This document shows, in pieces, positions 1 to 64,000 of a DNA stretch of 64,000 nucleotides. The translations under genes and the position numbers were made by a program. The DNA is taken from contig MU058065.1 of the NCBI GenBank assembly GCA_013265495.1, positions 8,370,302-8,434,301 of the forward strand, written 5' to 3'. Each line of letters begins with the position of its first letter. Within the stretch, counting starts at the first letter, position 1. The DNA comes from Vicugna vicugna (Eukaryota). The notes below the pieces were generated by a model. The model did not search any database, was not told the DNA's origin, and saw only the letters and a program-made list of their open reading frames with translations.

Positions 1-118
1 TTAAAAAGCACAGGATTTGCTCAACCTCCGCTAAGTGCCGGGTGCCATGGACACAGGGCAGAGGGAGGAAAAGATACTTACATTATGCCTCAGTGGACAA
101 TGAATTTGGACTTTGTCA

Positions 119-170
119 GGCCAAGGAGCAGGAGGGGCGGGGCCAAGGAGCAGGAGGGGCGGAGCCAAGG
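119..170 (+). repeat. 22-bp tandem repeat (about 2.4 copies) in the last MARCHF4 intron
   Basis: ggccaaggagcaggaggggcgg at 119-140 and 141-162, then partial agccaagg. Confidence 0.9.
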
Positions 171-436
171 CAGGCAAAGGCGCTGCAGGTAGGTGCCCAG
201 CTGTTTCATGCACTTGGCGAGGCAGCCAAAGACTCGCTAAGCCTAGAAATGTAGGGATGGTTACCAGGTGGCCCAGAGCAGAAAGGGAGGTTTGAAAAGA
301 ACAAATCAAAGCAATATAAATAAAGGCTCACTCAAGTCCTGAACCCTGTTACACATAAAGGAAGACTGACTTCGCCTAGCAGTGACCCTGCTTCCTCTTA
401 CTTGCCTTTGTCTTTCTCTTCTCCCTGCGGCCTCAG

Positions 437-807
437 GTCTCATCATCCACGAGGGACCCTCCGTGTACCGCATCTTTAAACGGTGGCAGGCTGTCAACCA
501 GCAGTGGAAAGTGCTGAACTATGACAAGGCGAAAGACCTGGAGGATCAAAAGGCAGGAGGCAGGACAAACCCCAGGACCTCCTCATCCACCCAGGCCAAT
601 GCCCCCTCCTCAGAAGAGGAGGCCGCGGGCACCCCTGCCCCTGAGGAAGGCCCTGCCCGCGAGGCCAGTCACCACCCCTCAGGCCCTCTGTCCGATCACC
701 ACTGTGCTTACACCATCCTGCACATCTTGAGTCACTTAAGGCCTCATGAACAGCGGAGCCCCCAGGGCGGCAGCCGGGAGCTGGTCATGAGGGTCACGAC
801 GGTGTGA
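437..807 (+). CDS. MARCHF4: Last coding exon of membrane-associated RING-CH E3 ubiquitin ligase 4 (cytoplasmic tail)
   Basis: Pyrimidine tract and acceptor ...cctcAG|GT at 435/437 (phase 1). Translation GLIIHEGPSVYRIFKRWQAVNQQWKVLNYDK...CAYTILHILSHL...RELVMRVTTV* matches recalled MARCH4 C-terminus, including the YxxL motif YTIL and PDZ-binding VTTV. Neighbouring XRCC5 fits the known synteny. Confidence 0.96.
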
Positions 808-2265
808 GAGGAGAGACCTGGGAGGGAGGCGTGACCACGCACGCGCGCTCGCTCACGCACAGGAGAGACGAGAGGATGGGCTGGGAAGGGCGGACCCGAC
901 CCGACCCGACGGGGCGCCGCCGCCCGGGGGAGCGGGTGTTGAGGGGCAGAGGCCCCCCAGGGGCGGAGGGCAGGCAGAGGGTGGTGGCTTTGCCGGGCCT
1001 GGGGGCAGGGTGGGGGCTGGAGTGAGTGAGGCTGGTTCTGTGAGCAGTTTCCGGATTTCCGATCAGTCGAAACCGTTCTCCGGCGAGAACAAAGAAAAAC
1101 AATACGAACTCAACAAGGAAGTGCAATACAGACTGAGCACCCAGATGTGCTCATGCGCAGAACACCTGGGAGAAGTGGAGGCTGGGGAGGGCGGAGCCGC
1201 GTGTCTGGTGATGGCGGGAGGGAAAAATGCGAAGGGCATGGAAAGGAAAAGCACTTGTAGGCTGCTCCGTGTCACCCTTGAGTTTTCTTTGGCTTCCACC
1301 TGGGCTGTGTTCCAGGGCCAGCTGTGGGGAGGGAGAGGGACGGGCTTGGGCTGGCAGAGAGGAGACACATGGCATTTTCAGCCCCTAGGCTCACCTGAGT
1401 GGGCAGGATTCCTGACTCAGAGGGCCTGGGGCGATGATGCAGGGAGGAAGATGTTGGCCTGAGCGGCCAGAGGGAGGGGAATGTCTTCTTTTGAAATCAG
1501 AACTCCCAATTTCAGATGGGCTCAAAGAGGACTTAGGTTTGGGGTTGAGTGTCTTTTCGTGCCGTTGTTACTTTATTTTATGGTGACTTGGCTCAAAGAT
1601 GTTTACAGGAAAACACACACACACATGCATACAACTAGAGAAGAATACAGATTTCCTGTGGGTGTCTCAAGCACAGTCCTGCTGCTGTGGTTTCAGCCTT
1701 CAAAGCTGCCAATCCAGGAGTGATTTTCCCAACCGCCCAACCCTACGCATGGCCAGGACACGCTCAGTGCCATGGCCTCTCCTGGCTTGGTACGTGCTGA
1801 GCCCAGGGCCCCCCACGGCAGGGCATCTCCTGCCCAGGGTCTCCCAGGAGAGCTGCAGGGGGGAATGGGAGGAGGCTGACCAGATGTGCCCCGAGGAGTG
1901 GAGTGGAGACCTATCTAAGTATTCCTGGCTGCGCGGGAGGCTCCCCCAAGGGCAGTTCGGCTAATCCCTCTGTGCTCCGTGCTCCCTGGTGCCTCCCAGG
2001 CAGCTGGGGCGAGGGGGCCAAGGGACCCTGGCAGGGAGCACTGTCCCTGGAGCCCACCTGCTGGCTCTGGGATCCTGCCAGGGAAGGCCACTGGGTGGTC
2101 ACCTGCAGAGTTTCTCGTTGTCGTTGCACAATGGCCGCGTCATCCGTGGGTATTAAAGGGACACTGTCAAGTACTTTTTTAAACTAGTTTTTAGGGTTTT
2201 TTAAAACTCTCTGTTGTTTGTATTATTCTCTTAAAAGCTTGAAAATAAAATTTCTTTCCCTACCA
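808..2265 (+). other. MARCHF4: MARCHF4 3'UTR (end approximate)
   Basis: Follows TGA at 805-807 and ends at an AATAAA with downstream T/GT-rich sequence. Confidence 0.75.
2244..2249 (+). terminator. Poly(A) signal of MARCHF4
   Basis: AATAAA preceded by U-rich sequence and followed by gtgtcttttcc and a long pyrimidine-rich tract. Confidence 0.75.
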
Positions 2266-2417
2266 CTAGTGTCTTTTCCTTATGTGAGCTTTTCCTTTCT
2301 CTGTCCTGTTTTCCCTCTGGTATGAGCTTCTCTCTCCCTTGTGTCTGCTGTACCCCTTGGGTCTTGTCCCTCACAAGAAATCGTTTTTCCTTTGAGGATA
2401 TAGATGGGGCAGGCCAG

Positions 2418-2450
2418 GTGTGTGTGTGTGTGTGTGTGTGTGCATGTGTG
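2418..2450. repeat. (TG)n microsatellite
   Basis: Directly visible. Confidence 0.95.
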
Positions 2451-3457
2451 TACCTGCAGTGAAGCACTGGGACTCCTGGTTTCTTCTTGGCTTCCTAGCA
2501 ATCAAATTCCTTCAAGTCAAAAGGAGAACCAACCCTCCCCAATTCTCCTCGGGTTTCTGCCCAGGACTCCTGGAAGCAGACACCATTAGCGGTGGGAGGG
2601 AATTTGGAGAGCTTCCACCCCCTCGGGTCATTTCAGGGAAGCAGGGAGAACCACAGGTGTGGAGTGTGTTACAACCTCATTCTCCCTGACAGTTTTCCTT
2701 TGAAGATCAGAAAACAGCCCCCCAGGGCAGGGCCCCGGGACAGGGCTCAGACATATCACGAGGCAGCAGAAAAGACCTCCCCTCCCTCCAGCTTGATCTG
2801 GCCCTCCTTCCTGAGGCCGGCAGTTGGTCAGCACATCATCAGTGGGATGTGCACAGGCTTAGGAAGGGTCCTCCCCTCATGAAGCTCACAATCCAGAGGC
2901 TCAGAAAAGACATAATTCATGAGAGATCAAAGGACATGGACAAAGAAAACATACTAATGAGTGGAAATCAAGAAAATCACAGAAGTAACTCATGTAGAGT
3001 GAACATATCTAATTTTCCGTGTGATCTAAGGAACAGACCATTCAGTTTAATTAAATGTTTAGAAAAATAGAGGCACAGTGCCAGGCAACGGGGCTCCAGC
3101 TGGGCCACGTGGGCCTGGGTCACACAGACACGGACCCCGCTGGCCAGATGCTGCCAAGCAGACCCCGGTGCTGTCTGCACTGAATTCTCCACTGTGGTTA
3201 AAGTACTGAAACATTAGTGAATTCACAAAGATGCATGTCCACACACTTCCTTAGACATGGAAGGATGGTCTGGAGCTGCACATTAAAAATGTCCAAGCTC
3301 AGAAATTGGTGGCCAGAGGCTGGAAACCAGGAAGCTGTCCCAGCCTTCTCCATCTGCACCAGCACCCTCCACTTTCTCAGGGGAACATGGACTGTTAATA
3401 CATTAAAAATACAAAACAGAATGAAAGTTGATCACTGACCTGCGTCTTGGTCTTTGA

Positions 3458-4201
3458 GGACAATTCAGCTGCAGCCTGTGACATCCTTTTAATGCAAAGG
3501 GTGAAAATACCTTCCACATGTTAGACTGATGAAAGTACCATTTACACCGTGGCTGATGTTCAGCTTGTAGGTGAGTTGCCAGCAACCACCATTCAAAAAT
3601 CCTTCTGTGGTTTAGTAATAAAAAGACATCTTTTGCTGACATGAAAAAAAAAGAAAACTATAGATGTGTCCAGATATGCATTATCTATTTTCAAAAAAGT
3701 ATCAGAGTGCAACAAAATATGTACATCAACAAAACTACAGTGGCCATTGTGTTGCCTTTCTTTGGTGATTCATGGAGCACTTCAGAATCTTCTTTTCATG
3801 TAGGGTTCCCATTCAGAAAATGCTGTAATTGAAGAAAAAGGGATTCATGATAAGTTCTAATAGGATTCTGGAGTTTGTTGGATCTTGATGATGTAAGCAC
3901 CAAGAGATCAGGGACCACTTCTGCCTTGTTTACCACTATGTATCCAGGACCTACAGCTGTGCTTGGCACACAGAAGGTGCGCAATAAATATTTTTGAGTG
4001 AATAAGACACTCATGGAAGAGAACAGGAGGACCTTCCAGAACACAAGAGATATGCCTCCACTTCTTTCAACTTACACTCTAGCTCCCAAGGTCAGTCATG
4101 GAGTAGAAAAGGACATTTCATCTGCAGCCTGTGACATCCTTTTAATGCAATGGGCGAAAATACCTTCCAGACCGTGGACTGATGAAAATACCATTTATAC
4201 C
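3458..4201 (+). repeat. Pair of 91-bp direct repeats (3458-3548 and 4111-4201)
   Basis: Ungapped alignment by eye, about 11 mismatches in 91; shared core ctgcagcctgtgacatccttttaatgcaa. Confidence 0.9.
3915..4004 (+). mobile_element. L2 LINE 3' end
   Basis: gtgcttggcacacagaaggtgcgcaataaatatttttgagtgaat resembles the L2 terminus. Confidence 0.7.
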
Positions 4202-6374
4202 CAACAGGATGGGAAATTCCCTGTGCCTTGGGGAATGGAGCTTTGGGGTACAAAAAATGAATGAACTGGGTTTTTATATTTTATATGTACCTCTGGGGAT
4301 GCAAGCAGAAGTGCATGCTGACAACCTGAGACCACCGTCCTTTCACAAATGTGCAAATCATCCTCATACCACAGGCAAAGGTCTAGACTTCCTGTGGAGT
4401 TACCTAGTGCAGACCCCAGGAGGAGCAGTCCAGAGAATTCACCTGCACATCATTTGCAAGCATGGCCCCACGCATGGGACAAGGTACCAGCTCACACCTA
4501 AAGCTCCTGCTAGGTGTCAGGGAAATTAAATTCCTTATACATATGAACACATGTAGTATCCCAACAACTGATGGAGCAGGTACCATCAGTATCTTCACTT
4601 TACAGATGCAGGCACTGAGGCAAAGAGGTTAGGTCACTAGCTCATAATCACCAGCCAGGATTCCATCCCAGGCAACCTGGCTTTGATTGTAAAGCCTCCA
4701 CTCCTGCAGGACAACTGGCACCAATTTAAGGGAAATCTGGGTCAGGACAACACAGGGAGGTCATCATGGTAGAGATCTACTGAAAAATTTTGGAGGTTGG
4801 GGAAACTGGAACTAAATAATTATAAACTATTTGTCCCCTACAAAAAAAATTAAGTGTACCTAATAATTTTTGATATTGTCCAGATAATATACTGGCTGAA
4901 TGGAAGCCTGTATAGTAGAAAGTTGGCTATGTCTGGATACTGGGGAATTCTGAAAGGACAATGGACACAATTCAACCACTTTTTATAGACAAAGGGCCAG
5001 ATTCCTTAAGGGGTCACAGAGTCCTCTCCTTCTATATATAAAAAAAAAAAGTTAAAAATTTTCCTATTTGGGAACTCTGGTTTCAAGGGAGTGGTGCAGA
5101 AGAGTGGGTTGGGGGTGTCTAATCATAGCTCACAAAATTTAGGAGGACTCCTTGTCCCTGTCTACCAGGAGATTCAAATCTGTCACTATCTTAGAGCACA
5201 GAACCACCAAAATTAGAGAATTTATATGTCTCTAGAGATAATATACTGCTGTTTCGTTGTTTTGCCCATGAGATCCAAAGCCATAGCAAAGAGTGGAGGC
5301 ATGGTTTGGATACAACCACCACCACATTCTAAGAGTAAAGACGTGCTTTGTAAGCAGAATGCATTATATTGTGGAAGTGAGAGAGCAGGGGGGCAAAGGG
5401 AGAAACACATTTTACATTATTCCTTATTACCTTTTCTCAGGTTACTGTGATCACAAGTAATAAGCAATCGAGGATGATTTCCACCTGTAAGGGTCTGATT
5501 CTATAGCTGTGAGGCAGTGGTCCTCAACCCTTCTCCCCGCACATCTCCACCCCTCTTCTTGGCAAAAGGGCATGTGGGAAATGGGAAGTGCTTGGGGTGC
5601 CATGAACAATAGAGTGACACTCCAAGGTGACACTTAGTGGTGAGGATCTGGGACTGGCTTCACCCCAGATCTGAGTCCAGGGTCAGGGCTGCATTGGGTT
5701 GGTGGCTAAGCACCTTTGTCCCACCACAGGGGACCAGAGATTTTTCTTCATGCTGCCTCTTCCCTCCTCTGGCATATCCTGTCTACTCCTCACTCAGCCC
5801 ATCATGGGAGTAAGAACCCACTGGGTGAAGGCTTTCTTCCTGCTCAAGCCCCAGTCTGATGAGAATTACAGCCTCAGTGTCCGTCCTGCTGGACCCCCTG
5901 ACCACTGATCACCGAGATGAGTCCTTCATCTTTAAATGAGTGACCCATAACCATGTACCAAACACCTCACCATCACACTCAGTTGTGATCCAAGGGCTCA
6001 GCAGATGTTTAGGGAAGAGAAGGAGCTGTGGTCGAGGAGAGTCTGGGGAAGGAAAGAGAAGCAGGCTCACCCTGTGCCCGTGCCTTCTTAATTTTTGAGG
6101 GAGGAAGTCCTGAAACCCGAGCAACCCCAGTGGCCCTGGTGCTGGTTGAAGTCCAGAGCTCTGCCGTCCACCTAAGGCCCTGCCAGCAAGGACAGGCTCC
6201 GCCCCTGGGGCAGGTGGCAGCACGGCACAGAGCACCTCCAGGGCATCTGTGCTCCTGGGGGGCCCTCTCTGATGGAGAGGGGACACTCTGCTCCTGCATC
6301 TGATAAATAAGAAAGCGGACACTCAGTCTCTCCACCTAATACTGTCCTTTCCACCAATCACTGGAAAAACAATA

Positions 6375-6647
6375 AAAATAACCAAACATCCAGTGCCCTC
6401 TGTATACCAAGCCTCATCTCTAACTTTTTAGGTATGTTAATTCATTTAATGCCCCCAAAACAACCCCACAAAGCTGAGAACTACTGCTGTTCCCATTTTT
6501 CAGGTGAGGACACTGAGGCACAGAGGCACAGAGAGGTTAAGCACATTGCCCAAGGTGATGTAGCCGTGCACGGCAGCACTAGAATTTACATCTATGCTGT
6601 CTGGTGCCATATGTTGGGCTGTTAACCACTACATTATACTGCCTCTC
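6375..6647 (-). mobile_element. MIR SINE, near full length
   Basis: Core cccatttttcaggtgaggacactgaggcacagag...gttaagcacattgcccaaggt, ending taaccactacattatactgcctc. Confidence 0.85.
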
Positions 6648-9314
6648 AGAAAAGTAAAAATGTATTTAAAAGGTTCATTCCGATTCGAGAGGCACTGGAG
6701 GAAAGTGAATGAGCCCTACACCAGCCGGATATAATCCAGATGCCATCTGTGACACCTGCCCCCCGAAGTCGGCTGAGGTCTGCTGAAAACTCTCCATCCC
6801 GCATGCTATGGGAAGGGTGATGCCCTCACCGGGGTTTTTAATAATTCAGACCCTAACATTTTCCCCAGTTGCTTCCTACTCGAATTTCCAGAATCTCCCG
6901 AACTCAGGTTTTCCATCCTCTCTTTTAATATCATCTCTTTATTTTGGCTCCAGGGTAAGCCCAAATGTTGGACAAGATTCCCGCGCCCTCAAGTCTGCCT
7001 CTAACCCAAAGTATTACCACTTACAGTTGTGTATAACCTAGTTTTACTGGAAATTTTGAAGTAACCTGAAGATTATTCATAAAAACCTGCCGCGAGAAAC
7101 TGCTATGTGGAAGGTCTTTGCCAGGTGGGAGTCTCAAGTATAAGCCAGATATAACCACCTTCAAAGATTTCACTGCCTGGTTGCTAGACTCCGAAAAGAG
7201 GCGCAGGATTTCTTATCAAAAGCTATTCTCATGAAAGAGCCTGACAAGATTCTTCCTACAAACTGTAAATAATTAAGTTAACTATATTCCCTCTCCTGTG
7301 GAATTAGCAACTTTAAGAGGAGATCATTCTTAAGCAAGAGGAGTCATTCTATAAGTAACTCTAGTAAGTAGTGGAATTTCAATCTTCATCAAACAGGTGG
7401 AAGAGTGTCTTGAGTTCTTTTAGCCAAGAAGTTCACAACCGTGTGTGTGCATTTGGCACCCAGACACATATACAGAAAGAGTGGATGACAAATGCATTCC
7501 CTAAAAAGTGACACTGGGCCCAGGCCCCTTGGTTGGGCAGCTCTTTGGATCCCCTCAGGAGGACCAAGACCCCAGGTAACATGTGGAGAGAGGCAAGAAA
7601 ATGTCCATCTCTTGCAAGTCCTCTGGGTTCTGCCATGCCACTCGGTTCTAGCAAACTCTTTGTCTAGAAGTTGGATTAGGGATATTACCTCTTCTGCCCC
7701 AGCCAGTGGCCATCCCAAGGGGTGCCTTGTTGAGAGAGCGACCCTCCACACCCTCCAACACAGGCTGCTATATCTCTTCCAAGAAGCGATGTAGAAATTC
7801 TGGAGTTGCCACCACCCTGAATATGCTGAGTCCACACCTGTCTAGTGACTCATGGTGGCATTGTAAGTCCTAGTCCCTCCCTCAAAAGCCTCAAGCATTA
7901 TCTCACGTCACCCACAATTCCTCAAATCATTTTGGTGCAGTCTCACCAAAGCATTCTGTTGCTTTGGTCTACCTGGTACACAGAAGTACTCTTTTCCATG
8001 GGAAACCTATACCATGTGGTTTTGGTAGAGTTGAATCCCTAAAATCACTACAGCCACCGAAGAGGGGCTATGACCCAGGCCTGATGAAAGTATCTTACTT
8101 CTCTGTCCACAAGGATTGTTTCAAAAATGAGCATGTGACTGAAGCCATTCCAAGTCCTCCCTGGGATTTTCCCATCAGCACTTGTGGGAAACATTGTTCC
8201 CTTCCAACATGATTGCTAGCTGGGAGTTGGGGAAAATGCAAGAGCTCACTTTCTGCCATGTAGAAAGCAGCTATCTTCAGAATAAGGTCAAGTGGAGACA
8301 TGCAAAACAAAAAAGCAGGAGAGAGACAATACTGATTCTCTCCTGGATCCATGATTGAGTCAGTTTCTCCACTAGATTGCCCAGGACATTTTCCAATAAG
8401 TTCCATTTTTGCTCTCATTACTCTAAGCTGAATATGCTACTTGCAACCAAAAATACCCATCATGAATACAAAGATTTCCATATGCCCCATGACAAGAGTT
8501 TTGGGTGAAATCCATGGTGCATTGGTTGGGGCCAAAATCACTGGAACGGGTTGGCCCTCTTTCCTGTTGGTTCGGGGCCCAAGTCGGCACAGTGGAAGCA
8601 TTTGCAACTATTATTCTACCCTAGTTATTTGTGTGAATCTGTTCAAGGTTATCAGTGATTAAATAGGAAGGTAATATGCATCGGCATACGTGAAAAGAGT
8701 TCTTAAAATGTTTTTCTTAAGATTGCATCGGGGAGACAGGACCTAACGTGACAAGTAGACAGACCATAATCAGAACTCTGATTCAAGGGCATAGGAATGA
8801 GCAGAGTCCAGTTGCGAGGCCACAGGACAGAAGCCAGGATACCAGGATTCAAAGCAGAAGGTAAGAGGCAAAGCTCAGAGCAAGACCTTGACCCACCGGC
8901 CACAGCCAAAGGGTTTCCCATTCTCCTGGCATTGACCATGTAAATGGCATGGCCTCCTCCAAGTGTGCCACCTTACTGCTACTGCTATTGTCCTTACCAG
9001 ACTAAGTGAACCACCCTGGGTTCCTGATTTTATGTATGGGGACCTATGGAAGCAGCCACAACTCTTCTGTGAATGTGGGCAAGTCACTTGCTTTTCTGGT
9101 CTCTGGTTTCTTTCTCTTTAAAATAAAGATAATCAGTTTGCCTCTCAGGATCTTTGTAATATCAGAGGTAATGCATATAAAGTAGATAGTGAATAAATTA
9201 TTGCTATTATCATTTTATTGTTCAACAGAGTAGTAAGAGAGTTGTACCATTACCATAGGGTGTTAAAAGCAAGGTTAAGTGAAAGCAAAAATGGGTACCT
9301 CGCACCAACACTCT

Positions 9315-9800
9315 GCTTGGTTGTCATTCAGCTGTAAGTAACAGAAACTCAACTAGCAGAAGCTGAAACAACTGGGGCTTTCATTTCCTTCTGCGATGAG
9401 ACATCCAGAGCGAGCGGCTGCTGGCATCCATCCAGCTGCTCGGTAACGCCACTGGCAACCCAGGCTCTCTCTGTCTTTCTGCTCAGGCATCCTTAGTCTG
9501 TTGACTTGTCACCTGTGGCTGTAACCTCAGTCCCGAGTGGATTATGATCTGATAGCTCAAAGGAGGAGAGAAAGAAGAAGTGGTCCTGTCACATTCCTCC
9601 TGTATATTGGGAAAAACCAAAGCTTTCCCAGAACCATGTTTCTACTCCTCGGTGCTTCCATGTGTATCCTTCTTTGGCCAGAAATGTGTCACATAGCCAC
9701 ACTGAGCTGCAGGAAGGACTGGGGAAGTGATTATTTATATTCTCAGCTCCTGCTGTGAAACACAGTAAGGGAAAAGGAGATGAGAGTGGATGCTGGGTAC
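9315..9800 (-). mobile_element. Ancient MaLR LTR (MLT1J/K/L-like)
   Basis: tgtaagtaacagaaactcaact...ggccagaaatgtgtcacatagccacactgagctgcaggaaggactggggaagtg motifs typical of old MLT1. Confidence 0.65.
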
Positions 9801-9854
9801 ATCAGCTGGGGGCAACTGCCCCACCCTGTGAGTAGGGGGATAAATTACTGTGCT

Positions 9855-10388
9855 ATTTTTGAGGGCCATTTGGTAGTATTCTATTTAATTTAAAATGCAC
9901 ATGCCCTTCAACCCAGGAATTCTATTTCCTTGGAACTCTCCTAGAGAGGCAGTAGCAGATGTTGCCTTCTCGAAGAGCTTAGGAAACGAGCATCAGAGCT
10001 GAATCATTATAATAATGAAGCAAATTGGAAAAAACCTAAATGTCTGTCAACATGGGAGTGATGACATGGGAGGTACAGAAACCATGGGATGCCACCCGCA
10101 TCCGAGAGAACGCCATAGACCTGGAAGGACTGACAGGGACAGATCTCAATGTCAGATTGTTAACTTAGAAACATCGTCTGCAGGGCAATATGCACAATGA
10201 TCATATATGTGTAGAAGATCCAAAAAAGAACCCAACCCACATTTCAGTTTTAAAATGCTATCCTCCCGAGGAGTATGGATGGATACCACCCAACTGGTTC
10301 AAGCTTTTTCTTTCTGGAAGAGGGTGAGGTTGGGGGATGTGAAGAGAAACTTTCTCTCTCTTTATGTTGTTTACATTTTGATAATAAG
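9855..10388 (+). mobile_element. Old L1 (L1M-type) 3' fragment
   Basis: catgcccttcaacccaggaattcta...ttggaaaaaacctaaatgtctgtcaaca resembles the L1 ORF2 end and 3'UTR. Confidence 0.65.
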
Positions 10389-10402
10389 AATAAACTCATA
10401 TG

Positions 10403-10534
10403 TGCCTAGCATGCACGGGGTTGTGGGTTCAATCCCCAGTACCTCCAGTAAAATAAATAAACAAAAAACAAACAAACAAACCTAACTACCCCCCCAAAAC
10501 ACAGCAAAACAAAAAGCAACAAAAATTAAAAAAA
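10403..10534 (+). mobile_element. 5'-truncated camelid tRNA-derived SINE (Vic-1-like)
   Basis: tgcctagcatgcacg...GGTTCAATCC (B box, 10426-10435) cagtacctcc, A-rich segment, acctaactaccccccc and tail. 14-bp TSD aataaactcatRtg at 10389-10402 and 10535-10548. Confidence 0.8.
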
Positions 10535-12506
10535 AATAAACTCATGTGATATTTGTGCAGTTTTTAAAAAGTATGGTACACATGTAGGGTGGACCCTTCA
10601 GTGACTTGAAACTGCCCTACTACTTTTACTGTATGTTTGCCTTACCAATGCGACTTTCCTCTCATAATTTTTATCTTTCTGGTTGTGGCCTTTCTTTTCT
10701 TGTTCCTTTAAGATCCCTTGTGAAGCTAGTTTCATTAACACTGAAAACAATGGTTAAAATCTTTTCAGGAAATAGGTGCCTTATAGTCGGCGGAAGTCCC
10801 AGCTCACCTTCCCTGAGAACTTCGCTTTGGAGGAGGGGCCGCCCTGTAGGGCTGTGGGGTTGAGGATTCCTGGGGGCTCCCATGGTTCTGTGTGTCTGTG
10901 GTTCTATGATAAGGAAGGTTTGAGGGCAAGGAAATTTGCGATTGAGAGTTTATTTGCTGATTGAAGGGACGGCAGTGGCAGGGAGGAGGACCACAGGTTG
11001 GGTTATAGAAGGGGCCTCTTCCACCTTTGCTTTGGCCATGGGCCTCCAGACTAGTGTTTCTAAAGAAGTCTTTGGAGCTCCCAGAGAGCTGGAGTTTTTG
11101 CCGCCAGCACAGACGTGAGAGAAGCCAGGCTGAGAGGCACTGAGGTCATCTGCTGCCTCCATCTTTGAGAGTGGCCTCCTGCTAGTCCAGCTCTGTGTGT
11201 GCCCTAAGAAGACGCAGGCAAAGCTGGCCAGCACAGAGCCAACGTCATCCAGGCTGCAGACAGCTGGTTCTTTCCCCTTCTCTCTCCTACTTCTCTTTTG
11301 CCACCTTCCAAATCCCCCCTAGGTGAGGGTTTTCAAGCCGCAGCCAGAGAATGCCTTCCAACAGCAGATGACGGTGGACAGGATGCAGGATGCCAGCACC
11401 CCCCACTCCCACCCTACCCTCCCCGTGCCCACCCCGGGCTCCAGCCCTCAGCAGCCACTGGGCTCTGATCATAGGAGCCCGTCAGTCCTCTGCCCAGGGA
11501 TGTGCCAGCCGGGATAGTCACTGACGGCTCCTGCTTGTCCAGCCAAATGCCTGAAGCCTACCAGGTGCCAGTCCAGGCCCCCGAGGCTGCCAGATGCGAC
11601 TGGGAAAGTCAGTCAAGGAGATTGACAATGTGGAGACTCAGAAAACAAACAAGGTGAGGGCTGTTTCTGGGCTCCGAGGCAGATGAAGACCCTAGGGAAT
11701 CAGGCAGAATAAACAAACAAACATCGAATAAACAAAGCCTTCTTCAGCGGCAACAACACCAACAAAAGGGAAGGTCAAACCAGGGAGGCACTTTCTTTTC
11801 TGTGTATACTTGAAGATTTTCATAATAAAATTAACAAAATAGTCCTCAGCATGTCACCCTTCCATGCCCTTGTTTATGCAGCCTCTGGCCTGGAAGGTCC
11901 CTCCTCTCACGCCCCATGCATAAATCCTACATTGCCCACGTGGCCCAGTCCAAAGGCCACTTTCTCTAGGAAGCCTTCCCTGATGCCTCCTCCACCACCC
12001 AGTGAGAATCAGTCATGACTTCCTCTGGGTTCTTGTATCATTTTGTTCATGTCATGTTGACAGAAGCTATTCCATTCTCACTTATAAACTAGTTGTATGC
12101 ATGGCATTTCCACCAGCCAGCCCGAGGGTGCCTTAAAGGCAGAGGTTCTGACTTGTTAACCTCTTCATCCTCAGGACCTAATACACGACCTAGGACAACA
12201 GGAAACGATACACACGAATAACCAGATCAATCATTCATTTGTTTCATAAACATTATGGTGCATCTGAATACAACGGGCACTTTACTAGGCAGTGATGGTA
12301 ATGAGACAAAGGAGACAGTAAACCCACTGGCCTCACGGAGCATGGGAATGGGGGCAGCTATGGAGACAGACGATTAGAGCGAGGAGCCATTGGTGCAGGC
12401 ATGAAAAGTACACCCAAGGTAGAGGGGCGGGTATGGAAGAGCGAGCATTCAGTTCTGCCTGAGGCAGGTCAGGAAAGTCTTCAAGAGGGAGGCGATGCTA
12501 GCTTGG

Positions 12507-13235
12507 TGCATTAGTTCCGGTCCATGTGTTGCCGAGTCCGAACTCGTTCTGCTTGCTGTACGACGGGCCAATAAATCGGGAGACTAGGTGTTGGGGCAAG
12601 AATAACAACTTTATTTGGAAAGCCAGCAGACTGAGAAGATGGTGAACTAATGTCTTAGAGAACCATCCTCCCCGAGTTTGAATTCAGACTTCTTTTACAC
12701 TAAAAAGGGAGAGGGTGAAGACCTGGTTCCAGCCAGCCTCCGGAGGGGATGTGTTAACTTCTTCCTTACAAAGGTTAAAGTAAAAGAAACAGATCTAACA
12801 TAGAGCCAGATTTCCCTGTTACACACGCCAAGAGAGGGTTAGACATGCAAGAGACTCAGTGGTGGAAGGAGCAGAGGAGGCAGGAACAGCCCTCAGACCC
12901 CAGAGCCGACCTGACACCTGTGGGAAAGGACGGTGGGGTAGGAAGGGTCTCAGACTGCAGGGCAGCTCTAAGAAGAGTTTGGCCAGGTGAATGGGGAGTC
13001 CTTGAGCCAAAGCTGCCCTTGGAGGACTCTCATATCTTGTTGGATGGGGCTGCCTTGGGTCCCCCTCTGCCCAGTCGCTGGCTGGGAGCCACCCACAGGA
13101 ATCGTGGCCCCAGCAGGACCGTGGTGGCAGACCAACAGGACAGCAGCTGGGCGCGTTGTTGATTATGCTTCCTACAGCTGGAGACACGAGGTCGCCCCAC
13201 TTGAACTTCATACCCAAATAAGTATCAGCACGCAC
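12507..13235 (-). mobile_element. LTR33-like ERVL LTR interrupted by a younger LTR
   Basis: tgcattagttccggtcc / ccaagagagggttagacatgcaagaga...ctgacacctgtg...ggtaggaagggtctcagactgcag matches recalled LTR33 family. Confidence 0.65.
12527..12823 (-). mobile_element. ERV1-type solo LTR
   Basis: TGTTG...GTTACA termini and 4-bp TSD catg (12523-12526) / cacg (12824-12827), differing by one CpG-type transition. Confidence 0.8.
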
Positions 13236-16225
13236 ATAGGTGAGGGAATGAAGGAGAAGACAGAAGGGAGGAGGCTCCAGGATGAGGAATGCGCAGAAGC
13301 CTGTTCTGTTGCTTGTTAATCACTAAAGGGATGTTGCCTATCAGCCTAATTATACCTAATGGCCCGTCTCTGCCAGGGCCCTGTCTCCCAGGTAATGAGA
13401 ATTAAGCTAAAATACCTTTGTTTAGCTCACAGCCAAAGCATTAAACAATGGGGCTCCTTGGAGGCCTGTGATAGCTGGGCAGGAACAGAATGGGGGCTGA
13501 GGTGAGGGGAGGGCTGATGGAGCAAGAGATGAGGTGGGCGGGTTGGCCGTGGCCCCACCAGGGTGGCTATTACATGTGAGCGGGGGAGCTGTTGAAGACC
13601 GGGGTATTAGAACAGATCTGGGCTTGGAAAGAGGCTCTGGCAGCCATGCAGAGGAAGGCTAAGAGGGAGGCAGTCCAGACAGAAGGCCCCAGCAAGCCCT
13701 GGGGAGCGAGAGACTGAGGACGGACTAAAGCCATGGAGGCGGAGGAGAGGGATGAACGAATGTGGGAGTGGATGAGGGAATGCAGGTGGTCAGATGCAAA
13801 CCAGCTGTGCTTTCTCACGGACAACTCATTGTCTCCAAATCCCCAAAATCTGCTCTGCGGGCAGATGGAAATAAAGCAGCTACTGCAGTTCCTTCCTGCT
13901 GAAGAGTTCCCATCAAGTAAAAATATGCCCCTGATACCTTATCAAGGGAAAAGTCTCTCCAAGGTCCTGCTCTGCAGGAACACGTTCTCGATTGCCCCCC
14001 GCCCAGGCTGGTCTCAGGCAGGCACAAACGCCACTCTGCGCCCAGTTGGAGCCCAGATCCCCAGGAGGCGAGCCTGTCCTTTTTCGCTCCATTCATTTTC
14101 AGGGCCAGATGGTGTTTGTCTCATTGACTTTCACTGCTGATGGCGTCTTGTTTGCTGGCTTTTCACAGGTTGCTCCCTTTTCTTTATTTCATTTAATTCT
14201 CGCACTTGCCCCACTTTTGCGTTCTGTGTCATGTTCATCACGATGTCGGGGAGACACCTGGAGCTCTCAGCAGGTGGACGTTTCCAGGGAGCCGGCCAAA
14301 CCGAGTTCCTACAGCTCAGCACCCGCCCCCACCAGACCCCAAAACATCGTGGTTGGAGCCCTGAGAACAGGAAACTCAGTTTCATTGGAAAGCACTGCTG
14401 GTTAAGCAAGATGGCAAGGACACCAATGACAGCCATGACCAAAAGGATGATTTCTGGTCCAGCCTACTTCCTTCTTTCCGAGCTCCCTGTTACCACCTTG
14501 CATAGGACTAAGTCAAAAAAGCAACTTCAGGGATGGTCCCCATCCAGGTGCTCTGTTTGGTCACTAGCAAGGACAATCAGCTTATCCACCTGCTCACACC
14601 ATGCCTCCAGGCCTGAAGGGCTTACCCCCAAGCCAGAAGGCTCCCTCCCTCCTTCCTTTCTAGTCAAATAACATCCTCTTCCATCTTTAAAATTCAGTTC
14701 TACCTTCTGCTAGAAGCAGTGTTCCCAGCAGTATTTCTGTTTCCTACGCCCGCAACCCTGTCCAGTTGTGGTTAGTTGTTGACTTGCTTTGGTCTGAGTT
14801 TCCTTGAACATTAAGTGTTTCTATTCTACCTTTTTCACCTTCTCAGATCCTCAAGAATGAGAATGAAGCTTTGTTTCTCCTTTGGGGCCTCCGGGCACTT
14901 GGGGAATGGCCTGTCGTCCGTGTGCAGCTGGGCGAAGCCAGTGCCTGTGACATGCAAGACTGGCTCCTAGTTCTGCCCTAGCTGTGCTCTGAGTCCCCAG
15001 GCCAGCACTCCCCGTCCGCTGGATGGGAAGAATGGCTTCTGCTCACCTGTGTGTCCTGCCGGGGCTTGGGTCCAATGAGTGTGACCTGCAAAGTGCTCTG
15101 AGGTCCAGGAAGAAATAGGACAGAGAGACTCACAACCATTTTCAGAAAGTGATAACACTGGAGAAAACATCCTGTTTTCTTATCTTTTTCATCACTTTTT
15201 CTTATCTTTTCATCACTCTCGCATCCCCTGGTCCTTCTTCTCTGGTGCTGCCACCTGCCTTTCTCGGCCCTCCTCCCTGCAAGTATCAGTGATGTTATGT
15301 AACTGTCTCACATTTGGATTTAATTGACTCTAAGTGTATTGTTCAAAATCTTTTACTGACAAGCACATGGTTCCCTGGGCCCCAACTCTGCACTTTGGTG
15401 GTGGCGGTAGTGGTGTGTGTGTGTGTGCATGCGTGCATGTGCGCATGTGGAGCTGAGACACAGCCCAGCAAGTGCCAACTGGCAGCCTCTCTAGACCAAT
15501 AATAATGATTTCAGAGACTTCCAAAGAGCTATTGCCAGCTCTTTTGGCTTTTTTCCAATACTATTATCACTATTACAAGGACACCCCAAGGCCCTTTTAC
15601 TTAAAGACACGACAGAATGCCCCAAATGAGAGGACTGTTGATTCCTGTCTTCAAGAAAGACAGGGCCCCCACAACCTCAGTGCTTCCTAGAGGGGTGGGT
15701 TCCTAGAGCTTGACCTTAATTTTGGAGTCCAGGTTTCAGTGGGAGGGATGGCCTGGTCTCCTGAGAGCTCATTTTTCGCTAGTCATCCACGTGACCACTT
15801 ACTGTACCTTACCCTGAGAATGTCCACCTGCCTTTAAGAAGACGTGTTTATGAAAATCTAGGGGTTCGCTGGCAAAACAAGACAGTATTTAAGTGTTTAC
15901 GCTCAGGCACAGACGTTCTGGTTCTGCTCTCTGCTTTGTCATCTGTTGGGTGTGTGTCTTTCTCCAGACCCTCCTCTCCTGGGGCCTCCATCCCCTGTTA
16001 CGTGGGGTGTGGGAGCTGGAGGGCTGTCCAATGATGAATGACAGCTGAGAGTCCGTGGTGGGCCTTCCTTGTAGTGGGAGCGGAGCCAGTGGGAGGGCAG
16101 ACAGCTCCAGTAAGAAGACAAAGGCTTGAGATATCTATGGAAATCATTCCTTCATTCACTCATACATTCTATATATACTTCTTGAGGGCCTACTCTGGGT
16201 CAGGCTTTATTCTAGGTTCCAGACC

Positions 16226-16510
16226 AACGCTGTCCAATAGAAATGTAACGTGAGTCACACAAGGAATGCTGAACTTTCTAGTAGCCGCGTTAACAAGTAA
16301 GAGGAAAAAGGTGAAATTAACTTTAATGATATGCTTTCGTTAACCCAACTTACCCAAGGTGTGGCCATTTCAACATGTAATCCAGGTAGAAAGCACTCAC
16401 GAGCTGTTTCATGTTCTGTTCTCCTCCTGAGACTCCGACACCGTGTGTGTGCGCTGCTCGTGTGGCACATCTCAAATACCGGCCACGGGGGCTGTGGTGT
16501 CTGGAGACTT
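16226..16510. mobile_element. MER33-like hAT-Charlie MITE
   Basis: cgctgtccaatagaaat...ttctagtagcc...ggtgaaattaactttaat...catttcaacatgtaatc...gcacatctcaa. Confidence 0.75.
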
Positions 16511-16529
16511 GGACTTGGACCAGGAGTGA

Positions 16530-16745
16530 CGGCTAACGTTTATCGTGTTCTCATTAGGAGAGGCGCATCGTGCTAAGCACTTTCGGGACATTAAATGAGT
16601 CCATCCTGTGTCGCAGCTAGTAGGTACTGCTTCACATTTATTTTACAGAGATGAAGAAACAGAGGCCCAGAAACTAGTTGCTCCAGACCACGCGGCTGCT
16701 GAGCAGTGAGACAAGGAACATAGTCTGTCCGACTCCGCGTCCTTG
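16530..16745 (-). mobile_element. MIR SINE
   Basis: gtgctaagcacttt...attttacagagatgaagaaacagaggcccaga. Confidence 0.75.
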
Positions 16746-17879
16746 AGCAGGTATTTACAATCCCATTCACTGTGTCCCTTTGGGCCAGCTGGCCCATCTG
16801 AGTCCGCTAACACCAGGTGGTTGTTTCTCGGTTCTCAGGGCTGCTGTGAGGGATACGATGCAGCTGTTATGAGGGGTATGAACTGCCTGCTTTGCCTCAC
16901 CCAGGACACCAAGAAAGGTCACATCCCTGAGATTCCTCCAATTTAGGTTAAAGCCACCCATAAGCTAATCACAGAGATTCAGTGTCACCCTTGTGGGTCC
17001 TCCCTATCCCTGGGACTTAGAGTTCTAAAAGGGGATTCGCCTGACTCCACGGCTCCCAGCACTGTCCCAGGCGCCGTGCAATGGCCGCTGCTGGGCCTCT
17101 CCAAGTTAGAGCTGATGGTTCGCAAGGAGGACCACCGGAAGTAACACCACAGGACTCCACCCTCCGCAGTGCGTTCTGCAAGCCACAGCTCAGGGGCAGC
17201 AAGAACTTAAAATCTCGGACTTTTGAGTCCACATTTAAAAACCAGGATATTTCACAGGAGAATCTAGATTTAGACTTTCTCTCAAAAAAATAAAAAAAAA
17301 ATGCCCCTCACTCCATATACCCACATGGCTACCTCTGAGTGGCGGCTGTCCCTTTAGGGGGGACCTGTGCTACAGTTGGCCACAGTCCCCACCACATCCT
17401 ACTGTACCTGCCATGAAAGAAGACTAGTGTTTTCACTTGTTACCACACACTTGCCATTGCTTTGAATTGTGGAGGCAGCGATCTCTCTGTGCTCCTGTCC
17501 CTACAAGACAGCCGCACACAGACGGCCCATGTTGCCCAAGGGCGGCAACTTAACTCTTTCCTCACCTGGCACCTTGCAGCATCCGCCCCGCTCTCAGGGT
17601 CCCTCCTTGAGACACACACACAGTCATTGTCTTCTCCCAAAGCACGGCACCGGGGCAGATTCAGACATCCGTCCCCACAGAACCTGCAGCTTCTAAGCCT
17701 CTTTCCAGTTCTGAAGAGAACTTGAAACACTAAGCACCCATTCTGTTCTCCAACAACAGGGTTTGAGCGTGTGAACATGCTTCTGAGGAAGCTGACCTTC
17801 AAAATCCCAGCTGTCCAGTTCTCTTTTGCTAGAAGCTGGGGAAACATCAGCCGTGCCTCACTGAGTTGTCTCCCTCAGG

Positions 17880-18080
17880 AGACCACGTAGTGAAGTGGCT
17901 GAGAGCACAGGTTCAGGAGGCAGACCACCCAAATCTAAATCTGGCTTTCACCACTCACTACTTAAGTGGACTTGGAAACGTTACTCGGTCTCCCTGTGTC
18001 TCACCTTCCCAAATGTACCAAAGTACGAAGGTGCTCATCTTAGTACCTGGCACAGCGCGGTGCTCTGCGAGGGACTGCGA
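17880..18080 (+). mobile_element. MIR SINE
   Basis: gtagtgaagtggctgagagcacaggttcaggaggcagac...ccactcactacttaagtggacttgg. Confidence 0.7.
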
Positions 18081-20814
18081 GCATCCTTACGAAATACAAA
18101 CCAAGTTCTCAGCAGCTCACCCTGCTGTACCATGTAGTCTGATGGGTGCCTGGAAGGCAGAACAAAACTGTTACTCTTTTCTCTCTTAGCGCCGTGGCCA
18201 CAGAGTGCCAGCTCTGGGAAAGACTCACTTTATTTAGAGTTTCTGACTTTTTCAGCTGGGACTAAGGGTGCTTCATCACTTTTTCACACGGGGAAATAAT
18301 GAAGATGGTATGTCCAAGGAAACAGGCCCAACAAAACAGCCCGTTTCCTCTGTTTGCTGCTCAGCAAGGAGGGAGATAGGTACCTCAGAGCAGAGCAGAC
18401 ATCCCGACCCTTTGAGGGGGAGGCCCAGGCCCGCTCCCACGTGGGGACACACGTGAAGCTGGGCGGCCCAGCTCCACGCTAAGAACTCCCGGCGTTCAGG
18501 CTAGAGCGGGAGGTGGGGGTGCCGGGCAAAGGGGTTCTCCCCATACAAACAATAGACGGAGAAAGGAGGGATTCTGTAGAAGAAAACACAAGTGCCAACC
18601 CGAAAGGCGGCGTAAACACAGCGGGCAACCAAGGCCGACTGGACACGGCTGCTTCGAGTGAGCCAGGCGAGCAGGCTGCAGAAGGGGCTTCAGGTGGCCT
18701 GGAGACATTAAAAGAACAGGGACAGGAGTCAGAAGACCTGGCCCCAGGCCCACCTGTGCCGCCAACGAGGCGAGCGACCTTAGGCAGGTCTCCGCTGCTG
18801 GTCCTCAGCCTCCTTGGCCAAGGAGGGGATGGGCCAGGTATTCTCACTGTCCCTTTTGGCTGTGACACTCTGACCCCTTCCTGGCCACACTTGTTATGTG
18901 CTCTGTTTGTCCCAGTCCTGCCAGAGGTACACTGTGACCCCCCTCCCTACCTGCCCAAGCGAAAACCAGACTCCCATGTCAGGTACTGCTTAGAACCTCA
19001 GACCTAAATTGGGCTCAATAATCTGTTTTTTCTAGAGTGGTAGCTTCCATGGTGGGAACTCCACATTTATGTATGCATTTATCCATTCTTCCACAGATTC
19101 AACAACATTTATTAAACACCTGTCATGCAGAACATGGTGTGGGCACTGGGGAGAATGAATGAGACAGCCCAGGGCATAAAATCTAGCAGACACCCACAGG
19201 GCACAACCCTGGACCTCTGAGAAGTGGTGCATCGGAGCATCCTGATGTGCCCCTACTAAGGATACCTGCCATGGTGTCACCCTAATTCCATGAGTCAGGT
19301 GGGTGCAGGGGGTACCAGAGGGCCAGACCAACCTCTAGCATCATCTAAAGCACCATGGCAGCAAGGCTCCATCCTTCAGCCTGAGCCACAAGCCTCTTCC
19401 ATGCTACACTTTCCCTCTCTTCGTAAGGGCCACTGGATGGTCTGAAACCAAAGCATTTCCACTTTCCCCAAATTGCAAGTATCCTGGGCTCTGGTGTCAG
19501 GACCCTCTCTTCTTTTCCCAGAAGCCTGGACAGCCTCCCACTGATGGAGCCCGATAATAAATGAGTTCATTACCCTGGCTGCTGGGGCCCATGACAGCCC
19601 ATCTGCTGGCATGATTAATTAAAACTTTGACAGGCAGTGGTGGTGCCACCTCAAGGCCGGAAAGCAATTAATTGGAGCATCTTCCAGCCCATCATTTCTG
19701 ATGGATCCTGGAGAGACTGACGCCAGAGACAGAGAGCGGGGTCTTTGTGGGTCGGTGCCATTGCCGGCCACCCCTCTGTTCCCTGCAGTCTCCCTCCCGG
19801 TGAAGCCCACTCTAATTAAGCAGAGGCAGCAGAATCAGAGCCAGATCCTCAAACTTCCCAAGTGGGGCCAAGCCTTAAGTAAGATTTCCTTAGAAGAGGG
19901 TTTTTCCACTCCTCCCAGGAGCAGGGTGGGTGGGGTTTCACTGTGTCTTTCCTGGATCCTGTGCTCAGGCACAGTGAACTCTCCCACGTCCCCTCCCCAT
20001 GGGGAAGGTCTCATCGCGGTCTCTCCCTGTTCTGCCAGCCGTGGGTGAAGCAAGGCAGCCGGGGGAGGCCTCTGGCCAGAGCAGCCCTCTACAGCCCATG
20101 GTACAGAAGCCCTGCATTTGTATGGCGGGGTGTGTTGGCGCTTTCCTGGTCATAAATAAGGCTGCTCCTTTGGTCCCCAATGTCTGTGATAATGGTATGC
20201 TTATCTCTGTAGCAGAAGCCAGAGGGGAAGGAGAGTCCCAGTCTGAGAAGGACCCCTCCATCGCCTCTGGGAAGACAGAGGCACCACACTGGTGTCTTTG
20301 TGTGTGCAGCCCACAGGGCCTGGAATATCAGAGGGAGAGCAAACATGGGCGTCTCCCTTGAATAAAGCCATACTGGGTGCCTCCTTGTGCCCTCACAACC
20401 CCGAAAAACGGTCCAGTTGGCCTTTGAGCCTCAGAAATTCTGTGTCTACGTCACTTCTTCCTCCACATCTCAGCCCCCAGGGCTCCTCTCCCACTCCTGG
20501 AACATTCACTCCGGATCCATCAGTCACACCAGGGTGTCACTAGCTGGTAACAGTTGCACGATTATTTTTATTAGGAGTTACTTCATTTCAGCAAGGACCA
20601 CAGGGAGAAAAGAGAGAGGGGAGAAGGGAGGAGGGAAAGAGACAGAGAAGAATCCCACTGTGTCCCCTGCGGCCCCGAGATGCAGAGGCCAAATGCCTCC
20701 AGGCCAAACGGAAAAGAGGGACCAAACAGCCTTTCTGCGGATGTCTGTGACCCCCGTCCAGAGCTAAATCCTGCCAAGAGCAGGCGGGAACTCCAGGAGG
20801 TGGTGCCCAAACTT

Positions 20815-20965
20815 GGCCACACGTGGAATTAGTGAGGAATCTTCAAACACTAGCGATGTCCGACGTCTGCATTCTGACTCAATCAGCAGGGCCTGCCACC
20901 TGGGCAGCGAGAGTTTTTCAAGCTCCTCCAGTGATTCTAATGCAAAGTTCAGGAACCAATGCGCC
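20815..20965. mobile_element. MER5-like hAT MITE
   Basis: ttctgactcaat...tttttcaagctcctccagtgattctaatgcaaagttcaggaaccaatg. Confidence 0.6.
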
Positions 20966-22611
20966 AGGAGCAGGGTTCAGCCCTACCTGAAGCCTTCCAG
21001 TGAGCGGGGTCTGGGATCCTTACCCCAATTCCCACAAAGTCTGGGTCTCAGGGACAGGAACCCGGAGCCAGACAGGACGGAGGTGCAGGGGCTCGGAGAT
21101 GGGGCTGGCACACATGCACCTGGGCTTGTTTGGCCCCAAGGGGTCTCCTGTGCCACGGGGCACAGGCAAAGGTGTCACAGACGAGAGCTTTGCAGGGAAC
21201 AGGAGGTGCCAGACTAGAGGTGCTCTCCTGTAAGGGGGCAGAGGTCAGAAAGGGACGTGGCTTGGTAGGAAGGGGGGTGTCAGGGTGGGGACAAGTGGGC
21301 TGAAAGTGGCAGACCGACACATGCATGCCCTTGACAGCAGGCTCTGGTTTTCCAGGAATCTCAGGACCCCCCACTGGCTCTTGGTCATCCCTCCCCTCCA
21401 CTCCCTCAGGGACTGCCCTGGTTTGGACCCTGATTCTCTCTCCAAGGCTATTCTGGCAGCCTCCAGACGGCGGTCCCTGCATCCTCTCCATCTCTCTGTA
21501 CACTGCTGCCAGGAAAACCTTGAAGCACCCATCTGACTGCATTTCTCTTTTCAAACACACGGTTCTTCCCATGACAACTGCCCTGACCTGTCCTTGCAGC
21601 CTGACTACTCACCATTTTCCATCATGCCTCTCACCCTCCAACCTAACCAAGCCACTTACCCTTTCCTGGACCTGACCTGAACTCTGCTGTGCCCTCTACT
21701 CGAACATCCTGCCGCTCTCCAATTAGATTTTTGCTCCACTCATGGCCCGTCTTAGATGTCACCAACTCCCTAAAGCATCCCCAGTTACCAAGACTGAAGT
21801 CAATCTCTCCTTCAGTGCCTGAAGCTCTTTTTCGGTCCCTTTTACAGCATTTCCCACCCATGGATTCTTGCTATCTGTGAACTTCGGGAGGACCAATGTG
21901 TTCTTCCATTCCCATCTTCCAGAGTGCCCCTCAGTGTTTTGGATATAGCAGGTGCTCAGTGTATGTTTATTACACTGAATTTTATAGACAAGGAACGTAG
22001 GACACATGTCAGGGAATGGGTGGGCAGGGGGACCAGCTTGTGGGGTAGCTGGAACAAGAAGAAAAGCACTCCTTCCCAGCAGCCTTGGTGTTGGTAAGAG
22101 CCTGTGTCCCACGTACTCTGATGAGGACAAACGTGGTAGCATCACAAGCCTGGGACCAGATAAGACACTGACCGTGTGGTCTCTTTCCTCATAACATGTA
22201 AGAATGCATGAATAAAGGGATACAAAGTCACAGAATTATCAGTAGTAACAGCTAACACTTAGAGAACACTCTGCAGTTTGTTTCATATTCACAGCAAACA
22301 GATTCTCTCTCCACAGCTTGACCCCTTGCACTCACACAAGATGGACAAATGTTCATCACCTCATCGAGCAAAACCATCTCTCACACACACACGTTCTTTT
22401 TTATATTTATAGAAAGAAGAGGACGAAAATTACTGAGTCCCTTCTGTGTTTCAGGTGCTGTCCTAGGTATCTGACAGATACAGACACACTCCCCAAAGGC
22501 CTGCTCACGCGTGTGTGTGTCCAGCTCCACCCCCCTCCTCTCTGTACCACGTCTCTTTCTTCTAGTTCCACACATCCATTATCTGCAGACATAATAAACA
22601 ACCTCAGTGGC

Positions 22612-22790
22612 TATTACTGGTTGAATTGTGTCCCCCACAGAAGCTCTGTTGAGGTCCTAACCCCCAGGACCTCAGAATGTGACCTTGTTTGGAAATAGGG
22701 TCGTTGCTGATGTAATTACTCAAGATGAGGTCCTCGGGGAGTAAGTAAGCTCTTCCTAATCCAATAGTGGTTCCTTATGAGAAGACACCC
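22612..22790 (+). mobile_element. MLT1 (A/B/C-type) LTR 5' part
   Basis: ttgaattgtgtccccc...gtcctaacccccaggacctcagaatgtgaccttgtttggaaatagggtc. Confidence 0.85.
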
Positions 22791-25700
22791 TCGGAAATGC
22801 ATACGGTGGCCCAGCAAGGGCATATGCGTGTGTGTGCTCGCTGGGACAGGGTTGTGCCTTGCCTGTGTAATGAGTGCATATGTGTATGTATGTGTTGGAG
22901 GGTTTGAGTCTGCATGCACACATGTGTGTAAAGTCAAGGGATGATGTGCTCCCTTCTACCATCTCTTACTGCACAGGCATGCGCACACTATACCCTTCAG
23001 CCCTGAACCTGCCAGTGTCCTCTCGGCAGCCCTGCACTCCCCTGCCTCCCTGTGCCGGTGGGCGCGTGGCAGTTTATGAGCAGTGATTAAACCTCCATTA
23101 GGTTTAATCTCTACTGATTATAGTGGCCCATAAAAGGCATCTAACCCTGACGCTGTTGGAGTATCAGGGCTCAGGAAGTCAGAAAAAGGGGAGGTGAGGC
23201 TTTAAACAAAGGGGCCAAAGTGACGCGTTGCGATGTGACCCAGCTGCCGAGGTTCCGAAACACACACGTAAGGGAGTGTGCACACCCAGAACTCAAATGC
23301 CTTCGAGTTCTTTTCTCTCAGAGGGCTTCCCATTCTTCACCTTCTACTCCACCACCCCTCAGAGGCAGGTGTCCCTTTTGCAGAACACAGGTGGCTGGTT
23401 GGAATGATGCACCCCGGGACACAGAGCAGGTTAGGGGTGGAGACGGAACTGTCTCTCTGAGCGTTGTTCCTGATCAGCTAATCCACGGAGGGTCAGGGGT
23501 GTTCTTTTGGGTCGTCCTCATTCATCCTGACACCCCTGGAAGCTGGGTACAACCAACAAACCCTGCCTGACAGCTGCATAAACAGGCTGAGAACGGCTAA
23601 GTGACTTGGCCCTGGTCCACAGCCAGGCGATGGTAGAGGCAGAATTTGAAATGTAGGCAGTATGATTTTAGGCTGGGCTCCGATTCACTGTATTCAGTGG
23701 AAATTAAAAGGTAGGCTCGCACAGGGAGAGGAAGAATGAAAAAGGAGTTGTGGAATCACCAAACGGCACAGACTGCAGACGACTTAAGCCTGGATTATAG
23801 AACTGAAACTCCACGTCTGGACTCTTTCCTCCAGGCGCCTCCAAGTCCCACAGCTGCCAAGCCTGGGCCAGTGGTCACGGTGGGAGGAAGGGCTGTACTC
23901 CTCCCAGTAAAAAGGCTACGGGAGGGACAGCACCCCCAGCGCTGCCCCAGGCCCCTGTAGGCCCTGAGCATTATGGCAGATAGCAGGAATTGCTCCGGCT
24001 CATCCAGAGATTTCCACAGAATCTCTGGCTGTGACACAAGACAGAAGATGATGAACAGGAGGGCTGGGGGGTCTGGAGTTTACCAACACTCACTAGCTTG
24101 TGTTTTGGAAGTGTTACTTCAATTAACTGTGTTTAAATCTGAAACAAACCCACCAATTACCATATGCAAGCAAAATGGAAGTCTAGAAGGGGGAGGCAAC
24201 TTCTCCGAGTTTACACAGCAGTGAAGGAACGGGGTGGCAGTGCCGGTCGGCTAACCCACTTTCCACCCTCTTCTCCCTGACTTGCCCCAAGTTGGGGTGG
24301 CTGAAATAACGTAGATCTTCTCAATTCCCCAGGTTCCCTTGCAGCGAGAATTGGACATGTGGCAAAGTTTTGCTAAAAGAAGTCTGCTGTATTAGGACCA
24401 CCCCTGTCTTTCCTAAGGAAGAGGCAGCCACAGCTGGTGCCTCCCTGCCCACCTTTTTTCCTGCCTGGAACGGGAATGAGACGAGGGAAAGGCCAAAAGA
24501 ATTGGTCTTCAGCCACAACATCACTGAGCCACAGAATCACCAGCAGCCGCCTGTGCCGCACTTCTCGGATGTGGCGAGAATACAGTGCACAAAGTACTTT
24601 CAGGGGGGTGCTCTTCCGTACTAAGCCCGGACGGTGTGTTCAGCACCTTGACAAAGACCCCAGAGCAAGCAGCAGGGGAACTCGAATGCAGAGCTCGGCT
24701 GGCCTAGTGTTCTCTCCCTCACCCACACCGTCCCCTCACGGCATCCACTCTGACTGAGTTGCCGGCCTGTGTTCTGAACCCAGAATCCCTGGGAGAAGAA
24801 GGGGGCGGTACAAAGTGAGGCCAGTGGGAGACAGCGGACCAAACAGAGTATCTGCTGCCTGAATCCAGATTAGCTGCAAAGCCAGTCGTTAGCACGGTGC
24901 ATATTCAAAACAGAAGTATGTATGTGTTCGTTTACTTTCAGAAACCATCCTGGACTAGATGAAACACTGCCTATGCTCAGCATGGCTTCCCAAAGATTTT
25001 TCCAAGTCTAAATTTTATATGTAAATTAATTGGCAAGGGATCATAATCCAAAATTTAAAACTGGTTCTTCACAGGGGGCAGCCCAGCACACACCCTCAAG
25101 GGGCTGCTGGGGTTGTGACTGGGATGGAGCTTCCTCCTTTACTTCTGCCTTCTCTATGAGTCAATGAATGTTAGTGACACCGAGGACCAAAGGTGACAGA
25201 CTGACAGCGACTTCAGTTCCCACAAGACCTATCGTTTGTGGGACTAACGGTTTTGTGGCCGACTGATGATGCCGCACTGCGTGCTGCTCTCCCAGGTCAC
25301 GGCTGGCAGAGCGCCTGGGGGGTCCTACACATCTGCCAACCGAATTTCAGGGAAATGGGGCCTTGGTGCGTTCACCTAAAACATGATGTCCCTACTCGAA
25401 ACGGTAAGTTCTGACCAAGTCCGCCCAGCACCTATACCCTGCCCACAGGAAGTGGATTTAGAAATTACATGGCTAATTTGGTCCTTTCTCTCCCCAGCCT
25501 GCTGAACTCGCTTCTTCCTTCAGGTAGTCAGACAGCGTAGGTAGAAGCGGGGTGAGGGGAAGCACAATCTCACTGTGCTAACATAAATCAAAAAGCATCA
25601 CAGAGGGTTAACCTGATCCAAACTTTTCCTCGTTTGATGAAAACATGGATGTTTCCAAGAGAGAATTCTCCAAACCGACAAAGACAAGGGATGCTTACGA

Positions 25701-26079
25701 GGCCATTCTCGTTGAACTGACTCATACGGCCAGGAGGATCTGACGAGGGTGACGTAGAACTTAGAGAACAGTCTTCCCTCTTGATTCTGTGAAACGTCCC
25801 AGTTTCATCCAGGTCACAAACCTTCCCTGGGCCTTAACTGTGCAACTGGACAGTAAGATATGACATCCTTCACTGGGGTCGCTTGCAATGGGGAGCTGCA
25901 CGTCACGGCTGACTCAGAGGTGCACGGTATGAGGGGAAGTGCTAGGGCCCAGAGCAGACCGCTCCCCTCTCCCCTTAGGGAGGCCCATTTTCAGTCAAGG
26001 CACAGAGGGTCTTTAGTCTCAGCACAAAACTGAAGAGTTCTTTTGCAGACAATTACTAATGAGCAGCAATCCACAGGAG

Positions 26080-27153
26080 GAACGAATCATTGACGCCTTT
26101 AATATTAATGTTTGCGAAATGAAGTGAATCAATGGTCATTTATGGGGCTGCTGAGGATACAGGAGACTGAGCACCATGAAGTTTATGACACCAAGGGAGG
26201 AGGAGCTGGAACTCGGGAAAGAAGTGAGGATAGGAAAAAATAAGGGCTTGCTATTTTTTTATTTTAGGAAAGGAAACATCATTCAGAGAGACAGGAAAGG
26301 AGACTTGGGTAGAGCTGGAAAAGACTAGGAAATTAAGGAAGAAGTGTTTTAACACAACCAAACTTTCTGTGAGAGCAGCAAGTAGAGTAATGAAATGATA
26401 GAATCCTAACTACTGGTAGTGAATCTCTCAGTCATTGTGTTTCTATTAGTTGGTTTGCTTTTTTAGAGCTCAGCGATATGTCAGAGGGTGGGTATCTTTC
26501 CTTCATGTGAGCGTTACCGTAACTCACTGCTTCAAACGGGAACACAGGGAACGGTGCCCTCCCCCTCCCCCTCTGCTGTACAGCCAAAGTAATTTGGTGA
26601 CTAAAAAGGCTTAAATAAAAAGAGAAATGGGTCAGCCCTTGGCCATGGTTCTCCAAAGTCAGCTTTCTGCTGTGAGAAACTAATGCCATCCTTTGATCAG
26701 TGTCAGCTGTGATGCCGTTAGAGGGTCAGACAATGGGCAGGATCTCCAGGGAGGACTGAGGAACCCACCAATGTCCATGTCACAGTTCTGGACAAGATAA
26801 CCTCGTGAGGGCTGCAGTCCTCACCAACCTACCAGGCCAGGGTGAAATTTATCTTCCAGAAACTTCAAAGCATGAGCGTGACATATGGAGCTCAATAAGA
26901 CCCCAAAAGAAACACATCACTGATGATGAGAAAATAACCATGACTCTTTACAAGCTTGCATGGGGTCTAAACTATCCCTTTTACATGTCTGTGTTCATTC
27001 CACTGGGAATGAGGTGATTCACTTTTGTGTGACCTGCAGGGACCACCTCCAGAGCTTCCGGTTCCCTTGGCTGGCCCCCTCCAGGGTGTTCCGTGTAGGA
27101 CTCTCAGCACCACCGTGACAGCAGCTCTTGGAGATTCCCCACACATCTGTGGT
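26080..27153 (-). other. XRCC5: XRCC5 3'UTR (end uncertain)
   Basis: Follows the TAG stop. Candidate poly(A) signals on the - strand: AATAAA at 26258-26263 and ATTAAA at 26098-26103. Confidence 0.6.
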
Positions 27154-27168
27154 CTATATCAAGTCCAG
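27154..27168 (-). CDS. XRCC5: Ku80 final coding exon (LDLI*)
   Basis: Acceptor tttctcaacgtgttgttcctgtttacAG|CTG GAC TTG ATA TAG; completes ...EEGGDVDDL|LDLI. Confidence 0.92.
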   Translation of the reverse strand: MDLI

Positions 27169-27949
27169 CTGTAAACAGGAACAACACGTTGAGAAAGGAA
27201 CCGGGCCACCTCCAGACCACTGCTTCTCTGGGAAGGAAGTTTACTGACAACGGTTCTCTTCACTGGCAGTCTGCATAAACTTGCACACTCACTCACTGTC
27301 AATCATTTTAAGAGTTAAATTCTAAGTATCTCTTCATTTCAGTACTAAGAACTTCTCCACAAAAAAGCTGAAGTTCTGACTGGACTGCTGTCCTGTGAGG
27401 CTTAAAAGCAGGAAGTTTCCACACATGAAAGATGGATACAAAGGCCAACACTTCTACACAGCTGCCCAGGCTGCCAGGCGTGGTGTGGTTAAGGTCCAGA
27501 AATCCCCAAGTGCCTATCAGCCTATTCTGTTTACATTGTTAATTGAGAACATTAAAGAATTAGGCTTTTTAAAGGCTGTTTTTATTTGTCATCCCACAAA
27601 AACTGCATGTTGTATTGCCTATTTTGGTTGAGAGCAATTTCAGTAAATTATGACATTTTGCTGCTAAAGGAATAGCCTCCCCCAGCTCTTTTTCAGTCCT
27701 TCAAAGGAGAGGTTTAAACTGAGTGAACAATAAACTGAGAAAACCACAGAGCACAGGGATGTCCATTATGAAATTACTTATCTGATTAAATTTACAACAG
27801 CAATAAATAACAGTGTGGAGAGCTCCTGGTGTGTTAGAAATTAAAACACAAATAAGAAGCAAGTCTGTGATAAGCAGGCTTTGTGGCTGTATTTACAGTT
27901 TAGGCAATTTCACTCACTAGAACACCTGGTATATATTAGAAGTACTTAC

Positions 27950-28024
27950 CAAATCATCCACATCACCACCTTCCTCAAATATGGCCGCTGTGTCTTCCTT
28001 TGCATTTTCTTTGGGGGCCAGAAA
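27950..28024 (-). CDS. XRCC5: Ku80 exon (75 nt) FLAPKENAKEDTAAIFEEGGDVDDL
   Basis: ttcacAG|TTT...TTG|GTaagt; matches the Ku80 C-terminal tail. Confidence 0.96.
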
Positions 28025-31000
28025 CTGTGAACAGAAAGTCAGGCATGATACCAAAAGGTCATTTCTGCCCCTTTTGATGGAGGGACACATGCAAATGGCC
28101 CAAAAGAAATATTATCTTGACATATGCTCCTCCGTTTAGCCCTGGATGAGAGGACCAATTTTGAGGTTGAAGAGCCCACACTAACTAGTCAGAGAAAGTT
28201 CTTACGAAGAGGGAGGAAATGACATGGCTTGCTGAGGCAAGGGGCAGGTGGAGGGTCCTACGTCAGGCACTGAGGACACCTGATATTCCCATTTCTGCCT
28301 CCACAAAGGGTATGTGGACTCATGAGGGTTAAAAAAAAAAAAACCAAACACCCCAAATCAGTATGTCTCGGTTTCTTCTGAAAGTGTCTGAACTTAAAGG
28401 TTACAATCATCTCTCCCTCAACCCTAGTGAGAACAAAAAGGTAAAAGGAAGGACTTCTTTTAAGAGATGTGAAACATAAAAATGGGTGAGCTTGGGAGGT
28501 TGTTCAATTTCTTTTCTGGAAATCCTCTCATTTGTGTTGGAAATTGTCTGAAAACAGGAAAATCGATGAGAAAACTTCAAATGTACACTTCTGTTTAGCA
28601 TCAGTGTTCCAGACACGGAGCTTCTAAAAGGCAGATACATAGAAAAGCAAGGATCCTGAACCGAAGCCTGCGAGGATCTAAGAATGCAACCCAGATTTTA
28701 AAAGGGATGTGAGTGCCCTTAAGACTCTCCCAACACTCCTGCTCTCCATCCTGTCCCTCCAAGAGATAGCAGTGGGGACTCTTTTCCTTCGAGGTGCGTG
28801 GTAACTGCATCTGAGAACTGTTCTATCAACCATTTCCCAGCCTAACACCAGAGCTAATCTTCTGGCAGCATAAGGACTTAAAATGGTAGCAGAGCCAAGC
28901 CTGCAGGAGTAGGTGTTGTTGGAAGGGGAGGTGGGAGGTGAGGCACGCCTCTCCCGTGAGCATCCTCAGGGTCAGAGTGCACGGAGCACGCGGGCGCTGA
29001 GTGAGATCCCCAGGCCACTAAGTTTCTGCGGCAGTCTCCACCCAAGAGGGAAAGGTGTACTCACACATACTTTTCTCACTCTCTCCTTGAAAACATGGCA
29101 AGAACTGCCTTCCCTTTATAGTTTAGTGATTTTTATGGTACAGTGGACACAACAGAGGTCTCTGAAACCTAAGATTTATAATTAGACTAAAATATGTCCC
29201 TTTGACAAATCACAAAGCAAAGTCACCATTAAAATACTAGGTTGTGCACAAGTCTCAGGAAGCAAGTGCTGCCTGTCCCTCCACTCGTGTGCAGAGACAC
29301 ACACGCAGGCAGGAGAACAGCACCGGCAGAACTGGCCGGTGCCTCGTCAGTACCATGGACAGGGCCGTGGCGGCTTGTTTCTGACTCAACCTCCCTCCTG
29401 GGCTTTTTCCCCGACAGTCAAAATCATCTCATCATTCATTAACTTCAATTTTGACTGAGAGACTAGGGAATTTATCTTCTTCTAAAGACATATATAAATC
29501 TTTCCATAACACTTTATTGACGCTCAACTGGACCATGCTCAGTGCTGGGAATCTAGTTCAGCAGACAGAACATGCTAGCAATGGAAGCACAGTCTGGAAC
29601 AGAACTGTAGTACAGCCTCCGTATCGTTAATTCTATCTATTTATTCTGGTTGATTATTAATAAAGGTATCTGAGGTCCACACAGAGATAAATGAGTAAGA
29701 AATCCACACATGTATGTGCATATGGTTTACACCTAAAGATTAAACTCTGCTCTTAGATTCCCAAATTAATCTTTATTTATGATTCTCCTAATTACCAATA
29801 TTAAAAATGATTTTCACTTTGTACCTTCCCTCTCCTACTCATTATCATTAACCCCTACATCAAGAACATCAGGCAAGGGGATAAAGCCTTATCCAGTTGG
29901 GTTGCAGAGACTAAAAAGTAGAGCATAAACCTCTGGGGGCGGGGGGCACAAATGACCTTCCAAATACAGACTCTATGGTTTCATGGTTCTATGTCAACTA
30001 TATCTTTTATTATCCCTTAGGAACCTGATACATGGCAGGTACTTACTGATGAATCTAGAGAATTCCTAATGTTTTTTTGCACACAGCCTCTAAAGGCTCC
30101 AATTCCCATTCCCTCCCCACCTGCAAAGCCCCCTTCACACTGCAACTACAGGGTAAATGAAGACAGAACCGTCTGAGCGGTGTGAGCATGGTATACACAG
30201 TTAAACACTAGTGGCACAGCTCTGAGATGAGGCCAGGTTCCGAGGAGAGGAGCAGCAGCAGCAGCAAACTTCCCCTTCATTTCCACCAAGTGCTAAACAT
30301 CTGCAACTGGCTTCCTGGCAGATCTGCTTCCCGTGTCTGTGCAAGCAAATTATGGCTCAAACCGGGACTGCCATCCATTATCCTCCCCAGAGCCCTGGGC
30401 GAGGCTGGTCTCATGCACATATCACTCCTCATCATCAGGGTTTTTAACTGCAAGTAATTTCCAGTCTGTGCAGTGACAGGGAAGCTAGAGATAAAGCACA
30501 GACTTCAGTGACTGGCCTGTTTTCTCAATAAAAGCAACAGATTCTCTAAATGCAGCAGAAAGGGACACAAGTCAACTCCCGACTTTTCTTATGTTCTTTC
30601 TCTCTGCAATATGCTGAAAGAGTAGACAGTAAAGAGAAAGAACACCTGTGTGACACAGTGCTCCACCCTCAAACCACCATCATTTACTTGGGATTACCTC
30701 CTTGCTTGGAGATCTTTATAAAACAGATAAACTACTACCTCTCAAGTACACTGAAATACAAGCCTGGTCACAGGCAGAGAAAGTGAATCAATAATCTCTG
30801 TATAGAAGCTTCCAGTCCGATTCCTCCACAAGACTAAACACTAAAAATCAGCTTGTGCTCAGACCCTGAGCTATCCCCAAATTAAAAACACAAGGCTTCC
30901 ACTGGGCTGATTCTAACACTATCAGGCGATTCCAAAGAATCACCCATAATCCAGACGTACAAAAGCATCAGGAAGAATGAAAGTCCATTTGCATGTATTT

Positions 31001-31084
31001 TGTCTAAAATGACACATACTTAGGTTTCATTAATGCTGATTTCATGCTATAAAGACAATACAGTGCAGCAGAGAAATTCTTCAA

Positions 31085-31280
31085 ACTAGTGTGGGGGAAC
31101 AGAAGCACCATCCAAGCTCTGCCTGTTCCTTAGTAACCCTGGGCAAGCCACCTGGCCTGCCTATAGCCGGTTTTCCTCAAAAAATAAAATGGGAATACTA
31201 CTACTGACCCTACCTATCTCATGGGATTATATTGCTTTTCAGATGAAATAACATGCACAAAAGTGCTTTGTGTACTGTAG
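31085..31280 (+). mobile_element. MIR SINE
   Basis: ccctgggcaagccacct...gttttcctcaaaaaataaaatgggaatacta...cctatctcatgggatt. Confidence 0.75.
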
Positions 31281-31289
31281 GCTTTATGC

Positions 31290-31760
31290 TCCAAGCCCTA
31301 GGATACACACAATATGTGTCTACCAAATGATACATACAATAATACCCACAGCATGTTTACTCACAACTGCCAAGGTTAGGAAACAATCAAAAATGTCCAA
31401 CGTTAGAAGAATGGATGAATCAATTATGATATAACCATAAAAGAGAATACTACATAGCTGCAATAAAGAATGAACAATTTTAACATCATGGATGAATCAT
31501 AAAAGGCATGATTCCAATTATATGACGGTTAAGACAGGCAAAACTACTCTCAAGTGACAGAGGTCAGAATAGTGGTTATCTTGGGGGTTCTGACTGAGAA
31601 GGATGTCAGGGAGCCTTCTGAGGTGTTGGAAATGTTCTGTATTTTGATCTGGGTGGTGGGTATCCAGATATATGAATACATAAGAATTTATCAGCATACA
31701 CATTTAAGATTTGTGCATTTACTGTATGTATGTTTCATCCTTGATAGTTTTAAAAATTGT
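31290..31760 (+). mobile_element. Old L1 (L1MC/ME-type) 3' end
   Basis: ggaaacaatcaaaaatgtcca...gaggtcagaatagtggttatctt...aatgttctgtattttgatctgggtggtgg...ttaagatttgtgcattttactgtatgta. Confidence 0.75.
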
Positions 31761-32744
31761 ATCTTAAAAGTATCAAGCTGTAAACAAATGTAAGTTAACG
31801 CTGTGATATTTTAACTATTACTTTTCTTGTACTAGCATATAGAACAACTATACTAGAGATTGAAGGCAGAAAAGGAAAGTGGAAAAGAACAAAGGAAAAT
31901 ATCATGGGGTCCAATAGGGGCCAGCAGTTATGCTCCTTCACAAGGTCTCTGACACACAGAAAACTGGGTGTACTTCTGAAAGAGGAAGCACGAGCTTCTG
32001 TTCCTCACGCAGGTGTGGCTGCTGGTACTCTGGGGGGAGGGATGGAGAGGTGGCGTCATGGTGTGGAGTAAGATGACTACGGAAGGAGCCCGGGGTCTGG
32101 GTTCTCGTCACTCACTGGCCATGAACCTGCTGAGATGCTGAGCAAGTCAACTCCACCTCTCCAGATGGCATCTGGAAAATGACTAGACTGCTAAGCATTG
32201 AGCATCTATGATGCTAAGATGGAAAAATCAATAAATGTCAACAACAATAAAGAAGGCTAGATTAGGCAGCTACAAGGAAAACAAGTGCTAAAATAATGAT
32301 TTTTTCCCCCACAGAGTTTGTATCAAATGATTCTTTAGACATAGCTCAGCCTCCTGGAATCCCATGAGAAACAATACTCCAAAGCCACAGGAATAAATTC
32401 TTTTTCCCGCTGTGCTCTTAACACTGAGTAAGAAGAACGGACGGCTGGGGGGTCAGTCCTACAACCGGATTCCTGACTAGTGACTTACGACAAGATCTCA
32501 GACACGGCATTTCACTTCTCATAGCCCTAAGTTTCTTCATCTATAAAACCTGAGGGTTCTTCCGAGTCCCATCGGCAAAAGAAATACCAGTTTTCTGCTC
32601 CCACTGTCCAACTGCTGAGAAGTTTTAAAAATAAAAACTTAGCTAGATTATTAGGATTCTTTCCAGCTGAAAAAAATTCTATACAAAATAAGCCAATATC
32701 CTCTGCCTTAGTTAAGAATCTGGCTTGTTTAAATTCTTCTAGCT

Positions 32745-32870
32745 CAGGGCTTCTCAATGGTGCCATTCTTTGTTGTGGAGGTCTCTGCCCACTAGGAGTC
32801 GGTAGCATGCCCCCTGCTCTAATCACTAAAAATGTCTCCAACAAAATTACTCCCAGCTGAGAACCACTGT
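32745..32870. mobile_element. MER20-like hAT MITE (internally deleted)
   Basis: Terminal inverted repeats cagggcttctcaa ... tgagaaccactg; internal aaaaatgtctcca. Confidence 0.7.
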
Positions 32871-33126
32871 TCTAATCCTAACACAGGTTAGTAGGAGAAA
32901 CTTCAAAAAAAAAATTTTTTTTTGGTAAAGACGATAAACTTCAAATGAAGAATCAACCTATCTTGACCTTTCACAAGTCCAGGTCTCTCACTGACTATGG
33001 TTTGGGGCAAAGGACTTCCCAGATGCCCCTGGAATGTGTCAGGATAAATAGCCACACCTCCTCCCACCACAGAGCCATGCCCTGTGAATGATGGGACAGA
33101 GAAAGGGTACACAGGAGCTACTATGG

Positions 33127-33650
33127 CCCATACATGTTGTTGCAAATGGCAATATTTCTTTTCTTTTACGACAGTGGTATTCCACTGTATATATACACTA
33201 CATCTTCTTTACCCATTCATCATCAGTGGGCACATAGGTTGTTTCTATATCTTAGCTACTATAAATAATGCTGCTGTGAGCACAGACGTGTATACATCTT
33301 TTTGAATTTTGGACCTTGAGAATATTATGTTAAGTGAAATAAGTTGGATGCAGAAAGACAAATACCAAATGATTTTGATCTTATGTGGAATATAAAAAAA
33401 TGAAAATGAACAAACCAAACTAAACAAAATAAACACACAGAGACTGAGAAGGCAGTAGTGGTTACCAGAGAGAAACGGGTCAAGGAGAGAGCAAAATGGG
33501 TAAAAGGGTCAATGGTCTGGTGATGGATGGAAACTCAGCTTTCAGTGGTGAGTGTGCTGTGGTGTACACAAAAGTTGACATATAATGTTGTACACAGAAA
33601 TGTAATGTTATAAACCAATGTCACCTCAATAAATATAAAGAAATAAAACA
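33127..33650 (+). mobile_element. L1 3' fragment with inverted 5' segment
   Basis: 33127-33309 is the antisense ORF2 end (ORF track -: IQKDVYTSVLTAALFIVAK). From about 33310 it is sense ORF2 end and 3'UTR through aataaa and an A-rich tail. Confidence 0.85.
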
Positions 33651-35099
33651 AAGCTGGAGAAAAATATATATAAAAAAGGCTTTACCAAACATCAAATGTT
33701 AACAGCATGTCTGACAGTAACAATTAGAAAAAGTTAAGTGAAAGAACTGACAGGTTGTAACAACAACAGAAATGAATGTAAAGAGGGGTAATATTTGTCT
33801 GGTCTTCAAAATGAAATGAGGGGTATCAGTTATTGAAAAGAACTATCTAAGCTTATGTCATGAAAGAATTTTCTATCTCCGCAGCAAGGCTGACTTACCT
33901 GTATGTCTCAAAGAATCATAAAATGGACATATTTTTAGACTATATCAGAGGGAAATAGCTCCCCTTAAGATGTACAAGTATAAAATTATGATTTATTTTT
34001 CATCTGAAATGGATACCCCTGGATAATTATTTCCTTTCAAATTAACAAACAACATTTAATAGACACAATGTGACAGCTAGTTAACTATAAATAACTTATG
34101 GTAAATACCTTGAAAGAATTCAAGTGGACCATTAGAATTGGTCTTCACTTTCTCTGATTATAGCCAAGTTTCCTTAATTGATTATTTGGAAAGGGACTGA
34201 ACTTGTTTTGAAGGCAGTGTAAATGAGTATTTCAGGGCACGGTCAAAAGTGATTACACATCTGTAAGTTTGCTAAGAGAAAAAGCTGAAGACGAAGCATG
34301 ACTCTCCTATTTAATCACAAGGAATCAGCTTCCGTGAGTCAGAACCCAACTCGGCAATTCTTCTATCATCTGTAGGTGCACTCTCCCTTCTACCCTTCTC
34401 TCCAAAAATCAACCTGTGCAAAAAACTTAAAAACATTTTTAATGTAAAGGACTGGGTTTTCATTCTGAAAAATGAAGGGTTCATGTGGCACTGAAGCACA
34501 GACAGGCATAACCCTGCGAGTCAGACACGCCCGAACGTGCGCTGACGGTGAGCCACGGGAACAGCCTCCACTCCACTGCGCCGACCTTGTTCTCTACCTG
34601 TTCAAAGCTGGTGGCGTTTTCCGAGTTGTCTGAAACTGCAACCAGCTGAAATCAGTTCTGCTGGTACTACAGTCTCGTAAGGATACCACCCCATTCCTAG
34701 GCTTAACTGAAATTCCTCTCTGTAGCTTCATTATCAGACATTAAAATTCCTGATGGTTAGGCTCTGTGCCCTTAAATTCTAAAGATGACATTGCATTTGC
34801 AACAAAGAATAAGCCTCAGACATTTTCAAGAAGCATGTTATTCCTCCTTAGACTTCCTCCCCCTCTAATATTCTGGATTCACTCAGCGGTGATGCCTTTG
34901 GTTAAGATGTACCGCTGCAAGGGAAAAACTACCTTTTTTCAGACCAGTGCTCTTTTCTCTCCTCTTCCTGCAAAACTGTAACACATACTCAATTTTCACC
35001 TGATGACAGTTTTTTTTAATGCAATAATGATTAAAATTAAATTATTTGCCTTGACTTATTTTACCTGTTAGCAAAAGCTGACTGATAAGCCTTCCCCCT

Positions 35100-35502
35100 A
35101 TGTGATTTTACGTGTCAGCTCGGTTAGGCTATGGTGCACGGTTGTTGAGTCAAACACTAGTCCAGATGTTGCTGTGAAGGTATTTTGTAAATGTGATTAA
35201 CATTTACAACAGCTGACTTTAAGCAGAGACAGTTACCCTCCACAATGTTGACAGCCTCATCCAATCAGCTGAAGAAGTTCTGCCTCTAGACTGTGACACA
35301 GAAATCCTGTCTAAAAGTTGCCAGCTTGCTGGCCTGCCCTACAAATTTCAGATTTGCCAGCCCCTACCATTGTGTAAGCCAATTCTTTAAAATAAATCAG
35401 ACTTCACCAACCCCATACACACACACACACACACATACACACACACACAAACACACACACATTCTCTTGGTTCTGTCTCTCTGGAGAGTCCTGAGTAACA
35501 CT
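35100..35502 (+). mobile_element. MLT2 (ERVL) LTR with internal (CA)n
   Basis: tttacgtgtcagctcggttaggctatggtg...gatgttgctgtgaaggtattttgta...agccaattctttaaaataaatc...ttggttctgtctctctggaga; (CA)n at about 35416-35460. Confidence 0.85.
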
Positions 35503-36344
35503 CTAGTTCAGGGGGTAAATATCATCATGCCATTGCATAAAGCAACAAACAGAAACAAAATCAAGCAGTTGAATGACACTCTGATGCCCACAGGACTCAG
35601 CACTGACTGCGGCAGGATGGGATACAGATGCCATGGAACCCGTTCTGAGACGGTCATCAGCATCTCAGCGTGCATTTTAAATTCTGGGATCTTACTTCCT
35701 GAAAGCAGGGGCTGTAATCTGTTCTTTAACAAAACGCTTTTGCCAGGCTTAATAAAAATTCTTGTATATTCTAACTTCTCTTCCAAAAAATATTATGGTT
35801 TTTACTGAATGCCTTTATTGAGCCAAAAATTCAAGGCATTTTAAATTTGCCTTGAATTTAGCCACAGATGAACACTTCCAGCCTTGCTCCCAACAGTCCT
35901 AGACCAAACTCTCCCTTAGTGTGTGTAGTTAATTCTTGAGTCTCCACTGCTTCCTTCTGCTACCTTGTGACCGACGGAGTTTCTAGAGGGCAGGGGTACT
36001 GTCTTATCATCCAGCACAGTGCCCAGCATAAAGCAGAGGCTTAGCACGTTAACTGACAGCTGCCAGGACCGAGCTCAATCAGTGACTGTAAAAGATGCTG
36101 ACTGTTACAAACCATATACTTTTGAGCTACTCAATTTAGTTTCATTAAAACTGCATCAGAAATCAAGGGTTACTGAGATAAACAGCCACATGCATTTGGC
36201 TCATAGCTGAATCAGATTCAATACTCATACACCAAGCAGAAGACTTGGGCCCACTAACTGTGTCAACAGGAAGTTTGTGGGACCTGCATACATGAGGTAT
36301 TTTACTGTAAACACCTGGATATGCCTTACGTTGGAATACTTGTG

Positions 36345-36525
36345 TGCTCTACCTTGCTGCACTTCACAATCACCTGAGGGGCTTTAAAAACTCAAAACCA
36401 TGCCCCAAACCCATCTCATACCAACAGAATCTCAGGGGAGAGGAAGGGGTGCTTGCCATCAGCATTTTTTTTTTTTAATAGCTCCCCAGGTGACTAACGT
36501 GTGGCTTGGCTGGGAATCACTGGGC
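36345..36525. mobile_element. MER5A-like hAT MITE
   Basis: aatcacctgaggggctttaaaaa...cagaatctcagggg...agctccccaggtgactaa...gggaatcactg. Confidence 0.75.
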
Positions 36526-36762
36526 TGGAGGGATAGCCTTTGCCAGGGTCTAGACTACATGTGGTGTGCACCATGGACCTCAGGAGCTATGATTACAGAT
36601 GAGTTCTAGACACATCACCACAGCCTATGGAAAGCTGAGTGGATTACAATTGTCCCACAAGGATGCTACAGCTGAAGGAATTTGCCTGTTGGTTGAGTAA
36701 AGAATGATATGCTAATTTAGTTACCTTTAGAATCTTACTTCTTCAAGGGAGAACTGGTATCA

Positions 36763-36927
<165 letters not shown>

Positions 36928-38689
36928 TCAATCCCAAACCCATCTTCCTTTCCACCACACCTCCTCCCATTTTTGCACTGGAGATTTTTAAAACTGTAAA
37001 GATGCTCTTCTCTGTAAGAAAAATAAAACTTTATTAAAGGCACTGAACTCATATTATTCTTTCCATCTTACATTATTCTTTCTCCTATTTTTGCTTGTAT
37101 AAAATGAAGGCCACATCTCAAATGCTACCTGCTGTGTGAAGGTAGCATTGAATCTCTCCATCAGAATTCTCAGATCACCTTGTTTATCCCCTTGAAATGG
37201 CTCTCACCATATTTGATCTTGTATAACTATTTGTACATATTTTATCTTTCCTAACTATACTTTTCTCTAGAGCAGGGACTATATTTAATTCATCTTTATA
37301 TTCCCTCCAATGTAGTACGTAGCAGGAGCTCAGTAAACAAATGGTAACTGAGTGACTATACTTTGGTCCAAATCCATTAGGTACCAGATGGGATCTGCAG
37401 ACATTCTGACTTCTAGCAGTGTTACTAGCTATTGACGAGACGATGAGAGAGCTGAGGTCAGGAGGAAACACGCTCTTACATTGGCCTTATCTGTCACTGA
37501 GCACAGTACATCAATTTTAGCTCAGTGAGAACAAACCAAGGATAGAAAAGCGACCCTTTAGTTTTCTCTTCTTCCTAAAATTTTCTTCTGCCTCAAATGG
37601 CTGATGCATGAAACGCTTTCAGAAAAGCACATGCATTTAACATCCATTTGTGCCTAGAAATGGCACAGGTCATGTGTATTCTAAGTAGGATATAGGCTCT
37701 CAGAAAACATGTATCTTGCATGTGTCCTGCAAGTTTCTTTTCAGCAAACAATGTGCTGGAGGCATTCAATAAATACCAAACCCAATCTCTTTCATCTCCT
37801 GGGTTGGCAGCAGGGACACAAAAGTGATCTGAGTAAGCCCCATTCACCACCTATTCTAATTGCTTTTGCTCTCCAGTGTAGAAGTTAAAAGGCTGAAAAA
37901 TTAACTGTCAGGAAAATGGTTGCCTGTGTGATGAAAGGCTGCCCGTTAGACGCTGGATAGATAGGTACGCAACTCTTTTTATACAGAATTTGCACTGAAA
38001 GACAGGTTGAAACTAATTTGGGGGTTCTACTGCAAATGAAAAGTTTCATACTTCGTAACATCATTGTTTTCATATATGCTTTCAACAAGTAATATCTTAT
38101 ACCTTGGTTCTGGAAGAAAATCAAGTCAGGTTAAAGAAAATGGGCAACGGGCATGGAGGAAATCAAACATCAACCCTAAAACTGAAAAAAAATGTATGTT
38201 GCCTTCATTCCACGTTTAACTTGCATTGGTCCCTGTGAACAAGTGAGGAACCGAGTGGCTCTGGTGCATGAAGATGCCAGTCTGCTGATATGAAAGCTCA
38301 AGAACGTGGCAATGAAAGGCTGAGCAGGGCACCGTGCGGGTGAGGTCAGGACAAGTGCTGTGGACCCCGAAGAACTAAAAGAATCGGAGAAAGGAAGTAA
38401 TGTCTGCCTGCACAGCTTCTTCACTCCTCAAATGGAAAGGCGTGATCTCTGAGGGTCATAACGTGCAGAGTTTAAGATGGGACTTACATGTTTACTACGA
38501 TTCATCACTTTGTATTTATGTTTATCAAGCAATATTTTCAGTTCACTGAAATCTGAGCGTTTCCCAAGTCCACATGGGAAGTCACCAGGTCCTCACATAA
38601 CACATCACACAATATAATTTATATTTAGAATTTATACTTAGAAAATAAATAGCATAAATATTTGGAGGAAAAGACAAATGACACCTTAC

Positions 38690-38786
38690 CCTGGACGACA
38701 ATCTCCCAGAAATGACTTAATTGTTTAATTTCCACTTTCTCTCGCAGGGCTTTCAGGAAACTGTTAAAGCGCTGCTCTTCTGAAAA
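38690..38786 (-). CDS. XRCC5: Ku80 exon (97 nt) [32 protein letters not shown]
   Basis: ccaccAG|TTT TCA...CAG G|GTaagg; Ku80 C-terminal helical domain. Confidence 0.96.
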
Positions 38787-39297
38787 CTGGTGGCACATGG
38801 GGGTAGAGCAGGGGGCGGGTCAGAGCACACACACAAACAGAATTCATCCTCAGCCCCAAGCACTATATATACGGAATTACAAATATGTAAAATGTTTTTC
38901 CTTGGTACTGGTACATGGGAAACTGGCACTTCAAATTTCGGCTATGACTCCTGGGAGCCAGAAATCTTTCCATTTGCTGAAGGGACAGAAATCCCCATAG
39001 TCCCACAGGTTTTTTGGTGACCCAGTACTTTGTTTTTTAACCTTTAGCACAGACAGATTCAAACAAAAATAGAGTAATTTAGTGCCTGCTCACTCGAATC
39101 ACCCACCCCCTTTTATTCTCCCCTGGAAATGTTTACTGTTAGTAAAATGAGTTAGTCATTTCTACTTCTCTTGGCATATGTTGCTACTCATAGTGAGGAT
39201 GATTATTTCAGAGCCCAGGCTAATCTTTGGGGTGCTATATGTCTCTCCCCTGTGACGGTGGTCAGCTGCTTAGGAAGAGGACACAGGATGGCATTAC

Positions 39298-39407
39298 CTG
39301 AATGGCTTCCTCCCGGAAGACCTTGATGCAGTCCATGCTCTTCATGAAATACGGTGTTTTGTTGGTATCCAAAAACTGTTCAATGTGATTTATTAGTTGC
39401 TGACTCG
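39298..39407 (-). CDS. XRCC5: Ku80 exon (110 nt) (A)[36 protein letters not shown]
   Basis: tcttttgttctAG|CG AGT...CAG|GTaatg; ORF track 39262..39486 contains this peptide. Confidence 0.96.
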
Positions 39408-42400
39408 CTAGAACAAAAGACAATAAATTTATTTTCCTCAGCTTGAGTGATGCTTGTTGGAGAGAGTGTATGCTCTGTGTGCCCATAGTATGTATTATGG
39501 TTCAAGAGCTTTGTGGTCGGCAGGCCCAAAAGCCACTCCTCTTCAAAGGGGGTGGACAGGAAGGAAAGATGAGATGCAAAATGCTGATTCCAAAAGTCTA
39601 TATTTTTAAAGTTTAGATAATATTTGTTGATATTTGTCAAGAAATAAAATTTCTAAAATGTTTAGAATTATAGCTAAATGTTCCTTTTGGGATTTCAAAC
39701 ACTAAGTTGTTTTTCTAAAAAAATTGTTATTGTTGTTGCCTTTTATTCCCCCCTCCCCAAATTTAGGGGCCATTTGGGTAATTCAAAACTGCCTTTCCTG
39801 AAATAGTCATAGAAAATAGATCCTCTATTCCATCCCCTAATTCCAGTCAAGATAAATGTCAAACAATGTTAGAGAGTGAAAACCAGTGAGGGACACTCCA
39901 TCTTCTCCCAATCACAGGTCAAATTAGAAAAGACCAGTCCTCATTTTAATTTAATAATATCCCGTTAGAATGGAAAGCCATTGCTCCATATCTTCTGCCT
40001 TAGCTGAACCTGAATATTCTCTAAGTTAGCAATCTACAAAGCCATGAATACTTAATAAACAATAACTGTCAGCAAGCAACGTCATAAATGCTACAGAAAG
40101 AGAAAAATACATTAATAATTTTTCCTTTCCAAGGTGGGCTGCAACTTGAGGCCACCTCACAAACAAGCAAAGACTTCTTCAGTATGGGAGAAAAAGCAGA
40201 GGAAAATAAAAATAAAAGTCACCAGGGAACTTAGGCTGCAGAGCAGATCAAAACAGACCCTCGCGATCGGTGTGGAAAAACAAAGCAAGGAGATGTGCAG
40301 AGTCACAGCCTAAAGGCTCCCTCTTACTTGTCCCCTGAAACCACTCACTAGCTGGCTGTTCAGCAAATTATGCTGAGTGGTCAAGATGCTGTAAGTCTGC
40401 AGGTTTGCCACAGTCGTGGCCTCAGCCGAGCACTCTCATAGTTACGAGAGTGTACACGCGAAGTACTAATGAAAGCGAGTTTGAAGCTCGCCTATGAAAG
40501 CTTCAGGCCACTAACTCAATCACAGTGACCCGAGCACGGCACGATGCCCTAGGAAAGACCTGAAACGCAGAGCCATCAACTGATTTCCAAAGGATCTCGC
40601 AGCACGTGGAAAGGATTAAAAAACTGGATGAAGTATTTCCTAATATAATAATTTTGCAGCAAGAGAAAAATATCCCCAGTAACCTTTTCATCTTTTCTAC
40701 CAACCAGGAGATTATGATCTCCATTACAATAAAGTACTTAACCAACTTGAGGGATTAAAGAAATACTTCCCAGCATTTTCAGAAATCCTTCCAGTGTATC
40801 TTGCAGCAGTAAATTAATACCCGCTACAATTCAAAGGAGAGAAGAAATGTTTGGACAGGTCTTTTTAAACAAGGTAAATAATACAATCCTGATTAGTAGG
40901 CAGAACAGAAAACCACAAGCTCACGGCAATAGAAGCTATCTCCTCCTCTCAGGCTGCAAAGGCGAAGTAGCAGAACTGTTTGCTATTTCCTACACCACTC
41001 AAGCAGCCTGCTTTCTCAGATTGCTAGATACAAAGTTCACTAAGAGTCTCCTATCTGAGCACAAACAAGAGCAGTAATCCCAGAGACTCCAGGGTTCTCA
41101 ATTCTTTTGAAACGCGAATGAGGAATCTCAGCAGTATAGGGTAAATATCTCTCTTTGCTTGATGTACTGATTATTTTAGTTTAGCCTAGTACATATTTAT
41201 TGTGTTCAGTGCTATGTATTAGACACTAGGATGTGTTCTACAGGAGCTACAATTAAGATCCTTGCCCTCTGGGAGTTCACTGTCTAATAAGGGATACAAC
41301 ACAGAGACACAAAAATAATAACAGGAGATAAATGCAAAGAGGGCTACAAGTGGTACGGAAGTGTATCAACTGATCTGAATTTTTTTAAAAGAAATCAATC
41401 TTTGATGAGTATAACAAAGCTTCATGAATTAACGTGGCTTTTTAGCTGCGCAATGAAAAGTAGAATTTGGTATTCAGACAGAAAAAAAAAAAAAGGAATG
41501 AGCGAAAGTGTGAAGAATTGCAGTGGGAAGGCACAGGGTGTGCCTGAAGTGGTCCAGCACATGGGGACCATGGACAGGAGCAGGGAAGAAAAAGGAGTAT
41601 GATTTAGACAGGAAAAGGGGAGGGAAAGGAGTTCCAAGGAGAGCAAGCAATATGTATGAGGCTCCTGAAACAGGATAGAGTGTAGGAAAAAAGGGTTCAA
41701 GACCAAGCCTTTAAGGAACTACAATATTTAGATGTTGTATAGAGGAGAGGGAGCTGACAAAGGAGGCCAGGAAGGAATGGTCAGGGAGACAGGAGAAAAC
41801 CAGGAGGATATGGCACCCTGGACACTAAGGGTTGAAGAGAGTTGTCTGTTGTGTCATAAAGCATCACATAACTAATATTACATATAATATGATGACATAA
41901 AGACTACAAGGAAAAGAGCATAGCGAGCACAGGAGATTCAGGACTGAAACTTAGGGAGCCCTCAGACCCAGGAGCCCATGAAACAAATAGAGAATGTTGA
42001 AGTGCTTTGCAAAAAACACAGCTTCCGGACCCATTCTGATCTTGAAATATGACAGAACCACCCCCGCACCCCTGCCAACACACACACAGTTGCTACCCTA
42101 TAGGAAAAAATTTCAAAAGAAACTACAATAAAGCAAAATGTAACAGCCAATAATCCATGTGCAATAGCATTATGGGAAAGAAAGGATACAAAACAAGGAA
42201 GTAGGAGTCTCAATACCCAGTTTCCATTTAAGAATGAAGTTCTGTATTTGTTTTTAGATTGAATTTGAATTTAGTTTGAATTGAGTTGTCCTATTTACAT
42301 GTTAGACTGTTCTGTCCTTTCCTTCAGATGGTTTAGGAACACAGGTAGATAAACGCATCCAAACTTCCAATAAATCCAGTGAACACAAAGAATCAGACTT

Positions 42401-43939
42401 TTCCCTTCTAGGAATAATCAGTTACGTGGTCCATGATTCTGAATTCTGTCCCTCTACCTAGACTATTTTGTGGTTCACTGACTATAATGAACCACTTAAC
42501 ACTAGTGAGTAGATGTGATGGATGATGCTTTAATATACTGAATATCAGAAGGAGATGTGGACAAGAGACTTCCCTTCCAAACTTCGGTGGTATTTCCCTG
42601 CCATTTTTAATAAAAGTAAAATCCAGAAATGGCTAACAAAAATAATCTACTTTGGCTGAATTAAGCTTCTGACTCACCCTTCTTCCCTATCCCGCGTTAA
42701 GGAAATGCTGATCATCAGGGTGCTTTTCTCTGCTTCTACACCAACTATAGGGCTAAGGAATGACCTGTCAGTCTTCATAATCAGTAAATCACAGCCCCAA
42801 TTATAATTCACCAAAGTGCTTTTCGGAATTAGTCAGAGGCTCAATAATACTCATTAATAGCTAATATAAAAGATGGCCATTGGGAGGGCCATTCATCTTA
42901 AGATGCTAGGTCAGGCAAGGGCCGCCATTTATCTCAAGGAGTCTTCAAAATCAAGATGTCGAGTCTGGATTTCAAAAATGTCTGTTCTGGATTTTGAGGT
43001 TTTAAATATGGTCATTATATATTAATCCAGCATCTTACACGAGGACAGACTGTTGACACACAAAATAAATCTTACTACAATAATACTTTAGTGTTACGTC
43101 AAAAATGCTATCAAGGTTCAGAAGTGTTATGTAAGAGAAAAATGGCTGTGTTTTCTTGTTTCATCTGAAATGTATGTTCTCTTTCTCTAGAGAAAATATT
43201 CAGCACCTCCAAAGTCCTACAAAATGAGTCACCTCCCTTCCTGCTGCACAGTCACAGGACCAAACATCTGGGGCCATGTGCTTGCTGGTCTCTGACTTTA
43301 CATTTACTTATGACCTCAGTTCTCGGCAAAGATGTTTCTAACAAAGTAAAAAGAAGTCATTTATTGTAGGGTTTTCCCCTCCACTGGACAGAGCCAAAAG
43401 ACAGAAGGTTCACTCATCTGTCACACATTATTATATAAAGGACAGTAAAGCCATCTCAAACAATTTTGCCGAACCCAGGCATCAATCTGGATGCTTCCCA
43501 ATTTAATTCTTAATCATGATCACGAAGTGATGTGAGTTTTACTAATTGAAAAGGTGCACATTTTGCAGATGTCAGCAGTTAAATAATTTTAAAATGTTGA
43601 CTAGATTTACATAGGCAATGACAATGGTATCTTTATAAAGCAAAATAAAGTGACAATAAAAATCAAGCCCTTAAATAAGCATGTGATCAGGATAAAAAGG
43701 AATAACATCTATCAGCAGCAAATAAAAATCTAAGCAAGTAGTCCAGTCTGCCATCAACTAAATCCACATGTAAATTACAATGACTGTTTTAAGCCAAAAA
43801 CTTACAAGAAATATTTGCCTGGTGAGAAAACAAGTCTGTGTTATCATACAGGTCACTAAAACAGAAATCAATCACAAAGAGTCTTCTTTGTATCTCTTTA
43901 CCATAGGATATAAATTGGCCATGGTGGGTAGAGGCTTTG

Positions 43940-44425
43940 GGTATTATTGGTCAGGGTCCAACCAGAAGAACAGAAATCACTGAATATTTTACCCAGGAAA
44001 TTTAAAGCAGGCAATTGTTACACAGGTGATAAAGAACTGTAAAGCCAACTGAGAATGGTGCTGTAACCCAGAGATTAGGAACAGCAAGAAGCTACCAGCA
44101 CCCCTTGGCACCATGGGGAAAAGAAGAGCAGAGGAAAGAGGGGGGGTGCAACTAAAGTTCAGGGACCTGTCCTGTGGGAGCCAAAATCATGGCGGACTGA
44201 CTGGAGATGCTGCCCCACTTACTAAGGGAGAAAGAGAAGTAGCCTGGGGCTTCTCCCTCCCTCCTTTACTTCCCACCAGGGTCTCACATTGGCTAAAACC
44301 AGCGGAAAATCAGCAGGTAGGAGCCTGAAAATGCAACCTGTGAGGCCACCCTGCCCCACTCCTCTCTGCAGATCTGGTGCACACAGGGGAATGGTGAGCA
44401 GTGGACCTAGGGGTCACAGGCACAG
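43940..44425 (-). mobile_element. Ancient LTR (ERVL-like, family uncertain)
   Basis: gtattattggtcagggtccaaccagaagaacagaaatcact...tctcacattggctaaaaccagcggaaaatcagcagg. Confidence 0.55.
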
Positions 44426-45138
44426 TGTTACTATGAACCCACAGAGCTGGATGATCCATTTTATACATTGGATATTTCCAGGAAATAGAAATTAACAAGG
44501 TATTCTTTAATTTAAATAATAGAGGAAGATAAGATGTATAGCTTTTTTTTCTTTCTTTCTTTCCAGTTAGGTAGGATACAATGAAAATCAAGTTACTGAA
44601 AAGGTTCACAAGCATATTTAAAACTTTCCCCATCCATTTAAACTTTTTTAAAAGCTGTACTTCTACAAAAACCAGAATTATGTAAAAAATAATATATGGT
44701 TTTCACTTCTACTTGAAACATCTTTAGAGCTACATATACTTCCCTTTCCTTCAGATCTACAGTGAAACACAGCAAACAGTTGCCACACAATTGGGTGGAC
44801 GGTGATGATAAACCTGAGGAACTACAAGTGACTGAACCCTTCCCATGGTGCTCCTGTCCTCTCTGGAGTCAAATGCGCTTCTGAAAATTTAAGTACAAAA
44901 AGAAGGTGCCCTAAATATTTTTCCTCTGAATGGCATAAGATACACTGATTTATTTCTTAAATATCTATTCTGCTACCACTTCTAAGAGTTCAGTTCTAAG
45001 ATTCCAGCAACTTGTCTGGAATGTTTGTGCTCCTCAGTCTGGTATAATTCTCATTTTTAGTTTTGCAGTCTTTAATGAAATATTCTTATTGGGGAAAAAT
45101 AAATCACTGGGTGGCAACAAAAGAAACTGAGAACTAGG

Positions 45139-45687
45139 CAGGGCACGACCATTAAAAGAACGACAGAGCCATTGAGGATAGGACAAACACTAGCTAGAAC
45201 CAACTAGGCCCAAGATGGGGGAAGATTCAACTTCTAGTAGACCTTGAGACTCATTATACACTCCCTGTAATACACTGGTGTGCTAAATGACACACCCACA
45301 GGTGCCATGACAGTTCTGAGGCTGACCATAAAAGGCCAAAAAGTGGGCAGTGGCCCAATTTCTGGAAATTCCCACCCCTTCCCTGAAATAGTTGGAATAA
45401 TCTTCCTACTCGTTAGCATATGAAATTACCCAGCCCATAAAAATTTTAACACTCCCAACACCCTGGGCTGCTCTCACTTTCTGAAACTGACAGCATTCTG
45501 CCTATGGAATGTGTACCTCTCTAAATAAACTTGCTTTCACTTTAAATAAAAAAGAAAGAAAGAAAGAAAGAGAGAGAGGGAGGGAGGGAGGAAGGAAGGG
45601 AGGGAGGGAGGGANNNNNNNNNNNNNNNNNNNNNNNNNNNNNNNNNNNNNNNNNNNNNNNNNNNNNNNNNNNAAAGAAAGAAAGAAA

Positions 45688-45767
<80 letters not shown>

Positions 45768-45780
45768 GAGAAAGAAAGAA
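45139..45780 (+). mobile_element. MER41-like ERV1 LTR fragment (U3-R) with A-rich tail and 15-bp TSD
   Basis: gctaaatgacacacccacaggtgccatgacagtt and ctgcctatgga...aataaacttgctttcacttt are MER41-family hallmarks. TSD aaactgagaactagg at 45124-45138 and 45781-45795. Confidence 0.8.
45547..45780. repeat. (GAAA)n/(GGGA)n polypurine microsatellite spanning an assembly gap (N at 45614-45672)
   Basis: Directly visible. Confidence 0.95.
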
Positions 45781-48124
45781 AAACTGAGAACTAGGGAAAA
45801 GTATAAGCTTTATGAACCTGAAAATGACACTCAAATGTTGTCTTGTTTATAAGCACGTGGACAGTGAATACAGCTCTGTCCTGCCCTTGGCTTCTTCCCC
45901 ATCCTTCCCCCTTTTAGAAACTACTCTGCTAGATTCTTTGCCCCAGAATTCTTCATCTAGCAGACAGAAGAAGGTGCCTGTCTCCCTTTTAAGAACAGAA
46001 AAAATCATCAGATATGACACAGAGAATAGCGTAGCCATAACATTATGCATGACCAGTGGCACAGGAAATTGAACTAAGGTATATAAAGTACTGACCACTT
46101 CAGCAGTACAGACATAGCCCTGGTTGGTTTTTTTTTTAATATTATTATTTTTCTTACCAATAACTAACAAACTCAATTAAAACTTCACCATTTAAACTCC
46201 ACAAGTTTAGTCACAGCCCATTTTTTCATGCTTAACGATTTTCTCATTAAATGCAGTAATTTCTTACAAATTACACCAATAAAAGTAAGTCCTGCTGGGT
46301 GTTTTCTCCCCTTTTAAAATGCTGCCTTTTCATTGATGTGTTAAATTAAAACCCCAGGCACAAAGAGCAGAGTAAATGCAAAGTCTTTATTGTTAGACTC
46401 CATTCCGGCAGACTATGAGATCTCTCTTGTTTTATTTTTGTTTTTATTTGAGTTAACTGTGAGTCCTACTTTGTAGCCACAGGAAGAAAGATTCTGAATG
46501 TCTCTGGGTCTTAGCTCACGCTAAAAAAAAGGTGATAGTGTGAGCTAATGAGAAACTAAAACAATGGCATCTGGTTCAGCCCACTGGCTTCAAGCTTAGT
46601 TTATGTAAGAGAATTACGACAAGTCTAATTTTTCTCATCTTAAATAATGGGCATAAGACCAGATTTGTTCCCAAGTTAGCTGGAAATTTTTAAGTTTCCT
46701 GTTATTTGGGTATGTTCCATGGCATTCTATGGTCTTTTAATTTTTTATTAAAAACATTCAATTTAACCATTAAAGACTTACTGAACATGTCTCACAAACC
46801 CTTAAGGTTATCAGTTCATATTTACAGTTAACTAAAGTTAACTAAAGACCAAAGAACATCCAATCTTTAGTCTAATTCCTTAATTTCCAGAGAGGAGTGC
46901 ACCTAAAGTAGTTCAAAACTGGGACATGATGCTAACATAAGAAAGAAACTAAAGGATGGCCTTTTTAATCAAATGAGAAACTAATTTCTTTAGCTCATTT
47001 ATATAATGTATATGCTACATGGTTGGAAGTATACACTGAGGTTTCAAGTAGGGAGTAGAGAGGGCAGAGAGAGTGGGTCTTCACAACTTTCTAAGGTTCT
47101 AAACAAATTCAAAAACTTGGCAAAGCTTTCTAAAATAAAAGTGATACAGAAGAATTAAGAACTTAACCATTTAGACCTGATCCTGTTCTAGATGAGTAGT
47201 AGAAGGAAGGCAGAATCAAGATGACAGTGTTTGATACTCCAGTAATTTTATAGTATCTGTCTAGCTTCATATCTGAGTGGATGTCATCAAACTAACGCAG
47301 AAGTAGGCAGAAGGAACAAAGTAGTCATAGTAACAGTGCAGCCAAGAGAAAATGCTCTTTTCTCTTGGAGACCAGAGCACTGGTCTTCTCAGGAGACCAG
47401 TCTGGCAATGGGATCCAATTAAAAGTTGGTAATTGAATGGAATTGAAATTCATGTATCAGTTGAAGAGATACAGTCAGACTCCTTAGCAAGGAGAGAAGC
47501 AGGTGTCCACTGGTTGAATGTGCTTTGGTGGATGATGGAGGAGGGGGAGGCAGCATGGAGTGTTTTAAGATGCCTTAAAGAATCTGACTCATTCTTAAAT
47601 GGAACTATCAAGTACTAGAAATTTTAAAACAACCGTATTTCACATAGTAAATCTTCTTAAAACCGGTAAATAATGATGCCCTGTGTTTATATGGTATCTT
47701 TCCTTAAGGATTTTTTCTTCCATTTTTTCCCCCTCTATCTTTTTCTGATTTTGTGAAAAAGTTGTATAATACTCTAGAGTTCAAAATACAGAGATAATAT
47801 TTTCCTCTACTTCTTCTTTGATGAGGCTGAGATTTTGACTCAATCCAAAGAACCTGAGAATTAATTCTGCTGTAATTCAAAAATTCAAATTGTTATTATT
47901 CCCAAACACTGCTTTGTTAAAGTTAACACTGGAAATGAAAAAATTACTATTAGCCAGCAGTACTCAGAGATTAAAAAAAAAAAAAACAGATGGAGGTTTT
48001 ATCTGTCCCACTGATGGCAGACAGCAGCAGAATCTTTGATAATGAATCAGACTACAATAAAACTACTACTGGGCACTGGTATCTCAGGATATACTGGCTC
48101 TTAACTATCAAGAGTGTCTTTAGG

Positions 48125-50500
48125 AGAGAGCGGCCAAGATGGCAGAGTTAAAGGACCACGAGCACATCAAAATCATAACTAACTGCTCAACAACCATTGA
48201 TGAAAAAGACTGGAACCTACCAAAAAAGATCTTCCACAAAAGACATAAAGATGGAACCACAATGAGACAGGTAGGAGGGGTGTACCCGCAATCTAATCAA
48301 ATCCCACCCCTCTAGGGGGTGATCCACACACTGGAGAGTAACTGTACTGCAGAGATTCTCCCACAGGAGGGAGATGTATTAGCCCCACATTAGGCTCCCT
48401 GGCCCAGGAATTTGGCACTGGGAAGAGGAGCCTCCAGAGCATTTGACTTTTAATGCCAGCAGGGCTTAACTGCAGGAGCTCCACAGTACTGGGGGTAAAA
48501 CAGACTTCATTCTTAAAGGGCAGACACAAAATCTCATGCACAACAGGGCCAAGAACAAAAACAGTAACTTCTTAGGAACTGGGCCAGACCTACCTGCTGG
48601 TTTTGGAGGGTCTTTTGGGGAAGTGAGGGAGAGCTGTGGATCACCCTGGTGACATAGACACTGGTGTCAGGCATATTGGTGAGTATTCATCTGCAGGGAC
48701 TCTCCCAGAGGCTGACATCTTGCTTGGGTCAACAGCACCAAGACCTGGTCCCACAAAAACACGCAGAGGCCAAACAATACTCTAATAAACAACCAATGGA
48801 CCACTGAAGAAATCAAAGAAGTTAAAAAATACCTAGAGACAAATCAAAATGAAAACACGATAATGCAAAACCTGTGGGATGCAGCAAATGCCGTTCTAAA
48901 AGGGAAGTTTATTGCAAGATAAGCTTACCTCAGGAAACAGGAAAAATCTCAAATGAACAACCTAATCTTACACCTAAAGCAACTAGAAAAAGAACAAACA
49001 AAACCCAAAGCTAGCAGAAGGAAAGATATCGTAAAGGTCAGAGCAGAAATAAATGAAACAGAGACTGAAAAAACAATGGAAAAGATCAATGAAACTAAAA
49101 GCTGGTTCTTTGAAAAGATAAACAAAATTGATAAACTTTTAGCCAGACTCATCAAGAAAAATAGGAAGAGGGCATAAATCAATAAAATCAGAAATGAAAA
49201 AGGAGAAGTTACAACTGACACAACAGAAATACAAAGGACCAAAAGAGACTACTGCAAGCAATAGTATGCTAATAAAATGAACAACCTAGAAGAAATGGAC
49301 AAATTCTTAGACAGGTACAGCCTCCCAAGACTGAACCACGAAGAATTCTATAGAAAATATGAACAGATCAATTACTAGTACTGAAACTGAATCAGTAATT
49401 TTAAAACTCCCAAAAAACAAAAGTCCAGGACCAGACGGCTTCACTGGTGAACTCTACCAAACACTGAGAGAAGAGTTAACACTTATGCTTCTGAAACTAT
49501 TCCAAAAAACTGCAGAGGACAGAATACTTCTGAATTCATTCTATGAGGCCACTATCACCTTGATACCAAAACAAGACAAAGATATCACACAAAAAAGAAA
49601 ATTAAAGGCTAATATCACTGATGAACATAGATATAAAAATCCTCAACAAAACACTATCAAACCAAATCCAACAATACATGAAGAGGATCATATGCCATGA
49701 TCAAGAAGGATTTACCCCAGGGGTGCAGTAATTAAATGGTGGAGAGGTTGTGGAGAAGAAGGAACCCTCCTGCACTGTCGCTGGCAATGTAAACTGGTAT
49801 AGCCACTAAGGAGAACAGTATGGAGGTTCCTTAATAAACTGAAAATAGAGTTACCATATGACCCAACAATCCTACTCCTGAGCATACATCTGGAGAAAAC
49901 TATAGTTCAAAAAGATACATGTACCTCAGTGTTCACAGCAGCACTATTTACAGTAGCCAAGAAAAAGAAGCAACCTAAATGTCTATCGACAGATGAATGG
50001 ATAAAGATGTGATACACATATACAATGGAGTATTACTCAGCCATAAAAAGAATGAAATAACGCCATCTGCAGCAACATGGATAGACCTAGAGATTATAAT
50101 ATTAAGTGAAGTAAGTTAGACAAAGACAAATATGGTATCACTTATATGTGGAATCTAAAAAACAATGACACAAATAAACTTACTTAAAAAACAGAAACAG
50201 ACTCACATAGAAAACAAACTTACAGTTACCAAAGGGAAAAAGGCAGGGGAGGGATAAATTAGGAGATGCTGTTAACATATACACCCTATCATATATAGAA
50301 TAGATAAACAAAAAGGATCTAATGTATAGCAACACAGGGAACTATATTTAATATTTCATAATAACCTATAATGGAAAAGAATCTGAAAAATAATATATAT
50401 ATATATATATATATATAAAACTGAATCACTTTGCTGTACTCCTAAAACTAACACAACATTGTAAACAAATTATACTTGAATATAAAAAAAATAAAATAAT
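48125..50500 (+). mobile_element. Internally deleted L1: 5'UTR, mid ORF2, ORF2 end, 3'UTR and A tail
   Basis: caagatggc 5' start. ORF2 peptides [13 protein letters not shown]...[18 protein letters not shown] (48953) and KSPGPDGFTGE (49359). 3'UTR to aaaaaaaataaaataat. Degenerate TSD at 48111-48124 and 50501-50514. Confidence 0.9.
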
Positions 50501-50758
50501 AGATTCTCTTTAGGGAGGATTTGGGGGTAAGAAAAAAGAATGCACATTCTTGGAAGGAATAGCATGAGTAAACATACAGAAGAGCAGGAAAGCCAATGAC
50601 ACAAGAGCATTGGCAGGAATACAGGTTGGTTTGATACAGAGTTTGTAGAGGGGACCTGCAGAAGATGGGTCTGGAATGGGAGGATGGGACCAGGCTGTGG
50701 AAAGTCTTGACTGGGGGATTAATTTCAAAGACATGGGGAGTGATTAAGAAAAGCTGAC

Positions 50759-50997
50759 CCTGAAGGGACAGACTGGGATTTCAAAATGTAGAACAGATAA
50801 ACAAGATTATACTGTATAGCACAGGGAAATATATACAAGATCTTATGGTAGCTCACAGAGAAAAAAAAATATGACAATGAATATACATATGTTCATGTAT
50901 AACTGAAAAATTATGCTCTACACTGGAATTTGACACAACATTGTAAAATGACTATAACTCAATAAAAAAAAGTAAAATTTTTTTTAAATAATAAAAA
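50759..50997 (+). mobile_element. Short 5'-truncated young L1 3'UTR (camelid-type)
   Basis: Perfect 13-bp TSD aagaaaagctgac (50746-50758, 50998-51010) at a tt|aagaaaa site; closely similar to 55415-55620. Confidence 0.9.
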
Positions 50998-51559
50998 AAG
51001 AAAAGCTGACTCATAATCAAGCTTGTGCTGTAAGAAGCTGAATTTGTGCCAACATATGGGGTGAGCTGAACAGGAAGAGCTTTGAGGATAATTAATATAG
51101 GATACTCTTACTGTCCAATGGTGAAATAATGAAAGCCTGAATTAGAGTAGTGGTATTTACGATGAAAAGGAAAAGACAGATATGACACAACTGAATTAGA
51201 AAATGATTAGAAATTAGAAGAAAATTAGAAATGAGTATAAAGTGGTCAGAAATGTTCATCAACAGTAAACTCAAGAGGCAAAATAATGGTAGTGACAAAG
51301 ATCACTTATTCGGGGGAAAGTTCTATTAGCACTCATAGTTCCAGGATACCCCATCACTTTGGCTGTTGCCTCACTTGGGACACCTTTCTTTGGGACCTCA
51401 CCTATTCAGCCTTTTGTGGCTCAGGTTATGCCAGCCTCCTCCATGAATTCTTCCTCAAATTGGTCAACCTACTTGCATCTGTGTCTGTACTGTGCATCTT
51501 TCCTATTGCCTTGGATGAACTACCTGTGCATGCATCTATCTAAGTTACCTCTTCCATCT

Positions 51560-52860
51560 GTGCCCTAAATCCCACACCTCTCCCCTACTCAAGGATCTCA
51601 TTCATTCTTATTCCTTTACAGACTAACTCTATGGTGACTCCTCCCAGATTTATATTTATAACCCAGGTCTTGATCCTGAAGTCAAGACCTACATAACCAA
51701 CCTGGTCTTTCCCTTCTCAGTAAATGCCAATTCATTCCAGTTGCTCAGGCAAAAAAACTTAAGAGTCACCCTTGAGTTGTTTCCTTCTCTCACATCATAT
51801 TTTCAAGCCATCAGCAAAACCTGCCAATTCTACCTTCAAATTATATCAAAGTCTGACCTCTTCTCACTACCTCTATCACTACCTCCCTCACTTGGATTAC
51901 TACAGTAGCTTTCTAACTCATCTGCCTACTTCAGCCTTGCCCATTCTCAACATGGCAGCCAGAGTGCCTTTTAAAACATAAACAGATCTTCCTCTACTTA
52001 GAACTCTTCAGTGGGTTCTCATTTCACTCAGTAAAAGCAAAAGGTCTAGGAGGCCCTACATGATGTGCGCCCCAGATACCTCTCTGATCTCATCTCTGCT
52101 GCTTTCCTCCAGCCACGCTGGCTTCCCTGATGGTCCTAGCCAATGCTCCCTCAGCCTACAAAGCTTTCCCTAGAGCTAGCCATTAAGCTCTATCTTCCAC
52201 TTTCCTCAATCTCTGTTCAAATGATAATCGAGCAGCAAGCCTTCCTTGATCTTCTATATAAAATCACAAGCCTATCATAACCACAGCATTCATTATCCCA
52301 ATATCCTATTTCAATTCTTCTCTGTAGTGCTGTCATGAGTTGAACAGTGTTCCTCCAAAATTCACATTCTTTCCAGAAACTCAGAAAGTGACCTTATTGG
52401 AAATAGGGTCCTTGCAGATGTAATCTCAAGGCGGGGGGTAATCCAATATGACTTACAGGAAGAGGTAAATTTGGACACAGACACACAGAACTCCATGTGA
52501 AGATGAGGCAGAGACTGGAGCAATGCATCCACAAGCCAGGGAACAAAAAGGCTTGCCAGCTGTGACCAAAAGCCAAGAGAGAGGCCTGGAATGGATTCTC
52601 CCTCAAGAGTCCTTAGATGGAACCTACCCTGCTAATACCTTGAGTTTGGGCTTCTAACTTCTGGAACTAATAGAAAATAAACTTCTGTTGTTTTAAGCCA
52701 GCTGCTTTGTAGTACTTTGTTACAGCAGCCACAGGAAACTAATACATCACTTATCACCATTTGACACAGATTTTCTTATTTGCTGTCTGTTTCTTGCCAC
52801 AACGACTAGCATTTAATTGGCATTCAACAACCATTTGCTGAATTGATGAATAAATGATCA
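51560..52860 (+). mobile_element. L2 LINE fragment (interrupted by MLT1)
   Basis: ccagttgctcaggc...agagtcacccttga...cttggattactacagtagctttctaact...ttgctgaattgatgaataaatga. Confidence 0.75.
52331..52746 (+). mobile_element. MLT1C-like solo LTR
   Basis: TGT...ACA termini; gaaatagggtccttgcagatgtaat; aataaacttctgttgttttaagcca...ttgttacagcagccacaggaaactaataca. Confidence 0.9.
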
Positions 52861-54499
52861 GGCTTCACTGATTTGCTCCTGTAAAAGCTTCAGGTCTAAA
52901 AGACCTGAAGAGAAGAGGTCTTCTTGTGTTTCTTCAATTTAAACCCTTACACTGCACACTCAGTATTGGCTAACACTAAGGGAAATGGACAGTCTAGAAC
53001 TCTTATTATCCTCCTTTACCTTATTTTATAGAGATAGAAATGGTTAAAATAAAGCTCTATGGAAGGAGAAAATACACAGACAAAGAGTAATGAGCTATGT
53101 AAGATGTATGCAGGTGTGTGTGGATAAGATATCATTTCCATGCTGTCACCACTATATATGCAGGCATCTTTATTGTCACTTACTGAGTATGAATTAGCCC
53201 CAACCCATCTTGTTATAAGCTCCTTTTTCCCTCTTAGGTCAAGTTGTTTGAGCCCACTAGGAAGGAGTGGTTCTCCAAAATGTACTGCCTATGGCTATAA
53301 TCTCAATTTACCACACCCTAAAACAATTAGCCATCTTGACTATAATACAGAGCATTAACAGGGATTAACAGGGTTATTTCTATGAAGAGAGAGTGAGAAA
53401 GCAAGATAGAGAATGTAGGTTGAGGGTTTGAAAGAGAGCAAGACAATGAATGATGAGATTTCCCCGTTTTATGTACTACTGTATTACTATTTGACTTTTT
53501 TCCAATGAGCATGTACTTATTTTTTAATAAGAAGCCTAAGAAGCAATTAAATCATCTTAACATATATAAGAGACTATTATATAAGTAAACAACAAACAAT
53601 TGTTTCTATTTCTAGTGAATCCTAAATGGAAAAACATTTTTCATGGGTTGGCATTTACTGATGGTATTTGCTAAGAATACATCTATTTCACTGATCCCTT
53701 TCTTTCTTCTTTGTTTTTTTCTTTACTATCTACTTTTTTCTGTTTATTACTTGTGTACTTAAAGGGCAGTATTAAAAAGAACCTTTAAAATTATTTAATT
53801 TCACCCACCATCAGGATAGTCTACCATTTTGAACCAGATTTGTGGCAGGCAAATTTTATCTTTGGTTTGTAGATTCAACCCTCCCTATAATTCCATACAT
53901 TTAAAATTTCAATGTGTGAGTCTTGGGGATTCATTATAGTCCATCTAAGAGTAATGAGAAATGGGACAATCATGGGATAATCCAACTTTGTGTACAGGAC
54001 AAATAATGAATCAAACAAAATATACCCATGCTTGAGAAAAATGGCACCAAAGAAGAAACAAAAGAGGGAACAATGAACCTATGAACTTTCCAAATCTATA
54101 AACACCGACCTAGGACTTGCTCTACTAAAATACCTATTGTCATGAAAATGTAAATTTGCTTTCATTACTCACAACTAATCATTTTTTGTGCTCTAACAGG
54201 TTATTGCAATCTCCACAGTTTTTCCTGTACTGAGTAAGCCTGTCATTTACTAATGTAAATGAATTCCTCCCATGAAGCAGAGGATTCTGAAACATAATCT
54301 TGTGATACATGTATCTAAGTTTATTTTTTTCCAAACTCTAATACCTGAAGACCTTTATTTAAAATATACTCTATTACCTGAGTTGACAATGTTTTCTTTA
54401 TTGATGCTTTATAGAAATCCACTTGGGTTCCTAGGTTTTTGTTTAGCTAGGTGAGGCAAAAGTTACAAAGGTCTCACTAGTCCACAAGGCCTCAAGGTA

Positions 54500-57400
54500 A
54501 ATAACCTTCAATATTCAAAACATCATGGAGAAAAACTAGACAGAAAATCAACAAAGATATAGATTTGAACAAACTATCCTTCAAACTGACCAAACTGACA
54601 TTTACAGAACCCTCAACCTAACAACAGAATACACATGCTTGTAAAGGGCATATGAAACATTTGTCAGAACAGCCTATATGCTAAGCTATAAAATAAGTCT
54701 CAATAAATTTAAAGGGGTTGATGCCATTCAAAATATGTTCTCCAATCACAACAGGATTAAATTAAAAATCAACAACAGAAAGAAATTTGGGGATTCTCCA
54801 ATATTTGGAAATTAAACAACACAGTTCCAAATAATCCAAAGGTCAAGTAATTACAAAAGAAATTAGAATACTTTAATTGAATGAAAATGAAAACACGATG
54901 TTATCACAATTTATGATGCTTAGCTAAAGAACTGGCTGGAGGGAAATGTATAGCTTTAAACATCCATGCTAGAAAAGAAATGACCATATGACCCAGGAAT
55001 CCCACTCCTGGGCTTGTATCCAGAAGGAACCCTACTTCAGGATGACACCTGCACCCCAATGTTCATAGCAGCATTATTTACAATAGCCAAGACATGGAAA
55101 CAGCCTAAATGTCCATCAACAGGTGACTGGATAAAGAAGATGTGGTATATTTATACAATGGAATACTACACAGCCATAAAAACCGACAACATAATGCCAT
55201 TTGCAGCAACATGGATGCTCCTGGAGAATGTCATTCTAAGTGAAGTAAGCCAAAAAGAGAAAGAAAAATACCATATGAGATCGCTCATATGCGGAATCTA
55301 AAAACAAAAACAAAAAAACAAACAAACCAAAGCATAAATACAGGACAGAAATAGACTCATAGACAGAGAATACAGACTTGTGGTTGCCAGGGGGGTGGAG
55401 GGTGGGAAGAGATAGACTGGGATTTCAAAATTGTAGAGCAGATAAGATCACACTGTACATAGCACAGGGAAATATACACAAAATGTTATGATAACTCACA
55501 GAGAAAAAAATGTGACAATGAGTGTGTATATGTCCATGAATGACTGAAAAATTGTGCTGAACACTGGAATTTGACACAACATTGTAAAATGATTATAAAT
55601 CAATAAAAAATGTTAAAAAAAAGAAAAGAAATGAGGTATCAAATCAATAATCTGAACTTCCACTAGAAGAAACCAGAGAAAGAGCAAATTAAATTCAAAG
55701 CAAACAAAAGGAAGGGATAATAAGGATCAGAGCAGAAATCAATGAATTTTTTTTAAAATGATAATTGAGAAAATAAAATTAAAAGTTAGGATCTTCTATA
55801 AAAGAGAAACAAAATCCATACACCTTTACCTAGACTGACCAAGAAAAAGAGAAGTTACAAATTACTAAAATTAGAAATAAAAGTGTGCACATCACTATCA
55901 ACTACAGAACTTAAAATATTATAAGGCAAAACTAATATGAACAATGCTATGCCAACGAATTAGACAACTTAGATGAAATGGACAATTCTTATTAAGCCAC
56001 AAATTACTACCAATAACTCAAGAAGAAACAGAAAATCTGACTAAATCTATAAGTAAAATAACTGAATTAGTATTAAAAAGCTTCCCACAAAGAAACCAGG
56101 CCCAGAAGGCTTCACTGGTGAATTCCAGCAAATATTTAAAGAAATCATACCAATCCTGAAAAGGAGGACAGACAATTTCCCAACTCATTCTATGAGGCCT
56201 GTATTTCCCTGATACTAAAGCCAAAGCTTTCACACACATAGGCAAAAAACTACGGAAAAGTATCCCTCATGATATATATACAAAGTCCTATCAAAATATT
56301 AGCAAAATGAATTCAGGAACATTCTAAAAGGATTATTTACCATGATTGACTGGAATTTATCCCTGCAACATAGGGCTAGTTTAACAACTGAAAATCAGTG
56401 AATATAATATGCTATATTAATAGAAAAATAAAACTCACATGATCATCTTAATGTATGTAGAACATGCACCTGACAAAACTCAGCATCCATTCATAATAAA
56501 AACTCTCACCCACCTAGGAATGGAAGAAAATTTCTCCAAGCTGATAAAGACAATCTGAGAATAACTCAGAACTAGCATACTAATGGTGAAAGACTGAAAG
56601 CCAACACTGTACTGTATGTTCCAGCCAGTAAAATTGAGAAAAAGAAAACTAAAAGCATACAAGTTAGAAGGAAGAAGTAGAATTGCCTTTATTTGCAGAC
56701 AATATGATCCTGTAAGTAAAAAATCCTAAGGAGTATATAAAAACAACCAGAACTACTAAACAAGTTTAATAAGGCTGCAGGATATGAGATCAATATACAA
56801 TAATCACTATTTCTATCTACTAGCAACAAACAGTCCAAAAATTAATTTTAAAAAATTCATTCACAATTGCATTAAACAAAATAAAATACTTGGCAAAATT
56901 TTAACAAGAGAAGTGCAGGACTTGTACACTAAAACTGTAAAACACTATGGAGAGAAAGTAAACAAGATACAAATCGATGGGAAAATAATCCATGTTCATG
57001 AATTAGAAAATTCAAAATTGTTAAGATGGAAATTCTTCCTTAAATATTTACATACTCAATGTAATCCTTATCAAAATCCCTATAAATTGAAAAGCTGATC
57101 TTAAAATTTATATGGAAATTCAAAAGACCTAGATTAGCCAAAACAATTTCAGCAAAGAACAAAATTGGAAGACTTGTGATACAGTATTTCCAAACTTACT
57201 ATAAAGCTAAAGTAATCCAACACTGTATTAGTGAAGGACAGACACAGGTCTATAAAAGAGAACTGAAAACTACAGAAATAAACTCTTACTTTACGGTCAA
57301 ATAATTTTCAATAAGGTGCCAAGGCAATTTGATGGGAAAAAGACAGTTTTTTCAACAAATAGTGCTGGGACAATTAGTTATCCCTATGAAAAACAATGAA

Positions 57401-58545
57401 CCTACATGCTTACCTCATACTCATTTACAAAAAACAACTCAAAATGAATTAGAGACATAAAACTTCCAAAAGAAAACAAGAGGAGAAAATCTTGGTGACT
57501 TGGGCTAAGCAACGATTTCTTATAGATGACAACAAAATGACAGTCCATAAAAGAAAAACAATGATATATGGGGTAATCAAAATTAAGAACTTTATACTTC
57601 AAAAGACACCATGAAAAAGAAAAACCACAGACATTTACAAATCACATATTTGATAAAGGACTTGTATCCATAATATACACAGAATTCTACATGTCAATAA
57701 GACAGTCCAATTTTTAAAAATGGGCAAAAGATTTGAACAGATATTTCACCAAAGAAGATATATGGCTAATAAACACATGAAAACTGGTCAGCATTATTAG
57801 TAGGCTTTAGGAAACTAAAAATTAAAACCACAAGGATACACTAAGCCATTGGCACAAAATAGCTATAACTGAAAAGACTGACAATGCAAGTGTTATTAAG
57901 GATGTGGAGAGACTGGAACTCTCATTCACTGCTTGGGGCGGAGGATATGAAATGGTAAGCCGCTTTTGAAAAGAGTTTGGCTATTTTTAAAAGTTAAACA
58001 TAAATTTCCCATATGGTCTATCAATTCCATTCCTATCCAAGAAAACTGAAAACATACAAAGACTTGTATGCAAATATCCACAGAAGCATTATTTGTAATA
58101 GCTAAAAACTGGAAAAAATCCAAATATCCATCAGTTGGCAAATGAATAAACAAAATGTGACATAGCCATTAAAATGGAATATTATTCAGCAATAAAAAGA
58201 AATCAATTATTGACACACATTACAAAATAGACAAACTTCAAAAACCTTATGCTAAGTAAAAGCAGCCAAATACAAAAGCCTACAGTCTGACCAATTCCAT
58301 TTATGTGAATTTCCAGAACAGACAAATGTATAGAGATAGAAAGTGGTGCTGGTGTGAATAAAAAGAACCAACTACAAATGGTCACGGGGGACTTTTTAAA
58401 GCTGAGGGAAAAGTTCTTTACCTGGGTTGTGGTGATGATTGCATCATTTTTTACATTTATAAAGGATCACTAAATTGCACTTAGAATGAGAACATTTTAT
58501 AGTAGAAAATTATACTTCAATGAACTATTTAAAAATTGGCAATAA
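54500..58545 (+). mobile_element. Old degraded L1 (L1M-type) ORF2 and 3'UTR
   Basis: Collinear ORF2 landmarks (cagaaaatcaacaaagatata, ggcttcactggtgaattc, tttgcagacaatatgatcct, ttcaacaaatagtgctggga, aaaatgggcaaaagatttgaacaga) with many stops and indels. Confidence 0.9.
54984..55621 (+). mobile_element. Young 5'-truncated L1 nested in the old L1
   Basis: Open ORF2 C-terminus (55014-55301, [24 protein letters not shown]...SLICGI*). Perfect 13-bp TSD agaaaagaaatga at 54971-54983 and 55622-55634. Confidence 0.92.
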
Positions 58546-58876
58546 ATAACTGCAGTTTAGCTAAGAGATCTGCTGAGATTTACCACAGACAGAAAGGAGA
58601 TACTAGATGTTTCTACTACAGACTAACTGCTGAAAAAGCTCAGACAGTAAATCTTCTCTTCATTGCCCCAAGGAAACACTACTAGATTCTAAGGGCAAGA
58701 GAATTATCAAAAGATAGTTCTCATATGAGAGATGGCTCCTGACTCCAATGGCCTACCAATGAAATATGGTGAGTATCCTGAGTGTTACAGCTGCATCTCA
58801 TTACCATTAAAAGATATAGAGAGACAAACCACAGAATTACAGCAGTTTAATCTGACAAAGGAAACGAAAATGGGCC

Positions 58877-59195
58877 TGTATTAGGCAGCTCAGGCTGACA
58901 TAACAAAATATCAGGGACTAGCTGGCTTCAACAGAAATGGACTTTATCACAGTTTGGAACTTGCTGCCAGCATGGTCAGGTTTTGGTGAGGGCTCTCTTC
59001 CTGGCTTGCAGTCATCTTCTTGCTGTATTCTCACATTGCAGAGAAAAAAGAGAAAGAAAAGAGGAGAGGAGAGAAGAGAGAACACAAACTCTGGTATCTC
59101 TTTCCATAAGGGCACTAAACCCATTAGGAGGGCTCCACCCTCATGACCATCTAAACCTAATGACCTCCCAAAGGCCCCATCCCAACTGTCCATCA
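58877..59195 (-). mobile_element. MLT1A-like LTR
   Basis: tgtattagg...ataacaaaata...ggtgagggctctcttcctggcttgcag...ataagggcactaa...ggctccaccctcatgacc...cctcccaaaggcccca. Confidence 0.85.
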
Positions 59196-59208
59196 GAAAC
59201 TGCAAAAA

Positions 59209-59239
<31 letters not shown>

Positions 59240-61365
59240 TCTCCAAGGACTTCTATGCTGATAATATTCTCAAGACCTGCTGAAACTGGGTTCTATATCT
59301 GAATCAAATTCTCTTCTCTTTTCTGGCCAAAGAAACAAGCATTACATTTTTTAAAGTTTTATGTGGACATGGTTAACAGACAGGACTAACTGGACCAAAT
59401 TATTCCTGCCACTTCTTTCTGTGTCAGCATACTTCTTGCCCTGGGCTTACAATTTGAAAGGGGGGGACCAAAACACTTTTACTGCATTTAAGTGGGACTC
59501 CAAGCCGTTTCTAGGCTCCTCTTGACACATTTCAGCCAATTAGTGACTATTTTAACAAAAGCCTAACATCCTTTCCTAAACATCTTAATTGCTTAAGAGC
59601 TTCTGTTGTTTGCCACGAGCAGTCACTTTAAGTCATTGATTAAAGCAGTTTGCACATCAGCACAATCTGAAATCAGTTTCCTTTTTCAACCAGCTGGGCT
59701 TAAGAACCAATTGCGAAGACAGCCCAATTCAAGGACGTGCAATGCCCTGCATGACAGCGATCTACCATGCACTGTGAATTTATAGGCAAGAGGGAAAAAG
59801 AACCAAACTGCCATGAGTAAGTACTTCAACTGCTCTCTGTTTCACAAATCACTTTCATTAGCACTTCCTGCAAGGGTGAACTCCAACAGGAAGGTGGTTA
59901 GCACACCTTTCTTCAGAGCACCCACTATTAATGCTGCGTTTCCAGCAGAGCCAATGGTGAGCACCTGCCTGGCTGCACTGCAGGCACAGGACATCCTTGC
60001 AAGCCAATGGACCACTACGCTAAGTGCAGGCTTGAGTAGACTGCGCTCTTTCAGTTGTTCTGACAAAGGGAAGGCATTCGAGTCCCACACTTTCAGCCAG
60101 AGGAAAACTAACCTTTCTACTTTTAACATTTAAAGGGAAAAAGTATTCAGCAGGTTTAAGGTAACCAATTTTGCCACCTGGCATGAAAAAACAAAACATT
60201 GGGAGAAGAAGAATGCTGTTGTGTATCACATATAAATGTCCTTTACTGCTCTCAGGAAGAAATCTCAGTGCTCACTAAGAGCTTACCTATAGCAAACAGG
60301 TTTTGATTTGTATGCTACCAGCTGGCCCTCTTTCTTAACAGATAGCCAGGCTACATTTTATAAGAGCCAGACTCTGTAATTAGAGAGACTCTGAGCTACA
60401 GATTGATGGGAATTTGAAAGGATGCTAGAAGCTGAGTGAGAATGGATAGAAGCCTTTTAGGGAGAGTTGTGAAAACTGAATACACTAATGAAGTGGCTGT
60501 GCATATGATGGTCTTTGATTTCTATGTCCTGTCTTTTATTTTTGTCCTCATTTCAATGATTTCATTTTAAAAATTTGGTTGATGAGTTTTTATTAAAATG
60601 TAAACTTCAGAGCAGTGCTGTGGCATCTAATGAAATGTAGGCAACCGATGAAGAAGTTTAAGCCACAAGAGGCCAAGAATTGGCTCTCTGGAATCTGATG
60701 CAGTGTCTTCCACACACTTGCAATAATCTGTGGAAAGTCATCTCAACTCTTCTAGGCTTCAATCCATGCCACACTGAAGATGAAAAACACCCTAAGGGTC
60801 AGTGATATATAATTACCATGTCAAATAATAACATGCCCTTTTAGTCGGTATCCTTTACCATTCCGAATAAACTTTTTGTTTTCACATGAGACTACTACTT
60901 GTCACTGAAAAGTAAGGCGTAAAATAAGCCTGGATCATCAAGTTCTGGAGTTTAACAATTTAAAACTAAACAAGTCAAAAAGGAAGCCAGATGTTTAATA
61001 AAAAATATAAAAGTATAGACTAAACCTGTTAAATCTATAACCATGTATTTTCTCTCTCATGATTAGATGTATGACTCTTATTTTGGGAAAGGACTAAGAA
61101 AGTATCTCAAACTGTTAAAAAAAACAAAACAAAACTTTTATAGGGCAAAAGATGCTTAAAATTTTAGTGCTGTTTGTATTTAGTGTCCTTTCAAGATGTT
61201 CAAAGTATTTGACAGAACTTATTTTTCTTAAAATTTTCAGCTCTGTGCAAAATAATAGATAAAGGCAGTGTTTTTATCTTCTTATCTTTACCTGGAAAGA
61301 GCTGTGATAGGTTATGTAATTCATATCCACGATTATACAAATCAGGGTCCATTAAAAAGAGAAAA

Positions 61366-61394
61366 CACACACACACACACACACACACATACAC
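61366..61394. repeat. (CA)n microsatellite
   Basis: Directly visible. Confidence 0.9.
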
Positions 61395-64000
61395 ATGGGA
61401 AATTTCTCCTAGGTCCCAACTCTTGAGAATACACAGGTTAGGACTTGATTCATGGCAGAAAATCATATAATGAGTGCAAGCAAGCTGCCATGCAAATGGG
61501 AAGTACTCTACCCCACAGAGTTGAAAAACTGTCTACTTGACTTTGATAAATGATATAATTGTACTACTAATAGTACTACATTCTGCTTAGTGTTGGAAGG
61601 TCCTGTAGAAGCGAATTTTAAGAAATATCCTTTAAAATTGAAACCATGTTGTTTGATGTAATGAGAATAAGGTAGGTTGGAGAACAAAGACAACAGACTT
61701 GAGGATGAGATGAGATTCAAACAAAGTGGTATAAGAAAGACGAGGTAGCCACAGAATAAAGTGATCATCACCCATCAAATGGATGTGTGCACATCACTGC
61801 TCACTGTACATGAGTCTAACACTAAATATCAGACCCCAAATAGTAATCTGTACCATTTTTACTTAGGATGCCTCTTCTTGACAGGTTTGTTTTTTAACCA
61901 ATCAGGCTCCTGTGAATTCAATTTGGTGGAACGGAGCTTCACCACTATTACCACTCAAGGTCTAATATGGAACCTATAAGCTAAGTGGCAAAAACAGGGT
62001 CCCTGGGGAAAGAATCATCTCACATTACATAGTTACATTCCATCCTTTTATCTGTCAACAAATATACATCTTTCTGGCCCTTAGAGAACCAGCTTTTGAC
62101 ATGAGGTACATTCAAGCTATTTTACATAATATCTCATACTCAGGGGGAACCTATAAATTCATACATATCTCAGTCACACAGAAGTTAGTTGGAGAACTGA
62201 AGTGATGTGGCCTATCCTTCTCCTCCAGTTTCCTGTCTATCTTTTGACCATTTTAGCACTCTTCCTAAGTGCAAGCAGGGAAGGGACGAGGTGGAAATCC
62301 ATGGTGTCCTCTTCAGAAGCTCCACGGAAGGGTTCGTGGAGGAGACACTCTTGTAAGTGGGCAACCTCGAATCCAGGAGTCTCTAAGAATTCAGGTTCTC
62401 AGGTTCTTTCAACAACCCACAACTGCAGATAACAGATATCACAAATGATTGCACTGATGCACTTAAGAATACTGTGGGAGGGAAAAAGCCCTAAATTACA
62501 AATGATCATTATCTGTACAGCCGTGGTCAAGAATTTTCTATTGTAAAACAGTAGTGTAATGGTGGGGGGTATTGAGGGAGGAGAAAAGGGACTAGAAAAA
62601 GAAGGGTACTTGAGAATCAAAGCATCAGCAGTCAGAAAGAACACATTCCTGTGGTTCAGTGTTACCTCCTCTGTGCCAATAAGCTAAGAATAAGAAATAT
62701 CACTGACATCAAAAACTAGAAGACAAGAAAATGTGCAGCCGCCTACTGGAGACTCCTGATGTCAAAGAGATCAGATCACAATACTCTCAGTATGACTCCG
62801 CTACTATTAGGCCAGATAGAAAGGAATGACACCCATATTTTAGTTCATAATAACAGGCGAGAGGGCCAAGTTCTAATTAAGAGTAAAACTATCTATTGTT
62901 GATCATGCTTTTGGCAACTGAATTTGAAAAATAGATAAACTGGAGAAAAGAGAAGGGCTTCTGCCTCCTGTGTCCCAGACAGAGATCTCCAGATCAATAC
63001 CAGATAAGCCGCTTTAAACTTGAAGGAGCACTTTGGGCTTGCAAGGGAAGTGAGTCTTGGCTCACAGAGGGCCTTAGTAAAGAGATGTCCTGGCAGAAGA
63101 AAAGTAGAAAAGTAATGAAAAAATAAATTTCTGGAGCTTGAGGCAAGAAAAAGAATCCAGGTTAGGACCATGATAGAACTAGTTGCTAACAAGAGGAAAG
63201 TCACATTTTCCCAAGGCTCTGCAAAAAGTCTGCTTTTGTGAGGTCACTAGAAAGAAAGCTCTGATCAAGTCCCAGATGGAGGTACAGAGGGACACCTACC
63301 ACCACAACACTAGCAATGTGCCAGCGCGCAGTCGCATTCGACATAACAGTTTGGTCTATTCATCAAAAATCCTATCTATAAGCACAAAGTCTGAGATGCT
63401 TGACCTTACAATGTTTAAACAAACAAACAAAAAACATGTCGGAAAGGAAGGCATTAGGAATCAGGAGAAACAGTGCTGCTAGGTAGAAAAATCCAGTACT
63501 TGAAGGAGACATGGATTTGGATCTCTGTACAACTTTGGAGGAAGTTCATTTGTTCCAGTTTTACAGTTTTTCCATCTATAAAATATGAATAATAATACCT
63601 ATTGTAACCTACATGCCTTCTAGGGGTCACTTGTCCGTGTTATTTTCACAGGACTGCTTCAAATCCCCAATTCAGCCTAGAGGAAACACTGTTTTCCTAA
63701 GACAGGAGCAAATTCTCAGGAATTTTCTCTCAAGACCTCCGGTGCTCTCAGGTGCTTTCTCTGCCTGAATAATTCCAGACCCAAAACTCAGCCTCCTCAC
63801 CCGTTTCCCCGAATAGAGCACTCAAGCTGAGCATTCCCTAGTTTTTCTGACACTGCATATTTGCAGCCATGAGCTGGGAACATACTGTAGAACGCTGTGT
63901 ATGCCCTTGGTTAATTCATTCACTTCCTCTCTCCCTCTTACCTTTTCTCCTCATCCCCTCCTCTCGCTCTAGTCTTTCCACTTCTATGATGCTAGTAGCT

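Follow-up and report, generated by a model that had tools for sequence, protein, structure and literature searches.

The 64-kb stretch of DNA analysed here (the window, 64,000 nucleotides) carries coding exons of XRCC5 (Ku80) on its minus strand, two of which match Pfam Ku_PK_bind with E-values of 2.9e-5 (just under the curated cut-off) and 1.4e-6. An LTR-derived insert lies in an intron of this gene, in the antisense orientation and 5.7 kb 5' (in gene sense) of an internal coding exon, which agrees with a sequence-only reading of the same DNA that had placed it inside XRCC5. The intronic and antisense placement follows from a motif search of 39408-64000, in which no upstream XRCC5 exon was found up to position 64000. 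Coordinates of the insert, its parts and the nearby exons are collected in Table 1.

Table 1 Features of the XRCC5 insert and of the neighbouring exons (window coordinates)
Feature	Position	Strand	Remarks
Further XRCC5 exon	36820-36887	-	
Next XRCC5 coding exon	38690-38786	-	97 nt
Nearest XRCC5 (Ku80) coding exon	39298-39407	-	110 nt; AG..GT bounded; insert in the intron 5' of this exon
Left TSD copy	45124-45138	+	15 bp exact; possible start 45119 (20 bp)
LTR-derived body, U3 and R	45139-45543	+	405 nt; lacks about 18-20 nt of the family 5' end and all of U5
GAS-type motif TTCNNNGAA	45379-45387	+	candidate STAT1 site; about 0.1 expected by chance in 405 nt
TATA-like CATAAA	45436-45441	+	candidate U3/R promoter element
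Polyadenylation signal AATAAA	45524-45529	+	14 nt before the tail
A-rich tail, decayed compound (GAAA)n/(GAGG)n microsatellite	45544-45780	+	237 nt, gap included
Assembly gap	45614-45672	.	59 N, within the tail microsatellite
Right TSD copy	45781-45795	+	exact repeat of the left 15-mer

Anatomy of the insert and its surroundings

The insert is composed of an LTR-derived body followed by an A-rich tail, and is bracketed by a perfect direct repeat of AAACTGAGAACTAGG, the target-site duplication (TSD). This 15-mer occurs exactly twice in the window, and no third match is present there even when two mismatches are allowed; in shuffled sequences the mean number of matches was 0.26, with two or more found in 2 of 100 shuffles. 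An exact repeat of at least 15 nt within 1 kb upstream was seen at 3 of 1961 random window positions, with all others reaching 13 nt at most. The TSD can be extended to 20 nt, starting from 45119, at the cost of two mismatches. With the strict 15-bp TSD the bottom-strand nick reads GTTT/CT, while the 20-bp version places it at TTTT/GT.

The body begins without TG, ends without CA and stops shortly after its own polyadenylation signal. These features and the perfect 15-bp repeat had all been noticed in the sequence-only reading and are borne out. The tail had been described as A-rich sequence decayed to (GAAA)n. It is indeed built of A and G (116 A and 61 G, with 1 T and the 59 N of the gap), but the microsatellite is a compound one in which (GAGG)n also takes part. 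CpG is depleted in the body, with 3 dinucleotides observed versus 19.4 expected. A second CATAAA is found at 45327, in addition to the one listed in Table 1 that, from its sequence, may have served as a promoter element. The body has no match in Rfam, and its predicted RNA folds no better than shuffled sequences, 75 of 100 of which fold as well (z 0.55). The insert probably has no function.

We scored 24 listed sequencing runs by the share of 37 words sampled from the body that each contained. In 14 of them, all DNA runs, with four organism labels and from five studies, 0.86-0.92 of the words were present, and the body is therefore not an invention of the assembly; one of these 14 runs may be the source of the window. 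Four RNA runs with word shares of 0.08-0.16 were left out of the evidence.

Three further A-tailed, TSD-flanked inserts are present in the window, on the same strand as the LTR insert. Two are 5'-truncated insert ends on the + strand, antisense to XRCC5, located at 50746-51010 (TSD of 13 bp) and 54974-55634 (TSD of at least 10 bp). We take the inserts themselves, at about 50759-50997 and 54984-55624, to be L1 3' ends; in the second, the C-terminal frame of ORF2 is still open (54984-55301). The third is a truncated SINE-like insert at 10389-10545 (piece 10400-10534) with an A-rich tail and an 11-bp TSD, similar in appearance to the camelid tRNA-derived SINE. We take the lineage to be camelid, in part from the appearance of this SINE and of the L1 ends. 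Elsewhere in the window, an open frame on the + strand at 370-807 reads like the last exon of MARCHF4, convergent with XRCC5, and has no match in Pfam. At 59786-60133, inside the large XRCC5 intron, two open frames of 115 and 95 codons overlap on opposite strands; the minus-strand frame has no Pfam match, and the stretch is possibly conserved non-coding DNA or a chance occurrence. A local duplication of 92 nt, with 88% identity, relates 3457-3548 to 4110-4201.

Relatives of the body and the ends of the LTR

A natural antisense frame of the body, 63 codons long (45237-45425), was used as the query of a protein search and matched 216 proteins at E<=0.001, of which the best 150 were listed. Further searches gave 14 matches with the window's own frame and 120 with an alignment query, partly overlapping with the earlier ones. 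All 14 candidates of the former matched at 58-79% identity, with no close sibling among them, and part of P0052 used as query matched P0052 alone out of three candidates. The matched proteins are spurious ORFs, that is, antisense translations of related LTR copies in the host DNA of public assemblies; hosts named among them are reindeer (P0258) and blue whale (P0291). The relatives are at most 80% identical to the body, and no close camelid sibling is found among the matches. The 216 antisense ORF matches, together with the 120 from the alignment query, show that the body belongs to a dispersed mammalian repeat. For the analysis of its ends, 268 representatives were mapped onto the element, with cluster members kept out of the counts.

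DNA pattern scans returned loci in viral contigs (0, 1 and 0), metagenome contigs (2) and prokaryote genomes (6); in all 9 the similarity is confined to 20-27 nt around the pattern, and they were discarded as chance matches. An alignment scan of viral contigs confirmed none of 49 pattern matches, and blastn against plasmids and phages found nothing.

Three of the relatives have a structure of their own. In P0211 the frame runs from the 5' end of one related LTR directly into the 3' end of another, which suggests that its host carries two LTRs head to tail. P0291 is a blue whale gene model in which an S5 DRBM domain is joined to about 25 initial residues encoded by the antisense strand of a related LTR; this is probably the annotation of a ribosomal-protein retrocopy beside an LTR. 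In P0274 the far end of a related LTR adjoins other text, which we take to resemble L1 ORF2, suggesting an LTR inserted into an L1 fragment.

The relatives locate the 5' end of the family. In two frames, 27 and 16 of them agree for 6-7 codons past the window junction, beyond which the agreement drops to background level. Immediately past the junction, 22 of 27 relatives have P, and at the seventh codon 21 of 26 have Q or H, which is compatible with a TG start and puts the family TG about 20 nt upstream of 45139. The XRCC5 copy thus lacks just 18-20 nt of the LTR, so that it represents an almost complete U3-R with a tail. The sequence-only reading, which had named 5' truncation as a mark of L1 copying, had not foreseen that the truncation is so slight. 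As judged from the same alignments, the last GG of the left TSD also fits the LTR sequence and would constitute a 2-nt microhomology.

At the 3' end, the last 45 nt of the body are reached by 30 of the 268 representatives, and at least eight residues past the tail start are read by 18. Among these 18 crossing relatives, 12 have non-A, U5-like sequence in common past the tail start. They fall into two types, one of eight and one of four (P0052, P0194, P0211 and P0274), the latter having the R end closest to that of the window (KVKESLFRE in P0274, KVKASLFRE in the window). In five pairs the alignment extends 29-52 residues beyond the tail start, at scores that 0-2 of 500 shuffles reach; two links among the 12 are weak (E 0.007 and 0.012). 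The remaining 6 of the 18 either begin within R or pass sooner into unrelated sequence. Judged by eye, none of the 18 has poly(A)-like sequence past the tail position, and a scripted test on an earlier set of relatives likewise found 0 of 19 to be tail-like past the poly(A) position; the hosts of the relatives tested are probably not camelids.

Three relatives close the U5-like stretch with a common terminal motif that, inferred from the genetic code, is compatible with a CA end. From the extent of the shared sequence, U5 would measure about 90-150 nt, more than the 59-N gap could hold if the gap size is right, and the LTR of the relatives roughly 520-570 nt, with ends compatible with TG and CA. 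The sequence-only reading had held U5 to be missing and had named U5 sequence continuing after 45795 as the contrary finding to look for. The shared sequence of the 12 relatives has no match in 45546-47000, the one weak match to this interval coming from P0028, outside the 12. On this comparison, U5 is absent from the XRCC5 locus.

Origin of the insert

We are fairly confident that the insert is a sporadic L1-mediated retrocopy of an RNA that received its poly(A) tail at the LTR's own signal. In the mechanism we propose, an RNA begun upstream of an ERV1 (MER41-like) LTR would have been cleaved and polyadenylated at the LTR signal, giving it a U3-R-poly(A) end. L1 ORF2p would have nicked the bottom strand at an A-rich site in the XRCC5 intron and primed on the poly(A), about 405 nt being copied before the cDNA was joined to the target some 20 nt short of the LTR 5' end, presumably at the GG microhomology. 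Staggered cleavage would then account for a duplication of 15-20 bp, and subsequent decay of the tail for the purine microsatellite.

RNA initiated at the normal LTR promoter has no U3. The source RNA must therefore have started upstream of that promoter, since U3 is included in the copy. The sequence-only reading had an ERV transcript mobilised by L1. The L1-type insertion stands, given the LTR origin, the missing U5, the tail at the element's own signal and the long TSD. That the RNA was proviral is one possibility among three, because the insert holds LTR sequence alone, and host read-through or an L1 transduction ending in a solo LTR would give the same product. As a matter of judgement, we would put about half of the weight on a proviral 3' LTR, about a third on host read-through into a solo LTR and the small rest on an orphan L1 transduction.

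Several published properties of L1 are relevant to this mechanism. L1 mobilises polyadenylated RNA generally (PMC5753468); its TSDs are most often 14-16 bp long, and the match to the endonuclease motif often improves when the TSD is relaxed (PMC2912911); microsatellites of this kind are known to arise from A tails (PMC3812793). Variants of the TT/AAAA endonuclease site have been catalogued, and a pyrimidine/purine step is almost always present (PMC4859970). Against the L1 reading, the nick of the strict TSD is without this step, and the better site needs the 20-bp TSD with its two mismatches. A random stop of the copy within 20 nt of the LTR start is also unlikely, and the left TSD loosely resembles the missing LTR start. 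In addition, the relatives are spurious ORFs of limited identity with hosts that are unnamed or non-camelid, so that the LTR ends are known from them and not from a camelid subfamily. Our guess is that the junction fell at the LTR start through pairing of the purine-rich end of the target with the purine-rich start of the LTR; the microhomology dependence of trans-mobilised copies is weak (PMC2912911).

A copy that starts at most 20 nt from the LTR 5' end, with its GAS-like and TATA-like motifs kept, could also belong to a dispersed camelid family of U3-R-poly(A) retrocopies, being either part of an ERV family systematically mobilised by L1, as HERV-W is, or a self-contained SINE-like short RNA that starts near the U3 5' end and retains its promoter. 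Such copies would probably be annotated as near-full solo LTRs, and six alpaca-named MER41 subfamilies, with 978-2718 extracted sequences each, represent a large source pool (PMC9435751 Table S13). We nevertheless regard this as unlikely, and in the window and among the related ORFs we found no positive sign of the SINE-like family raised in the sequence-only reading. A second copy is absent from the 64-kb window, the related ORFs have no tail-like ends, albeit in hosts that are probably not camelids, and U3 would be missing from an RNA made at the normal LTR promoter. In two further runs from a sample that carries the body, the share of the body's words is 0.41-0.43, and in RNA runs it is at most 0.38, a weak sign that speaks against many near-identical copies only and is silent on an old, diverged family. 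It is quite unlikely, moreover, that the insert is one of many camelid copies with nearly the same start inside the LTR 5' end, annotated as solo LTRs, which would make the MER41-like family either a second L1-spread ERV group or an LTR-only SINE-like unit with its own promoter and STAT1 site.

A solo LTR of the usual, integrase-made kind has a short TSD of 4-6 bp. To read the insert in this way, the left 15-mer would have to be the diverged 5' end of the LTR, with U5 later deleted or replaced by a microsatellite. The left 15-mer is nearer to the missing LTR start than most sites, its score being reached by 39 of 3000 random sites, or by 53 of 2000 when an A-rich start is imposed. This score is, however, 12.0, whereas true LTR starts compared with one another give 30.8, and of 1000 A-rich sites with a terminal GG, 274 score as well as the 15-mer. 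On these scores, target DNA is a better reading of the left TSD than the start of the LTR itself. The locus has neither a complete U3-R-U5 with TG..CA nor a short TSD, the absent TG start and the exact right-hand 15-mer are left unexplained, and a deletion ending precisely at the poly(A) position would be chance. The right flank is unlike the LTR body and was rejected as a second LTR start, 1210 of 2956 random sites scoring as well at 40 nt. An integrase-made solo LTR is thus very unlikely.

An assembly artefact, in which two contigs or haplotypes were mis-joined across the N gap that does lie between the two TSD copies and inside the microsatellite, is most improbable, as the purine array flanks the gap on the same strand on both sides, the body/tail (45543/45544) and tail/TSD (45780/45781) junctions each lie in continuous sequence away from it, and a mis-join alone would neither remove U5 at the poly(A) position nor repeat 15 bases from 640 nt away.

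Comparison with known systems

The sporadic L1 retrocopy that we favour matters little as a single copy: L1 copies any polyadenylated RNA, and thousands of camelid MER41-like LTRs supply poly(A) signals. It does provide a clean non-primate case of a structure described mainly for HERV-W, and it illustrates that a retrocopy can keep almost all of U3-R and so may pass for a solo LTR. Were such copies common, the numbers and ages estimated for solo LTRs would carry a bias, a second family would become available to test why L1 prefers certain ERV RNAs (those of HERV-W but not of platyrrhine ERV-W), and integrase may not have been needed for the spread of interferon-responsive MER41 motifs. A literature search, with most subscription journals and Repbase Reports outside its scope, found no report of L1-made MER41-like LTR copies, and the available parts of bioRxiv 10.64898/2026.04.29.721355 and PMC6675863 held nothing relevant.

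We take the body to resemble MER41 sequence. Membership of MER41 is likely, on the basis of this resemblance, the hosts of the relatives and PMC9435751. No consensus matching the body's words was found in the literature text or in the searched supplements of PMC9435751, as far as these were available. For MER41_Vpa, 1715 sequences gave 1227 potentially orthologous matches in wild camel (PMC9435751 Table S13). Compared with the cetartiodactyl MER41-like ERV1 LTRs (the MER41_Vpa subfamilies and MER41_BT), the insert shares a GAS-type motif, a weak family marker that has been described in MER41_BT (PMC9435751), and it has relatives in a ruminant and a whale. The relatives are dispersed and have TG..CA-compatible ends, and the body has a TATA-like box and AATAAA; conserved LTR motifs are treated in PMC3601003. 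Unlike these LTRs, the XRCC5 copy is without both termini and U5, and its ends are of the L1 type.

Ordinary 5'-truncated mRNA retrocopies and orphan L1 3' transductions share TSD length, A tail, 5' truncation and short junction microhomology with the insert (PMC2912911, PMC4859970, PMC5753468). In contrast to these, the copied part of the XRCC5 insert is wholly LTR and stops almost at the LTR start. In SVA, whose SINE-R derives from HERV-K env and LTR, an L1-mobilised RNA likewise takes its 3' end and poly(A) signal from an ERV LTR (PMC4859970, PMC5753468). SVA, a family of about 2700 copies, is a composite that also includes hexamer, Alu-like and VNTR parts (PMC4859970, PMC5753468), whereas none of these parts is seen in the XRCC5 insert.

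The HERV-W processed pseudogenes have in common with the insert a 3' LTR reduced to U3-R, an A tail and a long TSD (PMC5016936, PMC5537654). The insert differs from them in ERV family and lineage, in having no internal or R-U5 sequence, and in being a single copy, where such copies make up two thirds of the HERV-W family. Reviews single out HERV-W as the one human ERV group that L1 mobilises specifically (PMC5537654), and its platyrrhine sister group shows no such copies (PMC6995185); the uniqueness stated in the reviews concerns families and not single events. In an earlier data set, the most frequent size class of HERV-W copies was the very short one of 0-0.5 kb (PMC5016936, PMC5537654), and intronic survivors are mostly antisense (27 of 29, PMC3031232), as is the XRCC5 insert in its intron. 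With its U3-R lacking U5, its tail after its own signal and a TSD of the variable-length kind (5-15 bp in HERV-W, 4-20 bp in L1), the insert would, on our analysis, resemble a HERV-W processed pseudogene in its working.
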